A stretch of DNA of 64,000 nt, from assembly GCA_050950765.1 (NCBI GenBank), contig JBMNIF010000002.1, positions 1,120,001-1,184,000 on the forward strand, written 5' to 3'. Shown here in pieces: positions 1-64,000 of the stretch. How positions within the stretch are numbered: position 1 is the stretch's first letter; each line of letters opens with the position of its first letter. A program made the translations under genes and the position numbers. The notes under the pieces were generated by a model that worked only from the letters and a program-made list of their open reading frames with translations, did no database searches and was not told the origin of the DNA. The DNA is from Bdellovibrionota bacterium (GTDB lineage: Bacteria; Bdellovibrionota_C; UBA2361; JAAYZI01).

Positions 1-11
1 GGAGGTGTTCA

Positions 12-200
12 TCTCTGAACATTTTTTTCCTATCTTCCCTAGTCGAGACAGTTTTTTTAAAAGATAAATTGCTTTAAAAAAATTTCTAACTTTCTCTGAA
101 CATTTTTTTCCTAACTTCCCTAGTCGAGACAGTTTTTTTAAAAAGATGAACTGCTTTAAAAAAACTTATAATTTTTTCTGAACATTTTTTTCCTACCTCT
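12..200. repeat. Tandem repeat, ~81-82 bp unit, ~2.3 copies
   Basis: tctgaacatttttttcc at 14, 95 and 177; ttccctagtcgagacagtttttttaaaagat occurs twice. Confidence 0.85.
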
Positions 201-213
201 CTAATTCGGAAAG

Positions 214-1899
214 TTATAACCCATCATTTCGTCTAATGGCCCACCAGCCGCGTAGTAAGCTGATAGCACCACAGAAGATAAAAAAGTATCCTAAAATTTG
301 TTTAAGTCCATCCGTCTGCATTGTGAATAAAAGTCCGATAGAGACGAAAAATATCCCTAACACAATAACTAATACTCTGTTTAACATCCGATTTTGATGA
401 GTTTTTATAGTAGAGAAGTTTTTCACTACTGTTTGAAAGGTAGTTTCTCCACGCGAGAGGTTGGATAGGATCTCACGTGCATTGTACGGAAACTCTATTG
501 TTAAATGTTTATAGGATTCAAGGGTGTTGTCTAGAGTTTCTAAACGCAACTTCGGATCTGAAAATGTTTTAAAGTATTGTCGAGTAATATACGGCTTTAG
601 CACGGAAACAGGATCGAACTCTGGAGATAACACCGTAGCCATCGCCTCAAGTAAGGTGATCGACTTTACAATCATAAGGATATCTGCCGGTGGTTTGATG
701 CCGTAACGGCGTACTACATCAAAGATCTCTGTAAGTAGCATTGAGAAATTTAGTGATGCCAACGTCTTCCCGATATATGCGTCAAGAATAGCAGTAATCT
801 GAACACGCACAGAGGCTTCATCAAAGACAGGCGGTGTCATCCTGTTCTCGCGCATAATATGCAAGATCTTTTCGGGATTTTTTGAAAGTGTGGCTGCTAA
901 AAGTGCAAGGATGGTGCGCATACGTTCTTTATCAAGTCGCCCCATTTCACCAAAGTCTATTAGTGCAAGTTTCTGATCAGTAGTGATAATGATATTTCCA
1001 GGATGTGGGTCTGCATGAAAGAAGCGGTGTTTAAAAATAGAATCCAAGATAACACTTGCTAACGTTTCTACTAATTCATCTGCATTTGAAGGGATCTCTC
1101 CTGTCTTGCAAAGGTCTGTTACTTTTGTGCCGTTTATAAATTCCTGCGTTATGATAAGTCTACTGCACAGTTCAGGGTACGTTTTCGGCACAACGAGGAT
1201 ATCTTGCAGGCGGTGTTGAGAGGCAAAGATAGTCATGTTCTGAGCCTCTTTGATAAAATCGCAGCCTTGCTTCAAGGTGCGGTGAAACTCTTCGATTATT
1301 AACGGCAGGTCAAACGACTCCATCTCTGGATATGCCTCTTCGAATAGAGAAACCAACCCTTTTACAATCTCCATGTCGGTATCGATTAGACGTTCTATAT
1401 CTGGACGCTGAATCTTTACTACGACGGTGCTACCGTCAATTAGTGTTGCTTTATGTACTTGAGCGATACTTCCAGCAGCAAGAGGCGTTTTTGAAAAATC
1501 TGAAAATAGTACATTTATAGGGGTGTGGAACTCTTCTTCAATTGTAGCGATCGCTACCTCCGACGGGAAGGGAGCGACTTTATCTTGTAACTTTCTAAAT
1601 TCTTCAATGATGTTACGAGGGAAAACATCGGGACGAGTTGCAATAAGTTGTCCCATCTTTATAAAGGTCGGACCCAAATCTTCACAGACTAGGCGTAGGC
1701 GAGTGGCGACATCTAGAACTTGTTTATCGGTGTCGTGTCGGATTGATGGCTTTACTATTTTTAATGTTTTCCCGTAAGCTACATTAAGGCGGTTAACAAG
1801 GTCCCCAAAACCGTGGCGAACTAGCACCGCCATTATTTCACTAACTCTGTGAACGTTTCTGAAAAATTGGGGAAGCTTTATAACTTTTGCGTAATCCAT
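214..1899 (-). CDS. ubiB: ABC1/UbiB family atypical protein kinase
   Basis: LGPTFIKMGQ, AAGSIAQVH, VVVKIQRP, FFHADPHPGN and LIDFGEMG motifs; C-terminal TM helices. Confidence 0.9.
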   Translation of the reverse strand: MDYAKVIKLPQFFRNVHRVSEIMAVLVRHGFGDLVNRLNVAYGKTLKIVKPSIRHDTDKQVLDVATRLRLVCEDLGPTFIKMGQLIATRPDVFPRNIIEEFRKLQDKVAPFPSEVAIATIEEEFHTPINVLFSDFSKTPLAAGSIAQVHKATLIDGSTVVVKIQRPDIERLIDTDMEIVKGLVSLFEEAYPEMESFDLPLIIEEFHRTLKQGCDFIKEAQNMTIFASQHRLQDILVVPKTYPELCSRLIITQEFINGTKVTDLCKTGEIPSNADELVETLASVILDSIFKHRFFHADPHPGNIIITTDQKLALIDFGEMGRLDKERMRTILALLAATLSKNPEKILHIMRENRMTPPVFDEASVRVQITAILDAYIGKTLASLNFSMLLTEIFDVVRRYGIKPPADILMIVKSITLLEAMATVLSPEFDPVSVLKPYITRQYFKTFSDPKLRLETLDNTLESYKHLTIEFPYNAREILSNLSRGETTFQTVVKNFSTIKTHQNRMLNRVLVIVLGIFFVSIGLLFTMQTDGLKQILGYFFIFCGAISLLRGWWAIRRNDGL

Positions 1900-2145
1900 A
1901 CAATTAATGTGTCTTGAATGTGATAAGTGGAGGGGAAAAACGATAATATTTCTCTTGTTAATCGTTAATCTTATGAAAAGTTGCTGAAAGTGTCACTATA
2001 AAACAGACAATTACTTGAAAATATTATTTAAAAATGGCATTCTCAAGCTCGTTCGTCAGTCCATTTATAAAACACGTTACTGTATTCAAAAGGGCATAAA
2101 GATGCCGTTTTTTTCTGTTTTGTGTTTTTAATGGTGGCGATTCTA

Positions 2146-2173
2146 TTGACGTTTTATGGAATTATGCTATTGT
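2146..2173 (+). promoter_or_regulatory. Putative sigma70 promoter of rplM-rpsI
   Basis: TTGACG-16 nt-TATTGT with extended -10 TG, upstream of the GAGG RBS and ATG 2209. Confidence 0.55.
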
Positions 2174-2208
2174 TCGCCTCCGTTCATAGAGGACTAAGAA
2201 GAGGTATA

Positions 2209-2670
2209 ATGGATACAGTTTTTATTTCAAAAAAGCAGGCGGCCGAGAATAAGAAGTGGCGTATTGTTGATGCTGCCGGTGTGCCGCTCGGGAGATTGGC
2301 GAGTGAAGTAGCGGTACTTATTCGTGGTAAGAATAAGGTAGATTATACTCCAAATCAGGATATAGGAGATTTTGTTATCGTTATTAACGCTGAAAAGGTA
2401 GCTTTGACCGGTAATAAGATATCACAGAAGGTCTATCACCGTCATACTGGTTACATAGGGGGACTACGTACGACGAGTGTTGAGGAGATGCTTGATAAAT
2501 ACCCTGAACGTGTTATCCAGAAAGCAGTATATGGAATGTTGCCGCGAGGACCGTTGGGTAATACTATGCGTACAAGGCTGAAGGTTTATGCCGGAAGTGA
2601 ACATCCGCATAAGGCGCAACTTCCGGAACTTTATACTTTACAAAGTCAGGCACAAGGTCAAGCTAAATAG
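2209..2670 (+). CDS. rplM: 50S ribosomal protein L13
   Basis: WRIVDA..LGRLAS, GKNK..YTP, GDFVIVINA, GMLP, LKVYAG..HPH; start moved to ATG 2209 after gaagagg. Confidence 0.97.
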   Translation: MDTVFISKKQAAENKKWRIVDAAGVPLGRLASEVAVLIRGKNKVDYTPNQDIGDFVIVINAEKVALTGNKISQKVYHRHTGYIGGLRTTSVEEMLDKYPERVIQKAVYGMLPRGPLGNTMRTRLKVYAGSEHPHKAQLPELYTLQSQAQGQAK

Positions 2671-2691
2671 TAATTTTTGTAGGATTTTAAG

Positions 2692-3084
2692 ATGAGAGGC
2701 TGGGATTCATTTGCAGTAGGAAAAAGAAAAACGTCAGTGGCTCGTGTGTTTCTTAAGAAGGGAACAGGGCAGATTACGGTCAATGGGAAACCTTATGATC
2801 AATATTTTGGTCGTGAGACTTTGAAGATGGTTGTTAAACAACCGTTGGAGTTGACTGGTAAAAATGAAGATCTCGATATTAATGTTAATGTTTGTGGTGG
2901 TGGGAAATCCGGACAGGCCGGTGCTACCAGACACGGCATTGCGCGTGCTTTAAATGTTCTTGATGAGACGATGCGTGGACCTCTTAAAAAAGCAGGCTTC
3001 CTATCTCGTGATCAACGTGCTGTCGAGCGTAAAAAATACGGTAGGCATAAAGCTCGTAAGCGTCCGCAGTTTTCAAAGCGTTAG
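2692..3084 (+). CDS. rpsI: 30S ribosomal protein S9
   Basis: [29 protein letters not shown]-terminal [17 protein letters not shown]. Confidence 0.98.
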
Positions 3085-3103
3085 TTGCATATATTGCAGC
3101 TGC

Positions 3104-3138
3104 AAAAAAGAGGGGGCTGTTTGGTGCCCCCTTTTTTT
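3104..3138 (+). terminator. Rho-independent terminator after rpsI
   Basis: gggggc-tgtttggt-gccccc stem followed by T7 and preceded by A6 (possibly bidirectional). Confidence 0.8.
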
Positions 3139-3155
3139 ATCTAAATTAAAGCTAG

Positions 3156-5236
3156 CCCTGAAGGGTGGCACCAGAGCCGCCGAATTCTAAACTTATGCTA
3201 ACGTCTTGATATCATTAGCAGTACTGGTGGGTGGCACCAAATTTTTGATCTCCCTGAAGGGTTGTACCAGATTCAGCCTAGCCAAAACCGTGCAGATCCC
3301 GTCTCGCTGGTGGGTGGCACCAAATTCTCCAGTCGCCTAAGTCGTCAAAGCGGTAAAAAAGAAGGGTGGCACCAGAGCCGCCGCCAAAATCGCCGAATTC
3401 TAAACTTTTGCTAATATATTGATATTATTAGGTGCCAATTAGGACACCCACTTTTTACCTTCGTAGAACTGGTGGGTGGCACCAAATTTTTGACCTCCGT
3501 ACAGATCTAACCGATTCGGTTTTGCAGTTGCAGCCCGTCCGATCGTCCCTGAAGGGTGGCACCAAATTTTTGACCTTCGTCGAAATCTAACCGATTCGGT
3601 TTTGTAGTTGCACCCGTTCAATCGTCCTTGGTGGGTGGCACCAAATTTTTGACCTCCGTACAGATCTAGCTACTTCGTTTTGCAGTTGCACCCGTTCAAT
3701 CGTCCCTGAAGGGTGGCACCAAATTTTTGACCTTCGTCGAAATCTAACCGATTCGGTTTTGTAGTTGCACCCGTTCAATCGTCCTTGGTGGGTGGCACCA
3801 AATTTACCAGTCGCCTAAGTCGTCAAAGCGGTAAAAAAGAAGGGTGGCACCAAATTCACCAGTCGCTTAAGCCGTCAAAGCGGCAAAAAAGAAGGGTGGC
3901 ACCAGATTTTTCTGTTTTGCAGTTACACCCGTCCTGCTGTCCCTGAAGGGTGGCACCAAATTTTTGCCAAATTTTTGACCTTCGTCGAAATCTAACCGAT
4001 TCGGTTTTGTAGTTGCACCCGTTCAATCGTCCTTGGTGGGTGGCACCAAATTTACCAGTCGCCTAAGTCGTCAAAGCGGTAAAAAAGAAGGGTGGCACCA
4101 AATTCACCAGTCGCTTAAGCCGTCAAAGCGGCAAAAAAGAAGGGTGGCACCAGATTTTTCTGTTTTGCAGTTACACCCGTCCTGCTGTCCCTGAAGGGTG
4201 GCACCAAATTTTTGACCTCCGTACAGATCTAGCTACTTCGTTTTGCAGTTGCAGCCCGTCCTGCTGTCCCTGAAGGGTGGCACCAAATTTTTGACCTTCG
4301 TCGAAACCTAACCGATTCGGTTTTGCAGTTGCACCCGTTCAATCGTCCTTGGTGGGTGGCACCAAATTCACCAGTCGCTTAAGCTGTCAAAGCGGCAAAA
4401 AAGAAGGGTGGCACCAGATTTTTCTGTCGTCGAAATCTAACCGATTCGGTTTTGTAGTTGCACCCGTTCAATCCAGATTTTTCTGTTTTGCAGTTGCAGC
4501 CCGTCCTGCTGTCCCTGAAGGGTGGCACCAGAGCCGCCGCCAAAACTGCCGAATTTAAGCTTTTGCTAACATCTTGATATCATTAGCAGTACTGGTGGGT
4601 GGCACCAAATTTTTGACCTCCGTACAGATCTAGCTACTTCGTTTTACAGTTGCAGCCCGTCCTGTTGTCCCTGAAGGGTGGCACCAAATTTTTGACCTCC
4701 GTACAGATCTAGCTACTTCGTTTTACAGTTGCAGCCCGTTCAATCGTCCTTGGTGGGTGGCACCAAATTTTTAACCTCCGTACAGATCTAGCCGATTCGA
4801 TCCGCAAGTTGCAGCCCGTTCAATCGTCCTTGGTGGGTGGCACCAAATTTTTAACCCCCGTCCAGACCTAGCTAGTTCTGTCTTCAGTCGCAGCCCGTCC
4901 TGCTGTCCCTGAAGGGTGGCACCAGATCTGCCAAATTCTATGCTTCTGCTAACATACTGATATTATTAGAAGTTGTAATTTTAGAGAAATCTAGCTGAAC
5001 CCGTCTTACTGGTGGGTGGCACCAGATTTTTAACCTCCGTACAGATCTAGCCGATTCGATCCGCAAGTTGCAGCCCGTTCAATCGTCCTTGGTGGGTGGC
5101 ACCAAATTCGTCCAGTCGCCTAAGTCGTCAAAGCGGTAAAAAAGAAGGGTGGCACCAAATTTTTGACCTTCGTCGAAATCTAACCGATTCGGTTTTGCAG
5201 TTGCACCCGTTCAATTGTCCTTGGTGGGTGGGTGCT
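3156..5236 (-). repeat. Mosaic cluster of the GGTG(G/C)CACC-core repeat, ~28 copies
   Basis: GGGTGGCACCA on + from 3163 to 5147, spaced mostly ~52 or ~79 nt by a few recurring linker modules. Confidence 0.95.
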
Positions 5237-5237
5237 T

Positions 5238-6332
5238 TTATTCTGGGGATTCTGCGCCGATGTTGAGGATAAGGGCGACTACTAACATTAAAATATTGCC
5301 GACCCAAGCTGCCAAGAGGGGGGGCCAGATCTCAGCTCGCCCCATAGCAAGGCTAAAGGAATGAACAGCGTAATAGGTAAAACTAACAAGAAGTCCAGCT
5401 ATAAAACTAATCGCCATATTCCCCGTCCTGCTAGGTTTTAGGGAAAAGGGGAGCACTACCAAAGCAGAGATCAAAATTACAAACGGAAATGCCGCCTTCG
5501 AATATAGATCAGTCAGATATCCGTTAGCCGCCAAGCCGTTGGCGATCTGTTTTTCAATGAATGCTTTTAGTTGAAAATAACTCATTGTAAACGGATCCGT
5601 CTCAACATTGTAAAAATCTTGCGGCCTATCTTGAATCGGAAGTGGTAGAGATCTTTCATGTATGGCGAGAGGAGCTTCGTTATCAGAAAGAAACTTGTAA
5701 CGAATAACATCAAACATCGTCCAGCCTAAACCGTCTTTAACAAATACAGCACGGTCTGCATCAGTTCTAACCCTCGGATAAAAATTGTCGTCAACTTCAA
5801 AGAGGGTCGGGCTGTGCAAGGTGTTGTTTCTGGAGTCAAACATTGCGATAGAATAAAATTTATTCCCTTCACGTAACCAAAAATCATCCTGACTAAAGGT
5901 TCCCGTTTTGTGCTTCTCCTTAATATCAATATTGTAGATCTCTCGCACTCGTCTGGTACAGTGCGGCACTAAAGTTTCACTAACAATCAGATCAATGATA
6001 CTCAATCCGAATGCTAAGATAAAAATAGGCTTTGCGATCCAAAAGACCTTCATACCTGAAGCGCGCATGGCTGTAATCTCAGAGTTCTTTGCTAATAAGC
6101 CGATCCCCAACATAACGGCAACGATCATTGCTAGCGGTAAGGTCAAGGTAAAGATTTGCGGAATTTTTAGAAGGAAATACTGCATTACGATAAATATTGA
6201 AGCATCTTCTCCGATGATGTTGTCAATACGATCAAAAAAATCGACAACAAGAAAAAGGGTGCACAACGCAATAGATGCTATGATTAAGTAATGGACTACC
6301 TCTTTAAATACGTAACGTTGGATTATAGTCAT
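5238..6332 (-). CDS. lptG: LPS export ABC transporter permease LptG
   Basis: LptF/G architecture, NSEITAMRASG motif, PPLLAAWVGN; ATG 6332 overlaps the lptF stop (ATGA). Confidence 0.9.
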   Translation of the reverse strand: MTIIQRYVFKEVVHYLIIASIALCTLFLVVDFFDRIDNIIGEDASIFIVMQYFLLKIPQIFTLTLPLAMIVAVMLGIGLLAKNSEITAMRASGMKVFWIAKPIFILAFGLSIIDLIVSETLVPHCTRRVREIYNIDIKEKHKTGTFSQDDFWLREGNKFYSIAMFDSRNNTLHSPTLFEVDDNFYPRVRTDADRAVFVKDGLGWTMFDVIRYKFLSDNEAPLAIHERSLPLPIQDRPQDFYNVETDPFTMSYFQLKAFIEKQIANGLAANGYLTDLYSKAAFPFVILISALVVLPFSLKPSRTGNMAISFIAGLLVSFTYYAVHSFSLAMGRAEIWPPLLAAWVGNILMLVVALILNIGAESPE

Positions 6333-7597
6333 CGCACCTCTTTCCTTACCTTGCGCATAACTTTCTTTGTCACGGGTAATAAAAGACCTTCCACTCCCTC
6401 TGCAATGGATTGCCACCGTTCACTACCCATCTGCTTTAATAGATAGAAAGTAAATACCGCAATAACAAGGTTCGGCATCCATAAGGCGATTAAGGGATGA
6501 ATCGAGCCGGACTCCGCCAAAGCCACCCCAATTGATATAAAAGCATAATACAAAATAAAAACGATCATGGCGATGGCGATAGAGAGAGAGGCTCCCCAAG
6601 CTCGCTGCATCCGTGGCGGTTGAATACCTAACGGCATCGCAATTAAAGCTAATAAAAATGCTGCAAAAGGCATGCTTACTCTACGCCCGTCCTCTATTTT
6701 ACTACGTAAAAATGTTTTCTTTAACTCTTCAAACTCCAGTAACGTTGCCTCATCTTTTTCTTCAACCTCTGATATCTCTATAAGTTTCGTTTGTAATGAA
6801 GTGATATACTCGGTTAACTCCGCAGATCCCATCTCACGGTATAACTTTGAAGACTTCTTCTTCGCATCGGGATTATAAATTTCGTCCGGATCTAACGATA
6901 ATCTATTTGTCGTGAACTTCGTTAAATTATACCGCCCTCGATATTCTTCATGGATAATACCGTCATACAACTCCATAGTAATTGTACGCGCTTTTTCATC
7001 AGATAAAATTGTGCCGCTCTGCGCAAATATAATCTGTCTCCGCTCCGGATCACGTTTGTCATCAATTAAGGCGTGGGACAAAGCACCTGTTTGATGATTT
7101 ACAGAATCAGCATAAAGAATAATTTCACCGAGCTTATTAAACATTCCAGCTTCCAGCCCAGCCGTACTCTTACTACGTGCTATCTCAAAAAGGGTTTGTG
7201 AAAGTTGCCTATACCCCCAAGGACGTAACTCAGAAGTGATCCCAAAACATAAAATTGTACAAAGGATGGCAAAGACAAAAACAGGTTTAATCATCTGAGT
7301 TAAACTAACGCCACTCGCTCTTAAAACTACGATCTCAGAATCAGCAGAAAGTCTACCAAACGCCATTAAGACTCCCAGTAGGGCAGACATCGGTAATGCG
7401 ATCTCTAAAAAAGTCGGAATTACAGCTAAAAACACCATCCCGATCTGCTCTATCTGCACACCTTTGTTTACGATTAAATTTGTGAAACGCAAAATGCGAG
7501 CAACTAGGATAAGTGCAGTGAATGCAAAAAGACTGACTAAGAAATAAGAGAGAGATTCAGAAAAAATATAGCGATTTATCGTTTTAACTATTCTCAC
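6329..7597 (-). CDS. lptF: LPS export ABC transporter permease LptF
   Basis: GRLSADSEIVVLRASGVS, LWMPN; directly upstream of lptG. Confidence 0.9.
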   Translation of the reverse strand: MRIVKTINRYIFSESLSYFLVSLFAFTALILVARILRFTNLIVNKGVQIEQIGMVFLAVIPTFLEIALPMSALLGVLMAFGRLSADSEIVVLRASGVSLTQMIKPVFVFAILCTILCFGITSELRPWGYRQLSQTLFEIARSKSTAGLEAGMFNKLGEIILYADSVNHQTGALSHALIDDKRDPERRQIIFAQSGTILSDEKARTITMELYDGIIHEEYRGRYNLTKFTTNRLSLDPDEIYNPDAKKKSSKLYREMGSAELTEYITSLQTKLIEISEVEEKDEATLLEFEELKKTFLRSKIEDGRRVSMPFAAFLLALIAMPLGIQPPRMQRAWGASLSIAIAMIVFILYYAFISIGVALAESGSIHPLIALWMPNLVIAVFTFYLLKQMGSERWQSIAEGVEGLLLPVTKKVMRKVRKEVR

Positions 7598-7748
7598 AAT
7601 GAGCGCTGTTTTAACATAGAAAGAGTAAACTGAACATCCGCCGCAGCTGCTTTTGCTGCTAACTAGCCACTTCGCACACCACCTTCATCAATCCAACACG
7701 GATCTAACGACGATTATTTTTTTACTGCTATATCTTTGAGTTTTTGAC

Positions 7749-7782
7749 AAGCGTTCGTTTTTCAAGAACTTAACGAACGCTT
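7749..7782 (-). terminator. Stem-loop downstream of rpsU
   Basis: aagcgttcgtt/aacgaacgctt 11-bp inverted repeat ~20 nt after the rpsU stop; no clear U tail. Confidence 0.5.
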
Positions 7783-7800
7783 ATGAATGTCACAAAATAA

Positions 7801-8097
7801 TTAGAGAAGCGCACTCTTCTTGGCGCGGGACTCTTCTTTACGAAGTTTCTTTAATGATTCTTTTAGTTTACGTTTGCTGCGCTCTGACGGTTTTTCGTAA
7901 TAACGGCGCATTTTTAACTCTTTAAAAAGCCCCTCTTTGATCAACTTACGCTTAAGGATCTTCATCGCTTTCTCAATATTGTGATCTACTGTCACTTCCA
8001 ACGCAGCCGTGCGGGGAGCATCTGTAACGTCGCGCTGCTCGTTTGCGATAGAGGCAACCTCTCCTGTTTTTGTGTTTTCGTTTTTATTTTCAGCCAC
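7801..8097 (-). CDS. rpsU: 30S ribosomal protein S21 with N-terminal extension
   Basis: NIEKAMKILKRKLIKEGLFKELKMRRYYEKPSE is a bS21 signature. Confidence 0.88.
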   Translation of the reverse strand: MAENKNENTKTGEVASIANEQRDVTDAPRTAALEVTVDHNIEKAMKILKRKLIKEGLFKELKMRRYYEKPSERSKRKLKESLKKLRKEESRAKKSALL

Positions 8098-8254
8098 TTA
8101 TTTCTCTATTTTACAAAAAATTGCTTAAAAAATTGTCTACCGGAGGCCTAATGGGTACCCTACGGATACCTAAAAAATATCGCAAAATAACCGCCGATGG
8201 CTCCCGTTATTACCTAATTTTATTAAAAAAGTAAAGAGTCTGCGCCCTGATAAT

Positions 8255-9325
8255 TTATATTCCGAAACAGGTGCCAACGGCACGAGCTGCCGAAATAAGT
8301 GGATGATCTAACGGCACTGTGCGTTGTTTACCCATCACTTTTTCAAGGGGAACATCCACGATATCAACCCCTTTTAGCGCAACCATCTTATTAAAGTTCC
8401 CTGAAACTATTAACTCTACAGCCTTTGTGGCAAATTGAGTGGCAAGCACCCTATCGTGTGGAGAAGGGGTGCCGCCTCTTTGCAGGTGCCCTAAGATCGT
8501 CACTCTGGAATCTAACCCTGTCAGTTGACTCAAGCTCTCCGCTATAATGTGACTGATCCCACCTAATCTGCGTTGATTTCGTGTGTCCTGCTGGTAGGTT
8601 TGCTCTCCAGCTAGCGGTTTTGCGCCTTCGGCCACGACGACAATACTAAAACGCTTCCCCTCTTTGTAACGGTCTAAAATAGAAGAGGCAACGATCTCTA
8701 TATTATACGGCATCTCCGGAATTAAAATAGTATCACCACCCCCTGCAATACCGGCCTCCAGCGCCAGCCAACCTGCATTACGCCCCATTACCTCTACCGC
8801 CATAATGCGGTGATGAGCGTGCGCTGTGGTATGTAATTTATCTATGGCCTCTGTTGCAGTTACTAACGCCGAATCAAAACCGAAAGTGGCGTCCGTCTCC
8901 ATTAGATCTTTATCGATCGTTTTCGGCACCCCGATAACATTTATTCCCCGCTCTGCTAGCTTTCCAGCTAAGGTCATCGTGCCATCACCACCTACGCAAA
9001 CTAAGGCTGAAAGATTAAGCTCGTGGTATAGATCTATACATCTTTGTGAAAGGTCACTATAAGTGCCGTCACTATTAGGCATATGAAAGGGGTCTGCTTG
9101 ATTAGTAGATCCTAAGATCGTTCCACCCTGTGTTAAAATCCCAGAGACGTGTTTTGAATCAAGCACCTCATAGCGTTTTTCTATCATCCCGAGGAAGCTG
9201 TCATAAAACCCGATAACCTGCATCCCGTATCGGTTGATAGCACTCTTTGTAACACCTCTAATAACGGCATTTAATCCAGGGCAGTCCCCACCCCCAGTTA
9301 AGATCCCTATGGTTTGCTTTGACAT
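8255..9325 (-). CDS. pfkA: 6-phosphofructokinase (PfkA family, group III-like)
   Basis: TGGGDCPGLNAVIR, GGTILGS, GGDGT, PKTID, EVMGR.AGW, LGHLQRGG. Confidence 0.93.
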   Translation of the reverse strand: MSKQTIGILTGGGDCPGLNAVIRGVTKSAINRYGMQVIGFYDSFLGMIEKRYEVLDSKHVSGILTQGGTILGSTNQADPFHMPNSDGTYSDLSQRCIDLYHELNLSALVCVGGDGTMTLAGKLAERGINVIGVPKTIDKDLMETDATFGFDSALVTATEAIDKLHTTAHAHHRIMAVEVMGRNAGWLALEAGIAGGGDTILIPEMPYNIEIVASSILDRYKEGKRFSIVVVAEGAKPLAGEQTYQQDTRNQRRLGGISHIIAESLSQLTGLDSRVTILGHLQRGGTPSPHDRVLATQFATKAVELIVSGNFNKMVALKGVDIVDVPLEKVMGKQRTVPLDHPLISAARAVGTCFGI

Positions 9326-9472
9326 AATAAGCCTTTTTTATCCTTCGCTGTTTAAATTTTTACAGGTTAAATTTTTACAGACACCTCCCCTGATAACACC
9401 TCTCCGTTTAGCTAACAATACAAATGTATCTTTAACAAGATCGGATTTTAGTTATAAAACGAAGCAATATCT

Positions 9473-9808
9473 TTATTCAGGATTTTCAGGTGTTGAAGAA
9501 AAAACGGTGAAATTATAACCATTCCCATCCCTAAAGCTATATTGCGCTGGAACATTACCTCCTGAACCTGTGTATACAACTTCTAGTTGTGCGAATGAAC
9601 CACGCTCATTCACCGCATAAGGTAGATCAGAGACCTTACCTGTTTGACCGCATATAACGCCTTCCGTCTTTACAGTTATAGACATTTCAAGAAGTGCTTG
9701 TTCTACTTCAGGATTGATTTTGTATCCGGTAGAAAGAGACGCCTCGTTTAGATCACCCTTAACAGTTGTAGTTTCGTTTATATTTTTGTTTGTTAATTTA
9801 TATTCCAT
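9473..9808 (-). CDS. Hypothetical protein (111 aa)
   Basis: ATG start with purine-rich RBS (aggaaagaaagag); no recognisable motif. Confidence 0.55.
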   Translation of the reverse strand: MEYKLTNKNINETTTVKGDLNEASLSTGYKINPEVEQALLEMSITVKTEGVICGQTGKVSDLPYAVNERGSFAQLEVVYTGSGGNVPAQYSFRDGNGYNFTVFSSTPENPE

Positions 9809-9939
9809 CTCTTTCTTTCCTAAAACATCATAAAAAACAGCCGATGCTTGGAAGCGGCTTCCTTAATTATATTCTTAATTGAAGCGCTACTCTCGATTTA
9901 GATGTTACGTTTAGAATAAAGATTCTATATCTTTGGTAT

Positions 9940-10146
9940 CTATTTTTTAAAAAAAGTGTCAGGAATAGGGCGGCGAATTATTTTTTCAACTGACTCGCGT
10001 GTAATGCGCCAGTCTGAACCGACCTTAAACCCGTCTAATACTTCACTTTTTATCAGATCATAAACCTTCGGTCTCTGAATTCTTAAGAGATCCGTTACTT
10101 CTTTAACTGTTAAAAATATCGGATCTGCGGCGTTTTCTTGTGCCAT
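9940..10146 (-). CDS. Small helix-turn-helix DNA-binding protein (excisionase/HTH_17, BldC-like)
   Basis: LTVKEVTDLLRI...VYDLIK...GFKVGSDWRI; strong GGAGG RBS before ATG 10146. Confidence 0.85.
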   Translation of the reverse strand: MAQENAADPIFLTVKEVTDLLRIQRPKVYDLIKSEVLDGFKVGSDWRITRESVEKIIRRPIPDTFFKK

Positions 10147-10347
10147 GTCTAGTCTCCTCCCGAAAATATGTGGCAATTTTTCGCCCTCAGGTACTATGAA
10201 TTTCGGCAAAATAGAGATTTCCGTTAATAAAACAGGGCAAAAAAGAATATTTTTAACGTATTGTTATTATTAGATATTGTTTTTTTAGAGAGATAATATC
10301 TCTTTATGAAGGAATTTTGACAAAAAGATCGGTAGAAAAATTAAGGC

Positions 10348-10380
10348 ATAGCTGTTCTCCTATAATTGAAAAACAGCTAT
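10348..10380 (-). terminator. Stem-loop after the lipoprotein gene
   Basis: atagctgtt/aacagctat inverted repeat ~25 nt downstream of stop 10406. Confidence 0.5.
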
Positions 10381-10405
10381 ACCAAAGCGAGGAGTAATTG
10401 AGGAG

Positions 10406-10930
10406 TTAACGAACTGCTACACTACTTGCTTCTTGAGGGTGAAACTCTGAATCACAACTAAAGTGAAGATACTTTCCAGCTCTAGCGGATATTACAGCCA
10501 TCTCAGAACGCTCAACGCCGATGGCGTAAAAGCTCATATCGTAACGATCGATCGCGACCCAACCGAGATCATCATCGTCGTCTAAATCATAAAACATATA
10601 ACTTGTGCCGTCATCACACTCCGTTACATAGTCAGGAGATCGAGTATCTTTATTGTGATTGCTAAAATAAAGTTTTGATGTGCCGACCCTGTACATTAAG
10701 GCAGGTGGCAGTTTGATAACTAATTGCAGATCTTTAGGAGATCCGAATTCTGTCTCTGTTTCAAAGTAAACATCAACTCGAACATCTGTGCCGAGTTGGA
10801 TGGCATCACTACCGATATAAACTTCTTTGACATTACGTCGACCGTCTTCCCAAAAATCATCATCATCTCCGCCACAAGCAGAGAAGAGAAGAGGTAGAAG
10901 GAGGAGGGATAAGATTGCTTTCAGCTTCAT
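10406..10930 (-). CDS. Hypothetical lipoprotein
   Basis: MKLKAILSLLLLPLLFSA-C signal peptide with lipobox; RBS ggaga before ATG 10930. Confidence 0.75.
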   Translation of the reverse strand: MKLKAILSLLLLPLLFSACGGDDDDFWEDGRRNVKEVYIGSDAIQLGTDVRVDVYFETETEFGSPKDLQLVIKLPPALMYRVGTSKLYFSNHNKDTRSPDYVTECDDGTSYMFYDLDDDDDLGWVAIDRYDMSFYAIGVERSEMAVISARAGKYLHFSCDSEFHPQEASSVAVR

Positions 10931-11289
10931 AACGAGATCTCCAAAGAGTAAATTAAGGTTGTCGAGAATTAACGGCATCTGCCGCCAGTATCATAGATCT
11001 ATAGGGGGAATATATCCACCAAATTATTTATCTCACTATGGGGCTCGCACGATAACTCTACGCCTAAGATTTTCGAAAAAAGCATAAAAAAGATGCTCTG
11101 CATACTTCTCTGCCATACACCGTTCAAGGAAGGTCAGATCGGCAAGATTAGTGGCGGTGTAATTTTATCAAACTTTAGTTAAGTCGTGTTATCTTGATAG
11201 CCTCTTATGATGTTGTGCAATCTCCGTGTATATCTTTGAAGTAACGCTTCCTAAGAAGTGGTAGCTACCTTTTAATTTAATTAAGTAAG

Positions 11290-11316
11290 TTGACATTTAA
11301 AACCGTGTGTTAAAAT
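11290..11316 (+). promoter_or_regulatory. Putative sigma70 promoter upstream of the dsbA-like gene
   Basis: TTGACA-15 nt-TAAAAT with TGn extension; the spacer is short. Confidence 0.4.
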
Positions 11317-11468
11317 AGCAAGGTGAAAATTTCTCGGCTTATCTTAACAAAACTGGAATTCAACTCTGGCGCATATTTATGTGATATCGTAAGGTGACAC
11401 TGTTAAGTTGCCTACGGTTCCAAAACTTCTGGGGTAGGTGTGTTTCAAAATATTGAGGAAGAAAAGAT

Positions 11469-12224
11469 ATGAAATCTAGATTATTTAGTTCCGTACTTTT
11501 GTCTGCGGCGTTGATTGTGCCGAGTATGGCGTCAGCTGAGACGGATGCAGAGTTTGCTACTAAGATTGAGAAGTATTTACAAACAGAAAAAGGGCAAGAG
11601 GCCGTTGGTAAGGCTATTGAAGCTTATGCGAAAGCTGCTGAGGAGCGTGCTAGAAAAGAGCAGGAAGAGCGTCAAGCCAGACAGTTTGAAGAGTCTTTCA
11701 AAAATCCTACAAAGATCGATATCGGTAAAAGCCCTGTAAAGGGACCAGAGGATGCCAAGATTACTATCGTCGAGTTCTCTGATTTTCAGTGCCCATATTG
11801 CTCTCGTGGTAAAAACAATATGGAAACTGTTATGAAGATGTATCCGAACGATGTTAAGCTTGTCTTCAAACAGTTACCACTCGGTTTCCATCCGCAAGCA
11901 ACTCCAGCTGCTAAAGCTTCTTTAGCTGCAGGGAAACAGGGAAAGTTCTGGGAGATGCACGACAAGCTTTTTGATAATCAAGGTAAACTCTCTCCTGAGT
12001 TTTATGAGGAAGTTGCTAAAGAGCTCAAACTTGATATAGAGAAGTTTAAGACCGATATGGAATCTGAAGAGATTGCACAACAGATTAAAGATGAGACCGC
12101 TGAAGCTGCTAAATACGGAATTAGTGGTACACCAGGCTTCTTCGTTAACGGAGTTGCTGTAAAAGGAGCTTATCCTCCAGAACACTTTAAGATGATCATC
12201 GATCGTTGGTTATCTATGAAGTAG
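11469..12224 (+). CDS. DsbA/thioredoxin-fold disulfide oxidoreductase, exported
   Basis: Signal peptide; EFSDFQCPYC active site; GTPGFFVNG. Confidence 0.92.
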   Translation: MKSRLFSSVLLSAALIVPSMASAETDAEFATKIEKYLQTEKGQEAVGKAIEAYAKAAEERARKEQEERQARQFEESFKNPTKIDIGKSPVKGPEDAKITIVEFSDFQCPYCSRGKNNMETVMKMYPNDVKLVFKQLPLGFHPQATPAAKASLAAGKQGKFWEMHDKLFDNQGKLSPEFYEEVAKELKLDIEKFKTDMESEEIAQQIKDETAEAAKYGISGTPGFFVNGVAVKGAYPPEHFKMIIDRWLSMK

Positions 12225-12257
12225 TGTAATCTATAATAATTACACCTTTATTAATGG

Positions 12258-12300
12258 CGGCATTCGAGTGGGTAAAACCTTCGAATGCCGTTTTTTTTTT
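12258..12300 (+). terminator. Rho-independent terminator
   Basis: cggcattcga/tcgaatgccg 10-bp stem followed by T10. Confidence 0.9.
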
Positions 12301-12405
12301 GCTTAAGATCCGAAATTGTTTCACAATCTGTTCTGTGATGTGCAAGGAGGCAGCGCTGGCGCATAAAACGGTAGCGGTATTTTTTTGTATTTTAGTTTTT
12401 ACCTG

Positions 12406-13764
12406 ATGGGGATGAAGATTGTGAAAAATCAGAGCGGCTCTACTTCTTTATTTGTTGTTGCTTGTATCTTGCCGTTACTCTTCCTCGCTTTCTCCTTAAG
12501 CCTTGATGTTAGCCATTATCTGAAGACGTTACGCAATGTAAATCAAACTTTGGATGAAGCTGCCCTGAATGCTTATCGTTATATGCCAGATCAGACGGCA
12601 GCTATGGCTGCTGCACGTGCATATCTGAATGCGCATGGGAACTACGCCGAGAAGGTGCAGATCTCGGCAGATGATGCCGGAATCCTCTTGCAATTTAACG
12701 GACAAAGTAAGATCTTTTTTGCAGAGTTACTCGGTTTTAAAGAGGGTATCCCTTTACAAGTTGCTTCCAGAGTAAGGGGCACTCCTTATGATGTTATGGT
12801 GGTGATGGATGCTGGATCTTACCTTGCTCCACCAGCAGGTTCTCCTGCTTGGAGAAATAACTTAAACTCAAGCGATCCCTCTCCATGGTATGAAGCACGT
12901 TATTTTGAGGACAAACACGGTGACTTTGATGAAGATCCACTCCTTTTAACTCAAAAATGTTTTAATCCCGCCTTTAATCCTATTAAGGTCACTGCTTTAT
13001 CTGCTGTTAAGTTTTTTTCGCAATCAAAGATGAATGCCATTGGTGCTGCCATCTATCCCGCTTCGGAATTGCAAGCGTCGTATCTGATTGCTCCTGTTGT
13101 GCAACAGGGACGTTTTCAAGCGCATTGGTCACCATTCTCAAATTTTCAGATCTATTGCGTAGCGATGGCTGAAAGTGAAGAGTTAGGAAGTCGCTACGCC
13201 TTTCCTACTGATGCAGGAAGTACCTTTCAGAAACGGGTTTATCTAGGGGACACTTTACAATACAACGAAGATTACGCACCTAGTGTTAGTGACCTTATCT
13301 GGAGCTATCCTGTACAAAGTAAGGTGGGGGATTTTGCAGAAGCCATCAACGTTATCTATAAACAGTTATTAGCGTCTGATCTTATTCATGAACGGGGCGG
13401 CTTGACGGGGTACGCTCAAAAAACGGCGATTGTTATAGCAGGAGATCTGCCGTGGAGTGATGGGAAACGGTATCCGCAGATCTCTAAAACACTTTCAAAT
13501 AACTTGGCAGTTATGAAACGGAGTGTGCTCAACTTAGGTCTAGATTTTAAGTTGTATTATCTATTGTGGGGGCATCAAGGGATAAGTGTAACAGATTCTG
13601 AAGTTTCAAGTCTGTCACACTATTTTGAGTCAATGGCAGCACACTCTGAAAGAGCCTCTTTCCATTTAAAACTTGTTTACGCAGAGAGCTTTGATGAGTT
13701 TTTAAAACAAAGGCTCCTTGATGGAGTTTTACTTGATCAGAGAAATGCAGTCGTTTCAAAGTGA
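12406..13764 (+). CDS. TadG-like Flp pilus assembly protein
   Basis: N-terminal QSG|STSLF hydrophobic segment, LD.S, Q..LD.AAL pattern, vWA-like DVMVVMD; start uncertain (12406 or 12412). Confidence 0.6.
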   Translation: MGMKIVKNQSGSTSLFVVACILPLLFLAFSLSLDVSHYLKTLRNVNQTLDEAALNAYRYMPDQTAAMAAARAYLNAHGNYAEKVQISADDAGILLQFNGQSKIFFAELLGFKEGIPLQVASRVRGTPYDVMVVMDAGSYLAPPAGSPAWRNNLNSSDPSPWYEARYFEDKHGDFDEDPLLLTQKCFNPAFNPIKVTALSAVKFFSQSKMNAIGAAIYPASELQASYLIAPVVQQGRFQAHWSPFSNFQIYCVAMAESEELGSRYAFPTDAGSTFQKRVYLGDTLQYNEDYAPSVSDLIWSYPVQSKVGDFAEAINVIYKQLLASDLIHERGGLTGYAQKTAIVIAGDLPWSDGKRYPQISKTLSNNLAVMKRSVLNLGLDFKLYYLLWGHQGISVTDSEVSSLSHYFESMAAHSERASFHLKLVYAESFDEFLKQRLLDGVLLDQRNAVVSK

Positions 13765-14753
13765 CGGATTTAATAATGAAGGGCTTTAAGATTATGAAAA
13801 AGGAAAAGGGTGTCGCTCATGCGTTCGATCCTTTAGCAAAAACATCTTCTAAAATCATGAACAAGGAAAAATGGGTCGCTCATGTCTTCGATCCTCTAGC
13901 AAAAACACCTTCTAAAATCATGAAAAAGGAAAAATGGGTCGCTCATGTCTTCGATCCTCTAGCAAAAACACCTTCTAAAATCATGAACAAGGAAAAGGGT
14001 GTCACTCATGCGTTCGATCCTTTAGCAAAAACATCTTCTAAGATTATGAACAAGGAAAAGGGGATCGCCCTTTTAGAAGGTGCTGTTTGGGCGGTAATTT
14101 TAGGTGCTTTCGTTATCGCAGGTCTAGCGATAGCGGAGCATATTCAACGTCAACGCTTCCTTGAGACAACCTTTGATAAATATTTAAGTAGTTCCGCCGT
14201 GCGTCCATTTAGATCTGATCTAAACGCTCTTGTGATTGATGATTCTGCAATTACAAAATATATAGAAGGTGTAGGGGAGGAGGTAAAGGATGAAATTGTT
14301 GAATATACAGGGAGAGCGGGAGAGTTCTATATCGAGCTTCTTTATGCAGATCTGCAGATAGATACCGTAACAGGAAAAGTTGCTGGTTCTGCAAATGTTA
14401 GACGACGTATCTCGCAGGGGGATCCCTCTTTTATCTCTCCAGAGATATATACTAAAACCGACCTTAGCACTTTAATCTCTCACTATTTAAATGAAACAAA
14501 AACAGAGAGTGGAGCTTTCTTATATGCCACGCCATCTCTTGGAAAGAGTGCTACCCTAGAAGCTATCTATCAAGGTGGTGGAGTTTCTTTAGAGCGTACT
14601 GCTTTTGCTCCAAGTGCAGTTTTAGTGGCAGCACGTGCTTTTTTCGCTAAAACAAAGGGCAGCCCTGCAGAGTTCTTAAAAAAACAGATCGGAGTAGAGC
14701 CGATCTATTATTCTTATAAGGTAAAAACATTACGTGGTGATTTTAATCTTTAA
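13761..14753 (+). CDS. TadE-like pseudopilin with repeated N-terminal leader
   Basis: KEKG|IALLE prepilin-type motif then a TM helix; the minimal start is ATG 14046. Confidence 0.6.
   Translation: MTDLIMKGFKIMKKEKGVAHAFDPLAKTSSKIMNKEKWVAHVFDPLAKTPSKIMKKEKWVAHVFDPLAKTPSKIMNKEKGVTHAFDPLAKTSSKIMNKEKGIALLEGAVWAVILGAFVIAGLAIAEHIQRQRFLETTFDKYLSSSAVRPFRSDLNALVIDDSAITKYIEGVGEEVKDEIVEYTGRAGEFYIELLYADLQIDTVTGKVAGSANVRRRISQGDPSFISPEIYTKTDLSTLISHYLNETKTESGAFLYATPSLGKSATLEAIYQGGGVSLERTAFAPSAVLVAARAFFAKTKGSPAEFLKKQIGVEPIYYSYKVKTLRGDFNL
13787..14068 (+). repeat. In-frame 63-bp (21-aa) tandem repeat, 4 units plus a partial
   Basis: ATG at 13794, 13857, 13920, 13983 and 14046; unit KIM(K/N)KEK(G/W)VAH(A/V)FDPLAKT(S/P)S. 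Confidence 0.95.
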
Positions 14754-14833
14754 GGGTAGGGCTAAAAAGGTTTAAAAAAGCCAGTTACTTTTTTTGGTGG
14801 GTAAAAACATTGCGTGGTGATTTTAATCTTTGA
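14720..14833 (+). repeat. Duplicated 3' end of the tadE-like gene
   Basis: ggtaaaaacatt(a/g)cgtggtgattttaatcttt(a/g)a at 14720 and 14800. Confidence 0.9.
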
Positions 14834-14907
14834 GGGGCAGGGGGAGCGTTAACTTTAGGGGTGGTTTGTATTAAAAAATATATAGGGTAAAAGAAGATAA
14901 AATATTC

Positions 14908-14935
14908 TTGACACCGTCCACCTATTGTATATTGT
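14908..14935 (+). promoter_or_regulatory. Putative sigma70 promoter of the argA-like gene
   Basis: TTGACA-16 nt-TATTGT ending 8 nt before ATG 14944. Confidence 0.5.
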
Positions 14936-14943
14936 TTTTCCGT

Positions 14944-16101
14944 ATGACACATGAATTAAAAGCGATACAACAAGATAAGGCTGCTCCTTTAAGACCGTTA
15001 ACTGTTGCAGAGCAGATGTTAGGTGCTACTGAATTATTGCATTACGCCGATAAATTCCGCGGATATACCTTTGCTTGCGTTATTGGACAAACCGGTTGGT
15101 TAGGAGATTTTTTCTTAGATATCAAGGTGTTTTACCTAGCGCATATCCGTATCTTAATCTGTTGTGTTTATCGTCCTTGGTTGGAGTCTCAAGTGGCAGA
15201 ATGGAACTCTAGGGGGTACGCTCTGGACTACTTTGAAACTACTACTGCTGGGATTGCAGATCTAGCAGCTGCCGTAAAAGACTCTATATCTAAGCAACGT
15301 CTCCCCGTTATCGCCATTAAAGGCACCCCTCAAGTTGATGTACCACCCTCTAAATTTCACGATGATGCTTTGGCGATGGCAGCAGCAGCAGGTTCACAAC
15401 GTGCCTTTATTTTAAGTAGCGCTGAAGGCATCATAATAAATAACAGGTTATTATCGCACATCTCTTCTTCTGACGTGATCAATATTCCAGATGATGCTGT
15501 TTTAAATGTTTCCAGAGATACCTTGAACTATCTTGCTACTAAGCAGTTACAGTATGGGATGGAGTTGGTTGTGTTGCACGCATCTGCCGGAAGTATGTTT
15601 CAAGAGGTCTTTTCTCATATCGGTATCGGAACTCTCTTATCTGATATGCACAAGATCCTCTTTAGAGGAGCAAAGCCGACTGATGCGCGTGATATCGCTT
15701 TTATTATGAAACCTTATGTGCAAGCGGGGGCGCTTTTGCCTGTTTCTGAAGATAGTATCGTACAAAATGTAGAAAACTATTATGTATATACGATCAATGA
15801 AGATGTTGTCGGGGTGGGACGTTTGACGGAATACGGTGAAGGGTATGAATTAGGTAAGCTCGCCACACTTCCCAGATATAGAAGGAAGGGGCTGGCGCGT
15901 TCAATGTTGGAAGAGTTGATAAAACGTGCCGTAGCGGACGGTAAAAAGTTTGTCTTCTCATTAACGATTGAATCTATCATGGTTGATCTCTTAACATCAC
16001 TCGGTTTTTCTGAAGTGGCACGGGAAACTTTACCGGAAAGTTGGAAAAACGGTTACGATTTTAAAAGACCCTCGCGAGCTTTTCTTTATAACCTCCCTTA
16101 A
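14944..16101 (+). CDS. argA: N-acetylglutamate synthase-like protein (divergent amino-acid-kinase-like domain plus GNAT)
   Basis: Y..KFRG.TF N-terminus, EVFSHIGIGTL linker, GNAT motif YRRKGLA, LPESW..GYD..R.SR C-terminus. Confidence 0.7.
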   Translation: MTHELKAIQQDKAAPLRPLTVAEQMLGATELLHYADKFRGYTFACVIGQTGWLGDFFLDIKVFYLAHIRILICCVYRPWLESQVAEWNSRGYALDYFETTTAGIADLAAAVKDSISKQRLPVIAIKGTPQVDVPPSKFHDDALAMAAAAGSQRAFILSSAEGIIINNRLLSHISSSDVINIPDDAVLNVSRDTLNYLATKQLQYGMELVVLHASAGSMFQEVFSHIGIGTLLSDMHKILFRGAKPTDARDIAFIMKPYVQAGALLPVSEDSIVQNVENYYVYTINEDVVGVGRLTEYGEGYELGKLATLPRYRRKGLARSMLEELIKRAVADGKKFVFSLTIESIMVDLLTSLGFSEVARETLPESWKNGYDFKRPSRAFLYNLP

Positions 16102-16165
16102 GCACGGCGTGTATGCTTAAAAAACGTAAAGAATAATTTAAAAATAAAGATTTTAATATAAAACG

Positions 16166-16501
16166 TTATAGCGGTTCTATAATAATAGGAGAGCCTGTTT
16201 TAGTAGAGGTGGGGATCTCACAACTTTTAGTAAGACAGGTTTTTATAACGGTAATACTCTTATCGGAAGATACTGTTGTAAATTGATAAGCGCTCTCAGA
16301 GTTTTTTACGATGACTCTCTTAGAGTCTTCCTCTTCAAAACGAATTTTCTCCGGAATAACTAGAGTGATGGTGATAGAAGCTTTTGAAGAGGTGCCGACT
16401 GAGCCGTTATTACTACCTGCTAAAGCATCTTGCATAAATAAAGTAAGGCTAAAAAGAGTTAGTAAAAGAATAGTAATCTGTTTTTTAAAAATACTGCGCA
16501 T
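16166..16501 (-). CDS. Hypothetical secreted protein
   Basis: MRSIFKKQ followed by a hydrophobic stretch and ALA cleavage site; start uncertain. Confidence 0.55.
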   Translation of the reverse strand: MRSIFKKQITILLLTLFSLTLFMQDALAGSNNGSVGTSSKASITITLVIPEKIRFEEEDSKRVIVKNSESAYQFTTVSSDKSITVIKTCLTKSCEIPTSTKTGSPIIIEPL

Positions 16502-16750
16502 GAAAATCACCCGAATCCACATAACCACACGGTGCATACCATAACGCAAATAAAGTTCTTACTAAAGTTTGATTTTATCAGTAAGCCGCCTTAGAGCTCT
16601 TTAAAATAAGGATATTAAAGGGTTTTTGCAATTTATCAGAAAGTTTTTATAGATGCGGCTAACTATTCAACCTAACAGTAAAGATGCTTTTTCGTGATAT
16701 GCTCAACGACTTAAATAGGCTACTTCTATAGATGCTGCCAGCTATTTAAC

Positions 16751-17395
16751 TTAATGGTAAAGGCGTTTTTTCGTGATATAATCAGCAACTTGAGGTGGTA
16801 AGTAGGTAGACGGAATAGAGCCGTTTTTTATAGCAGCACGTATTTCGTTTGAAGATGTTTGAAGAAGGGGGATCTCCACCATCTTTGCAAGCTTAATAGT
16901 GTTATTAGAAGTTTCTTTCTCGTTTGCATACCCTGCTCTTGAATAAGGGACTATTAAAGCCAACTCCTGAACTTCTTGGATAGATCTCCAAGCGGAGAGG
17001 GTTGGAATTAAATCGGATCCGATTAAAAGGTAGAGGGAAGCGTTGCTATTTAATTTTGCACGGATCTTTTTTAGTGTATCTACTGTATAAGAGCACTCAC
17101 TGGATGGAGAGTTCGGATGCAGCTCAATATCTGAAACAAAGAGGTCTTGCTCGTCTTGCAAAGCTAAAACTAACATCTCAAAACGTTCTTTATCCGTTGC
17201 TAACGGTGAGTTTTCCTTTAATGGATTGGCGTGAGTCGGAATAAAAACACAGCAAGAGAGGTTTAGAACTTGTAGGAGGTGTTTCGCAGCCGCTAGGTGT
17301 CCGAGGTGAACGGGATCAAAAGTACCACCCAAGATGCCAATCTTTCCGGAAAGGGTGGAAAATGATCTGAGTATGGGAGAGCGAGTGTTGTACAT
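16751..17395 (-). CDS. nadD: Nicotinate-nucleotide adenylyltransferase
   Basis: GGTFDPVHLGH, SYTVDTL, LIGSD, SS.EIR. Confidence 0.95.
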   Translation of the reverse strand: MYNTRSPILRSFSTLSGKIGILGGTFDPVHLGHLAAAKHLLQVLNLSCCVFIPTHANPLKENSPLATDKERFEMLVLALQDEQDLFVSDIELHPNSPSSECSYTVDTLKKIRAKLNSNASLYLLIGSDLIPTLSAWRSIQEVQELALIVPYSRAGYANEKETSNNTIKLAKMVEIPLLQTSSNEIRAAIKNGSIPSTYLPPQVADYITKKRLYH

Positions 17396-17535
17396 ATCGC
17401 CTTTTATGCGCTATTCGTTGCTGATCGAGAAAAAAAGGTGCGTTGAATAATAGCAATATTGCTATAAAGAAAGGCTCAAGTCTACTCTTTCTCTTCTTTT
17501 AGAGAAATTATTGCAAATAATGTTGATTAGTTGCA

Positions 17536-17564
17536 TTGATTGTTTGTCTACTTTTTAGCATAAT
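17536..17564 (+). promoter_or_regulatory. Putative sigma70 promoter
   Basis: TTGATT-17 nt-CATAAT upstream of the GT4 gene. Confidence 0.4.
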
Positions 17565-17682
17565 GCCTGAGAAGTTTCTGATGCTGCTGTATTAAATATG
17601 TGTTGCACCCGATATAAAACTGCCGTAGTGAGCTTTTAAGGGTGATTCGTTTTCTGCTTTCGTAAAAAAAATTAATCTGGAG

Positions 17683-18861
17683 ATGGGCGTTATGAGGATC
17701 GCGCTGCTTTCATGGGAGAGTTTACATTCTATTGCAGTTGGTGGGGTAGCTGTGCACGTGACGGAGCTCGCCGCCGGTTTGCAGAGACGGGGACATGAAG
17801 TTCACGTTTTCGTAAGGATGGGAGAGGGGCAGTCTCGTTATGATTTAAAAGACGGTGTGCACTATCACCGTTGTCCGATAGATATTCATCCTGATTTCGT
17901 TACAGAGATGAATAATATGTGTAATAGCTTTATCTGGCATCTCGGAGAGGTAGAGTTCGGACTCGGAGCAGGTTTCGATATTGTGCACGGACATGATTGG
18001 ATGTGCGCCAAGGGGGTTGTGCAGGCTAAGAACAATCGGGGCAGAAAAACAGTTTTTACCATTCACTCCACTGAGTTCGGTCGGTGTGGAAATAACAGTT
18101 ATAGGGGAAATAGCGACAGGGTTAAGGCTTTTGAAGCAGAAGGTGCTTTTTGCGCTGATCGTGTTATTACGGTTTCAGGTACGTTGGCGGATGAAGTTAA
18201 GTGGCTCTACCACGTGCCGGATTGGAAGTTACGGTGTGTCTATAACGGTATAAATTGTCACCGTTATGACGGTTGGATCGATCCTGCTGTTTGTCGCAAA
18301 ACTTACGGTATCGGTCCAGTTGATCCGATGGTGCTTTTTGTAGGACGTTTTAGCACCCAGAAAGGTCCGGACCTCTTGCTGGAGGCTATCCCAGAAGTTC
18401 TGGCTATGCGTGGTGATGCCAAATTTGTGTTCGTTGGCGATGGTTATATGCGCCGTGATATGGAGAATCGTGCTAATCAGTTGGGGGTTTCTCACGCTTG
18501 CAGGTTCCTCGGTAGTATGAACCCCGATGGTGATCTGATTAATCTTTTTAAGAGTACGGATTGCGTTTGTGTGCCGAGTCGAAATGAGCCGTTCGGGATC
18601 GTGATCCTTGAAGCTTGGTCTGCTGGAAAACCTGTGGTTGCAACGTATAATGGTGGACCAAAAGAGTTCGTTACACATGGTAAGACGGGGTATCTGGTTT
18701 ACGATCATGCAGGTTCTATCGCTTGGGGCGTAAAGGAGATCTTTAGAAACTTTGCACATGCTCAGTGGATGGGAGAGCAGGGGCGTGTTGCTGCTGCCTA
18801 CGGCTTTAACTGGGATCGTATCTCTGAACAAACAGAGGGAGTTTACCGAGAGATCTTGTAG
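17683..18861 (+). CDS. Glycosyltransferase family 4
   Basis: VGGVAVHV.EL, HGHDW, FVGR...QKG, EPFGIVILEAW. Confidence 0.92.
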   Translation: MGVMRIALLSWESLHSIAVGGVAVHVTELAAGLQRRGHEVHVFVRMGEGQSRYDLKDGVHYHRCPIDIHPDFVTEMNNMCNSFIWHLGEVEFGLGAGFDIVHGHDWMCAKGVVQAKNNRGRKTVFTIHSTEFGRCGNNSYRGNSDRVKAFEAEGAFCADRVITVSGTLADEVKWLYHVPDWKLRCVYNGINCHRYDGWIDPAVCRKTYGIGPVDPMVLFVGRFSTQKGPDLLLEAIPEVLAMRGDAKFVFVGDGYMRRDMENRANQLGVSHACRFLGSMNPDGDLINLFKSTDCVCVPSRNEPFGIVILEAWSAGKPVVATYNGGPKEFVTHGKTGYLVYDHAGSIAWGVKEIFRNFAHAQWMGEQGRVAAAYGFNWDRISEQTEGVYREIL

Positions 18862-18948
18862 TTAATCCACCTCTGGTTTTTTAACTTTACTGAAAGTTTT
18901 TATAATTAAGTTTAGTGACCGTGCTGTGTTAGCACCCCTATAAGATCG

Positions 18949-21093
18949 TTACTCTCCGTTTTTTCCTTGAGGAGACGGTTTTATTACAAAGCTTAATAGT
19001 GTTACGAAAGGAATAATCAGGATCGTAAGGATGCTTCCAGGAACGAAGAAGTGAAATAAAAATAGTGTAAACGAGGCGATCCCCCAACATAAGATCAATA
19101 AGAGGCTAAAGCCGATTTTAAACTTAGTCGGTAAAAATATAATTAAGAGTGTTGCCAGTACGGCTAGAATACTTAAAGCTAACACCTCTTTTTCCGGAGT
19201 GGCACGTTTAATCCATTCATGATTTATAATATTACTGATAGCGGTAGCGTGTATCTCAGTTCCAAAAACAAAGCGTCCACTAAAGGGGGATTCAAACTCT
19301 TCCTTCTGATTAGGTCCAGAGCTACTTTGCAAGAGGAGACCGACGACAACAACCTTGTTCTCAAAAAGTTCAGCAGGTAGGGGTGATTCTACTTCCAGCA
19401 CCGATTCGTATGATACGATCTTAATCGTTCTAGGCGGACCGTAATAATTGATTAAGTCATACTCTTCAGGAAGTGCTAAGTCACTTTCATAAGCACCAGC
19501 TCCCGCAGCATCAAGAGAGAGTAAGTCTTTATAATGTTCAGACCTTTCGGTATTAAAACGACGGATGCGACCGAAGTCTGCTGGCATATTTACCAATCCA
19601 GTTGCGACAGCATTTTTAAGGAGGAGATCATAAGGCTCCTGATATGTTTCGAGAGCATAAGAACCTGTCAGGGTAGTTTGAGGGATCTGCATAAATGAGG
19701 AGCCTAAAACAGTTGGTACTTCAGCGATAGCAGCAGCAAAGTGCGCATTCTCTTCAGGAGCTGCTCCCTCTCCTATGAAGAGGATATCAAAGACGACGCG
19801 CTTTACGCCGTATTCAGCGAGGCGTTGCAGTAATTCAGCGTGAGTTTTACGGGGCCACGGCGCAGTTAAAGGGATATCAAGATTGCTATAACTTTGCTCG
19901 TTCATGGCAACTATAACAACATCATCGGGAACTTTCTCTACTCCACGTAGCGGAAACCAAAAGTCCAAGACCGCCAACTCAAAGTTTGCACCGAAGTCAC
20001 TTCTAAAAAGTAAGAGATGAGTAGCTGCGATAAATATAGAGATAAAGAGTGCACTTAAGATATTTTTTATGGAAAAAACTTTTCTGGCTGTTGCGATACC
20101 CTCTTTCGGCTCGGCTAAGGTTTGTGCTTGTGGATCAACCTGCAGATTTTGTTTGGTTTTTTCAATAGTCAGAGTGAAGTCGCCTATTGTAGGGCTTGAG
20201 TGTTCAAGTTGAACGCTCTTGCTACATTCAATAACATCCGCACTATCAGATACAGAATACCCTTCAATCTTAGTAGATAAGAGGCGAATCAATGAATCAA
20301 TACTCGGTCTTGCAGCAGGATTTTTATCCAGCATGGCGATAATTGTTTCATCAAGCCAAGTTGGTATTTCAGATCGCTTTTCAGAGGCGTGTGGTGGTGG
20401 CTTTTGTAGATGCAACGCTATGATCTTCGCAGGTACTTCATTATTAAACGGCAGATCTCCTGTCACCATTTCATAGAGTGAAATACCTAAACTGTAACAA
20501 TCCGTAGCGGGTGTAATCTTATCTGAAGTAAAAACTTCTGGTGCTACATAAGGCAGGGTACCGCAGAAATTATTATCATCCGTTAAATAAGATACTTTAG
20601 GGCGTGCTACCCCGAAGTCGGTAATCTTGACCGTATCATTATTAACGATCAAGATATTGGGTGGTTTTAAGTCGCGATGAACGATGTCACATTTATGAAT
20701 TGCTCTCAAACCGTAACAGATCTGAAGTGTAAAATAGAGAGCGTTATTTAGCGGGAGCGCTTTTTCCGTATTTAAAATAGTTCCAAGTGATACACCATCA
20801 ACAAACTCCATAGTAAAATAGATCACCCCATTATCGTGTCCGACATCATAAGTCCTGACAACATTAGGGTGCGTAACAAGACGCATCAACTGCACTTCCC
20901 TAAGGAAACGTTGATATTGAGAGGATTTGTGTTGAAGTTGTATGTGTAGGATCTTAATCGCAACATAAGATCCGCCTAGTAGTAGATCTTTTGCTACATA
21001 GACGGAGGCCATTCCACCGCTACCGAGAAATCTTTCGATCTCATAGCGGTTTGATATGACCCGACCGATAATGTTGCTTTCGTCAAATGCCAT
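18949..21093 (-). CDS. Hanks-type Ser/Thr protein kinase fused to a CHASE2 sensor domain
   Basis: LGSGGMASVY, VAIK, HRDLKPPN, DFG, APE; then TM; CHASE2 motifs PWPR..HA.LL, VVFDILF, D..GRIRR, KVVVVG, G.EIHA.AI.NI; three C-terminal TMs. Confidence 0.92.
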   Translation of the reverse strand: MAFDESNIIGRVISNRYEIERFLGSGGMASVYVAKDLLLGGSYVAIKILHIQLQHKSSQYQRFLREVQLMRLVTHPNVVRTYDVGHDNGVIYFTMEFVDGVSLGTILNTEKALPLNNALYFTLQICYGLRAIHKCDIVHRDLKPPNILIVNNDTVKITDFGVARPKVSYLTDDNNFCGTLPYVAPEVFTSDKITPATDCYSLGISLYEMVTGDLPFNNEVPAKIIALHLQKPPPHASEKRSEIPTWLDETIIAMLDKNPAARPSIDSLIRLLSTKIEGYSVSDSADVIECSKSVQLEHSSPTIGDFTLTIEKTKQNLQVDPQAQTLAEPKEGIATARKVFSIKNILSALFISIFIAATHLLLFRSDFGANFELAVLDFWFPLRGVEKVPDDVVIVAMNEQSYSNLDIPLTAPWPRKTHAELLQRLAEYGVKRVVFDILFIGEGAAPEENAHFAAAIAEVPTVLGSSFMQIPQTTLTGSYALETYQEPYDLLLKNAVATGLVNMPADFGRIRRFNTERSEHYKDLLSLDAAGAGAYESDLALPEEYDLINYYGPPRTIKIVSYESVLEVESPLPAELFENKVVVVGLLLQSSSGPNQKEEFESPFSGRFVFGTEIHATAISNIINHEWIKRATPEKEVLALSILAVLATLLIIFLPTKFKIGFSLLLILCWGIASFTLFLFHFFVPGSILTILIIPFVTLLSFVIKPSPQGKNGE

Positions 21094-21103
21094 CTTCTAA
21101 TAG

Positions 21104-21577
21104 TTAGTTTATCCTACGAACGGCATTACCCACAGCGCGCTCTTCACATTTATAACCGTCACTACAGGTGATAACTTGATGAAAATAGTTTTCAGCACGA
21201 TTATTATGAACAGGTTGGTAGGTGATGCTTGAGGTCCAAACGCAGTAGGTGCTGTCACCGAAAAGGTCTCCTGCAGTTATGTTTTCAACTTGAAGGACAC
21301 CATCTGGATCAAGTGCGGCGCTACCATCGATCATCCCGTTTGAAGAATAGAGGTCATATCCAACGTCTGATTCGTTGATTTCTTGGATATCAAGGAAGCC
21401 AGAAACGTCAGAAGAGGTGTACCAATCACAACTGTTAACGCCTGCAGTGCGGACGATATTATATGTTACATCCCAGACCCCCGTAAAAGAGGTGTCTTCA
21501 TTATCAGAGCTTGAACCACCACAAGCTGCTAAATTGCACAACAAAGAGAGAGCTAGATAGAAGCAAAATCTTTTCAT
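21104..21577 (-). CDS. Hypothetical lipoprotein
   Basis: LAA-C lipobox followed by GGSSS; 10 nt upstream of the kinase gene. Confidence 0.75.
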   Translation of the reverse strand: MKRFCFYLALSLLCNLAACGGSSSDNEDTSFTGVWDVTYNIVRTAGVNSCDWYTSSDVSGFLDIQEINESDVGYDLYSSNGMIDGSAALDPDGVLQVENITAGDLFGDSTYCVWTSSITYQPVHNNRAENYFHQVITCSDGYKCEERAVGNAVRRIN

Positions 21578-21922
21578 GACCTACCCTTAATAATTATAGA
21601 AAAATTTTAACACTCATTACATCTGATAAGAGCTTTTTTTATTTGGCTCTAATCACAGTGATTACAACCCGCCGTGGAATATGATGTTTTAAATATGCCG
21701 AGAGATGCAAAGGGTAACTGTTTTACGATCTTACGATAAGGTTCCCCTGCCTGAACGGCAAATTTAAAAACTTTCTCTGCTGAGAAATAAAGGTACTAGT
21801 CTCCACTAAAAATAAAAAGTATCTTAAACACGGGAGATGTCATCTAAATGCACACTAAGGTATTTGTTTTTTTCTAACCTCTTGTTTTTACAGGTTAATT
21901 TTACAGACTAATAGGATCAGTA

Positions 21923-24900
21923 ATGATAATAAGATTTTTAGCAGTTCTCTTCATCTTCTTTCTTTTTCCTCTATCTGTCGTAGCTGAAACGGTGCACTCC
22001 GTCGCTACACTCTATTCAGGTGAGGGCACCGTGCAGGTGTTACGTTCAGGAGAAACCACTTGGAAAGATGTTAATTCTGAGGAGGAGTTTAATATCGGGG
22101 ATGCTATTCGTGTTGGAAAACACGGACGTGCTGCCGTTAAGTTTGCAGATGGCACCTTAGTACGCATAAGTAAAAACGCCACAGTAATTTTTGAAGGGGT
22201 AAAGGCTGAAAATGTTAAGATGGTTCTTAATATGAAGAATGGGTTGCTACACCTATTTAGTAGAGAGAACCGTGAACATCCGCAGGTAAAAACACCTGTT
22301 ATGACAGCTGCTATTCACGGTACTGAGTTTGTGATTGAGGCAGCCGAAGATCTTACGACAACAACTGTGATCGCTGGTGCTGTTGAGGGGAGTAATGAGT
22401 GGGGTAACGTACTAGCACGGGGATCTGAACAGATTACAGCGAAGGTGGGAGAGGCTCCGCGCAAGGCTTTAGTAGTTGATCCCTATCAGTCAGCACAATG
22501 GACTTTTTATTATCCGGCACTTTTAGATCTTGCGGATTATGCAGATTTTGAAAGTGGGGCTTCTAATGAAGAGAAAGAAGCGTGGCGAGATTTAAAGGCG
22601 GGAGATAATAGACGTGCTCTTAATTTGCGTGGGGAAGCGTGGCGTTCTCGCATGGCTCGTTCCGTAGCAGCTCTACAAAATAAAGATACGGATACGGCGT
22701 TCGCTGAAGTAGAAATAGATCGTGCCGATGATGGTGCAAGTTATCTCCTATATAAAAGCTCATTACACCTCTCTTTCGGAGAAGTGCAAGAAGCGGAAAA
22801 AAATATGGATCTAGCTCTTCAGAGGATCCCTTATTCAGCAAAAAATTTACAACCCGCCCTTAAGTCTGCTTTATATGCGCAGCGCGCGGTGCTTGCCTTA
22901 ACGAATAATAAGATTGAAGAGGCAAAAAATATAGTGGAGCTTGGAGAGAGAGAAGATCCTGCAACGTCTGCCATTCTGCTCGCTAAATCTTACGTTAAGC
23001 AAGGTGAGTTTGATTTAGAAAAAGCACGTGAGGCGGCTGAAGAGCTCCTTTCTGAAACTCCGCACTGTGTGGAAGCTAATCTCCGTTTAGCAGAGCTGGA
23101 ACTCGGTTTTGATAATCGAAATAAGGCGGAAGATTATGTTAAAGCAGCACTACAAAGAGATCCTAAAAATGCACAGGCTTATGCCATTGCTGGTTTTATC
23201 GCGCTACAAAAAAATGAAGTTGATAGAGCGATGGAATCTTTTCAAAAAGCTTTAAAAATTGAGGCAGCATTACCTCTGGCGCAGCTCGGATCTGGTTTGG
23301 CTTTGATACATCAAGGAGATTTAGAGAGAGGTAGGGCAGCCATTGAGAAAGCAGTACACCTTTCTCCAAACGTTTCATTGTACCGGAGCTATCTTGGAAA
23401 AGCTTTCTTTGAAGATGGTAAAGAAGACTTAGCAGAAGATGAGTTTAATAGAGCTATCGAGTTAGATCCTGATGATCCAACACCGTATCTGTATAGAGCT
23501 TTTAATAACCTCTCTACAAATAGAGTGGTGGAGGCGTTAAAAGATGTTGAAACATCAATAGCCAAGAATGATAATCGTGCTATCTTCAGGTCAGAGCTTT
23601 TGCTCGATAGAGATGAAGCCACACGCACGGCAAATCTTGCTGAAATATTTAACGAGTTAGGCTTCTCTCAAGCAGCTCGAGTTGAAGCGATAAAGGCGAT
23701 AAATACGGATTATACAAATTATTCTGCACATCGCCTGTTAGCTAATAGTTATGATTCGATCTTGTTAAGTAAATCTGCTTTCTCCGAAGATAGGATCTCC
23801 ACACTCTTATCTCCACTTAGTTTTAATGTCTTTAATAATACGGCAGCGGAGAGCTCATTAAATGAATACACCTCTCTTTTTGATAAGAATGAGCATAGAA
23901 CTGGTTTAAATCTGACGGGGATGACGTACAGCGACACCCTTTCCGGCGAACTATTCCAAACAGGTCGTGTTGATGATCTAGGATATCTGATAAAAGGGGG
24001 GAGCTCGGCAGAACACGGTAGTAAAGATGGAAACTATTTACGTGACGACCGCCTTAGAGTGGCGCTTCAACATCAGATTAACCCTGATAATAGGGTCTTA
24101 CTCGATGGCTCGTATAGCCATATTTCGGAGCGATCTAATGCGACGGAGGTTTTTCCGACAACTAATTCCTATGATGGCGGAGATGTTACGTTCGGCTATC
24201 ACGGACGCTTAGATAGTAACAGCCATTTATTGGCACAAGTCTCATATTTTAAAGACAACGATAGGTTTCACGATCTGGATCTGCGAGATGTTTTAGTCGG
24301 ATTTTCTTCCAGTCTCGATAGAGCAGTGTTATTAGATGATGAGATGTTGCTGGATATGCGTTATCATGATGAGATTGACCAAGCGCAGGCAGGGCTGCAA
24401 CACGTCTTTGATTCAAAGTATCTCTCAACGATTGTCGGGTACGAGTATATCTATACGGATGTAAATCGTTCTGAGGATAGCTCGATTCTTTATGATGAGC
24501 CACTTAATGTCTTTACTAATTTAGCTGAAAAGTATCGTAGTGAGGGTGATTATGGGATGCACTCCAATAACGTTTATGCTTATACGATTGCACACCTTGA
24601 TAAATGGGCTGATATAACTTTTGGCTTTGGTTATACTGCTCTTGATTTTGAAAAAACTACCGTTCCGACCTATCTAAATGATACTTACAGCACCAATAAA
24701 CCTAACTGGAAGGCTGGCTTAACTCTTTATCCAACCTCTGAATTAACGTTGCGTAGCGCCTATTTTAAAGGGGTGGCAAGCTCTGCTGTTGAGAACTTAA
24801 GAACCTTAGAGCCCACTTTAGTTGGTGGTATTAATCAGTTTTATAGTGATTTACCAGGTACCGAAGCTGAAAATATAGGAGTCGGAGTGGATTATAAGAT

Positions 24901-25459
24901 CCCAGGTAGTACCTATTTAGGTGGTGAGTATGTTCACCGCAATTTAGATACTGATTTTGCCATAGGTACCTCAATGTATGATTTTGATTTTGATGGTGGA
25001 AGTCGCGTTCGTGATATCTTGATTGAAGATTTTAGAGAGTTGCGCGATCAAGATTTAGCTAGCGCTTATTTCTATCAAGTTTTATCAAAGCAACTAACAG
25101 GGACTCTTGATTATATGTACTCAAGAGAGCACTTAAATGTTGATTTTTCTCAGGAGTTGCAACGTCATACAGCAGCTCTCGGTCTAAAATATTTCGCAAC
25201 AAATAATATCTTCACCTATGCGCGTGGTGTTTGGCGGCAGCAAGATAGGATGGGGTCTTTTTACTTTGATGATGGCACCTCCGATTTCTGGACAGTTGAT
25301 CTCGGTATCGGTTATCGAATTCCTGATCGACACGGTCTGATTAAGTTGGAGCTACTTAATCTTGCCGATAAAAAGTTTGATCTAGATCAATCTTTAGGCT
25401 TCTATGAGTTTATCCCAGAAGGGATCGGTGGACGCATAGTAGCATCATTTAATTTCTAG
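21923..25459 (+). CDS. Outer-membrane protein: FecR-like domain, TPR repeats, TonB-receptor-like beta-barrel
   Basis: Signal peptide; GDAIRVG..GRAAVKFADGT, TP..TAAIHGTEF (FecR); many TPRs; amphipathic strands, DLGIGYR..LNL.DK, C-terminal Phe. Confidence 0.85.
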   Translation: MIIRFLAVLFIFFLFPLSVVAETVHSVATLYSGEGTVQVLRSGETTWKDVNSEEEFNIGDAIRVGKHGRAAVKFADGTLVRISKNATVIFEGVKAENVKMVLNMKNGLLHLFSRENREHPQVKTPVMTAAIHGTEFVIEAAEDLTTTTVIAGAVEGSNEWGNVLARGSEQITAKVGEAPRKALVVDPYQSAQWTFYYPALLDLADYADFESGASNEEKEAWRDLKAGDNRRALNLRGEAWRSRMARSVAALQNKDTDTAFAEVEIDRADDGASYLLYKSSLHLSFGEVQEAEKNMDLALQRIPYSAKNLQPALKSALYAQRAVLALTNNKIEEAKNIVELGEREDPATSAILLAKSYVKQGEFDLEKAREAAEELLSETPHCVEANLRLAELELGFDNRNKAEDYVKAALQRDPKNAQAYAIAGFIALQKNEVDRAMESFQKALKIEAALPLAQLGSGLALIHQGDLERGRAAIEKAVHLSPNVSLYRSYLGKAFFEDGKEDLAEDEFNRAIELDPDDPTPYLYRAFNNLSTNRVVEALKDVETSIAKNDNRAIFRSELLLDRDEATRTANLAEIFNELGFSQAARVEAIKAINTDYTNYSAHRLLANSYDSILLSKSAFSEDRISTLLSPLSFNVFNNTAAESSLNEYTSLFDKNEHRTGLNLTGMTYSDTLSGELFQTGRVDDLGYLIKGGSSAEHGSKDGNYLRDDRLRVALQHQINPDNRVLLDGSYSHISERSNATEVFPTTNSYDGGDVTFGYHGRLDSNSHLLAQVSYFKDNDRFHDLDLRDVLVGFSSSLDRAVLLDDEMLLDMRYHDEIDQAQAGLQHVFDSKYLSTIVGYEYIYTDVNRSEDSSILYDEPLNVFTNLAEKYRSEGDYGMHSNNVYAYTIAHLDKWADITFGFGYTALDFEKTTVPTYLNDTYSTNKPNWKAGLTLYPTSELTLRSAYFKGVASSAVENLRTLEPTLVGGINQFYSDLPGTEAENIGVGVDYKIPGSTYLGGEYVHRNLDTDFAIGTSMYDFDFDGGSRVRDILIEDFRELRDQDLASAYFYQVLSKQLTGTLDYMYSREHLNVDFSQELQRHTAALGLKYFATNNIFTYARGVWRQQDRMGSFYFDDGTSDFWTVDLGIGYRIPDRHGLIKLELLNLADKKFDLDQSLGFYEFIPEGIGGRIVASFNF

Positions 25460-25471
25460 TCCTAAAAAACG

Positions 25472-25512
25472 ATAGAAGGGAACCGAGAAAGTTTTATAAG
25501 GTTCCCTTCTAT
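25472..25512 (+). terminator. Stem-loop after the barrel gene
   Basis: atagaagggaacc/ggttcccttctat 13-bp inverted repeat. Confidence 0.7.
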
Positions 25513-25762
25513 TTAGGGTTGAGCTGTCCTTTAAAAAACATTGCCTAAAAAATGTGTAACTTTAAATAGAGAATTTAGGCAAGCAAAATAAAGCAGAGCT
25601 AAAAATATCCGAACTGTTACTTACTTAACATACGTAAAAAGGGGAAAGTTTGGGTTTTAGGGTTTTATACTAAAAGAAGAGCCGTTTTTTAAAGAAATTA
25701 CAGGTAAACTATCTCAGTTCTGACTTTCTAAAAACTGTGTTATCGTACCTCTCGTAAAAGAT

Positions 25763-26848
25763 ATGCCTAAAAATGAGTGGGAGATGGGAGGATCTGATAA
25801 TAATTTTGATTTTGACGGTTGGGAAGTTGATGCGGTAGCTCCACTATGGTGGAAAGTGCTACTTATTGTACTGTTGTGTTGTGGTGCTCTGTTTGTAACG
25901 TGGTTGCTTGCGTTGGTGTTTTTTGGAGTGCAGGTGCCAGCGACCTCTTATGGTGTACGCCAGATCCTAATTCCGCCTTTTCGTGGTTATACACAAACGT
26001 TAAGTCTTGGACGGCACCTTGAAGTGCCGTGGGTTATGAAGGTACATCTAGTACCGAAATCTGTGCAGTTCGTATCGTTTAAAGTTCCACTCAGAAATCT
26101 GCAAAAAAACGTGGCGGCGAAAGATCAGATCATGCCTTTGACTGATGCGGAGATAAGAGCTGCCTTCCGATTTTTTGAAGGGAGAGATGGTGCTGTCGTA
26201 AAAACACTTAAAAGTGTCGGTTATAAAAAGGAGGGGTGGGAGCGTTTTATTGAAGAGAAGCTCTCTAAAGAGTTCTTAGCTGTTACCTCTGAACAAGATC
26301 TGATAACCCTCTCTTTTTCTGATTATGTAGATGTGTTGCATAAAGTGCAGGAGTCTGCTCAAAAACGGTTTAACAGATACGGCATAGATCTTATTAGCCT
26401 TTTTTTCATTGATGCTCCCAACACTTCTAAATTAACAAAGAACCTTAAAGATCGAAGTGAACTTGAATTGAAACAACGTGAATTACGTTTATTACAGGAA
26501 CGGTTAGCTACTGAAAGCTTTAAAGGGAGGGGAAAGCTTGAAAGTTTCAGAGCGGCTGTGCAGGCTGAAAAAGAAGCGATCCTTGAAGAGGCTGAGCGTT
26601 ATAAAATTCAGAAAGAAAGTGCGGGAGATATCTTACTTGCACAAGCTATTGCTGCTGTCGAACAAGAGAGAAAAGTTATCTTGTCGGTGCTCCCTGAAGC
26701 TGAACGGTATATCGCAAAACGTATTTATGAAACACGGACACAAAAAACACCTTCCGCTTCATCTGAAAGATCTGAGAAGGGCAATGAACAGACATCACTT
26801 CCGCTTAAGGAGGATATTACAGAAGGAGCTTTGCAATGCAGAGAATAA
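25763..26848 (+). CDS. Divergent SPFH/HflK-like membrane protein
   Basis: N-terminal TM, QVPATSYGVRQ, G.HL.VPW, YGIDL, AE/AQ-rich coiled coil. Confidence 0.55.
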   Translation: MPKNEWEMGGSDNNFDFDGWEVDAVAPLWWKVLLIVLLCCGALFVTWLLALVFFGVQVPATSYGVRQILIPPFRGYTQTLSLGRHLEVPWVMKVHLVPKSVQFVSFKVPLRNLQKNVAAKDQIMPLTDAEIRAAFRFFEGRDGAVVKTLKSVGYKKEGWERFIEEKLSKEFLAVTSEQDLITLSFSDYVDVLHKVQESAQKRFNRYGIDLISLFFIDAPNTSKLTKNLKDRSELELKQRELRLLQERLATESFKGRGKLESFRAAVQAEKEAILEEAERYKIQKESAGDILLAQAIAAVEQERKVILSVLPEAERYIAKRIYETRTQKTPSASSERSEKGNEQTSLPLKEDITEGALQCRE

Positions 26849-27720
26849 TCGTTGTTATCTTTATACTAATGTTGAGTGCTTGCAAAACTCCGTTTAAAAC
26901 ACTTACTGCTACGGAACGCGCTGGACTCTTTTGTAAATTGCCAAGTTTTTTATGTCTTGAAAAGAGAGGTAAGGTTTTATCGACAGGACGCGTTTTTGTT
27001 TGGGCGTGGGAAGATCTAAAGGTTGTAGATGTAGCGGAAGGGTCGCTTACCCTCTTTTTTAATAACGATACGATTAGTGTAAAGCGTTCGGATCTAAACG
27101 TTCCTTTGGGTGTCGTTTCTTTAACTTATAAAGTTTCTGATACGGAAGAAGACCTTATGAACTTCATAGAAGCTTTTGATGGGGGGAAAAAAGAGCTCTT
27201 TATTACTTTTTTGGAGACTCAATTACGACATCTCTTGATAGTGAATGATCTCGGAGCTGCCTTTTCAGATGCAGCACTTCTAAAAGATCTTAACGGGGTG
27301 ATGTTACAAACATTACAGGAAGGTTTTAAACGTTTCGGGGTAGAGATTAGATCATTAAAACTTGAAGAGTATTATGACAGCGCTGCGCTAGCGAAAGATC
27401 GGGAAGCGCTTAAAGAGGTGAACTCTAAAATTATGCAGTTAAAAGTTGAATTAGCAAGAGTTGAAAATGGTGCGGAAGATGATCTTGAGATTGAAAAGAT
27501 CGCTTCAGAGCGAGAGCTTGAAGAGGCGAGACGTACAGCACAAACGATTAAAGCTGCCGCTGCACGTTATTATAAGTTTAAAGCAGATCGATCTGAAGTT
27601 ATTCGGGAGTCTGGGAAATTAAAAAATCAAGCGTTGCAAGAGATAGTGAGTCTTTTAGCAGCGTCAGAGGGAGAGGCGTTGTTACAACTTGAAACAGAAG
27701 AGAGGAAGCATGAAAGATGA
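26836..27720 (+). CDS. Divergent SPFH-like lipoprotein
   Basis: LSA-C lipobox, FGVEIRSLKL, C-terminal coiled coil; overlaps both neighbours. Confidence 0.5.
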   Translation: MQRIIVVIFILMLSACKTPFKTLTATERAGLFCKLPSFLCLEKRGKVLSTGRVFVWAWEDLKVVDVAEGSLTLFFNNDTISVKRSDLNVPLGVVSLTYKVSDTEEDLMNFIEAFDGGKKELFITFLETQLRHLLIVNDLGAAFSDAALLKDLNGVMLQTLQEGFKRFGVEIRSLKLEEYYDSAALAKDREALKEVNSKIMQLKVELARVENGAEDDLEIEKIASERELEEARRTAQTIKAAAARYYKFKADRSEVIRESGKLKNQALQEIVSLLAASEGEALLQLETEERKHER

Positions 27721-27991
27721 GAAAAAAGCTAAGATCAGATCAGAGATAGATCGCATAGATCGGGCGTTGTTGCAACTACTCGCTGTAAGGCGTGAATGGA
27801 GTAGAGAGATGGGGGTATTGAAAAAAAAGTTAGGGCTTCCGATTAGGGATCTTTTACGTGAAAAATCTATAATGGAGGAGATAACACTTCTTGGCAGAGA
27901 GCATGGGCTTGATGAGGAGTTCTTGCACCGAATTTTTCGTGTTATTATCGATGATTCTGTGCAACTTCAAATAGATATTTTTAAGGAATAG
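27710..27991 (+). CDS. Chorismate mutase (AroQ class, monofunctional)
   Basis: IRSEIDRIDRALLQLLAVR, G.LK, D..RE, IFRVII..SV.LQ. Confidence 0.88.
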   Translation: MKDEKKAKIRSEIDRIDRALLQLLAVRREWSREMGVLKKKLGLPIRDLLREKSIMEEITLLGREHGLDEEFLHRIFRVIIDDSVQLQIDIFKE

Positions 27992-27993
27992 CT

Positions 27994-29085
27994 ATGGAAG
28001 TTTTAAAGGTAAATCTTGCAGCAGATGTAGCTAAAGAGTATCCGATCTTTATCGGTAACGAGATTTTAGAAGAAGCTTTACAAGAGCTGCCCCTTGCAAG
28101 TTATACAAAAATTGCAATTGTTCAAGATGAAAATATTAAACGGTCGTTACTGCCGTTATTGCAAAAACTTTCTCCAGAAAAAGAATTATTGCAGATCACT
28201 ATCCCAAGTGGTGAAGGTGCTAAGTCTATTCAAACAGCAGAGGTGATTTGGCGTAAGTTACTTGATGCGGCTTTTGATCGTCATGCCTTAGTTATTAATT
28301 ACGGCGGTGGCATGACGTGTGATAGTGGGGGCTTTGCAGCGAGTTGTTATATGCGAGGGATCGATTTTTTACATATCCCGACGACACTTTTAGCAGATGT
28401 TGATGCGGCTATCGGAGGTAAGGTTGGACTTAATTTCGGAGAGGTAAAAAATATTATAGGTGCATTTCAGCAGCCGCAAGGTGTTATTATCGATGTGGCG
28501 GAGTTGCGTTCTTTACCGAAAAGAGAGTTTTTATCTGGATTCGCTGAGATCATTAAACACGGTTTAATTAGGGACAAGACGTATTTTGAAACTCTTTGTA
28601 GAGAAAATTATGCAGAAAATACAGATCTTTTGAGACTTGTGCCTGTAATAAAACGTTCCTGCGAGATAAAAGCGGAGGTTGTGGCGGCAGATGAAAAAGA
28701 GGGCGGCTTGCGTAAAATTTTAAACTTCGGGCATACCTTTGGGCACGCCGTAGAGATGGAATCTTATTTTGCAAAGTCTCCCTTATTACACGGAGAAGCG
28801 GTTTCTATCGGGATGAGTTTTGCGGCAGAACTATCAGTGATAACGCAGAGCTTCCCAAGATCTGATCAAGCCCGACTTAATACCCTCCTTCAAGGATATC
28901 ACCTGCCCCTTAAGATCCCGTTTAAAACTACCCCCGAACGTTTGTTGGATATTATGAGGGGAGATAAGAAATCTTCAGGTGGAGAGTTGCATTGGACACT
29001 TTTACGCCAAGTGGGGGAGTGTGTTTATGATGTGGAGGTTGATGAAACGTTATTGCGGCAAGTCATTACGCACTTTATGGCATAA
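27994..29085 (+). CDS. aroB: 3-dehydroquinate synthase
   Basis: GGG...D..GF.A..YMRG, PTTLLADVDAAIGGK, LNFGHTFGHA.E, HGEAV. Confidence 0.95.
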   Translation: MEVLKVNLAADVAKEYPIFIGNEILEEALQELPLASYTKIAIVQDENIKRSLLPLLQKLSPEKELLQITIPSGEGAKSIQTAEVIWRKLLDAAFDRHALVINYGGGMTCDSGGFAASCYMRGIDFLHIPTTLLADVDAAIGGKVGLNFGEVKNIIGAFQQPQGVIIDVAELRSLPKREFLSGFAEIIKHGLIRDKTYFETLCRENYAENTDLLRLVPVIKRSCEIKAEVVAADEKEGGLRKILNFGHTFGHAVEMESYFAKSPLLHGEAVSIGMSFAAELSVITQSFPRSDQARLNTLLQGYHLPLKIPFKTTPERLLDIMRGDKKSSGGELHWTLLRQVGECVYDVEVDETLLRQVITHFMA

Positions 29086-29101
29086 CATAGCTAAGTTTTT
29101 T

Positions 29102-30412
29102 ATGATGAAAGAGATCGTTCAATTATATCCGCCTAGAAAAGGTATTAACGGAGTAATCTCTCTTGCAGGTTCAAAGAGTATTACTAATAGAGCTTTGATC
29201 ATGGCAGCTCTTGCTACGGGAACCACACACCTAAGACACGCTTCTTGTAGTGAAGATACCGTAGTTTTACTTGAAGCGTTAAAGGCATTAGGAGTTAAGT
29301 GCGAATTAAAGAGCGAGGAGTGCTTAATTACTGTGGAGGGGTGTGGTGGAGTATTTGTTAATCTTAAAAAAGTAGACCTTCAGATCGGAGCCGCCGGAAC
29401 GGCAGCCCGTTTTTTAACAGCGTTAATTGCAGCTATTGCTGGTAGCGAGATTACTATTAGTGGTAATCAACGCATGAAGGAGCGTCCGATTGATCCGTTA
29501 GTGCAGGCGTTACGAGATCTGGGAGCAGAGATCGTCTATCAGGAGAGAGAGGGGAGTTTGCCGCTCTTGGTACGTGGTAAGGCTTTTCAGAAGAGGCGTG
29601 TTGCCATTGATGGCAGTGTTAGTAGTCAGTATATCTCAGCTTTATTACTTATTTCACCACTTTTTTCAGATGGGTTGGAGTTGGAGATTAGAGGAGATTT
29701 AGTCTCGCGTTCTTATATCGATATGACTATCGCTGGGATGGCACAATTCGGCGTTTCTGTTGTAAATGATAACTATCGCACCTTCTCTGTTGAGCGTGGA
29801 CAAACGTATCAATCTCAAGACCTCTTTATTGAAGGTGATGCTTCAGGAGCTTCGTATTTTTGGGGGATCGCTGCTCTTAGTGGTGGTACCGTAAAAGTTT
29901 TAAATATCGATCTTAATTCTGTGCAAGGTGATGTTCATTTTGCTGAGCTACTGGGGGAGATGGGGTGTTGTGTAACACACGGTAATGATGGTCACTCTGA
30001 TTGGATTGCAGTTTCAGGCAGATCTCCTCTCTCTGCTATTACGGCTGATATGCAATTAATGCCTGATACGGCGCAGACTTTGGCGGTCATTGCTACTTGT
30101 TGCGAAGGTGTTAGTAAGATTAGCGGATTAAGCACTTTACGTGTAAAAGAGACGGATCGAATTCATGCTTTAGTGACGGAATTGCAACGTTTAGGGATTA
30201 AAGTAAAAGCTTATGATGATACATTGGAGATAAGGGGTGGAACGATAAAAGGTGCTTGTATAAAAACTTATGATGATCACCGCATGGCGTTGGCTTTTGC
30301 TATGTTGGGTGCAAAAGTTGAAGGAATTAAGATAGAAGATCCCACTGTTGTGCGGAAGTCTTTGCCGAGTTTTTGGGATGATCTGAAGTCCTTGGGAGTT
30401 GAAGTTGGATAA
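29102..30412 (+). CDS. aroA: EPSP synthase
   Basis: GSKSITNRAL, AGTAARFL, SSQYISALL, RVKETDRI, DHRMA, KS.P.FW. Confidence 0.95.
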   Translation: MMKEIVQLYPPRKGINGVISLAGSKSITNRALIMAALATGTTHLRHASCSEDTVVLLEALKALGVKCELKSEECLITVEGCGGVFVNLKKVDLQIGAAGTAARFLTALIAAIAGSEITISGNQRMKERPIDPLVQALRDLGAEIVYQEREGSLPLLVRGKAFQKRRVAIDGSVSSQYISALLLISPLFSDGLELEIRGDLVSRSYIDMTIAGMAQFGVSVVNDNYRTFSVERGQTYQSQDLFIEGDASGASYFWGIAALSGGTVKVLNIDLNSVQGDVHFAELLGEMGCCVTHGNDGHSDWIAVSGRSPLSAITADMQLMPDTAQTLAVIATCCEGVSKISGLSTLRVKETDRIHALVTELQRLGIKVKAYDDTLEIRGGTIKGACIKTYDDHRMALAFAMLGAKVEGIKIEDPTVVRKSLPSFWDDLKSLGVEVG

Positions 30413-30920
30413 GTTGGTTTTAATAGGATTTATGGGGGCAGGGAAAAGTGCTGCCGGAAGGTCTTTAGCACGTGAGTTTGCGTGGAAGTTTTTTGATACG
30501 GACACCTTAGCTTTAGTGCTTTCAGGTGAAGAGTCTATCAATGATATCTTTGATAAGTATGGAGAGCAACATTTCAGAGATTTAGAGGTGCGAGCAGGCA
30601 CAGCGTTGCAGCAGGAAACAAAAGCTATTATCTCTACGGGGGGCGGCTTTGTAATGAATACACAGGCTATGCAAGCCTTAAAATCGCCTAATACCTGCGT
30701 TTTATATATTCGAGTATCATTTGAAGAGTTGCAGATCAGGTTACGTGGTAATACGACCCGTCCCCTTTTTCGCGATGTTGATAAGGCGAGAGAGTTATAT
30801 CAGAGCAGACTTGAAACTTATCAAAATTACGCTGATCTGATAGTAGATGCTGATGGATTCACACCCTCTGAAGCTTCTGATAAGATAGTGACGGCGCTAA
30901 AAGAGGGGAAATTTATATGA
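30399..30920 (+). CDS. aroK: Shikimate kinase
   Basis: LIGFMGAGKS P-loop, GE..FR.LE, STGGG, RPL. Confidence 0.93.
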   Translation: MKLDKLVLIGFMGAGKSAAGRSLAREFAWKFFDTDTLALVLSGEESINDIFDKYGEQHFRDLEVRAGTALQQETKAIISTGGGFVMNTQAMQALKSPNTCVLYIRVSFEELQIRLRGNTTRPLFRDVDKARELYQSRLETYQNYADLIVDADGFTPSEASDKIVTALKEGKFI

Positions 30921-31100
30921 GTAATGAAACGAAATTTATCGAAGGTTATGTTAGCGCTGACTCTATTTTGAAGTTTTTTACTTCAGGGAAATTTGTATGA
31001 GTAATGAAACGAAAACTATCGGAGTTGTATTAGCGCTGACTCTATTTTGAAGTTTTTTACTTCAAGGAAATTTGTATGAATAATGGAATAAAATCTATCT
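30905..31100 (+). repeat. ~80-bp tandem duplication of the aroK/aroE junction
   Basis: ggaaattt(a/g)tATGa(g/a)taatg three times, with ATG at 30917, 30997 and 31076. Confidence 0.9.
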
Positions 31101-31906
31101 GCATGGTAATAGGCGATCCGGTTTCGCATAGTTTGGGACCACTTGTTCATAATGCTGCTTATAAAGCGTTGGGGATAGATGATAAGTTTGTTTATACCGC
31201 TGCACGTGTACAGCAAGGAGATCTCTCCGATGCGATGAAAGGTGTGCGAGTTTTAGGAATTCGATCTCTTAGTTGTACCTTGCCTCTAAAACACCTTGTC
31301 TTGCAATACCTTGATGAAATTGACGAAGAGGCTAAGGAGATTGGAGCAGTAAATACGGTTATTTTAGAAGATGGTAAGTTAAAAGGTTATAATACCGACA
31401 TCGATGGGGTGGTGCAGCCGTTTTTAAAGCGAACGACGTTAAGGGATAAAAAAGTTTTGGTGTTGGGAGCGGGTGGAGCGGCACGTTCAGCAGTTTTTGG
31501 ATTTTTTAAGGAAGGAGCTAAAGTTACTTTAACGAATCGTAGCTTTGAGAAGGGTGAGAAATTAGCGACAGAGATCGGTGTTGATTTTTTTGCATGGGAA
31601 GAGCGTGCAGCACGATCTCCCGAGTATGATCTAATTTTTAATGCCACCTCACTCGGCTTTGATGGCAATACCCTCTCTGCTTTGGATAAAAGCGCCTTTA
31701 GAAAAGGGCAGATCGTTTCTGATGCTGTTTATAACCCTTATCAGACACCTTTCTTACAAAATGCAGCTAGTGCTGGTGCTGAAATTATTTATGGGACAGA
31801 GATGTTTATCGAACAGGCTGCTAAGCAGATACTTTTATATGCTGGGCTTGAGCCTCCTAGGGGTGTAATGGAGCAAGCCTTAATGGAGGTGTTATGCAAA
31901 AGATAA
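31076..31906 (+). CDS. aroE: Shikimate dehydrogenase
   Basis: IGDPVSHSL.P, T.PLK, GAVNT, GYNTD, GAGGAAR, NR, NATS.G. Confidence 0.94.
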   Translation: MNNGIKSICMVIGDPVSHSLGPLVHNAAYKALGIDDKFVYTAARVQQGDLSDAMKGVRVLGIRSLSCTLPLKHLVLQYLDEIDEEAKEIGAVNTVILEDGKLKGYNTDIDGVVQPFLKRTTLRDKKVLVLGAGGAARSAVFGFFKEGAKVTLTNRSFEKGEKLATEIGVDFFAWEERAARSPEYDLIFNATSLGFDGNTLSALDKSAFRKGQIVSDAVYNPYQTPFLQNAASAGAEIIYGTEMFIEQAAKQILLYAGLEPPRGVMEQALMEVLCKR

Positions 31907-32580
31907 AATATTGCTTACCTATTATTGTGGATACCTTTGATGAGGTAAGGGCGGAGCTTAATCTTCAAAAAGATAGTTATGATTATTTTGAAGTGTGGTT
32001 GGATTATCTAAGTGATTATAATAGAGAAACCCTTTCTGAATTGTGTAAAGAGTTTGGACCTCGTTTAATACTTCTTTTTAGAAGACAGAGATTGGAGCCG
32101 ATCTTAATGCCGCTTGAAGAACGGTTAGAGGTGATGAAGATAGCGGCGGCGGCGGGAGCTTTTGTAGATTTAGATATTAGAGTGCAGGCAGGGGAGCTCG
32201 ATACTTTGCAGGATATGACAACGAAGTTAAATGTTATCTTGTCATATCACAATTATAATGAAACTCCGAACGATGAATTTCTGCAATTGATTTTGCAAAA
32301 GATGAGGAGCTATGCACCGACGATCTATAAGTTTTCATGTTACTGTTTAAATCGTGGGGATGCGTTACGCCTCCTTAAGTTGCAACGAGAGTTAGATATC
32401 GGCGGTTATCACAGTATTGTATTTGGAATGGGACCGAAAGGTTTAGTTACGAGAGTGTTTGCTCCGTTGTGGGGTGCTGAAATGGTTTTTGCTCCTCTGA
32501 CTTGCGGGAAAGCTAGTGCAGAAGGGCAGTTGACTAAAGGAGATCTTGAAACAGTTTTCGGTATTATCTGTAATTATTAA
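31894..32580 (+). CDS. aroD: Type I 3-dehydroquinate dehydratase
   Basis: ILSYHNYNETP, FGMG..G..TR, SAEGQL; operon context. Confidence 0.85.
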   Translation: MQKIKYCLPIIVDTFDEVRAELNLQKDSYDYFEVWLDYLSDYNRETLSELCKEFGPRLILLFRRQRLEPILMPLEERLEVMKIAAAAGAFVDLDIRVQAGELDTLQDMTTKLNVILSYHNYNETPNDEFLQLILQKMRSYAPTIYKFSCYCLNRGDALRLLKLQRELDIGGYHSIVFGMGPKGLVTRVFAPLWGAEMVFAPLTCGKASAEGQLTKGDLETVFGIICNY

Positions 32581-32634
32581 GGTAGTAGAATTTTTAAAAA
32601 AGCGGAACGTTTAGTTCCCTTGAGGGCAAAAAAT

Positions 32635-33714
32635 ATGGCTGGGAATTCGTTCGGAAAATTGTTTAGTGTAACAACTTGTGGTGAATCGCACGGTAGTGTT
32701 GTGGCAGCGATCGTGGATGGTTGTCCTGCTGGATTATCGTTAGTTGAGAGTGATATTCAGCAGGAGTTAGACAGAAGAAAACCAGCTCAAAGTCACTTAA
32801 CAACTACCAGAGCTGAACAAGATCAGGTGCAGATCTTATCAGGTGTTTTTGAAGATAGGACTTTGGGAACGCCGATCTTACTCGTTGTTAAAAACGGAGA
32901 TGCTCGTTCGGAGGACTACCACGCATTAAAGGATCTTTTTAGAGCTTCTCATGCTGATTTTACCTATGAGAAAAAATACGGAGTTAGAGATTGGAGGGGC
33001 GGCGGTAGGGCTTCTGCCAGAGAGACGGTAGCGCGTGTGGCAGCGGGAGCTATCGCTAAGAAGATCTTATTTGAAGATTTAAATAAGATAGAGATCGTAG
33101 CTTTTGTTGAGAGTGTTAAAGATATTGCAGGGCAGATAGATCGTGAAAGTGTAACTCGTGAGGCGGTAGAAGGTAATATAATGCGGTGTCCTGATGGTGC
33201 AGCAGCATCTCGGATGATCCGTTTGGTGGAAGAGGTGCGTGCGGAAGGAAATTCTGTCGGTGGTGTTATCGGGTGTGTTATTAGAAATGTCCCTGCGGGG
33301 TTGGGGGAGCCCGTCTTTGATAAGTTGCAGGCTGATCTCGCTAAAGCGATGTTGAGTATTAACGCCGCTAAAGGGTTTGAGATAGGGGCAGGTTTTGAAG
33401 GAACGAAGTTTTTTGGTAGTGAGCAGAACGATCAATTTTTTGTGAGAGATGATGGTTCTGTTGCTACACATAGTAATAATTCGGGGGGTGTGCAAGGTGG
33501 AATTTCAAATGGGATGCCGATAGTATTTAGGGTGGCTTTTAAGCCTGTTCCGACTATTGCAAAGCCGCAAAAAACTTTAAATCGGCACTTAGAGGAGGTT
33601 GTCGTTGAGCCTTCAGGACGGCATGATCCGTGCGTTTTGCCACGTGCTGTTCCTGTTGTTGAGGCGATGGCTGCATTAGTTGTTGTAGATCACCTTTTAC
33701 GTAATAAGCGCTAG
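32635..33714 (+). CDS. aroC: Chorismate synthase
   Basis: GESHG, GGGRASARET, GGVQGGISNG, GRHDPCV.PRA. Confidence 0.96.
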   Translation: MAGNSFGKLFSVTTCGESHGSVVAAIVDGCPAGLSLVESDIQQELDRRKPAQSHLTTTRAEQDQVQILSGVFEDRTLGTPILLVVKNGDARSEDYHALKDLFRASHADFTYEKKYGVRDWRGGGRASARETVARVAAGAIAKKILFEDLNKIEIVAFVESVKDIAGQIDRESVTREAVEGNIMRCPDGAAASRMIRLVEEVRAEGNSVGGVIGCVIRNVPAGLGEPVFDKLQADLAKAMLSINAAKGFEIGAGFEGTKFFGSEQNDQFFVRDDGSVATHSNNSGGVQGGISNGMPIVFRVAFKPVPTIAKPQKTLNRHLEEVVVEPSGRHDPCVLPRAVPVVEAMAALVVVDHLLRNKR

Positions 33715-33738
33715 TTTTTTTTTGCAGTATCAGATCTA

Positions 33739-34767
33739 ATGAGAAACCTTGAGGAGAAGATAGTAAAAGGTGTGTTGTGTCAGGAGGCTTTTAAGCAGTT
33801 TCAGCAAGGTGATATCGCTAAGAAATATTTAGAAAAGCCTGCCACGCTTATCAAGCAACTTTCGGAAGGGTATGTGCATAATAAGAGAGATCTCATCTTG
33901 AAAAATATGTCAGATCCTGAGATGAGCAGTGCGTATGCCTTATATTATCTACCGATAAATTTTTTTAAGATCAGATCAATTTTGGCTGAGATCGATCTGC
34001 CGAAACGTTCAGAGTTGCGGGTGCTTGATTATGGCGCTGGACCAGGCACAGCTACTTTGGCGTTGTTAGGATCTCACGATAATCTTAAGGCAACACTTTT
34101 TGATAAATCTGAGCAGATGTTGAGTGTTGCCAAAAAACTTTTAAATAAAGAGCGGTTGGCGCTGGAGTATGCGACCTCTCTTAGTGGTGTTATTGCTAAG
34201 AGGTATGATGTAGTTGTGCTTTCAAATGCGTTGAATGAATTTTCAGTGGATGAAGAGGAGGCGTTTTTAAATAGGATCGATAACCTTTTAGATCAGAATG
34301 GGGTTTTGATCATCTTAGAGACTGCTTTAAAAAGTGCTGCTAGAAACTTGCAATTTTTTAGGGCTAAGGTTTTGGAGCGTTACGGGTATAATATTCTTTT
34401 TCCGTGTACGCACTGTAATGAGTGTAAGATGCTTTTAGAAGTTGATAATTGGTGTCACGGTGTTTTGGAAGGGCTTGATTCACAACTTGTTAGGCAGATA
34501 GATCAGATTACGGGCTATAATAAGCACAGGATTAAATATGCAGCGTTAGTTTTTCAAAAAGGGGAGGTGCTGCAAAAGGTCAATCACTTTAGGGTTGTTG
34601 ATGTGCCGCTAAAAGATAAGAAGGGGATCTCTTTAAAGTTGTGTGGTGTTGATACCTTCGGTTTTAAACAATTTGGTAAGCACGACACTGCAGCAGATGG
34701 CGCTAAGATAAAGAAAGTAAAATTGTTTGATAAGATAGAACTCCTGCCATCTAATAATGTTAGCTAA
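33739..34767 (+). CDS. SAM-dependent methyltransferase (Rsm22/METTL17-like)
   Basis: AYALYYLP, VLDYGAGPGT, PC.H...C and WCH cysteine cluster. Confidence 0.75.
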   Translation: MRNLEEKIVKGVLCQEAFKQFQQGDIAKKYLEKPATLIKQLSEGYVHNKRDLILKNMSDPEMSSAYALYYLPINFFKIRSILAEIDLPKRSELRVLDYGAGPGTATLALLGSHDNLKATLFDKSEQMLSVAKKLLNKERLALEYATSLSGVIAKRYDVVVLSNALNEFSVDEEEAFLNRIDNLLDQNGVLIILETALKSAARNLQFFRAKVLERYGYNILFPCTHCNECKMLLEVDNWCHGVLEGLDSQLVRQIDQITGYNKHRIKYAALVFQKGEVLQKVNHFRVVDVPLKDKKGISLKLCGVDTFGFKQFGKHDTAADGAKIKKVKLFDKIELLPSNNVS

Positions 34768-34779
34768 ACGGGGTGATAC

Positions 34780-35085
34780 TTGCAAAACGAATCGGTTAGG
34801 TTTGAACGGAGGTCAAAAATTTGGTGCCACCCTTTAAAAATTTGGTGCCACCCTTTAGGGCTGCTAATAATATCAAGATGTTAGTAGAAGTTTAGAATTC
34901 GGCAGTTTTGGTGCCACCCTTCAATTTTGGTAGATTTTGCAGTTTTGTCTGGTTTTGTCACTGGTGCCACCCACCAGCGGCATCTCCTTGGGTGGTCTTT
35001 AAATAATTATTATAAAAAACAAAAATTTGGTGCCACCCTTCAGGGAGGATTTTTAAGCTCTTGCTAACATATTGTTATTATTAGT
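34780..35085 (+). repeat. GGTG(G/C)CACC-core repeat cluster, 5 copies
   Basis: TGGTGCCACCC at 34822, 34843, 34909, 34962 and 35028; linkers shared with the other clusters. Confidence 0.9.
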
Positions 35086-35242
35086 TATTATACTTTGGCA
35101 GGTTTTTCGCCGTGAAATATAAACCTTTGTTTTAAAATGTACGAATATACTCCTTGCTGATCGAGATGGGGGGGGAGTGTAAGCGGTTTGTCAGTGCGCT
35201 TATATAATAAGGTGACTCCGAGAGTGTAGTTCAAGGTGGTGG

Positions 35243-35991
35243 GTGGCAAGAATGTTAATAGGGTGTGGCAAAGATTTTCCATCGATGGACGCCGAAGAAC
35301 GTCAGCTGTGCCAAATTTTTGTGATTGAGCCTGACTCTCTTATGCGAGAAGAGATGGGTAGGTGTTTAAGGGAGCTGGGTTTTTCAAAGTTAAGCGATGT
35401 AGCGACCCATGCAGAGGGCATTGAAAAAGTTGTGCATGACAATTATACCATGTGATCTTTGATTCTTTGCCGACGGAGATGCCTATTCTTGAGTTTATGC
35501 AGCAACTAATCTCTATCAATTCGAAATGCGTTCTTCTTCCGACCGCTTCAGAACTTAATTTAGATAAGATCTCAGATCTGTTAATGCAGGGCGCACACGG
35601 TTATCTTGAAAAACCGTTTGTTTTAGATGCTGTTGATGAGAGTATCGTTAGCGCTACAAAGGGTAAGCCGATTATTGATATAATACTTGGTGCGCAGGAT
35701 AGAAATAAAGCCTTAGTAGATATTTTGCTTCAGCTATTGGATATAACGTCTATTATTATTCGTCAGTCAAAAACATTTAGTAGCGCTCAAAGAGAGTTAC
35801 CATTTGCATTAAACGCTTTTAGACGCTCATCCACTGTGGCAAGGATGTTTTGTATCGGCGGTGAAGAGTGTTTGCTTGAAACAATTCAAGACCTCTCTAT
35901 CGCGCGTAGCGAAACAGCGGCAAGTCAGATCGGACGACTACGCAAACTTTTAAAAGATAAGCGTGAAGCAGCAGCACCTACTGCTAATTGA
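35243..35991 (+). pseudogene. Response-regulator receiver protein split by a 1-nt frameshift
   Basis: Receiver N-half (IFVIEPDS...LRELGF) and C-half (IFDS..M, GAHGYLEKPF) are in different frames and join at tatacc^atgtgatc (~35449). Confidence 0.7.
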
Positions 35992-36230
35992 GACCTTCCT
36001 GATCTTGAAACAGGAAAGGTGTGAAGATTAGGTGTGAAGATAATCTTAGTATGCCACTAATGGAGGAAACTAATAAGCTGTTAAATAATAAGGTCGGAAG
36101 TGATCAATTCTTCCCGTTCTATCCTGATTACTGATTAAAAAAGAGGTAGCCTTATTAAGACAGTAAAAAATTTTGTAGATACACCCCCTCTCAAAAAATT
36201 TAATATCAGAAAATTAGAGGATACTTTTAT

Positions 36231-37073
36231 TTATTGATCAAAGTTCTCTTTTGTATAAATTACACTTAAGACACACAAGATAAACGGCACGATCCAGATA
36301 GTTGGTATACAAATGGTAGCCCAGAAATAGGTTATTTGTACTATTTCTAAAGTTGATCCTGAAGATGGCATAAAGTAGGAGGGCATTATTAAGAGAAGAG
36401 AAGCTAAAAGCCCTAATAAAATTGCCGTTACTATTAAGGTAATATAACTTAGGGCATGTTTTAAAATTACTTTAAGGCAGATTAAGCTTCTGTTTACTAT
36501 ATTTTTAAAGTCTTTGATGTCATTCATGAAGATATTGATGAATGTGTACACTATGATAATTCCCAAAAGACACACAATCGACACTAGGACGAAAGCTTTG
36601 ACTGAAGAAAGTGAGTAGGGAATTGATTTATATATTAGTAGGTAATATGGGATGCACACCACGAAAAACATCGGAGAATGGGTGATATATTTTTCAAGCT
36701 CTTCAAAAAAATCATCATAGTTTGTCGTACCTTTCTTTATGACTTCAATATTTTTAATTAAGATAAAAGCTAAGGTTAGTGCGGCAAAAATTGGAAGTAA
36801 GATAAAATATATAGAATAGAATGTCATAAATAGTTTATTCTCTTCAACGTCTGTTTTTAAAAGAGAATTAAGAGCATCAACTGTTAAAAAGGCTGCTATG
36901 GTTAAGACTAGGTATACCGTTATCCCTATAAAACAGATCCTCCAGATGCCGAGTTTGACACCTTTGGTTTGGGTTACTTTCCAAGCTTCAGACAAGACAT
37001 CTCTTACACGCCAACCTTCGTTACTGTTGGTTTCAACAGGAAGTTCTTGATTGTTTTGATCTGGCATTGACAT
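36231..37073 (-). CDS. Hypothetical multi-pass membrane protein
   Basis: 280 aa with ~6 hydrophobic segments; WRVRDVLSEAW N-terminal motif; AT-rich. Confidence 0.75.
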   Translation of the reverse strand: MSMPDQNNQELPVETNSNEGWRVRDVLSEAWKVTQTKGVKLGIWRICFIGITVYLVLTIAAFLTVDALNSLLKTDVEENKLFMTFYSIYFILLPIFAALTLAFILIKNIEVIKKGTTNYDDFFEELEKYITHSPMFFVVCIPYYLLIYKSIPYSLSSVKAFVLVSIVCLLGIIIVYTFINIFMNDIKDFKNIVNRSLICLKVILKHALSYITLIVTAILLGLLASLLLIMPSYFMPSSGSTLEIVQITYFWATICIPTIWIVPFILCVLSVIYTKENFDQ

Positions 37074-37588
37074 AATTACTATCTTTAATTTTAAGTTTTT
37101 ATACCCTCAGTATATCGATATAAGGTCTTATATGGAGATAATAATCTAAGCGATTATGAAAAAGGCTGAAAGTAGTTGTTTTTTGATTAAAAGCGGAGAT
37201 ATTACTGTGCAAAAGATCTTTTCAATTATCTGATTTTACCCATAGAGGTTCGTTCGGAAAAAAATGAGAATGCTACAAAAATTATTATTAAAAAATAGGG
37301 TATATTTAAAATGAGCGTAAATTTAAGCTTGCAAAAAGATAGATTCTCTAAGAAGAAGGAGATTGATAAAGATAAGCTTAATAATAAAAGTAAAAAGGAG
37401 AAGATAAGAGCTTTAGATAAGTAGTATTTACTAACCTCAATTCCATTCGGTGTTTTTTAAAAAATATGAGCCTTAAAGTTTTCACCTCAAGGCTCATAAC
37501 GTTCTAGAAGGGCGACGCGCAACACCTACCATAGTTGTCGGAGATCTTGCCGTCGCTTGTTTCCTTCTATTAGCCGCGTGCGTAGATA

Positions 37589-37927
37589 CTAAGCCTGTTC
37601 CGCTGATCCTACGGAGGCGTGGAAAAGACCTTTGTATAAACTACGCTTACTCAAATGCTGGACCACTTTGTTCGCAAACGACAACAGCAAAGGATAATCT
37701 GCGTTTGGCACCATAAATACTATGGTGTCGTATCCCTTCATGGTGTCATGCCCTTCCTCCCAGAATGTAGTCTGGTACGACGGATTCGTTTTTCTCCAAC
37801 AGACATCGATAGCGATTTTTAAGAGAAACAATTTGAAACGAGATTCATCACTAGGGCACACGAATGCGATAGGTTGGCAAGAATTATCCCCGTTATATGC
37901 GAGGGGATCTTCTTTTGCTTGGCACAC
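37589..37927 (-). CDS. Cassette ORF, hypothetical (112 aa)
   Basis: AAGGAG-6 nt-GTG at 37927; open to 37589; alternative ATG at 37960. Confidence 0.6.
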   Translation of the reverse strand: MCQAKEDPLAYNGDNSCQPIAFVCPSDESRFKLFLLKIAIDVCWRKTNPSYQTTFWEEGHDTMKGYDTIVFMVPNADYPLLLSFANKVVQHLSKRSLYKGLFHASVGSAEQA

Positions 37928-37987
37928 TTTATTCTCCTTTAGTGCGGGTGATTGACTCATTCTGGATATCGAACATTCGAATATCAC

Positions 37988-38044
37988 CCGATGAGTCGTC
38001 TCTATCAAGTTGTGAAAAAGAACTAAACAGAAACGACTCATCGG
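37988..38044 (-). promoter_or_regulatory. Conserved 24-bp leader hairpin (copy 1)
   Basis: ccgatgagtcgtttctgtttagtt-loop-aacttgatagagacgactcatcgg on the minus strand. Confidence 0.8.
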
Positions 38045-38581
38045 AGAAGGAGTCCCTTTTGGAAAAAAAGGAGGATGCCGAGAAAAGCCCTACCACTTTT
38101 AAACGTCAAATGGATATACTAAAAAAATCCTTTATAAAAACCGATCTTCTACCCATTACCAAGCTCTTATCTTATAAGATGCGATTTTATACGAGACTTT
38201 ATTTTTAGGCAAAAAAATAGTGAAGATCCGATCTTATAATTTAAAAAGCTTAAAATTTAAGGTCTTATATTTAAAACGAGCGTAAATTTAAGCTTGCAAA
38301 AAGATAGATTCTCTAAGAAGAAGTTCTAAGATAAAGAAAGCCCAAGCTTAATAATAAAAGTAAAAAGGAGAAGATAAGAGCAACGAATGGACACTAAAGA
38401 ACCGAAGCGAAAAACCTCTGTATAGCATCCATCCGTTGTTCTTAAGCATAAGGTCTAAAGTGCTCCCTTGAAAATTTCAAAGGGCTTCAGGGCTTACAAC
38501 GTTCTAGGAACGACGTGCGACGGTACCGAGAAGGCGTAGCAGGTCATGCCAACACTTAGCGGTTAGTAATTGCCGTTGTCT

Positions 38582-38989
38582 TCAGGTATTTGGTTCTTGA
38601 TACCAATCGTCTTCAAATATTGGTTCCGGATTGTAATGCCACTTAAACGTGAGATAGGAGGTAATAACTTCTAAAGAGGTCACTATCTTTTCCACAACCG
38701 AAGTGAATTTTTCGAGGAACTCTTCTTCAGTTGTGGCACCAAGATCGTAGACAGTTACCGTGATCACTATAAGGTCATTTCTCCTTGAGGGGTCGCTATT
38801 TATCGAGTGGTGACATTCCATTTTGAAAGTTTCCGAAAAGCCCGACGAAGAATATTCCCCCCAGTAATCGCAGATAGAATTTTTGAGTTGATCCATTCTG
38901 GATTCCCATTCGAGATTAGTTTCGTCGGGTGATCCGCGATTAATTTCGAGGTTGGCTTGGTATTTCAAGCCTCCAAGGCTTTCCTCCAT
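38582..38989 (-). CDS. Cassette ORF, hypothetical acidic protein (135 aa)
   Basis: AGGAG RBS before ATG 38989 (MEESLGG...). Confidence 0.7.
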   Translation of the reverse strand: MEESLGGLKYQANLEINRGSPDETNLEWESRMDQLKNSICDYWGEYSSSGFSETFKMECHHSINSDPSRRNDLIVITVTVYDLGATTEEEFLEKFTSVVEKIVTSLEVITSYLTFKWHYNPEPIFEDDWYQEPNT

Positions 38990-39051
38990 GACGGTTTCTC
39001 CTATAATGAAAAAGTTAAACTCATTCTGGATATCGAACGTTCGAATATCAC

Positions 39052-39106
39052 CCGATGAGTCGTCTCTATCAAGTTGAAAAAGAACTAAACAGAAACGACT
39101 CATCGG
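39052..39106 (-). promoter_or_regulatory. Conserved leader hairpin (copy 2)
   Basis: Same arms as copy 1; 2-nt deletion at the loop. Confidence 0.8.
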
Positions 39107-39622
39107 AGAAGGAGTCCCTTTTGGAAAAAAAGGAGGATGCCGAGAAAAGCCCTATCGTTTTTAAACGTCAAATGGATACACTAAAAAAAATCCTTTGTAA
39201 AAACCGATCTTCTACCCATTACCAAGCTCTTATCTTATGGTACGTGAGTCTATACGAGACTTTATTTTTGAGGCAACACGTTTAGGCAAAAAAATAGTGA
39301 AGATCCGATCTTAATAATTTAAAAAGCTTAAAATTTAGGGTCTTATATTTAAAACGAGCGTAAATTTAAGCTTGCAAAAAGATAGATTCTCTAAGAATTA
39401 GGAGATTGATAAAGATAAGCTTAATAATAAAAGTAAAAAGGAGAAGATAAGAGCAACGAATGGACACTAAAGAACCGAAGCGAAAAACCTCTGTATAGCA
39501 TCCATCCGTTGTTCTTAAGCATAAGCCCTAAAGTGCCCCTTGAAAATTTCAAGGGCTTCAGGGCTTACAACGTTCTAGGAACAACGTGCAACGTTGCCGA
39601 GAAGGCGTAGCAGCACGCTAGC

Positions 39623-40240
39623 TTATGCACAGTCTTCGTCTTCTGGAGCGGGAATATCGTAAGAAGATCCTTGAATCCCTACGCCCGTACCGTCATCAAA
39701 CGATATTGTTAAGGAGCCACCGCCGAGCTGTTTGGCGAGAGATTCCCCAAGGAAGTCGAGTTCTTCTAGGGATATGCCGTAACCTTTTGGGAGACGGAAT
39801 TCAACCGTTACATAGCGATAGTTTTCATCTGCGTAGACTTCAACGACAACCTGTTCGCACTTTGAGAATTTTTCGCTCAGTTCTCCTCCCACAAGGAAGG
39901 CGAGCTCTTCCGACGTTTTCTCATTGACGGAGGGACAATCTCTTAAGGTAATACAGTATTGATTGTACCCCACTCCCATTATGCAAAGATCGCGCGATTG
40001 CTTTGGAAACGAGTCCCCTTTAGAAGAGAAGAATTTCTTCTTGTCGGTGTAAATTCTTACCTCAATCTTGAGAGGGAAAGTTTCTCCGTTTACGTTAATC
40101 TCGAAAAGGAAATCGAAAACGGAAACTGTGGATTCGATAAGGTTCCCGCACCTATCAGGTTCACGTTCAATAACGGTCCTTTCCTTCCATCCTTTCAACG
40201 AGATTTGCTGATAGCAGCGTTTATCCAATTTATCAGGCAT
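39623..40240 (-). CDS. Cassette ORF, hypothetical acidic protein (205 aa)
   Basis: AAGGAGG RBS before ATG 40240; no recognisable motif. Confidence 0.75.
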   Translation of the reverse strand: MPDKLDKRCYQQISLKGWKERTVIEREPDRCGNLIESTVSVFDFLFEINVNGETFPLKIEVRIYTDKKKFFSSKGDSFPKQSRDLCIMGVGYNQYCITLRDCPSVNEKTSEELAFLVGGELSEKFSKCEQVVVEVYADENYRYVTVEFRLPKGYGISLEELDFLGESLAKQLGGGSLTISFDDGTGVGIQGSSYDIPAPEDEDCA

Positions 40241-40327
40241 TATAGTTATAGCCTCCTTGTATCACAGTTGTGAACACCGACTCGCTTTCGGATACGTAAT
40301 GATTAAGATATCACGTGATATCACCCT

Positions 40328-40384
40328 CCGATGAGTCGTCTCTATCAAGTTGTGAAAAAGAACTAAACAGAAACGACTCATCGG
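40328..40384 (-). promoter_or_regulatory. Conserved leader hairpin (copy 3)
   Basis: Same arms; the stem extends at the base by ct/ag. Confidence 0.8.
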
Positions 40385-40939
40385 AGAAGGAGTCCCTTTT
40401 GGAAAAAAAGGAGGACGAGCCCTATCGCTTTTAAACGTCAAATGGATACACTAAAAAAAATCCTTTATAAAAACCGATCTTCTACCCATTACCAAGCTCT
40501 TATCTTATAACTTATAAGTTTACACGATGGTTTATTTCTAAGCAAAAAAATCCACTCTTTTGACGTCTTTAAAAGCAAAAAATAATTAAAACCTTAGATA
40601 CTTTAGGACGGTAAGATGGTCATGAATAAACGTTTAAAATCACACCGTTGAAGAAGATAAGTTTATCACTTATTAAGGTAAGATGCCGATATAACAAGAG
40701 TTTGAGTGTAGATCTACGATATTCTTCCCCTCTGTTAAGGTATCTTAGCAAGAAGGTGCGGCGACGGCGTGGTCGTCTACGGAGAGAAGGAAAGATGAAA
40801 GTTCTTTTATTAGTAGTTTTATTGGGAGTGCAGTGCGATACGAAGGGATGCGCTTAATTTATCACTTACCACCACATTTTTTATAAAATACCCTTATTAT
40901 TTAATGTAGTAGGATCTTTCTTAGCAGGATTTTTTACCT

Positions 40940-41044
40940 CCTTTAGCACCTCTTCGATCTGGAAGGTGCAAAGTATGCAGTATTTACACTGATGGGAGCA
41001 GCCACGACCTTTAACACCTCTTCGATCTGGAAGGTGTAAAGTAT
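40940..41044. repeat. Two 37-nt hairpin-forming direct repeats with a 31-nt unique spacer
   Basis: ccttta(g/a)cacctcttcgatctggaaggtg(c/t)aaagtat at 40940 and 41008. Confidence 0.85.
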
Positions 41045-41254
41045 CTAATGGATACAGAGTATATGAAATTATGCGCTACCGTTTTGTTGCAAAATATAAG
41101 TGGCATCGGTGCTCCTCTCTGCGGGATAAGTTGTGCACCCTTTCTGTTAAGGTGATCTACAATACAGATAAGATATCATCCTTTTAGTAGAAAACTTGAT
41201 TTTTTAGTAAAAAAACGTACCCTGATTTTATTCTTAGAAACGGTAAGGAGGGGT

Positions 41255-42403
41255 GTGGATAAAGGGAATAATACTGCTCTGCAAAGTGGACAAAAGATAA
41301 TAGGGGGAGAAGATGACGCTTTTCTATCAGAGCAGATTATTACATACATCGGAAATAAGCGGGCGTTACTCGTCTTTATCGGAGAAGCGCTTGACGTTGT
41401 AAGGAAAGAGTTAAAAAAAGAGAAGATAGATCTCGTTGATGCTTTTTCCGGTTCGGGAGTGGTCTCAAGGTATTTTAAACAGTTTAGTGCAAACTTATTC
41501 AGTAACGATTTAGAAGCTTACTGTCAGACGATAAACCGCTGCTACTTAACAAATAAAGAAGATCTGGATTTCGAAGCTTTACATGCTCATTACGATGCGA
41601 TTACTGATAAACTTGAAAGACTGCCTCTAAAAAAAGGCTTTATTTCAGAGTTGTATGCACCGCAAAATGATGCGGCTATCAAAGAAAATGAGAGAGTTTT
41701 CTTTACCTGTCGTAATGCAAACTATATCGACACCTGTCGACAATATCTGGAAGATGTGCCGCAGCCGTATAAGGGTTTACTCCTTGCGCCTTTACTGTAT
41801 GAGGCATCTGTTCATAACAATACCTCTGGAGTTTTTAAAGGATTTTATAAAAACTCAAAAACGGGGATCGGTCAGTACGGAGGGAATGCACAAAACGCTT
41901 TAAGTAGAATAAAAAAAGAGATTAAGTTACCGCTACCGATCTTCAGTAACTTTAATTGTGCAGTGCATATACTTAAGGAAGATGCTGCCAAGCTTCCGCA
42001 TATTTTGCCCGCAACAGACCTCGTATATCTAGATCCGCCGTATAATCAACACCCTTACGGCTCAAACTATTTTATGCTTAATCTGATTAATTCTTATCAG
42101 AGACCGAAAAATATCAGTCGAGTTTCAGGCATTCCAAAAAAATGGAATAGATCAAGATATAATAAAAAAGCGGAATCCGCAGAAGCCTTAGCAACACTTT
42201 GTAACGAATTAAAAACAAAATATCTTCTGATATCATTTAATTCAGAAGGGTTTGTTAGCCTTGATGAGATGAAAAAAATCCTCAAAAAACAGGGCAAAGT
42301 AACTATCTTAGAAACTAAATACAACACCTTTAGAGGTTCTAGAAATCTTAGAGGGCGTAACCCGTATGTTAAAGAATATCTGTATCTCGTGAAAAAATAT
42401 TGA
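41255..42403 (+). CDS. DNA adenine methyltransferase (D12/alpha class), no neighbouring endonuclease
   Basis: YIGNKR, DAFSGSGVV (motif I), YLDPPY (motif IV), LISFN. Confidence 0.92.
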   Translation: MDKGNNTALQSGQKIIGGEDDAFLSEQIITYIGNKRALLVFIGEALDVVRKELKKEKIDLVDAFSGSGVVSRYFKQFSANLFSNDLEAYCQTINRCYLTNKEDLDFEALHAHYDAITDKLERLPLKKGFISELYAPQNDAAIKENERVFFTCRNANYIDTCRQYLEDVPQPYKGLLLAPLLYEASVHNNTSGVFKGFYKNSKTGIGQYGGNAQNALSRIKKEIKLPLPIFSNFNCAVHILKEDAAKLPHILPATDLVYLDPPYNQHPYGSNYFMLNLINSYQRPKNISRVSGIPKKWNRSRYNKKAESAEALATLCNELKTKYLLISFNSEGFVSLDEMKKILKKQGKVTILETKYNTFRGSRNLRGRNPYVKEYLYLVKKY

Positions 42404-42494
42404 GGTTGCTACCTTCCTAGCTTTCTAGCCGAGACTCTTTTTAAAAAGTAAGCGATTAGCCTTCCATCTTTTTGACGTGCTTATAGTTTCAAAA

Positions 42495-42630
42495 TTCCTA
42501 GCTTAGGTGAGGGTGAGGTTTCTATTTAGGGAGGGACAAGGTTTCTAGCTTAGGTGAGGATAAAGTTTCTACTTAGGGGAGGATAAAGTTTCTAAGTTAG
42601 GTGAGGGAGGGTAAAACTTTTAGTTGAGGG
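42495..42630. repeat. Degenerate ~23-bp tandem repeat, ~5-6 copies
   Basis: tttctagcttaggtgaggataaag-like units between convergent genes. Confidence 0.7.
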
Positions 42631-42744
42631 GTGGGACACCAATTCCACTTAGAAAGCTTCCTTTAGAAGCTCTTATAAAAAGGAAAGGTACAAAAGGAGT
42701 TAAAAAAGTTTTAGCTGCTTTAGAAAAGAGTTAGAGAGGGGAGG

Positions 42745-44313
42745 TTAATTGCTGCGCAGATAAACCGATACCGTTGTGCCCTCCTCTTCTTTACTCTCAA
42801 TAGTGATCCCACCTTTTAAGTTTTGAACGATGGCAAAAACAGAAGATAGCCCAAGCCCTTCGCCGTTTAAGCCGAGTCCAGATCTCTTGTCTAAGTTCTT
42901 AGTCGTAAAGAAAGGAGCAAAACAGTGCGCTTTCTTTTCGGAGGAGATGCCGACACCTGTGTCTCTGATTTTAAGTAGCGCATACCTTCCAGCAGGAAGA
43001 TCTTCAACCTGAAGGTCAGTAAGGGTAATCTCATCAGTAATAACGGTGATATTACCGTGAGAAGTTGCTTCTTCCGCATTTTTTAATAGTGCACTAATGA
43101 TAGAAACAAGCTCTTCATGCGAAGCGATGACGGGCGGTGGTGCACCGAAAGAGATAATCAACTTCGGTGCTGCTGAAGGTGGTGTAATTAAATTTTGTTG
43201 ATTTTGCACGGCTGCTAATAAAGCAGTGTTTAGGTCAGCTGTTATAACGTTTGAGGTCTCCGCTTGATACATCTTTGAAAGTTGTTTTGCAATGCGCGCA
43301 CCGTTCTTAATACTTTCCTGAATAGCTTGTGCTGCTTCTCGTACTAACGTAGCGTTGTCAGAAGCCGCTTCAATAACGGCAGCTTGCCCTAGCACCGCTT
43401 GCAAGCTGTTGTTAATGTTGTGAGAAACTCCCGCTGCTAGTAGACGAATCTCATTAAGGCGTTGCAGATTTTGTAGCCGCTTTTCAACTTCTATGGCTTT
43501 GCTGATATCGAAAACGGTAACAATAACGGTAGCACCTATTGAGGCGGTGTCACGTAGTGCAGAGATCGTGACTAAGTAATTACTTTCATCTATAACGACT
43601 CTAGTTTGCGAGGTTTCAACTTCGTTGCTTAAAACTCGGTTTATTGCGGTTGAAAAGTGATCTTTTTGCACCTTGTCATTAAAACACTCCAGAAAGGAGT
43701 GCCCGACCTGAAAAAGAACACGCTTAAAATCAGGGTCGCCAAAATTAAAATCACTTAACGCCTCAGGTATTGCAAGGGTTTTGATAATAGCGGAGGCATC
43801 CAGCATAACAACTTCTAACGGAAGGGCAGTAAGGATCTTTTGGGTGGCACGTCTCTCTACTTCAATACTACTCTCTGCCAGAACGGCGGGTGGAGTAGGA
43901 TAGACCTTCTTTGGAGGTGCTTTTTCTAACTCCGAAATATCTAAGATAAACCCCTCTAAGAGATCTTCATCAGAGGAGAATCCAGCACGACAATATAGGA
44001 GGTGTGTTTTGTGATCTTGTGGTGAAATCCAGCGGTAAGAAGTTGTGTAGGGGGTGTGGTGCGCGATAGCGCCGTTAAAACTTCCTAAGACACGCATTAA
44101 ATCTTGATGATGGACATGACGGAAAAGAATATTACCGCCCGTCATGATATCGGCATCAGTTACACCTAAAACTCTCTCGGCGTTATCACTCCACGAGATA
44201 ACGCGTTGACTCTCTAAGGAATAAGAGAACAAAAAAAGGTGCGTTGTGTTGATTAACAGCCTTGCTAAAGGCGTATGTACTGCATTTTGGTTCGTCATAA
44301 CCGAACAATCCAT
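42745..44313 (-). CDS. PAS-domain sensor histidine kinase
   Basis: PAS-like VHHQD; H-box AGVSHNINNSL; N-box LLKNA.EA; DTGVG; F.PFFTTK; GLGL. Confidence 0.9.
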   Translation of the reverse strand: MDCSVMTNQNAVHTPLARLLINTTHLFLFSYSLESQRVISWSDNAERVLGVTDADIMTGGNILFRHVHHQDLMRVLGSFNGAIAHHTPYTTSYRWISPQDHKTHLLYCRAGFSSDEDLLEGFILDISELEKAPPKKVYPTPPAVLAESSIEVERRATQKILTALPLEVVMLDASAIIKTLAIPEALSDFNFGDPDFKRVLFQVGHSFLECFNDKVQKDHFSTAINRVLSNEVETSQTRVVIDESNYLVTISALRDTASIGATVIVTVFDISKAIEVEKRLQNLQRLNEIRLLAAGVSHNINNSLQAVLGQAAVIEAASDNATLVREAAQAIQESIKNGARIAKQLSKMYQAETSNVITADLNTALLAAVQNQQNLITPPSAAPKLIISFGAPPPVIASHEELVSIISALLKNAEEATSHGNITVITDEITLTDLQVEDLPAGRYALLKIRDTGVGISSEKKAHCFAPFFTTKNLDKRSGLGLNGEGLGLSSVFAIVQNLKGGITIESKEEEGTTVSVYLRSN

Positions 44314-44356
44314 AACTAAACATCAGATTATGGCTAAAACTTTCAAAAACAAAAAG

Positions 44357-44472
44357 TAAAATTTTTATCAGTGTAATTCAAGTAAAAGATCGGAAATTAA
44401 AACTTTCAAGGTACGAGTAAAAAAACTTTTATCACCGTAATTTAAACATAAAGATCGAAAATTAAAATTTTT
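44357..44472. repeat. ~64-bp imperfect direct repeat upstream of the histidine kinase gene
   Basis: ttttatca..gtaatt.aa..taaagatcg.aaattaaaa occurs twice. Confidence 0.6.
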
Positions 44473-44651
44473 GAAAGAAGGGTAAGAAATTTTTATGGGT
44501 GCAACTTAAGTGAGAAAGTGGAGGGTTAAAGGTTAGAAAAAATAAAAAACCTAATTCTGGAACAGTGTTAGTATATAAAACCGTTTCAAAATAATAGATA
44601 TTTATGCTAAGAATACAAAGTTGCGCTATCCGCTTGGCTCTCTCCACACTT

Positions 44652-44903
44652 TTTACCTCTCCAAGGTAGAAAAGCGAGGGTGGCTTTTAGCTTCTTTGAC
44701 CTCACCAAGGTAAGAAAACAAGGGTGGCTTTTAGCTTCTTTGTCCTCACCAAGGTAAGAAAACAAGGGTGGCTTTTAGCTTCTTTGTCCTCACCAAGGTA
44801 GGAAAGCGAGGGTAATTTTATGCTCCCTTTTACCTCACCAAGGTAAGAAAACAAGGGTGGCTTTTAGCTTCTTTGTCCTCATCAAGGTGAAAAAACAGGG
44901 GTG
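44652..44903. repeat. 44-bp tandem repeat, ~5.5 copies
   Basis: ccaaggtaagaaaacaagggtggcttttagcttctttgtcctca-like units at 44661, 44705, 44749, 44793 and 44838, partial at 44882. Confidence 0.92.
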
Positions 44904-45015
44904 ACGCTTAAAGAAGCTTAGTCATTTTTCCTTTAGCGAGATGGTGTTTTTTTTTGAATGGTTCATGATTTTTAAGAAGATAGAGGTATAAAAACGAGGT
45001 GAAATAACTTGCGTT

Positions 45016-46116
45016 ATGAAGATAGGAATTCTCGGAACAAGAGGGGTGCCAGCACGCTACGGAGGGTTTGAAACTTTCGCTGAGGAGCTGGGAAAACGAC
45101 TGGTAAAACGGGGACACGAGGTTACCGTTTATTGCAGACGACGTTTTAATGAAAAAGATCAGAAAGGGGATGAATACAAAGGTATAAAAAGGGTGGTCTT
45201 ACCTGCGCCGCATCATAAATATCTAGAAACCCCTGTGCATACCCTCTTTAGTTTTATCCATCTCTTTAAAAATCGAGTTGATGTGGTGTTGCTCTGTAAC
45301 GCTGCTAATAGCCCTATGGCGTGGCTGGGACGTTTGGCGGGAATACCGTTAGTGATAAACGTTGACGGTATCGAACGACGCCGCAAGAAGTGGAACGCTT
45401 TGGGGAGACTTTGGTACAGATTGGGAGAGTTCTGCTCCGTGCTGTTTGCGAATCGAATAGTGTCAGATGCTGATGTTATCGCAGAGTATTATCAGGAGAG
45501 GTATAAAGCTGACTCAACGATCATCCGCTACGGTGCGGAAGATGTCTCTGAGTGTAATGAACAGGTGCTTAGTTTATATAAACTAACTCCGCAAAAGTAC
45601 CTGCTTTATGTTTCAAGGCTCGAACCTGAAAATAATGCCTTAGGGGTGATTCAAGCGTATCAGATGATAGATAGTGATATGCCACTGGTAGTGGTTGGGG
45701 ATGCTCCGTATGCTACTGACTATATTAATAGTTTGAGAGAGATAGCTGGACCAAACGTGATCTTTATGGGCTACCGTTTCGGCGATGATTATAAAGCATT
45801 AGGGAAGAATTGTTACGCTTATATTCAAGCTACTGAGGTTGGGGGGACTCACCCCGCTCTGGTTGAAGCTATGGCGCGGGGAAACTGTATCGTTGCTAAT
45901 GATGTACCTGAACATCGAGAGGTGCTGCTAGATACTGGAGTCTTATACCGCTTTAATGATTTTAAAGATTTAGCTGAAAAACTTGAAATGTTATTAAAAA
46001 ATCCTGAAATCGTTAAAAACTTCAAATCGTTAGCAAGTAAGAGAGCACAGCAGGTCTTCAGCTGGGATACCATTACGGATCAATATGAAGAGCTCTTTAA
46101 AGAAGTGGTCAGATAA
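45016..46116 (+). CDS. Glycosyltransferase family 4 (DUF1972-type N-terminus)
   Basis: GTRGVPARYGGFETFAE, NVDGIE, RLEPENN, VGGTHPALVEAMA. Confidence 0.9.
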   Translation: MKIGILGTRGVPARYGGFETFAEELGKRLVKRGHEVTVYCRRRFNEKDQKGDEYKGIKRVVLPAPHHKYLETPVHTLFSFIHLFKNRVDVVLLCNAANSPMAWLGRLAGIPLVINVDGIERRRKKWNALGRLWYRLGEFCSVLFANRIVSDADVIAEYYQERYKADSTIIRYGAEDVSECNEQVLSLYKLTPQKYLLYVSRLEPENNALGVIQAYQMIDSDMPLVVVGDAPYATDYINSLREIAGPNVIFMGYRFGDDYKALGKNCYAYIQATEVGGTHPALVEAMARGNCIVANDVPEHREVLLDTGVLYRFNDFKDLAEKLEMLLKNPEIVKNFKSLASKRAQQVFSWDTITDQYEELFKEVVR

Positions 46117-46393
46117 CTACCTGAAAAATAACTACTTTTTGTTGTGCGGGAGGGGCTGTTTTTTTGGGGAGCGCTTAAGTTAGCATAAAAATCAGATTGT
46201 GCTAAACTACGATTCTTTGAACGGAGAATTAAGTTACGGCTTGATAGTTATTTTTTACCGGTTAGCGTTTAATCTTTTCCGTTGTGTTGAGCAACTTTTA
46301 ACGATTTTTCGGTTAATCTTTTCCGTTCCGTTGAACAACTTTTAACGGTGTTTAAAAACGCAAACCTTATAACTTTCGAAGGGTAAAGATATT

Positions 46394-47392
46394 ATGGATT
46401 CTATTTCCGGCGTGTCAGTAGTGGTTCCGCTCTACAATGAAGAAGACAATGTCGTCATTGTATATGAGGAGCTTTCAAGCGTTATGAAAAGCATGCAGTG
46501 TCGTTATGAGTTAATCTTTGTTGACGACGGTTCAAGTGATCAAACCTTACCAAATTTAATTAAAGCAGCTGCCGGAGATCCCTTTTTGCGGATTATAGAG
46601 TTTCGTAGAAATTTCGGACAGACCGCTGCTATGGCAGCAGGTTTAGAGCATTCCCGTTATAATGTCGTGGTGACGATGGATGGTGATCTGCAAAATGATC
46701 CACATGAGATCCCACGCATGGTTTCTAAACTTAATGAAGGTTACGATCTGGTGGCTGGTTGGCGTAAGGACAGAAAAGATGCCTTTATCAATCGCAGATT
46801 GCCGAGCATGATCGCTAACTGGACTATCTCTAAATCTACGGGGGTTAAATTACATGATTACGGTTGTTCCCTCAAAGTTATGACGGGAGAGCTGGCGCGC
46901 GGATTAAGATTGTACGGAGAGATGCACCGCTTTATTCCAGCATTGGCTAATCAGATCGGCGCTAAAATAGTGGAGATGCCCGTTAATCATCGACCTAGAA
47001 TTCACGGTAAAACAAAGTACGGCATCTCGAGAACGATTAGAGTGATCCTTGATCTGATTACAGTTAAATTTTTACTCGGATACGCCAAACGTCCGATCCA
47101 CCTTTTTGGTTCCGTAGGTTTCTTAAGCGCTGGCTTGGGAGGCTTGCTCTTGGTGTATATGATGTTTCAGAAATTTTTTCTCCATGTTCCGATGGGGAAT
47201 CGTCCGTTATTGATGCTGGCTGTGATGATGGTTATCGTCGGAATGCAGTTTATCGTATTCGGATTGTTAGCGGAGGTTCTTGCTAGAACGTATTATGAGT
47301 CTCAAAACAAGCGCACTTATGTTGTAAGACGTTATATTGAAAATAAACACGACGAAGAAGAACGTTTAAAGGCTGTTGGGGGTGATAATTAA
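46394..47392 (+). CDS. Glycosyltransferase family 2 (polyprenol-phosphate glycosyltransferase-like)
   Basis: VVPLYNEE, VDDGS.D, RNFGQTAA, MDGDLQNDP; two C-terminal TMs. Confidence 0.92.
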   Translation: MDSISGVSVVVPLYNEEDNVVIVYEELSSVMKSMQCRYELIFVDDGSSDQTLPNLIKAAAGDPFLRIIEFRRNFGQTAAMAAGLEHSRYNVVVTMDGDLQNDPHEIPRMVSKLNEGYDLVAGWRKDRKDAFINRRLPSMIANWTISKSTGVKLHDYGCSLKVMTGELARGLRLYGEMHRFIPALANQIGAKIVEMPVNHRPRIHGKTKYGISRTIRVILDLITVKFLLGYAKRPIHLFGSVGFLSAGLGGLLLVYMMFQKFFLHVPMGNRPLLMLAVMMVIVGMQFIVFGLLAEVLARTYYESQNKRTYVVRRYIENKHDEEERLKAVGGDN

Positions 47393-47394
47393 TC

Positions 47395-48624
47395 GTGGGA
47401 AAGTGTAACGCCGCACAAATTTCAGACGGTGAAGTTGCGCCTACTTGTGTTGTGAAAAAAAAGCAGCGGGTGCTACTGGATGCAAGAAAGATCTGGGATG
47501 GTGGAATCGGTGTTTATACACAAAATTTAATAACGGGGCTCTCTGAAGTAGCAGAGATTGAGTTGTCAATTCTGGTGCCGTCAAAGATCTGTAATAGCGC
47601 AGAATTCGCTACTTATCCGTGGTTGGATAGGGTGAAGGTTGTAGTAGAAGATGCTAAGCCGTATTCTTTGGAGGAGATGTTTAAACTTGGAAAACGGATT
47701 ACTTCCGATAAGTATGATCTCTATCACTCTCCACACTACACATTGCCGTTGGGGATAAAGATTCCGACAGTAGTGACTATTCATGATCTGATCCATATTA
47801 AGCATCCAGAGAAGGTTTATTATCCGTTTATCGCTACTCCACTAATCGTTTCAGCCTTAAAGCGATCTTCACGCGTTTTGACTGTAAGTCAATCGACCTT
47901 AAACGACCTTAAACGGCTCTGCCCCCTTCCAAGTGTTACGAGAAAATTACGTCTTGCTCCAAATGCGATAAATCCTGCTTTCTTAGCAGAGTGTAAAAAT
48001 CCTAATGAATATCTCGGGAATAAGTTTAAATTGACCTCACCGTATTTTCTCTCCGTCTTTTCAACGTTAAAGCCACATAAAGGGATTAACGATCTTTTGC
48101 AAGCTTTCTTAGCATTAAAAAAACGCTCTAATGCTATTGGAGGTGCTTACGCTAAGGCTTGCAATGATTTTAAGTTGGTTTTAGTCGGGCAGGGCATGGA
48201 ATCTTTGCCAAGTATGGACACGCTGCTTGAACAGGTTGGAGGTGCTAAAGATGTTTTTGTTTTAGGTGCTGTCAGTACTGAAGACCTCTTAAATTTATAT
48301 TCTGGTGCTACCGCATTGGTTGTGCCGTCATTGGCGGAGGGGTTCGGACTGCCTGTGATCGAAGCGCAAGCACAAGGAACTCCCGTTATCTCAAGACCGA
48401 TTCCATCAGTGCTGGAGCTACTGTCGAAACATGATATCGCTTGTGCTGATTTTTCAAAAGACGCTCTGGAAGCAGGGCTGACTACTTTTATTGAGCGGTA
48501 TGCCTGCGGTGAGTATGTGGATCCGCTTTTTGATGTTGCGGATAAGATGAAGCGCTTTAATATTGCTGAGATAGCTAAAACTATCTCATTCGTATATGAA
48601 GAAGCTGTACTTCAAAAACGTTAA
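47395..48624 (+). CDS. Glycosyltransferase family 4
   Basis: GGIGVY, VVTIHDLI, KPHKG, EGFGLPVIEA. Confidence 0.9.
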   Translation: MGKCNAAQISDGEVAPTCVVKKKQRVLLDARKIWDGGIGVYTQNLITGLSEVAEIELSILVPSKICNSAEFATYPWLDRVKVVVEDAKPYSLEEMFKLGKRITSDKYDLYHSPHYTLPLGIKIPTVVTIHDLIHIKHPEKVYYPFIATPLIVSALKRSSRVLTVSQSTLNDLKRLCPLPSVTRKLRLAPNAINPAFLAECKNPNEYLGNKFKLTSPYFLSVFSTLKPHKGINDLLQAFLALKKRSNAIGGAYAKACNDFKLVLVGQGMESLPSMDTLLEQVGGAKDVFVLGAVSTEDLLNLYSGATALVVPSLAEGFGLPVIEAQAQGTPVISRPIPSVLELLSKHDIACADFSKDALEAGLTTFIERYACGEYVDPLFDVADKMKRFNIAEIAKTISFVYEEAVLQKR

Positions 48625-48698
48625 AAGTTACTATTTTCGGTTGTAGCGCTTTTTTAATAATTAACAGCCGTTTTTTACGGTTTTTTCTTGTTGATCAG

Positions 48699-49844
48699 AT
48701 GAAAGTTGCGTTAGTTCACGATTGGATTACGGGGATGCGGGGCGGAGAAAAGTGTTTGCAAGATTTCTTGACACTCTATCCGGATGCTGATGTCTACACC
48801 CTTTTACATAAAAGAGGGGTAACAACACCGCAAATCGATGCGCGAGTTGTGCAAACTTCAATTTTGCAAAATATTCCTAGCGCTGAAAGGTATTATAAAG
48901 CGCTTTTGCCGTTTTATCCTATGGCTGCAAAGAGCCTTAAGATTAAGGGTTACGATCTGGTGGTGTCGTTAAGTCATGCTGCGGCTAAAAATATCTCCCT
49001 CGAAGATAATGCCTTTCATATCTCATACTGTTTCACTCCGATGCGCTATATCTGGGATCAGGCACCGCAATATTTTGGGCGATCACTCCCTTTGGCTTGG
49101 CCATTGATAAAGGGGCTACGCGCTTGGGATGTTGAGGGTAGTAAAAGAGTCACTGCTTTTGTTGGGATTAGTAGCTTTGTGGCAGCTAGAATTCGTTGCT
49201 TTTACGGACGGAAAAGTGATGTGATCTATCCTGCTGTCGATACAGCATGGATAAAACCTGCGAAAAAAGGCACGCAAGGAGATTTCTTCTTATATGCTGG
49301 TGCAACGGTTCCGTATAAAAGGGTTGATTTAGTTATCGAAGCGTGTAATCGCTTGCAGTTGCCACTCTACATTGCAGCAGAAGAAAGCGCTGCTTTAAAA
49401 AAAATAGCAGGCTCTACCGTGAAGTTTGTCGGAAAACCTAGCAATGCGGAGTTGGCAGAGCTTTATCGGAGTTGTCGTGCACTGATTTTTCCAGGTAAAG
49501 AGGATTTCGGAATGGTGCCCGTAGAGTGCTTAAGCGCAGGTCGTCCTGTTATCGGACTTGGTAGTGGTGGTTTAAAAGAAACTATAAACGGGATAAAACA
49601 TTGGGAATGCAGTGGCATAAAGAGCGAAGAGGTTGCACAAAAGCACTTTAGCGGAGTATTTATTCAAGATCGTTATAAGAAAGAAGAAGAGATGTTGCAG
49701 GCGGTTATTGCTGCCGTCGCTTTTTTTAGAGACCATGAAGAAGCTTTTGACGTTGAAGATTGTGTGAAGCAGGCAAGGTGTTTTGCACCACAACGCTTTT
49801 TTTCATCATGGCAGGCTCTTCTGCAAAGGTGTAAATTGGGCTAA
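48699..49844 (+). CDS. Glycosyltransferase family 4
   Basis: VHDWITGMRGGE, YCFTPMRYIWD, EDFGMVPVE. Confidence 0.9.
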   Translation: MKVALVHDWITGMRGGEKCLQDFLTLYPDADVYTLLHKRGVTTPQIDARVVQTSILQNIPSAERYYKALLPFYPMAAKSLKIKGYDLVVSLSHAAAKNISLEDNAFHISYCFTPMRYIWDQAPQYFGRSLPLAWPLIKGLRAWDVEGSKRVTAFVGISSFVAARIRCFYGRKSDVIYPAVDTAWIKPAKKGTQGDFFLYAGATVPYKRVDLVIEACNRLQLPLYIAAEESAALKKIAGSTVKFVGKPSNAELAELYRSCRALIFPGKEDFGMVPVECLSAGRPVIGLGSGGLKETINGIKHWECSGIKSEEVAQKHFSGVFIQDRYKKEEEMLQAVIAAVAFFRDHEEAFDVEDCVKQARCFAPQRFFSSWQALLQRCKLG

Positions 49845-49886
49845 ACTTTTTAATCTGCTTGTTCTGTTTTGACTGCCGGAGATTAA

Positions 49887-51290
49887 ATGTTAAAGAAAAA
49901 GAGACAGCTATTTGAACTCCTTTTTATGGTGTCAGATCTTTTTGTGGTCTCTATCGCTTGGCTGGTAGCGTACTGGTTGCGATTCTTTGTTGACATCATC
50001 CCTGTGGAAAAAGGGGTGCCCGATGTGCAGCATTATTTAAATATGATTCTGTTCATCTGGCTTATCTGGGCTTTCGTCTTTAAGCGGATGGGGCTGTATA
50101 AGGCGATGCGTGGTGTCAGACGAATGCGAGAGATCTGGCTCCTCATCAATGCTAACGCCTTAGGTGTTTTATTACTGATCGCTGTAACGTACCTCTTTAG
50201 AGAAAAAAACGTACCGTTTTCACGTTTAGTATTCGTGTATTTTGTTATAACGGCAACGATCTTCACGATAGCGGAAAGGGTCATCTTGCGCTCTGTTTTA
50301 CGTGAAATTAGGCGACGTGGTTATAATCTTCGTTATATGTTGTTAGTGGGAGCAGGTCAGGTGGCAGGTGATATCGCTTCTCGTATTCGGCTAAATAGCG
50401 ACTTAGGGATACAGTTGATAGGGTGTTTATCAAAGTCAGGAACTGAAGAGAAGGGACCGCGCGGGCTGCCCATCATAGGAAGTTATCGAGATTTAGAACA
50501 GATTATGTTGAAGATGGATGTTGATCAGGTGGTTGTAGCGTTGCCACTTGAAGATAATATTTATCTTTCTGATATCATGGATACAACAAGACAATTTTTG
50601 GCGGATGTAAAGATTGTACCGGATCTTTATAAATTTGTTAGTTTGGGTGGTTCAATTGAAGAGTTTGAGGGATTGCCGATTATTAGTGTGCAAGAATCAC
50701 CGTTAGAAGGTTTCAATCTCCGCTTGAAACGTGCTTTTGATGTTGTGGTTGCGTCAGTGGCAACGATCGTTTTAGCTATCCCGATGTTGTTGATAGCGCT
50801 TCTGGTTAAGATTTCATCAAAGGGCCCCGTTTTGTATAAGCAGGAGCGGGTTAGTTATGATGGTACGCCTTTTAAAATTTATAAGTTCAGAACGATGCAT
50901 CTTGATGCTGAAAGTGAGGGACCAGGTTGGACAACAAAAAATGATGACCGCGTCACGTTTATCGGTAAAATATTACGCTCTACCAGTTTGGATGAGTTGC
51001 CGCAATTATTTAATGTCTTAAAAGGGGATATGTCGTTGGTAGGCCCCCGTCCAGAACGCCCCATTTTTATTAAAGAGTTCAGAGAAAAGATACCACGTTA
51101 TTATTTACGGCATAAGGTGCCAGCGGGGATGACCGGTTGGGCACAGGTTAATGGTTGGCGTGGGGATACTTCTATTGATAAACGCATTGAGTTTGATCTT
51201 TATTATGTTGAAAACTGGACATTATGGCTGGACTTAAAGATACTTATCCTGACACTCTTTAGAGGTTTTAAGAATAGTAACGCTTATTGA
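49887..51290 (+). CDS. Undecaprenyl-phosphate glucose phosphotransferase (WcaJ-like priming transferase)
   Basis: Four N-terminal TMs, KRAFD, KFRTM, SLDELPQL.NVLKGDMSLVGPRPE, GMTGWAQV. Confidence 0.93.
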   Translation: MLKKKRQLFELLFMVSDLFVVSIAWLVAYWLRFFVDIIPVEKGVPDVQHYLNMILFIWLIWAFVFKRMGLYKAMRGVRRMREIWLLINANALGVLLLIAVTYLFREKNVPFSRLVFVYFVITATIFTIAERVILRSVLREIRRRGYNLRYMLLVGAGQVAGDIASRIRLNSDLGIQLIGCLSKSGTEEKGPRGLPIIGSYRDLEQIMLKMDVDQVVVALPLEDNIYLSDIMDTTRQFLADVKIVPDLYKFVSLGGSIEEFEGLPIISVQESPLEGFNLRLKRAFDVVVASVATIVLAIPMLLIALLVKISSKGPVLYKQERVSYDGTPFKIYKFRTMHLDAESEGPGWTTKNDDRVTFIGKILRSTSLDELPQLFNVLKGDMSLVGPRPERPIFIKEFREKIPRYYLRHKVPAGMTGWAQVNGWRGDTSIDKRIEFDLYYVENWTLWLDLKILILTLFRGFKNSNAY

Positions 51291-51308
51291 TGTGGAGATT
51301 GTTTTATT

Positions 51309-52631
51309 ATGGAAGTTGCGATTATTGGTAGCGGTTATGTTGGGCTTGTAGCAGGGGCTTGCTTTGCAGATGCTGGTAATGACGTTATCTGTGTAGATAT
51401 TGATGAGAAAAAGATTGAAAAGCTAAAAAAAGGCGAATCGCCGATCTACGAACCAGGTTTGGAAGATTTTTTACGTCGGAATATCAAGGAAAAAAGGCTA
51501 TCCTTTACCACTTCAATTAAAGATGGTGTTGAGCGTTCTAAGGTGATCTTTATCGCAGTTGGTACGCCACAAGATGAAGATGGTTCGGCTGATCTGACGC
51601 ACGTTTTAGATGTTGCTACTGAGATCGGTCGTTATATTAACGGTTATAAAGTTGTTGTTGATAAGTCGACGGTTCCTGTGGGTACTGCTAAAGCAGTAAA
51701 GGCGAAGATCGCAGAGATGACAGATCATGAATTTGATGTGGTGAGTAATCCCGAGTTTCTGAAGGAGGGAGCTGCGCTGGATGACTTTTTAAAGCCGGAT
51801 CGAGTTGTGATCGGGGTCTCAAGTGAAAAAGCTGAAAAGATTATGCGTGAATTGTATGCGCCGTTTGTTCGCACAAATAATCCGATCTTAGTGATGGATG
51901 TGCCCTCTGCAGAGATGACGAAGTATACTGCCAATGCCATGTTAGCTACACGCATCTCGTTTATGAATGAGATCTCCAATCTCTGTGAAAAAGTTGGGGC
52001 TAACGTTGATTCTGTCAGAGTTGGTATCGGGACTGATTCTAGAATTGGGATGAGCTTTCTCTTTCCAGGAATCGGATATGGTGGGTCTTGTTTTCCGAAA
52101 GATGTGCAAGCTTTGATTAAAACAGCAAAAGATCACGCTTGTGATCTTAGGATCGCACGAGCTGTTGAGGAAACAAATGCAACGCAAAAACGGTTAATAG
52201 TTGATAAAATTGTTAAACATTACGGGAGTGAAAATTTAAGTGGTAAGAAGTTTGCAGTTTGGGGGCTTGCTTTTAAACCGAGGACTGATGATGTCAGAGA
52301 GGCTCCAGCTTTGACGGTTTGCAGACTTTTAATCGGATTAGGAGCACATCTATCAGTTTTTGATCCAGAAGCGATGCAAACATTTCGCACCCGTTTCGGT
52401 GACCATGAGATGCTGACTTATGCTGAAACTAATTACGATACTTTGAAAGATGCAGATGCGTTGATCATATGTACAGAGTGGAGTGCTTTTAGAGCACCCG
52501 CTTTTGATCGCATGAAAGCTTTAATGAAAGCGCCTTTAATCTTTGACGGACGTAATGTTTTTTCACTTGAGAGTATGCGAGGTCAAGGTTTTACATATTA
52601 TTCACTTGGGCGTGAAGTGATTAGAGCTTAA
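51309..52631 (+). CDS. ugd: UDP-glucose 6-dehydrogenase
   Basis: GSGYVGL, VGTP, KSTVPVG, NPEFLKEG, GYGGSCFPKD, AFKP.TDD.RE, DGRN. Confidence 0.95.
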   Translation: MEVAIIGSGYVGLVAGACFADAGNDVICVDIDEKKIEKLKKGESPIYEPGLEDFLRRNIKEKRLSFTTSIKDGVERSKVIFIAVGTPQDEDGSADLTHVLDVATEIGRYINGYKVVVDKSTVPVGTAKAVKAKIAEMTDHEFDVVSNPEFLKEGAALDDFLKPDRVVIGVSSEKAEKIMRELYAPFVRTNNPILVMDVPSAEMTKYTANAMLATRISFMNEISNLCEKVGANVDSVRVGIGTDSRIGMSFLFPGIGYGGSCFPKDVQALIKTAKDHACDLRIARAVEETNATQKRLIVDKIVKHYGSENLSGKKFAVWGLAFKPRTDDVREAPALTVCRLLIGLGAHLSVFDPEAMQTFRTRFGDHEMLTYAETNYDTLKDADALIICTEWSAFRAPAFDRMKALMKAPLIFDGRNVFSLESMRGQGFTYYSLGREVIRA

Positions 52632-53770
52632 TGCAGAAGTTTAGTGTGAGTTTAGTGTGTAACTAAAAGATTGTAAGAAGAAAGATTGTGGGGTTTGATT
52701 TTTTAGGTAGGGGTTTCGGAGAGTGTAAGATATTTCGGTGATGTTGACTTATGCTGAAACTAACTATGATACTTTGAAAGATGCAGATGTCTTATATGTG
52801 CAGTGATGTGTGCGGATATGTACAGAGTGGAGTGCTTTTAGAGAGTTTACCTTTGATGACATGAAACCTTTAATGAAAGCGCCTTTAATCTTCAATGGAC
52901 GGAGTGTTTTTTACTTGAGAGTAGGCGTGAGGTAGGGTTTTACATATTATTCACTTGGGCGTGAAGTGATTAGAGCTTAATGCGGAAGTTTAGTGTGAGT
53001 TTAGTGTGTAACTAAAAGATTGTAAGAAGAAAGATTGTGGAGTTTGATTTTTTAGGTAGGGGAGTTCGGAGAGTGTAAGATCTTTCGATGATGTTGACTT
53101 ATGCTGAAACTAACTACGATACTTTGAAAGATGCAGATGTATTATATGTGCAGTGCAGTGATGTGTGCGGATATGTACAGAGTGGAGTGCTTTTAGAGAG
53201 TTTACCTTTGATGGCATGAAACCTTTAATGAAAACGCCTTTAATCTTCAATGAACGGAGTGTTTTTTACTTGAGAGTAGGCGTGAGGTAGGGTTTTACAT
53301 ATTATTCACTTGGGCGTGAAGTGATTAGAGCTTAATGCGGAAGTTTAGTGTGAGTTTAGTGTGTAACTAAAAGATTGTAAGAAGAAAGATTGTGGAGTTT
53401 GATTTTTTAGGTAGGGGAGTTCGGAGAGTGTAAGATCTTTCGATGATGTTGACTTATGCTGAAACTAACTACGATACTTTGAAAGATGCAGATGTATTAT
53501 ATGTGCAGTGCAGTGATGTGTGCGGATATGTACAGAGTGGAGTGCTTTTAGAGAGTTTACCTTTGATGGCATGAAACCTTTAATGAAAACGCCTTTAATC
53601 TTCAATGAACGGAGTGTTTTTTACTTGAGAGTAGGCGTGAGGTAGGGTTTTACATATTATTCACTTGGGCGTGAAGTGATTAGAGCTTAATGCGGAAGTT
53701 TAGTGTGAGTTTAGTGTGTAACTAAAAGATTGTAAGAAGAAAGATTGTGGGGTTTGATTTTTTAGGTAGG
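52408..53770 (+). repeat. ~350-bp tandem repeat holding three degenerate copies of the ugd 3' end
   Basis: ttagagcttaatgc at 52621, 52970, 53325 and 53680; the copies carry indels. Confidence 0.95.
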
Positions 53771-53781
53771 TAATAACAAAA

Positions 53782-55100
<1,319 letters not shown>

Positions 55101-55884
55101 ATATCAGATCTTCAGAGACTCAGGAGTTATTGCAGAGCTTGGAGCCGGAGGTAGTGATTCATGCGGCGGCGCAGATCTCTGTTACGCGTAGTATGCGTGA
55201 ACCTGTTTTTGATATCAGTGTTAATCTATGTGGATTGTTGAATATCCTTTCAGCTTTTGCAGGGGGGGCGCTACCATTTTTTACCTTTATCTCAACAGGT
55301 GGTGCTATCTACGGAGAGCAGCAAGTGTTTCCGGCAACGGAGTCGCATCCGAACTTGCCGACCAGTGTTTATGGACTTTCAAAGAGGTCTTCTGAGATGT
55401 ATCTGGATCTGTGGGCACGGCAATTTGGGTTAAAGTATGGTGTTTTAAGGTTGTCGAATGTGTATGGGCCACGTCAAGATCCGCATGGTGAAGCTGGGGT
55501 GGTGGCGATCTTTTCGCAGCTGCTCCTTGAGGGGAAGTCCGTAACGATCTTTGGTAGTGGTGAGCAGACTAGGGATTTTGTCTATGTTAAGGATGTAGCT
55601 AGGGCGGTGCGGGAAGTTTCTATGCGTAGGCAAACAGGGACGTATAATATAGGTACCGCTATTGAGACGAGTATAAACGATCTACTTAAAGAGTTCTGTT
55701 CTATTATGCAGTGTGATTTTAATCCGCATTATGTTCCGGCTAGAACGGGTGAACAACTTAGAAGTGTAATAGATCCGAGTTTGGCAAAAAAAACCTTCGG
55801 TTGGGTGCCGGAAAAAACTTTGCGTGATGGACTTGTTGAGACTCTCGAATGGTTTAAGGACGAGAATTAGTTTTTTTCAGATTT

Positions 55885-56830
55885 AAGCTGGACGGCAGGC
55901 TTTGTCACTGGTGGTCGGTTTTGGTGCCACCCTTTAGTTTTGGTAGATTTGGCATTTTTAGCTGGTTTGTCACTGGTGCCACCCTTCAGTTTGGGCAGAT
56001 CTGGCAGATTTGGCTGGGCTTGGCTTTGGTGCCACCCTTCATCAGTGGGTCATTTGGGCAGTTGTCACTGGTGCCACCCTTCAGGATCGCTACTTTGGGT
56101 TGAGATCTGGCTGTCGGCATTTGGTGCCACCCTTCAATTTTGGTGGTTGGTCGGCTTTGGCTGGTCGGATTTGGTGGTCGGATCTGGTGCCACCCTTTAG
56201 GATCGCTGCTTTGGGTTGAGATCTGGCTGTCGGCATTTGGTGCCACCCTCCAATTTTGGTGGTTGGTCGGCTTTGGCTGGTCGGATTTGGTGGTCGGATC
56301 TGGTGCCACCCTTTAGGATCGCTGCTTTGGGTTGAGATCTGGCTGTCGGCATTTGGTGCCACCCTCCAGTTTGGGGCTAGATCTGGCGGCAGGCTTTGGT
56401 GCCACCCTTCATCAGTGGGTCATTTGGGCAGTTGTCACTGGCTGGCTAGATCTGGTGCCACCCTTCAGGATCGCTGCTTTGGGTTGAGATCTGGCTGTCG
56501 GCATTTGGTGCCACCCTTCAATTTTGGTGGTTGGTCGGCTTTGGCTGGTCGGATTTGGTGGTCGGATCTGGTGCCACCCTCCAGTTTGGGCGAATTTGGC
56601 AGCTTTTGGACGGCAGGCTTTGGTGCCACCCTTTAGCTTTACTCTAAGTAAGGCTTCCTGATATGGTCATGAGCAGGTGTCATCCATTAGCGCCGAGTGC
56701 TTTGCAATCAAGGTGTTTTAACTTTAAATTAGTAATAATTAAATAATATTAAGGTACTAACAAAAGCTTAAAATTTAGTTAAAAGTGGGTGTCCTAAAGA
56801 GAAGAAAGTATCTACACTCGAAAGTCAGGA
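55885..56830 (+). repeat. GGTG(G/C)CACC-core repeat cluster, 14 copies plus an AT-rich end module
   Basis: TGGTGCCACCC from 55922 to 56621, spaced ~42-63 nt. Confidence 0.95.
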
Positions 56831-56962
56831 GAAATAGTTTTTTTTGTTAAGTGAATGTGTTCTTCAAAAGAGCTGTTCGGCGAGATGGTGCTAAAAATCT
56901 GGAAGGTGAGTCTTTTTATGATTTTAAGGTGTTTTATGATTTTAAAGGTGGCAGTTTAAGTT

Positions 56963-58762
56963 GTGACAACAGATTTAATAAGAAATTTCAGTATTATCGC
57001 ACATATTGATCATGGAAAATCTACTTTAGCCGATCGTATCCTTGAGTTTACAGGTGCTTTGCAAAAACGGGAGATGCAGGTGCAATTTTTGGATCGCTTA
57101 GATTTGGAAAGAGAGCGAGGTATTACGATTAAAGCCCAAACCGTACGTTTAGAATATAAGGCAAAGGATGGAAAAACATATCAATTAAATCTGATCGATA
57201 CTCCAGGACATGTTGATTTTCATTATGAAGTTTCAAGGAGTTTAGCTGCTTGTGAAGGAGCGCTACTCGTGGTTGATGCTGCACAAGGGGTAGAGGCGCA
57301 GACTTTAGCAAATGTATATGTTGCCCTTGAAAATGATCTAGAAATTGTACCTGTCTTAAATAAAGTGGATCTGCCCAGTGCTAATGTTGACGGGGTAAAA
57401 GAAGAGATTGAAAGTATTATCGGGCTTGACGCAGAGCAAGCGTTAATGGTTAGTGCCAAAACGGGGATTGGTATATCGGAGTTGTTAGAGGCGATAGTGC
57501 AGAGGATTCCACCTCCAACGCGTGGTGATTCTGAAGCGCCGTTACGTGCATTAGTGTATGACTCGTGGTTTGATTCATATCTGGGTGTTGTTGTACAGGT
57601 TAGAATCATTGATGGGGTTCTAAAGAAAGGACAAAAAATTCGCTTTATGAGCTCAGGTGTTGATTATGAAGTTTATAAAGTCGGAGTTTATAATCCTCAT
57701 CCACGAGATCTTGATCTTTTGGAAAGGGGAGAAGTCGGATATTTTGCTGCCTCAATTAAACGTTTAAGAGATGTTAAGATCGGAGATACTATTACCAATT
57801 CTGCCGATCCTGCTACGGAACCTCTGGCAGGTTTTAAAGAGATAAAACCGGCGGTTTTCGGTGGAATGTTTCCGACCGATTCCGATGATTATGAAAATCT
57901 ACGTATTGCGCTTGATAAATTGGCTTTAAACGATTCTTCTTTTTCATATGAACCTGAAAGCTCAGTTGCTCTCGGATTCGGTTTCAGGTGCGGTTTTTTA
58001 GGGCTTTTGCACATGGAGGTCGTGCAAGAGAGGTTGGAACGTGAATTTGAACTGGATCTTATCACGACAGCGCCATCAGTTTGCTATAAAGCTGTCTTAG
58101 CAAGTGGTGCGGAAGTCTTTGTTGATAATCCGAGCAAGATGCCGGAAGGGGTGGCTTGGATTGAAGAGCCTTTTGTCTCTGTTACGATTCACGCTCCGCG
58201 AGAATATGTCGGTAATATTTTAAAGTTGTGTGAGGATAAGCGGGGGATGCAAACTTCACTTGCCTTTCACGGAATGAATCGGGCGGTGATAAATTATGAG
58301 ATGCCGTTAAGTGAGATTCTTCTAGATTTTCATGATAAGTTAAAGAGTAGGACTAGAGGGTATGCTTCTTTCGACTATGAGCAGATCGGATATAGGAGGT
58401 CGGATCTGGTTAAGCTTGATATTAAACTTAATGGAGAAGCTGTTGATGCTTTAAGTATTATAGTGCATAAAGACCAAGCTTATTATAAAGGGCGCGATCT
58501 TACGGTTAAACTAAAGGAATTGATTGATCGGCAGATGTTTGAAGTTGCGATTCAAGCGACTATTGGGAATAAGGTAATTGCAAGAACTACTGTCAAAGCT
58601 CTCAGAAAAAATGTGACAGCTAAGTGCTATGGTGGTGATATTTCACGTAAGAGGAAACTCCTTGAAAAACAGAAGCAAGGTAAGAAGCGGATGAAGCAAG
58701 TTGGAAGCGTAGAAATTTCGCAAGAAGCGTTTTTAGCTGTTTTGAAGTTAGATGAAAATTAA
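56963..58762 (+). CDS. lepA: Translation elongation factor 4
   Basis: [45 protein letters not shown]. Confidence 0.98.
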
Positions 58763-58764
58763 GT

Positions 58765-59426
58765 TGGTGCCACCCATTAGTTGGATGAGATTTGTCGATT
58801 TTAGCTGCTTTGTGGTTGGTGCCACCCACCAGTCACCCTTTAGGATTGCTGCTTTGGGTTGAGATCTGGCTGTCGGCATTTGGTGCCACCCTTCAATTTT
58901 GGTAGATTTTGCAGTTTTGTCTGGCTTTGTCATTGGTGCCACCCTTTAGGGACAGCAGGACGGGCTGATACTGAAAAGCGGGGTCGGCTAGATCTTGAGG
59001 GGGGTTAAGAAACTGGTGCCACCCTTTAGGATTGCTGCTTTGGGTTGAGATCTGGCTGTCGGCACGGCATTTGGTGCCACCCACCAGTAAAACGGGATCT
59101 GGCAGGGCGAATTTGGTGCCACCCTTCAGGAGCTAGATCTCAACGGGGGTTAAAAAACTGGGTGTCCTAATTGGCAGCGGTGGCTTTTGGATCTGGTGCC
59201 ACCCTTTAGGGACAATTGGACGGGCTGATACTGCAGAACGGATTGGCTAGGTCTATACGGGGGTTAAAAAACTGGTGCCACCCTTCTTTGTTGAGTGTTT
59301 TGTAATTAAGATATTTGAACTTTAAAATATAATAAATTTAATAATATCAAGATACTGGCGTGATACTTTAAATTTAGTTAAAAGTGAGTGTTCTAAAAAG
59401 AAGAAAATAACTACACTTAGAAGTTA
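58765..59426 (+). repeat. GGTG(G/C)CACC-core repeat cluster, 9 copies plus an AT-rich end module
   Basis: TGGTGCCACCC from 58765 (2 nt after the lepA stop) to 59273. Confidence 0.93.
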
Positions 59427-59465
59427 GAAGCTTTTCTGGCTGCTTTGAAATTGGATGAAAATTAA
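59427..59465 (+). repeat. Diverged copy of the last 39 nt of lepA
   Basis: Reads EAFLAALKLDEN* versus lep[13 protein letters not shown] (58724-58762). Confidence 0.85.
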
Positions 59466-59615
59466 AAAGAAAATTAAATATTAAGATTAAATATATAGTA
59501 AGGTGATAACGCCTGCTTTGCAGCTGTTAGGGATCATTGATTTGCTATCGCTTAAGAGGTGTTATAGGTTGAGTGAGTTTGTGTTTTGTCTGCTAAAAAG
59601 GGAGGCGTTTAATTT

Positions 59616-60911
59616 ATGATTCCTCGTTATTCAAGTCCTGATATGGACGCTATTTGGAGTGATGAAAATAAGTTTAAGATCTGGCTTGAAGTTGAAACTT
59701 TAGCCTTGGAGCAGATGGTGGAAGAGGGGAAAGCGCCTAAAGAAGCCATTTTAGCGGTTAAGGAAAAAGCTGCTTACGATCCGCAACATATTGCTGAGAT
59801 TGAAGATGAAGTTAAGCACGATGTGATCGCTTTTTTAACAAATGTTGCTGAGCATGTTGGTCCGTATTCTCGTTATCTGCACCGTGGTATGACCTCTAGC
59901 GATCTGCTTGATACCTCTTTTGCTGTGCAGCTCTGTGCAGCTTCTGATCTTTTGCAACGGAGAATTACACACCTTTTAGAGGTCTTGGAAGAAAAAGCAC
60001 AAACGTATCGTCACACCCCCTGTATCGGACGTAGTCACGGCATTCATGCCGAACCTACATCGTTTGGATTAAAAATTATCGGCTGGTATGCTGAAATGAA
60101 ACGGCATCAACGGAGGTTGCAGCAGGCGCGAGAGGAGATTGCAGTTGGTAAAATAGCGGGTGCCGTTGGGACCTATGCTTCTATAACTCCCACTGTTGAA
60201 GCACACGTTATGAAGGCGTTAGGGCTTAAACCGGAAACGGTTGCTACTCAGATTGTACAACGTGACAGGCATGCTGTTTTCTTTTCAACGTTAGCGCAGA
60301 TCGCTACTTCAATAGAGAAGTTTTCTGTCGAGATTCGCCATTTGCAACGTTCGGAAGTGCGTGAAGCTGAAGAATTCTTCTCTAAAAAACAGAAAGGCTC
60401 TTCTGCTATGCCGCATAAACGCAACCCGATCTTGAGTGAAAACCTCTCTGGTTTAGCTAGGTTAGTGCGTGGTTATGCCTTGCCTGCCTTCGAAAATGTT
60501 GCGCTTTGGCATGAACGAGATATTAGTCACAGCTCTGTCGAGCGTGTAATTGCGCCTGATGCTACGGTTGTTCTTGATTTTATGTTGCAACGTTTTACAA
60601 AACTTGTGCAAGGCTTAGTGGTGTATCCAGATCGAATGCTTGAAAATTTAAAATCGAGTAATGGTGTGATCTTTTCAGGGGTTTTATTACTGGATTTAAC
60701 GGATAGGGGAATGTTGAGAGAAGATGCTTACCGTCTGGTACAGAAACACGCTTTAGCAGCATGGGAGGGGGGAGCAGATCTTTGCTCCCGTGTTTTACAA
60801 GATAAAGAGATTACAAGTTTAGTTTCTGAAGAGGATATAAAGGCGATTTTTAGTTTAGATCGTTACTTGGAGCATGTTGATTATATTTTTGAGAGAGCGC
60901 TGGCTTCATAG
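59616..60911 (+). CDS. purB: Adenylosuccinate lyase
   Basis: MIPRY, HDVIAF, GRSHGIHAEP, GSSAMPHKRNP, LWHERDISHSS. Confidence 0.97.
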   Translation: MIPRYSSPDMDAIWSDENKFKIWLEVETLALEQMVEEGKAPKEAILAVKEKAAYDPQHIAEIEDEVKHDVIAFLTNVAEHVGPYSRYLHRGMTSSDLLDTSFAVQLCAASDLLQRRITHLLEVLEEKAQTYRHTPCIGRSHGIHAEPTSFGLKIIGWYAEMKRHQRRLQQAREEIAVGKIAGAVGTYASITPTVEAHVMKALGLKPETVATQIVQRDRHAVFFSTLAQIATSIEKFSVEIRHLQRSEVREAEEFFSKKQKGSSAMPHKRNPILSENLSGLARLVRGYALPAFENVALWHERDISHSSVERVIAPDATVVLDFMLQRFTKLVQGLVVYPDRMLENLKSSNGVIFSGVLLLDLTDRGMLREDAYRLVQKHALAAWEGGADLCSRVLQDKEITSLVSEEDIKAIFSLDRYLEHVDYIFERALAS

Positions 60912-60974
60912 CTTTTTATGCTCTTAAAAATAAAGACATTTTAAGTTTATAATTCATAAAGCGAGAATAATATA

Positions 60975-61913
60975 ATGACAGAAAAAAAAGTTCTTGGACT
61001 CTTTCCAGGGCAGGGGTCTCAACAAGTTGGTATGGGAAAGGATTTTGTTGAAGCGTTGCCGTTAGCAAAAGATCTTTTTGATGTTGCGGATAAGGCACTT
61101 GGATTCTCTTTGTCAGAGATCTGCTTTGATGGTCCCATTGAAAAGCTTACGGCTACGCAGTTTGTGCAACCTGCTATCTTAACAGTTAGTACTATCTGTT
61201 ATAGAGCTTTTTTGGGTGCGCACCCAGATCTGCAAGTTGTTGCTGCGGCGGGTCATAGTTTAGGAGAGTATTCGGCATTGGTGGCGGCTGAAGCGTTGAC
61301 ATTTGAAGAGGCGGTGCAACTGGTGCATAAACGCGGCAGGTATATGCAGGAAGCGGTGGCGGTCGGAGAGGGGAAAATGGTTGCAGTTCTTGGAAAAGAA
61401 TTGGCAGAGATTGATGATGCTTTAGCGAAAGTTACTGTTGGAAGTTGTGTTCAGATCGCTAATATTAATGCACCAGGGCAAGTTGTGGTATCAGGGGTAC
61501 AAGATGCCGTTAATGAGTTTTTGGAGATCTTAGGAGCTGCTAAAACAGTAGTATTGGCAGTCAGCGCGCCGTTTCATTGTGATTTGATGGAACCTGCTGC
61601 GCAGGAATTGGCAAAAGACCTTGATAAGACGACTATTTCTAAAGCAAAGTTTCCTATCTATTGCAATGTAACTGGTAAGGCAGTTTCCCAGCCTGAAGAG
61701 ATAAGGGAAGCTTTGAAGAAGCAGGTTTGTGGTAGTGTGCGTTGGGTAGAGTGCATGGAAAATGCTTTAAGCGACGTTGCGCCGCAAGAAGCTATTGAGT
61801 TTGGCGCAGGAAGTGTGCTTTGCAATCTTTTAAAAAGGATCAACAAAGAAGTTCCGCGGTATAATGTTGGAAGTTTTGATGCATTGGTGCCACCCACTAC
61901 TTTAGAAGCTTAG
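60975..61913 (+). CDS. fabD: Malonyl-CoA:ACP transacylase
   Basis: FPGQGSQ, AGHSLGEY, AN.NAPGQVV.SG, VSAPFH. Confidence 0.96.
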   Translation: MTEKKVLGLFPGQGSQQVGMGKDFVEALPLAKDLFDVADKALGFSLSEICFDGPIEKLTATQFVQPAILTVSTICYRAFLGAHPDLQVVAAAGHSLGEYSALVAAEALTFEEAVQLVHKRGRYMQEAVAVGEGKMVAVLGKELAEIDDALAKVTVGSCVQIANINAPGQVVVSGVQDAVNEFLEILGAAKTVVLAVSAPFHCDLMEPAAQELAKDLDKTTISKAKFPIYCNVTGKAVSQPEEIREALKKQVCGSVRWVECMENALSDVAPQEAIEFGAGSVLCNLLKRINKEVPRYNVGSFDALVPPTTLEA

Positions 61914-62087
61914 AATTGAAGGTGATTAAAGCTGGTAAAACTGGTGCCACCCACTAGTGAAGCTTGGTGCTGGACTGGCAAACTGGTGCCACCCTTCAGC
62001 TTTGCTGGCTTTGACGGCTCAGGGGATGAATTTGGTGCCACCCATTAATATTAACCTGCTTTACAAGTAGGACATCCAAACTTTAAA

Positions 62088-63664
62088 CCCTAACTCTTCA
62101 TATTTCAGGAATATATTTCAATAAAAAATTAAATATCCTTTAAAAAAGGTATTGTGCTTTAAAAATATTGGTGTATTATATATTACGTATTGCGTAATAC
62201 GTTAGGAGATATATATCATGACATATCCAGATTGGGTTTTGAAAGAAAAAAAGAAAGGCACTGAGGTAGTTCACAGGAACGGCAAATATTATTTGTATAA
62301 AATAAGTTCTGTGTGGAATAAGGAAAAGGGACGTGCTCAGAAGGTTACCTTAGAATACCTTGGCAGGATAACTGAAGATAAGGGTCTTATTCCCCCTAAA
62401 CGTAGGGGTTCTTACAAAGATGGAGAAGTTTCTGCAAAGGAGTATGGAGCTAGCAAAACACTTTGTGAGTTAGGAAAAGACATATTAAATCGCTTAGAAG
62501 ATAGGTTTCCGAATGATTATCAAAAGATTTTTTCTATTGCTGCTTTAAGAGTAATTGAGCGTTGTCCGTTTAAGGGGATTGATTTTTTGTATGAGAAATC
62601 TTTTTTATCTGAACGCTTCGGAAAGCTTGCTCTATCTTCCTCTAGCATATCAAGGTTTTTAAGGGAGCTAGGTAGCCAGAGACCAAAGTTAGTTGGTTTT
62701 ATGAAAGAGTATGTTTGCGATGTTGATTATCTTTTTTTTGATTTAACAAATATAATAAGTAAATCGGAAAATGTTGAAATAAATAGAGTTGGCTATAACA
62801 GTCATCATGATTTTGATCCTCAAATTGGCTTAATGTATGCTTTTTCAGCGGATGACAGTTCTCCCACTTATTACAGAGTTATTCCTGGAAATATAAGAGA
62901 TGTGAGGGCATTTAAGGGGAGTATAGAAGAGGCTGGTATAAAGGATGCTGTAATAGTTGCAGATAAAGGGTTTGGCTCACAAGAGAATTTTAAGTTATTA
63001 AAAGAAGCTAATTTAAAATATATTGTTCCATTAAGGCGCAATAATTCAAACATAAACAGAGAGATTTTAAGATGTGGAGACAAGTCTAAGTTTGAAAATT
63101 TTTTCTTTCATAATGCTCGTCCTATATGGCCTTACTCATATAAAATAAACGAAGATCGTCTTATTGTTTGTCTTGATGAATCGCTTAAGGCTAGAGAAGA
63201 GACTGATTATCTGCGTAGAGTTCAAGAAAATATAGAAGGCTACACAAAAGAAGGTTTTATCGATAAACAATACCAATTCGGAACGATTACTTTTCAAACG
63301 AACCTCGATTTGCCATGCGACAAGGTATTTTGTTTATATAAGGCAAGAAATGAAATAGAGATGACATTCGATTTTTTAAAAAACCTATTAGAGCAAGATC
63401 GTGTATACTTGCAAGATAAATATGCGATTGAAGCTTGGGCGTTCATAAACCATATTTCACTTATGCTTGTTTATTTGATATATCATAAACTTAAAGAAAG
63501 TGAACTTATTTCTAAATATTCCATTCAAGAATTTATTACACATCTTAAATATATAAGTTATTTAAAAATCGGAGACTCGTGGGTAGTAAGTGAGATTTCA
63601 GGTAAAACACAAAAAATTTTAGAAAAATTAAAAATTCATATTACGCAAACGTGAAGAGTTAGGG
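62088..63664 (+). mobile_element. Insertion sequence, probably IS1634 family, 1577 bp
   Basis: 13-bp terminal IRs ccctaactcttca/tgaagagttaggg; TTTAAA target duplication on both sides; single transposase whose stop lies in the right IR. Confidence 0.9.
62218..63654 (+). CDS. DDE transposase (IS1634/IS4-like)
   Basis: N-terminal YYLY..SSVW.KEK..Q...YLGRI; FFDLT, PGN.RD, VADKGF, YKAR.EIE..F..LK. Confidence 0.9.
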   Translation: MTYPDWVLKEKKKGTEVVHRNGKYYLYKISSVWNKEKGRAQKVTLEYLGRITEDKGLIPPKRRGSYKDGEVSAKEYGASKTLCELGKDILNRLEDRFPNDYQKIFSIAALRVIERCPFKGIDFLYEKSFLSERFGKLALSSSSISRFLRELGSQRPKLVGFMKEYVCDVDYLFFDLTNIISKSENVEINRVGYNSHHDFDPQIGLMYAFSADDSSPTYYRVIPGNIRDVRAFKGSIEEAGIKDAVIVADKGFGSQENFKLLKEANLKYIVPLRRNNSNINREILRCGDKSKFENFFFHNARPIWPYSYKINEDRLIVCLDESLKAREETDYLRRVQENIEGYTKEGFIDKQYQFGTITFQTNLDLPCDKVFCLYKARNEIEMTFDFLKNLLEQDRVYLQDKYAIEAWAFINHISLMLVYLIYHKLKESELISKYSIQEFITHLKYISYLKIGDSWVVSEISGKTQKILEKLKIHITQT

Positions 63665-64000
63665 TTTAAAATTGCAACAGTTAATAATATCAAGATATTA
63701 GTAGAAGCTTACAATTTAGCGAATTTGGTGCCACCCACTAGTGGAGCTTGGTGCTGGACTGGCAAACTGGTGCCACCCATTAATATTAGGCTGCTTTACA
63801 AGTAGGACATCCGAACTTTGAAATTGCAACAGTTAATAATATCAAGACATTAGCAGAAGCTTACAATTTAGCGAATTTGGTGCCACCCATTAGTTGGATG
63901 ACGGGGACGGGCTGCAACTGCAGAACGGATTGGCTAGGTCTGTATGGGGGTTAAAAAACTGGTGCCTCCCTTCAGCTTTGCTGGCTTTGACGGCTCAGGG

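Follow-up and report, generated by a model that had tools for sequence, protein, structure and literature searches.

Chromosomal integron arrays consist of attC repeats lying between unrelated ORFs, each attC measuring 57–141 nt with core sites RYYYAAC ... GTTRRRY. hok-type mRNAs fold their 5′ end back onto the 3′ end and mask their ribosome-binding site; the full-length form is stable and stays inert until processed. In the accounts of T4-type phages drawn on here, PeSL elements are repeats of a promoter and a stem-loop that lie between small ORFan genes and extend from a stop codon to the next Shine–Dalgarno sequence (PMC2839356, PMC4122927); homologous recombination between copies inserts, deletes or replaces the intervening genes (Arbiol et al. 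2010, PMC2839356; Comeau et al. 2014, PMC4122927). Putative mobile promoters are stretches in front of non-paralogous genes that agree at 80% or more of positions over 50 nt or longer; some recur across families or still higher taxa, and most match no Rfam family and have no known way of moving, in a survey whose window covered positions −150 to −50 only (Nijveen, Matus-Garcia & van Passel 2012, PMC3575422). The Borrelia erp loci, as far as the portion of the account used here describes them, place conserved 5′ promoter/operator DNA before divergent co-regulated genes (ospE, ospF, elp); they reside on cp32 prophages, their lipoprotein products share a conserved leader peptide, and transcription begins 14 bp before the start codon (Stevenson, PMC9112904).

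The locus described here lies in a 64,000-nt window of the genome of an uncultured Bdellovibrionota bacterium (G000; GCA_050950765.1 JBMNIF010000002.1:1120001–1184000), and all its features are on the minus strand. Three ORFs, each with an AGGAG-type ribosome-binding site, encode orphan proteins: ORF3 (39623–40240; 205 aa, acidic), ORF2 (38582–38989; 135 aa, acidic) and ORF1 (37589–37927; 112 aa, GTG start). The stretches between them, 37955–38545 and 39019–39613, are 91% identical over 588/591 nt; the leader half of this block recurs at 40318–40551 (88%) and the trailer half at 37301–37411 (90%), with the remainder of that last trailer (37412–37588) more decayed and its motifs kept. The original prediction of three such ORFs separated by a near-identical non-coding block, with its halves at the array ends, is thus confirmed, as is its view that the frame is better conserved than the enclosed genes: within the array, none of the three ORF pairs is significantly similar (z ≤ 2.4, local alignment against 300 shuffles). 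Only the array limits required correction, the first leader reaching ~40574 instead of 40550 and the last trailer extending to ~37288.

The repeated entity is centred on the gene and comprises a ~335-nt leader, the ORF and a ~315-nt trailer. The leader of unit 3 (40241–40574) is followed, past ORF3, by block 2 (38990–39622), composed of the ORF3 trailer (39343–39622) and the ORF2 leader (38990–39342), and past ORF2 by block 1 (37928–38581), composed of the ORF2 trailer (38265–38581) and the ORF1 leader (37928–38264). The trailer of ORF1, the last unit (37288–37588), has a decayed first half, and past it lies a remnant of a further leader (37253–37287) with a 21-nt match to the leader T-run region. 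On the 5′ side, likeness between the ORF1 and ORF2 leaders reaches the ribosome-binding site, 5 nt upstream of the start; the ORF3 leader is of another subtype, diverging from both just past hairpin HP1, ~85 nt upstream of the start. On the 3′ side, likeness restarts ~10–40 nt downstream of the stops. Codon usage marks the blocks as non-coding in all six frames (−0.48 to −1.07 bits per codon). Small plus-strand ORFs in the blocks (37897–38208 and 39055–39285) were rejected: their frames differ between copies and their codon scores are negative.

Five units occur in G000 and one in G008, a Bdellovibrionota genome of another family. The three outside the array are solo units of leader, ORF and trailer, at C2:1226650–1228078 and C3:375379–376200 in G000 and at L010:7902–9049 in G008; the neighbours of solo loci are an ABC ATPase gene on one side and lipoyl synthase on the other and, elsewhere, an acyl-CoA-synthetase-like gene. 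Each encloses an ORF other than those of the array, in line with the prediction that unlike cargo sits in a constant leader/trailer frame. Among 91 genomes of the order, two carry the leader, as do two in a phylum sample of 124. A genome congeneric with G008 lacks it; at the DNA level, the SPFH genes of those two genomes are only 74% identical. Between G000 and G008, SPFH proteins are 24% identical and cargo proteins 25%, whereas the flanks are 78–85% identical (85% for the unit 3 leader); per 50-column slice, 35–47 of 50 nt match in the flanks and 14–30 of 50 in the cargo. The GC content in G008 is 42% for the cargo, 32–34% for the frame, 35% for the contig and 25–26% for neighbouring spacers. 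This patchy leader distribution, the GC pattern and flanks far more alike than cargo or SPFH suggest horizontal transfer or strong constraint. At the unit's place in the same-genus genome ~5 kb is missing, more than the unit alone; a genome of the same family as G000 (ABC ATPase 35% identical, lipoyl synthase not found) is too distant for site comparison.

BLASTN of the block against the whole of G000 matched the units only, with no adjacent IS, and block 1 matched nothing among phage and plasmid records. A covariance model of anti-SD, HP1 and HP2 found nothing beyond the six units in four genomes. The exact hairpin pattern occurs in three stretches of genome contigs, namely G008 and two chance matches within coding DNA, once by chance in metagenome contigs, and not at all in viral contigs. 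Rfam, a match to which would have spoken against the original prediction, gave none at gathering score over the whole window and only chance-level scores at 37100–40800 (E ≥ 0.69).

All six leaders carry promoter-like hexamers at one shared position, reading TTGCYT-17/18-TAnAMT in five and TTTACA-17-TATAAG in the sixth. The leader of unit 3 contains, in order, the promoter-like TTGCTT-17-TAAACT (40517–40545), the 5′ complementary motif IR-L (40494–40506), a stem (40441–40490), the anti-SD (40387–40392), HP1 (40328–40385), a variant B of hairpin HP2 (40307–40325) and the SD (40252–40258). The corresponding elements lie at 39247–39276 (promoter-like site), 39224–39236 (IR-L), 39052–39107 (HP1) and 39028–39052 (HP2) in block 2, and at 38184–38212 (TTGCCT-17-TAAAAT), 38161–38173, 37988–38045 and 37964–37988 in block 1. 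HP1 has 24 pairs, with 99.3% of cells paired and compensatory double changes at four pairs, and the values observed for the complete 31-pair leader model were reached by 0 of 500 shuffles, covariation counts that, like those for the trailer below, rest on the six units, a small set of related sequences. The sense strand folds better than the antisense by 6.5–10 kcal/mol in all six copies, and the alignment predicts an anti-SD:SD helix. A second, proximal promoter-like site (TTGATA-17-GATATT) was discarded, being found in only two of the three array leaders and having lost its first hexamer in G008. An N-terminal extension from an ATG within HP1 was likewise rejected: it is open and in frame in three units and interrupted by stops in the other three, a 2-nt indel sets ORF1 and ORF2 in different frames, it has no ribosome-binding site, and the stem changes are compensatory and of RNA type.

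The trailer contains a nested hairpin T1, a hairpin T2, and the motif IR-R followed by a T-rich run, located at 39520–39569, 39456–39509 and 39423–39453 in block 2 and at 38447–38498, 38383–38436 and 38350–38380 in block 1. In the ORF1 trailer, T1 (37465–37498) can be read as an intrinsic terminator because a T run comes right after the hairpin; IR-R and its T-rich run lie at 37380–37410. Across the trailer hairpins, 86.9% of cells are paired, with double changes at nine pairs, either value being reached by 0 of 500 shuffles. IR-L and IR-R are complementary over 10–15 bp in all six units (−17 to −24 kcal/mol), and the extension of this complementarity co-varies, reading GTTTGG/CCAAC in one unit and spanning 15 bp with two G-U pairs in another. 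Duplex folding of the entire leader against the entire trailer gave meaningless long-loop structures, and only the local IR result was used. Modelled as a whole, the ORF2 mRNA has z = −7.2, and its minimum-energy fold is predicted to pair both ends.

Set beside the observed anatomy, compensatory changes, mosaic leader (see below), patchy distribution and presence in RNA libraries, the reading we favour, at a probability of about 0.5, is that a regulatory frame has spread horizontally and is held uniform by selection and gene conversion, and that the cargo it encloses diverges fast and recombines. Each unit would be a self-contained expression module, in which a sigma-70-type promoter drives an mRNA with a ~250-nt structured 5′ UTR, its ends placed here from sequence. 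The anti-SD, just 5′ of HP1, would pair with the ribosome-binding site and initially repress translation, and opening or cutting of HP1 would free that site; RNase III cuts stems as long as the 24 bp of HP1. At the other end, two hairpins would be followed by IR-R, whose complement lies at the start of the UTR, and by a U-rich run, and pairing of the mRNA ends in vivo might serve termination, stability or storage. Purifying selection on RNA and promoter, together with gene conversion between neighbouring units, would keep the frame uniform; because it is alike everywhere, the frame could act as portable homology through which ordinary homologous recombination moves cargo between units, strains and even families. 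No dedicated recombinase would be necessary for this transfer, whose direction and mechanism we infer. The arrival of a unit at a naive site is not explained by homologous recombination.

The locus has the appearance of a transferable frame in which fast-changing genes are expressed, and this frame resembles PeSL cassettes and mobile promoters. With PeSL, as far as described in the accounts used, it shares a sigma-70-like promoter-type site (hexamers in all six units), stem-loops between small orphan genes (here hairpins with covariation) and likeness up to the SD. Unlike those short motifs of phage hyperplastic regions, the frame measures ~650 nt, lies in a bacterial chromosome among housekeeping genes with no phage genes near, has a long structured 5′ UTR and a complementary 3′ UTR, and is common to two bacterial families; the mini-circles described for PeSL were not seen here. 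Like mobile promoters, the leader core is 89–93% identical within the array upstream of genes with no similarity to one another, and the units differ from them in also having a matched trailer, a tandem array, RNA covariation and 5′–3′ complementarity. Conserved 5′ DNA before divergent genes is shared with erp, as far as that account goes; the units differ in having no shared peptide, a long 5′ UTR and a conserved trailer. The predicted 5′–3′ pairing and sequestered ribosome-binding site recall hok mRNAs, unlike whose small, hydrophobic toxins the cargo here is soluble and 112–302 aa long. If the favoured reading is true, bacteria, as phages do, express and reshuffle fast-changing orphan genes by means of a long portable promoter/5′-UTR/3′-UTR frame, which would offer a handle for finding such genes in metagenomes, represent a natural transferable expression module whose mRNA ends possibly pair, and point to an arms-race function in a little-known bioreactor group of Bdellovibrionota. 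With non-coding DNA 80–94% identical where proteins are ~25% identical, the locus also lends itself to testing whether non-coding DNA evolves in concert beside diversifying coding DNA.

Several rival explanations invoke dedicated machinery. Structured repeats that alternate with unrelated small ORFs and outconserve them, as in chromosomal integrons, together with an HP1 that forms a 58-nt imperfect palindrome in each block, would fit an array whose ORF cassettes enter and leave at a folded site through the action of a site-specific recombinase. Yet no tyrosine recombinase or Phage_integrase domain occurs among the 46 window ORFs scanned, and no RYYYAAC/GTTRRRY pair at 50–150-nt spacing on either strand of four leader/trailer stretches, both absences having been noted originally. 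The three tyrosine recombinases of G000 lie elsewhere (nearest ~95 kb off) and score at most 61 bits against an integron-integrase cut-off of 265, and the only one in G008 is on a contig other than the unit's; moreover, the repeat is ~5 times longer than attC (~650 nt), each unit has its own promoter-like site, and HP1 is more stable as sense RNA. A dedicated integron-like exchange system, originally drawn on as a comparison, is therefore barely credible and already largely refuted. A co-occurring Y1 nuclease or reverse transcriptase had originally been suggested as something to look for. G000 has six copies of a Y1_Tnp-like ORF (32 bits), plus DDE transposases, and no RVT_1 match, and G008 has no Y1_Tnp match. 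These transposases, the co-varying 10–15-bp inverted repeat around every ORF and the solo units at unrelated intergenic sites are compatible with a non-autonomous transposable element, in which a trans-acting transposase would bind IR-L/IR-R and the ORF would be a passenger. This is improbable given that the repeats are internal, with ~85 nt of conserved sequence (the promoter) outside IR-L and ~130 nt outside IR-R, in solo units of both genomes too; that G-U pairs suit sense-strand RNA rather than DNA; that the Y1_Tnp match is absent in G008; that neither terminal inverted repeats nor target-site duplications are visible at solo-unit ends; and that the block search found units only, with no neighbouring IS. 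The locus also departs from diversity-generating retroelements in the lack of RVT_1 in G000 and of adenine-specific change in the ORF3 allele described below. We regard as doubtful the idea that the frame, beyond shared regulation, is an undescribed system in Bdellovibrionota dedicated to diversifying and transferring genes. Structured transcript ends (5′–3′ pairing, long RNase III-type hairpin, boundary hairpins HP2 and T1) would then delimit the cargo to be specifically diversified or exchanged, and the whole capsule would move between genomes without known recombinase or reverse transcriptase.

In another view, what functions as the gene is the block, as a non-coding RNA or a platform for protein binding, with the ORFs as functionless spacer; the blocks are indeed far better conserved and strongly structured, and the ORF3 allele bears no sign of purifying selection. 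Nevertheless, the ORFs stay open over 112–302 codons with correctly spaced ribosome-binding sites, show host-like codon usage in their own frame and in no other (+0.14 to +0.20; known genes, 0.20–0.36), exceed the blocks in GC and retain homology across two families. ORF3 has a confident language-model fold (ESM Atlas pTM 0.70), and contigs from RNA libraries of two studies, in which DNA carry-over is possible, cover the ORFs, including ORF1 and ORF2; that they skip the block cores spanned by DNA contigs is a weak hint and not evidence of absence. We consider the spacer view highly improbable: because of codon usage, ribosome-binding sites, RNA-library contigs and the ORF3 model, the best explanation is that the ORFs are real, small, cytoplasmic, fast-changing proteins. 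No hydrophobic segment of membrane-spanning length was seen by eye in any cargo sequence. Pfam matched none of five cargo proteins scanned, PADLOC and NCBIfam none of six, and PHROGs gave weak matches only (best E 0.0052); the large protein searches covered the cargos other than ORF1. AlphaFold2 of ORF3 was unusable, alone or with two relatives (pLDDT 39.7 and 39.4).

Alternatively, all cargo could stem from a single gene that was tandemly duplicated long ago and whose copies lost all likeness under diversifying selection, with function-bound UTRs homogenised by gene conversion. This is possible, if on balance unlikely, as a complete account. Just one of the 15 pairs among the six cargo proteins is significantly similar, ORF3 and the G008 cargo (25% identity, z 6.6, 0/300 shuffles), and the shortest cargo has 112 aa, the longest 302 aa. 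In their ESM Atlas models, ORF2 and ORF3 share alpha+beta sandwich neighbours, a likeness that is weak (TM about 0.4–0.6; ORF2 pTM 0.37) in a common fold. Transfer would still be needed for presence across families, and the ORF3 leader is a mosaic: its core is 89–90% like ORF1/ORF2 and 78% like G008 (76–78% for the array leaders together), whereas its cargo-proximal part is 29–30% like ORF1/ORF2 and 67% like G008, which requires recombination inside the frame. Bearing on PeSL-type gene replacement, two contigs of RNA library X12 show the same flanks with other inserts, 389 nt replacing 373 and 370 nt replacing 407; instead of exchanged cargo, these inserts could be alleles that have diverged far. 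Joints 38260→39339 and 39074→40353 fall within 59–63 nt common to both copies and may be assembly chimeras. The sole joint that goes back, a candidate circular junction (DNA run X7, 40352→38125), is most readily explained by fragments of the diverged C2 locus, since C2 sequence shows in its loose ends. RNA-library contigs, which cannot map transcript ends, stop near 37975–37981 and 39037–39043, directly past HP1; if these were true 5′ ends, the long UTR would lie outside the main mRNA. An ORF3 allele on an RNA-library contig differs at 19 codons, 18 non-synonymous and one synonymous (78% non-synonymous expected, one-sided P 0.059), with all four bases affected. The cargo may be one old, very fast diverged family rather than unrelated swapped-in genes, as suggested by the ORF3/G008 homology, the mostly amino-acid-changing ORF3 allele and the similar insert lengths.

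The three minus-strand ORFs of the array, ORF1 (37589–37927; 112 aa, GTG start), ORF2 (38582–38989; 135 aa) and ORF3 (39623–40240; 205 aa), are each preceded by an AGGAG-type ribosome-binding site and are separated by closely matching DNA. The block at 37955–38545 is 91% identical to a second copy at 39019–39613, with its leader half recurring at 40318–40551 (88%) and its trailer half at 37301–37411 (90%); a wider comparison places the outer ends of the array at ~40574 and ~37288. Under a codon-usage model trained on 675 long ORFs of the genome under study (G000; 2.64 Mb in 5 contigs, 40% GC), own-frame scores of the three ORFs were +0.14 to +0.20 bits per codon; their other frames scored below zero, as did both blocks in all six frames. 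Mutual similarity among ORF1, ORF2 and ORF3 was not detectable (z ≤ 2.4 relative to 300 shuffles), and phmmer returned no cross-hits among them in the six-frame ORF set of G000. Block identity and pairwise ORF scores together confirm the original prediction of a near-identical non-coding block between three minus-strand orphan ORFs.

Two further copies stand alone in the genome. On contig C2, where the window with the array occupies 1120001–1184000, a leader precedes a 302-aa ORF (C2:1226813–1227721) with a trailer downstream; on contig C3, a more diverged copy surrounds a 129-aa ORF (C3:375635–376024), leader upstream and trailer downstream. Because both solo copies flank one ORF with a leader and a trailer, the entity is the leader–ORF–trailer unit, a frame around its cargo, and not the intergenic block. 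Within the array, the trailer abuts the leader of the next unit at ~38265 and ~39343. Leader remnants persist past the C2 solo trailer and past the final trailer of the array, so arrays grow and decay.

Several small features lie near these units. The 680-nt spacer from the array to a D12 methyltransferase gene contains two copies of a 37-nt unit (40940–41044; 68 nt apart, 95% alike), each with a hairpin of the CACCTTCC..GGAAGGTG type and neither present elsewhere in G000. A 20-codon plus-strand ORF (40795–40857) with a GGAGA-type ribosome-binding site forms the tail of a 69-aa ORF (40648–40857) and resembles a bare lipoprotein signal peptide (MKVLLLVVLLGVQC...). An 83-aa ORF that holds three copies of a DHSTPEQRKEAMT repeat (G000:C2:1225577–1225828, plus strand) sits ~1 kb downstream from the solo unit on C2.

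The anatomy of leader and trailer is given here on the minus strand for units 1/2. The leader carries a promoter-like sequence, TTGCCT-17-TAAAAT (38212–38184); the pattern TTGCYT-17/18-TAnAMT is kept in five of six leaders and replaced by TTTACA-17-TATAAG in the sixth. IR-L, with the motif AAGATAAGAGCTT (38173–38161), lies about 10 nt past this site and is followed by an 8-bp stem (38157–38109) and a small hairpin. Further along are the anti-SD stretch CTCCTT (38051–38046), predicted by RNAalifold to pair with the ribosome-binding site (SD), and two hairpins, HP1 (38045–37988) and HP2 (37988–37964), succeeded by a variable spacer, the SD and the start codon. HP1 comprises 24 pairs; 99.3% of their cells are paired, 4 pairs show compensatory double changes, and its sense RNA is 6.5–10 kcal/mol more stable than the antisense in all six copies. 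For the modelled leader structure (31 pairs), none of 500 shuffles reached the observed values. HP2 is retained as a hairpin although its sequence varies among leader subtypes. The frame matched no Rfam family.

The trailer carries the invariant CTAGAACGTT ahead of a nested hairpin T1 (38498–38447), and continues through hairpin T2 (38436–38383) to IR-R (CTCTTATCTTCTC) and a T-rich run (38380–38350); past this run, ~100 nt of further conserved trailer end near CTTAAATTTACG. Across its helices, 86.9% of cells are paired and 9 pairs show double changes; neither value was reached in any of 500 shuffles. Behind ORF1, T1 is backed by a T run, which gives it the look of an intrinsic terminator. In 6/6 units, IR-L and IR-R show 10–15 bp of complementarity (−17 to −24 kcal/mol) and keep constant positions, 246–266 nt ahead of the start and 146–200 nt past the stop. 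How this helix extends varies across units with complementarity kept inside each: it is GTTTGG/CCAAC in the C2 unit, whereas the C3 unit has 15 bp, two of them G-U pairs. For a model ORF2 mRNA that starts just past the promoter-like site and stops at the T-rich run, the folding z is −7.2, and its predicted minimum-energy structure pairs both ends.

Segment-wise identity comparison revealed that the ORF3 leader is a mosaic, a sign of recombination within the frame. Between the promoter and the far end of HP1, its core is 89–90% like those of ORF1 and ORF2 and 78% like that of a single unit in G008, a Bdellovibrionota genome of another family. The cargo-proximal part (HP2 to SD) is 29–30% like ORF1/ORF2 and 67% like G008, and the part upstream of the promoter is 68% like G008 versus 49–54% like ORF1/ORF2. 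The distal part of the ORF1 trailer is 97% like that of ORF3, compared with 89% for ORF2. By these identities, homogenisation within the array affects the central part of the frame, and ~30–100 nt beside the cargo travel with it.

The cargo proteins are small; by eye, ORF2 and ORF3 are acidic and no signal peptide is evident. Searches of Pfam, PADLOC and NCBIfam gave no family match, and comparison with PHROG gave weak hits only. In a set of 5.8 billion clustered proteins, ORF3 and ORF2 match nothing but themselves; for the 302-aa cargo, a single relative (54% identity) was recovered. ORF3 and the G008 cargo, which have a leader subtype in common, are distant homologues (25% identity, z 6.6); a profile of the two matched two proteins among 1.84 billion representatives, namely ORF3 and a protein that shares 77% identity with the G008 cargo. 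The ESM Atlas model of ORF3 reaches a pTM of 0.70, with alpha+beta sandwiches as neighbours at a TM of about 0.4, and the ORF2 model is poor (pTM 0.37).

The array is present in bioreactor and digester metagenomes from 15 studies. Contigs were compared from RNA libraries X12 and X14 (two studies) and DNA runs X7 and X10. Both RNA libraries have contigs that cover all three ORFs and differ from them at 0 to a few positions. RNA-library contigs end at 37975–37981 and 39037–39043, just after HP1, where a DNA contig continues; these ends hint weakly at a 5′ end or processing site, DNA carry-over being possible. One X12 contig encloses 389 other letters between the ORF1 flanks instead of 373, and another encloses 370 other letters between the ORF2 flanks instead of 407. 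X12 also contains an ORF3 allele (39991–40215) whose differences cluster in codons 9–42 and the 20 nt before the start, with the leader identical beyond 40262. Eighteen of its 19 changed codons alter the amino acid (78% by chance, one-sided P 0.059), and 14 changed codons fall within codons 9–42. Read in other frames, the same allele gives 6–8 synonymous changes in four of five, and 1 in the same-phase antisense frame.

The leader occurs in 2 of 91 genomes of the same order, G000 and G008, and again in these two among 124 genomes of a phylum sample; a third match among the 41 genomes first examined was rejected as a 27-nt chance hit. No further unit was recovered by exact-pattern scans of genome, metagenome and viral collections, by blastn against phage and plasmid records, or by a covariance model of the HP1 region. 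The G008 unit lies on contig L010 (trailer 7902–8154, ORF 8155–8721, leader 8722–9049). Genes on either side of it are 74% DNA-identical to their counterparts in the congeneric genome G041, which lacks both the unit and ~4 kb of neighbouring genes. Between the ORF3 and G008 units, 35–47 of 50 nt are identical per slice in the flanks versus 14–30 of 50 in the cargo, and one SPFH protein pair from the two genomes is only 24% identical. GC content in G008 is 42% for the cargo, 32–34% for the frame, 35% for the contig and 25–26% for spacers. Such values mean horizontal transfer, extreme constraint, or both.

An SPFH/Band 7 gene pair lies ~10 kb from the array (25763–27717) and directly adjoins the unit in G008 (L010 5210–7359); with the proteins only 24% identical, shared ancestry of the site is doubtful. 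A giant cysteine-rich protein is conserved beside the gene pair in G008 (L010 12783–16673) and G041 (L031 3573–7061), with tandem repeat units of roughly 130–140 aa as spaced by the GRGMVKVNCQYGCENGACKP motif.

The array is real and unusual, and belongs among the "mobile regulatory cassettes". Most likely, it consists of expression modules in a constant frame whose cargo is movable by homologous recombination. Each unit would be self-contained, its structured mRNA ends controlling translation and probably stability, and selection together with gene conversion would hold the frame constant around small, fast-changing proteins. Since every copy offers the same frame, cargo modules could pass from one unit, strain or lineage to another by ordinary homologous recombination. 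The chief rival holds that all cargo belongs to one hyper-diverged family, with no exchange needed; cargo exchange and divergence of one family may both act. Of the original prediction, the fixed frame around changing cargo is supported, and the integron-like exchange system is not, having failed its defining tests. A transposon fares poorly because the inverted repeat is internal, as does a retroelement because G000 has no reverse transcriptase.

The closest described parallels to this feature are the PeSL promoter/stem-loop cassettes, through which ORFan genes of T4-type phages are shuffled as modules (PMC2839356, PMC4122927), and the "putative mobile promoters", which precede unrelated genes in many bacteria and are in some cases shared across families (PMC3575422). 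The Borrelia erp loci, with their conserved 5′ DNA (PMC9112904), offer a looser parallel. Compared with known mobile regulatory cassettes, the frame is much longer, is cellular and not phage-borne, combines its 5′ part with a matching 3′ part predicted to pair with it, and is common to two bacterial families. A literature search on Bdellovibrio conserved leaders/UTRs and gene cassettes with flanking repeats found nothing on this element.

Mobile-element genes were also observed in these genomes. A 478-aa DDE_Tnp_1 transposase gene (62218–63651, plus strand) lies near the window end, 22 kb from the array. Six near-identical ORFs of 332–350 aa in G000, and none in G008, match Y1_Tnp (HUH transposase) weakly at 32 bits; one such copy lies 2.7 kb past the window end (G000:C2:1186722–1186937), with the others in five other places. 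G008 has twelve RVT_1 matches over several contigs and G000 none; seven score 160 bits, five of those in 442-aa frames, and the set looks like a multi-copy group II intron.

Follow-up and report, generated by a model that had tools for sequence, protein, structure and literature searches.

Strand-preferring hairpins in a common leader of orphan gene cassettes from a Bdellovibrionota bacterium

Introduction

Integron attC sites carry two core sites at the ends of their hairpins, R'' (RYYYAAC) and R' (GTTRRRY). Phage morons are inserted between other genes as self-contained units, in which a small accessory gene has its own promoter and terminator. In T4-type phages, the stem-loops of PeSL are described as overlapping the -35 and -10 boxes or lying between them, before ORFans (PMC2839356). 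Within transcripts, RNase III unmasks ribosome binding sites (adhE, lambda cIII) and leaves stabilising hairpins, as outlined in PMC5371410. According to PMC2649163, the hairpin in transcripts of Correia repeat-enclosed elements is bound by RNase III and either cleaved or protected, which alters the expression of the adjacent gene.

The locus considered here lies in a window of 64,000 nucleotides from the genome of a Bdellovibrionota bacterium. Three tandem cassettes occupy its minus strand, each with a long hairpin (hp1), a shorter one (hp2), a Shine-Dalgarno sequence (SD) and an orphan ORF. These cassettes recall each of the systems above in part, and their hairpins are compared with them below.

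Results

Cassette architecture

Each cassette reads, in order, promoter-like site P1, leader, hp1, hp2, SD, orphan ORF and two long 3' hairpins or a terminator (Table 1); the repeat unit measures about 640 bp. The 5' leader is roughly 250 nt long, with hp1 about 190 nt downstream of P1, the best-conserved promoter-like site, and hp2 beginning 2-6 nt downstream of hp1, before the SD. The 3' tail is conserved; its fold contains numerous G-U pairs, and some of its changes are compensatory. IR-L, at the leader start, is the inverse of IR-R, at the tail end, over 10-15 bp in all six cassettes (five in this genome and one in a second genome, G004). Predicted homologues of P1 in the six cassette copies score 7-10 of 12; promoter-like sites as a whole are not enriched in the region (5 vs 6.9 +/- 2.6 in shuffles).

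Table 1. Positions of the cassette features within the window.
Feature	Position	Strand	Basis or remark
P1 of cassette 1, predicted sigma-70-like promoter site TTGCCT-17-TAAAAT	38184..38212	-	Promoter scan; homologues co-positioned in 6/6 cassette copies
IR-L of cassette 1, AAGATAAGAGCTTGG	38159..38173	-	Leader start, ~10 nt past the P1 -10 hexamer
hp1 of cassette 1, 24-bp hairpin, 9-nt loop	37988..38044	-	Folding, covariation, strand comparison
hp2 of cassette 1, 5+3 bp hairpin, bulged U	37965..37985	-	Folding; RNA contigs extend to 37980-37983
Cassette 1 ORF, 112 aa, orphan	37589..37927	-	GTG start after AAAGGAG; no family; RNA contigs of 3 runs
Cassette 1 intrinsic terminator, 15-bp stem + T run	37459..37498	-	Terminator scan; RNA contig stops at 37451 with adapter letters
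IR-R of cassette 1, then T-rich run	37401..37415	-	Inverted-repeat comparison
P1 of cassette 2, TTGCCT-18-TAGACT	39247..39276	-	Leader alignment; 14-nt insertion restores TTGCCT at working distance
IR-L of cassette 2	39222..39236	-	Inverted-repeat comparison
hp1 of cassette 2, loop shorter by 2 nt	39052..39106	-	Folding, alignment
hp2 of cassette 2	39029..39049	-	Folding; RNA contigs extend to 39037-39043
Cassette 2 ORF, 135 aa, orphan	38582..38989	-	Single-sequence model: generic ferredoxin-like fold, low confidence
Cassette 2 tail (3' UTR): small hairpin, long hairpins T1 and T2, IR-R (38371-38385), U-rich run	38371..38545	-	
P1 of cassette 3, TTGCTT-17-TAAACT	40517..40545	-	Read by eye, not in promoter-scan list; hexamers identical in G004
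IR-L of cassette 3	40492..40506	-	Inverted-repeat comparison
hp1 of cassette 3, base extended by <=3 further pairs	40328..40384	-	Folding
hp2 of cassette 3, GATATCACGTGATATC, 6-bp hairpin	40307..40322	-	Folding; identical hp2 in G004 copy
Cassette 3 ORF, 205 aa, orphan	39623..40240	-	No relative but itself; no structural neighbour with TM>=0.5
Cassette 3 tail with hairpins T1, T2; IR-R at 39444-39458	39444..39616	-	

None of the six cassette ORFs has a family in Pfam, NCBIfam, PADLOC or PHROGs. The model of the cassette 2 product (pLDDT 65.8) has no PDB match at E<=0.001. The ORF of c4, a further cassette of this genome, has one relative, at 57% identity, and repeat-like matches in giant proteins. 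The ORFs adjoining the array in the window encode a D12 methyltransferase, a histidine kinase and a membrane protein, and the array neighbours are shikimate-pathway, two-component and glycosyltransferase genes. For the chorismate synthase, the best relatives reach 64% identity at most and come from MAGs whose labels are mixed. There is no phage signal: PHROGs gave no meaningful match and viral_contigs gave none. When G004 is compared with G005 as a candidate empty site, the cassette lies within a stretch of about 5.4 kb that measures about 0.7 kb in G005. The precise cassette ends are therefore unreadable from this pair.

Folding and strand preference

The hp1 arms on the minus strand, CCGATGAGTCGTTTCTGTTTAGTT and AACTTGATAGAGACGACTCATCGG, align over 24 positions, 20 of them Watson-Crick, three G-U (positions 13, 17 and 19) and one U-U (position 20). 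A preliminary description of the locus had reported this arm pairing, with G-U at three of the four non-Watson-Crick positions and a sole indel at the loop of copy 2. The sequence reads as described at 37988-38044, 39052-39106 and 40328-40384, and in the alignment of the three copies the indel amounts to 2 nt in the copy 2 loop. Its second palindrome held in part: GATATCACGTGATATC in copy 3 is a perfect 16-mer, whereas those of copies 1 and 2 are imperfect hairpins of 5+3 bp with a bulged U.

Strand-specific folding, the central claim of that description, was borne out when both strands of copies 1-3 were folded as RNA. The minus and plus strands of hp1+hp2 reach -38.9 vs -32.7 kcal/mol in copy 1, -39.3 vs -31.7 in copy 2 and -44.3 vs -37.3 in copy 3, and the minus strand is thus the more stable by 6-8 kcal/mol. 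Its z-scores are -7.0, -6.9 and -7.9. No shuffle out of 200 matched the stability of any of the six folds (three copies, two strands); both strands outfold their shuffles because the hp1 element is an inverted repeat. For hp1 alone, the coding/opposite RNA energies of the six cassette copies are -33.6/-27.1, -34.0/-26.1, -34.0/-27.5, -35.1/-27.4, -36.5/-26.9 and -36.6/-27.0 kcal/mol, a coding-strand advantage of 6.5-9.6 kcal/mol that becomes 1.1-2.3 kcal/mol under DNA parameters.

Non-Watson-Crick positions are distributed accordingly in the cassettes, where hp1 has eight G-U positions vs one A-C position; over all eight known copies of the element the counts are 27 G-U cells vs four A-C cells. 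Two distant copies, in genomes G006 and G007, have A-C and A-G mismatches in hp1, and their opposite strand equals or exceeds the coding strand in stability (coding vs opposite strand, -21.1 vs -22.4 and -6.8 vs -16.1 kcal/mol). hp2 occurs as five unrelated sequences across the copies, every one of which folds. In c5, the fifth copy of this genome, it reaches -15.6 vs -2.9 kcal/mol with three U-G pairs; between G006 and G007 the hp2 stems differ and the loop GGUCG is common to both.

Copies and covariation

Five of the eight copies are in this genome (the three tandem cassettes plus c4 and c5) and one each is in the related genomes G004, G006 and G007, so that the element is present in 4 of the class's 124 genomes. 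The G004 copy is a full cassette, and those of G006 and G007 are leaders only. A same-strand start codon follows the element by 59-103 nt in all eight. Only one other genome, 85% complete, belongs to the family, and no match occurs in it. An exact hp1-core pattern had no matches in genome_contigs or metagenome_contigs, collections that may omit this genome and its near kin, and a looser IUPAC pattern had none in viral_contigs. The looser pattern found 15 loci in metagenome_contigs, none of which passes model R2 at E<=0.01; they are therefore regarded as chance matches. A scan of the window against Rfam, as the preliminary description had proposed, gave no match at the gathering score; relaxing the threshold to E<=5 brought up nothing but miRNA-precursor and lncRNA models, all with E>=1.

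Among the five copies of this genome, 99.2% of the 118 hp1 cells are paired, with four pairs changed on both sides and three on one side only. Shuffles reach the observed values in 2-4 of 500 cases on four of five measures; further pair types, reached by 378 of 500, are not above the chance level. With all eight copies, 92.9% of 198 cells are paired and five pairs (8 cells) are changed on both sides, values that are reached by 0, 5, 0 and 1 of 500 shuffles, further pair types again not exceeding the shuffles (473 of 500); these statistics are thin, because there are only eight copies, three of them nearly identical. Controls with slid positions pair at 28-45% (eight copies). Among the five copies of this genome no change affects the upper half of hp1 (TCTGTTTAGT ... 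ACTTGATAGA), non-Watson-Crick pairs included, and the lower half co-varies. In G004 three upper-half positions are changed, and U-U is replaced by U-A.

The compensatory changes in hp1, the excess of G-U over A-C and the retention of hp2 structure with five different sequences support the view that hp1 and hp2 are under selection to fold as a single strand, the coding one, as had been proposed for the locus from its sequence.

RNA and DNA contigs

The three cassette ORFs are covered by contigs from three metatranscriptome runs of three studies; the adjacent genes have no RNA contig, though a DNA run covers them. RNA contigs extend to 37980-37983 and 39037-39043, that is, through hp2 and past the start predicted for an internal promoter (see Discussion). 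Their stops, at 37975-37983, 39028-39043 and 40300, are explained by k=31 assembly-graph branching where cassettes or strains converge, and hence give a lower bound only for the 5' end. In none of the three runs does an RNA contig lie on 37991-38352, on 39077-39438 or from 40344 onward, which leaves hp1 and the upstream leader uncovered. This hole over hp1 could reflect processing or an untranscribed hp1, or could have no meaning, and it is not counted as evidence.

Metatranscriptome contigs in which other ORFs stand agree with the cassettes in their 5' flanks up to 37947 and 38998, and in their 3' flanks up to 37573 and 38590. These limits place the exchange points at the SD and directly behind the stop codon, at least 40 nt from hp1.

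The DNA contigs also include one joint from 40352 to 38125, which goes back 2228 and has 31 letters on its short side; a circle, a duplication and a repeat artefact are all possible.

Candidate functions set aside

Several other readings of the hairpins were considered and rejected. hp1 is not among the four terminator-like sites of the scan, and it is followed by GGGTGATATT, with no T run. CUGAUGAG in c5 suggested a hammerhead, but this motif is fully paired, with no three-way junction and no Rfam match. GATATC, considered in hp2 as a target of the D12 methyltransferase, shows no genome-wide avoidance (1523 observed vs 1444 expected), and the site is missing in c5, G006 and G007. A leader peptide read from (A/T)TGGGTAGAAGA varies in frame and length among copies, and its changes have no third-position bias.

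Discussion

A processed leader

The reading that we favour, as plausible if short of probable, is that hp1 and hp2 are RNA hairpins in the 5' UTR, of about 250 nt, of an exchangeable cassette, and that hp1 is a candidate processing or stability site of the RNase III type. The preliminary description had allowed for either an RNA structure or an ssDNA recombination hairpin. RNA fits better: the difference between the strands is pronounced under RNA parameters and slight under DNA parameters, the element stands in every case downstream of a promoter-like site and upstream of the SD of an ORF on the same strand, and RNA contigs include hp2. An attC-like ssDNA form found no support.

Under this reading transcription would start at P1, directly upstream of IR-L. 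The hp1 helix of 24-25 bp, about two turns of dsRNA, would be cleaved by RNase III or by another factor specific for double strands, and the cut would remove a pyrimidine-rich upstream leader able to pair with the SD. hp2 would remain as a protective hairpin close to the new 5' end. The recognition part may be the invariant upper half of hp1 with its two G-U pairs and U-U mismatch, while the lower half would need pairing only.

Parts of this scheme can be compared with predictions. In the RNAalifold prediction the SD is paired with CCUCCUUUU, which lies upstream of hp1, although such masking by pyrimidine runs is cheaply predicted and displays little covariation. Predicted opening of the SD rises after an hp1 cut in all eight copies, very slightly in three. 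RNase III acts on mostly continuous dsRNA of about 20 bp or more, and hp1 of the six cassette copies offers 24-25 pairs, with energies of -33.6 to -36.6 kcal/mol. Its cuts are staggered inside the helix; the RNA contigs, being assembled, show no ends of that kind. A gene for RNase III (PF14622 above cut-off) is present in all four carrier genomes; since the enzyme is nearly universal, this counts for little.

Alternative readings

hp1 might instead be an operator, with a trans-acting RNA-binding protein or small RNA reading the distorted upper helix (G-U, U-G, U-U) as a joint switch of translation or decay, and RNase III would then be unnecessary. The constancy of the upper half beside a co-varying lower half, together with the presence of hp1 in all cassettes, as expected of regulon members, would suit such a role. 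We nevertheless consider it unlikely, given that no candidate factor gene adjoins the cassettes and that the upper-half changes in G004 include the U-U itself.

An improbable composite of the PeSL type would make hp1 a terminator or insulator against upstream read-through, place a second promoter over the hairpins and let the upstream leader act as DNA. For cassettes 1 and 2 the promoter scan does list TTGATA (-35, in the hp1 3' arm)-17-GATATT (-10, in the hp2 5' arm), an arrangement reminiscent of the phage stem-loops, and G007 has TTGACA at the -35 place at the cost of one base pair; the leader, moreover, is without any RNA contig. The 17-nt spacer, however, is found in only two of the six cassette copies (19-20 nt in c3, c4 and c5), the -35 is lost in G004, and G006 has no -10 at a usable distance. 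RNA contigs of two runs include 37980-37983, 7-10 nt upstream of the start predicted for this internal promoter, and the lack of a T run and absence from the terminator-like list argue against termination at hp1.

It is very unlikely that hp1 is an ssDNA recombination site (of the integron attC, IS200/IS605 or REP hairpin type) that mobilises the cassettes. Unrelated ORFs do sit between common flanks, between two families these flanks agree at 80-84% identity and the conserved genes at about 64%, the G-T pairs give one strand an advantage, and this genome has six copies of a Y1-transposase-like gene. Yet the only Phage_integrase (PF00589) matches in this genome, at C2:471421, C2:1062602 and C3:312627, are all at least 90 kb from any cassette, and G004 carries a cassette but has no Y1_Tnp match. 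The hp1 arms start with CCGATGAG and end with CTCATCGG, with no RYYYAAC or GTTRRRY box, the strand difference is only about 1-2 kcal/mol with DNA parameters, and the swap junctions at the SD and just past the stop codon avoid the hairpin. The attC comparison made in the preliminary description is thus not upheld.

That hp1 is a functionless relic of a palindromic insertion, copied with the leader, is hardly credible: three of the eight copies are recent duplicates and those of G006 and G007 are decaying, but compensatory changes affect five hp1 pairs, hp2 was exchanged for other sequences with folding retained, and position and orientation are constant in all eight copies.

Significance

In two bacterial families the same frame surrounds no fewer than six unrelated ORFs, and it is found around other ORFs known only from metatranscriptomes; it therefore behaves as a natural plug-in expression unit. 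Should the processed-leader reading hold, the element would be a cis-acting RNA not described before and outside any Rfam family, and the cassettes would exemplify a modular expression and exchange of orphan genes in bacteria, a mode so far documented mainly for T4-type phages. The frame would also offer a handle on the origin and spread of orphan genes in bioreactor communities. The claim is a modest one, for an element that is rare (4 of the 124 genomes of the class) and a mechanism that is inferred.

Comparison with known systems

Phage morons share the promoter-gene-terminator plan of the cassettes; they are not known to have a structured leader and tail in common, and the units here are in a bacterial chromosome.

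Integron attC arrays are similar in that small unknown ORFs, seemingly promoter-less, stand in tandem between repeats that fold as strand-biased imperfect hairpins. In the cassettes, by contrast, intI, attI and R''/R' boxes are missing, each unit of the repeat of about 640 bp has its own promoter-like site and terminator, and hp1 is 5' of the ORF inside the leader with the swap junctions away from it. No integrase or attI was found near the array, nor were R''/R' sites or cassette boundaries in the hairpin.

Correia repeat-enclosed elements of Neisseria are likewise inverted-repeat elements and can supply a promoter (PMC2649163). As characterised in that source they are dispersed, many-copy MITEs with terminal repeats, whereas hp1 occurs only inside the leader. 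Its five copies in this genome are all so placed, conservation extends beyond IR-L and IR-R, and no flanking direct repeats were found.

The RNase III-processed leaders of E. coli adhE, lambda cIII and the T7 early RNAs, as presented in PMC5371410, also place a long imperfect dsRNA hairpin in the 5' UTR. The likeness extends to an SD predicted to be occluded and freed by cleavage, with a hairpin at the new 5' end (PMC5371410). They differ from the cassettes in having no sequence relation to them, in that cleavage of hp1 is only a proposed step, and in that here one leader serves many unrelated genes.

PeSL of T4-type phages is, in the accounts of PMC2839356 and PMC4122927, a repeated noncoding module that joins a sigma-70-like promoter to a stable stem-loop with G-T pairs. 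It stands immediately before small ORFans, and its copies exchange unrelated genes with one another. A predicted P1, stem-loops and orphan ORFs are all present here; a promoter overlapping the stem-loop is good in only two of the six cassette copies. Against the short intergenic motif that these accounts give for PeSL, the module here is chromosomal and, with its 250-nt leader and conserved 3' tail, about 640 bp long. hp1 follows P1, the promoter-like site that is best conserved, at about 190 nt, and the promoter and terminator activities here are predictions. PeSL lies in the hyperplastic regions of T4-type phages, whereas the neighbours here are bacterial metabolic and signalling genes, with no viral matches. 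It is a speculative and rather doubtful extension of this comparison, drawn by analogy, that leader and tail together form a chromosomal counterpart of PeSL. In such an adaptor frame, shared horizontally, the UTRs would give captured orphan genes transcription, processing and stability, homology or a hairpin-directed activity would swap the ORFs between strains and families, and hp1 would be the handle of a dedicated factor.

Paired hairpins in three tandem units

On the minus strand of the window, each of three tandem units carries one 24-bp hairpin, hp1, and a shorter second hairpin, hp2, located 2-6 nt downstream of it. The hairpins of the preliminary description are real. As described there, hp1 pairs over 24 positions in all three copies (20 Watson-Crick), three of the four other positions are G-U (the fourth is U-U), and the alignment has a single 2-nt indel, inside the copy 2 loop. 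The second palindrome is indeed a perfect 16-mer, GATATCACGTGATATC, in copy 3; copies 1 and 2 read GATATTCGAA(T/C)GTTCGATATC as given, but they fold as 5+3 bp with a bulged U. The proposed two-strand folding of hp1 plus hp2 as RNA gave lower energies for the minus strand in every window copy (-38.9, -39.3 and -44.3 kcal/mol in copies 1, 2 and 3, versus -32.7, -31.7 and -37.3 kcal/mol on the plus strand), and for every fold on both strands none of 200 shuffles was equally stable.

Coordinates of cassette features and neighbouring sequences. Positions are those of the window unless a contig (C1-C5) of its source genome, G000, is named.
Feature	Positions	Strand	Remarks
hp1, copy 1	37988-38044	minus	
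hp1, copy 2	39052-39106	minus	
hp1, copy 3	40328-40384	minus	
hp2, copy 1	37965-37985	minus	
hp2, copy 2	39029-39049	minus	
hp2, copy 3	40307-40322	minus	
Cassette 1 ORF	37927-37589	minus	112 aa
Cassette 2 ORF	38989-38582	minus	135 aa
Cassette 3 ORF	40240-39623	minus	205 aa
Cassette 1 tail, textbook terminator	37498-37459	minus	
IR-R / IR-L pairs	37401-37415 / 38159-38173; 38371-38385 / 39222-39236; 39444-39458 / 40492-40506		also at loci L004, L006, L021
Upstream (A/T)TGGGTAGAAGA	38146-38160		and homologous leader places
Flanks with foreign ORF sequence between	37552-37573 + 37947-37981; 38526-38590 + 38998-39037		metatranscriptome contigs
Further cassette	C2:1227766-1227900	minus	before orphan ORF of 302 aa
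Further cassette	C3:375447-375562	plus	before orphan ORF of 129 aa
Y1-like frames	C2:7795, C2:892855, C2:1186722, C3:211452, C5:8074, C1:184936		none adjoins a cassette
Repeat D5	30865-31102		
Repeat D13	40940-41044		
Methyltransferase gene	41255-42403		
Repeat D12	42490-42583		
Repeat D1	44650-44910		

Architecture of the cassettes

Each hairpin pair lies within a conserved non-coding frame that encloses an unrelated ORF. The order on the minus strand is a T-rich stretch, a promoter-like site (P1), the motif IR-L, the leader with hp1 and hp2, a Shine-Dalgarno (SD) site, the ORF, a tail, the inverted motif IR-R and a T-rich run. P1 is sigma-70-like (TTGC[C/T]T, 17-18 nt, TA[A/G]A[A/C]T), and IR-L (AAGATAAGAGCTTGG) follows about 10 nt past it. 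The leader measures 246-266 nt from IR-L to the start codon, and the tail, which has long hairpins, 157-211 nt. A promoter scan listed P1 for cassette 1 only; the homologous positions in the other copies score 7-10 of 12, and a 14-nt insertion in copy 2 restores TTGCCT at working distance. Because the region has no excess of promoter-like sites over shuffles, the case for P1 is one of positional conservation, not of the scan.

In all six cassettes IR-L, AAGATAAGAGC(TTGG), opens the leader and its inverse (10-15 bp) closes the tail before the T-rich run. Both sides have changed together (C>T with G>A) in c4, one of two further cassettes of G000; the pairing includes two G-U pairs in the other, c5, and one C-A in the related genome G004. 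Through these motifs the mRNA could pair its 5' end with its 3' end, but a portion of IR-R has a local partner too, in tail hairpin T2. The tail hairpins are G-U-rich on the coding strand, with some compensatory changes. A conserved (A/T)TGGGTAGAAGA in the leader is a potential start of a short upstream ORF (copies 1-3 read MGRRSVFIKDFF), whose frame would traverse hp1 in the related genomes G006 and G007; this candidate was rejected, as its frame and length vary between copies.

The six cassette ORFs have no family match in Pfam, NCBIfam, PADLOC or PHROGs, and their products are small orphan proteins, apparently cytoplasmic. The 205-aa protein has no relative in a search of 5.8 billion clusters and no structural neighbour at TM >= 0.5, and for the 302-aa protein a single relative was found, 57% identical. 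Modelled from its single sequence (pLDDT 65.8), the 135-aa protein has its secondary-structure elements in the order beta-alpha-beta-beta-alpha-beta; the top-ranking PDB entries for this model are ferredoxin-like folds of a generic kind, with E > 0.001.

A divergent gene for a D12-class N6-adenine DNA methyltransferase adjoins the cassette array. The hp2 of five copies includes GATATC; this site is not depleted in the genome, and thus no link was found between hp2 and the methyltransferase. Short direct repeats also occur here: a 37-mer present twice, 68 bp apart, upstream of the array (family D13) and a tandem 47-mer after the methyltransferase gene (family D12). Family D1 forms at least five 44-45-bp units (two per 84-nt family copy) between the genes for a histidine kinase and the first glycosyltransferase. 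Three tandem 79-80-bp units (family D5) lie just upstream of a shikimate dehydrogenase gene, each ending in GGGAAATTTGTATGAGTAATGAAACGAAA-like text that looks like an SD and start codon.

Distribution of the leader

The 2.64-Mb, five-contig G000 genome has two more cassettes, both diverged. One taxonomic check of G000, on chorismate synthase, gave relatives with mixed labels, none above 64% identity. A leader covariance model, a check proposed in the preliminary description, was searched over the 91 genomes of the order and found homologues in G004, G006 and G007 besides G000. G004 gave the only strong match (94 bits): its cassette is complete, has a different ORF, of 188 aa, and shares hp2 with copy 3 and the tail with the G000 cassettes. 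The weaker matches, in G006 and G007, both from one genus, are shorter leaders (GGGTAGAAGAT ... hp1 ... hp2) ahead of a nucleoside 2-deoxyribosyltransferase-like gene (PF15891). When the 124 genomes of the class were searched with a model restricted to hp1, meaningful scores were again confined to these four genomes, and pattern scans of public genome, metagenome and viral collections revealed no extra copies.

Evidence for selection on the fold

Among the five G000 copies of hp1, 99.2% of 118 pair cells are standard pairs; four pairs carry changes in both partners, and three in just one. On four of five measures the observed value was reached by 2 to 4 of 500 shuffles, and on the fifth, further pair types, by 378. 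In the full set of eight, 92.9% of 198 cells pair, and both partners have changed in five pairs (eight cells). Shuffles reach these pairing and two-sided-change values 0 to 5 times in 500, slid controls pair at 28-45%, and further pair types are again not above shuffles (473 of 500). The lower half of the helix co-varies; the upper half is invariant across the five G000 copies, G-U, U-G and U-U positions included. In G004, the U-U has become U-A and two new U-G pairs are present. Five unrelated sequences serve as hp2; all fold, and no hp2 has an A-C cell. The hp2 of c5 has three U-G pairs (-15.6 vs -2.9 kcal/mol), and those of G006 and G007 differ in their stems and have the loop GGUCG in common. 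The two-sided changes in hp1, the excess of G-U and the five folding hp2 sequences support the earlier claim of selection on a single-stranded fold, and these alignments make a good case, for so few sequences, for selection on the coding-strand fold.

The eight hp1 copies contain 27 G-U versus 4 A-C cells; counted as positions, there are 9 versus 3, or 8 versus 1 in the six cassette copies (c1-c5 and G004).

RNA folding energies of hp1 (kcal/mol); c1-c3 are the window copies.
Copy	Coding strand	Opposite strand
c1	-33.6	-27.1
c2	-34.0	-26.1
c3	-34.0	-27.5
c4	-35.1	-27.4
c5	-36.5	-26.9
G004	-36.6	-27.0
G006	-21.1	-22.4
G007	-6.8	-16.1

In the six cassette copies the coding strand is favoured by 6.5-9.6 kcal/mol with RNA parameters and by only 1.1-2.3 kcal/mol with DNA parameters. 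Such a preference is therefore to be expected if wobble pairs are selected in RNA; it would gain far less from G-T mismatches in DNA. G006 and G007 are exceptions: their hp1 contains mismatches of the A-C and A-G kinds, and its coding-strand fold is not the more stable one. Predicted hp2 folding supports the same reading, and RNA is favoured over DNA as the level of the selected structure.

Transcription and exchange of ORFs

The stretch, or part of it, is contained in 20 public runs from 16 studies, six of which are RNA libraries (bioreactor or biogas metatranscriptomes). Contigs of three RNA runs, from three studies, and of one DNA run were compared with the window. RNA contigs span the three ORFs and the tail starts, and extend to 37980-37983 and 39037-39043, through hp2; hp2 is thus transcribed. 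The upstream stops coincide with k=31 path merging of different cassettes and are therefore only lower bounds for the 5' end. The hole over hp1 and the upstream leader, where the three RNA runs have no contig, proves nothing. One RNA contig stops with adapter letters at 37451, just beyond the cassette 1 terminator. The flanking genes (36000-37447, 40344-41400) have no RNA contig; coverage there in the DNA run is about 20-128-fold.

Four RNA contigs have other sequence inside the same flanks. In run X12 (records 10 and 12), 389 and 370 other letters replace 373 and 407, and run X14 (records 23 and 25) has the same kind of replacement. The shared 5' flanks end at 37947, just upstream of the cassette 1 SD, and at 38998, inside that of cassette 2; the 3' flanks end at 37573 and 38590, at most about 15 nt from the stop codon. 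Therefore the exchanged unit is the ORF, with or without its SD, and the exchange points are at least 40 nt from hp1. The unknown ORF sequences between these flanks indicate that the community has more cassette contents than G000.

Between G000 and G004, leader and tail share 80-84% identity, versus about 64% for conserved genes of the two families, an excess suggestive of horizontal spread or of a strongly constrained frame. The G004 cassette is inside a stretch of about 5.4 kb, the counterpart of which in its congener G005 is about 0.7 kb. Adjoining this cassette is a GNAT acetyltransferase gene (L145 8385-9218) with DNA 91-95% identical to G000:C3:203110-203469 and 205297-205774, pieces about 1.8 kb apart; the pattern resembles that of a recent transfer, the G000 copy having gained an insertion. 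One contig of the DNA run, X1, joins 40352 to 38125, going back 2228 bases from the cassette 3 leader to the cassette 1 leader. This joint may be a circle or tandem-duplication signature or, with 31 letters on one side, a repeat artefact.

Possible function and relation to known systems

On this evidence, hp1 and hp2 are best read as RNA structures within a long 5' UTR; whatever goes beyond a transcribed structure under selection, we infer. hp1 spans two turns of imperfect double-stranded RNA, and each of the four carrier genomes encodes RNase III; a plausible role for hp1 is that of a site where an RNase III-type enzyme would process the RNA or affect its stability. In the RNAalifold prediction the SD is paired with a CCUCCUUUU run that lies upstream of hp1, and predicted SD openness rises after a cut in hp1 in all eight copies, though little in three. 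Such a cut would leave hp2 near the new 5' end. Among the examples in PMC5371410, RNase III frees the ribosome binding site of adhE and lambda cIII, and its cleavages can leave stabilising hairpins.

Instead, a trans-acting factor may read the invariant upper helix of hp1. The hairpins may also act as a terminator plus promoter like those of PeSL cassettes, in which, in the stem-loops described in PMC2839356, the -35 and -10 boxes are overlapped; TTGATA-17-GATATT is present in cassettes 1 and 2 and TTGACA in G007, but the spacer is 19-20 nt in three copies, the -35 is lost in G004, and RNA is found upstream of the predicted start. Transcripts that begin 7 nt after GATATT would lack bases, 7-10 nt farther upstream, that the contigs include; that site cannot be the sole source. 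The preliminary description had allowed for RNA or a single-stranded DNA recombination hairpin; the strand gap upholds the former, and an attC-like or IS200-like hairpin fails on several counts, as the gap is small with DNA parameters, no recombinase is nearby, G004 has no Y1 transposase, R boxes are absent and the exchange junctions lie away from the hairpin. Elsewhere in G000, six near-identical open frames of 332-350 aa with a partial Y1 transposase domain (32 bits) are probably an insertion sequence.

The Rfam scan suggested in the preliminary description gave no family match. No description of the element turned up in open-access text on such cassettes and on the organism group, a limited search that does not prove absence. 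We rate the element as a structured cis-acting leader in a modular expression cassette. Among described systems, the PeSL cassette of T4-type phages comes closest; in mechanism, the nearest models are leaders processed by RNase III and the Correia elements of Neisseria (PMC2649163).
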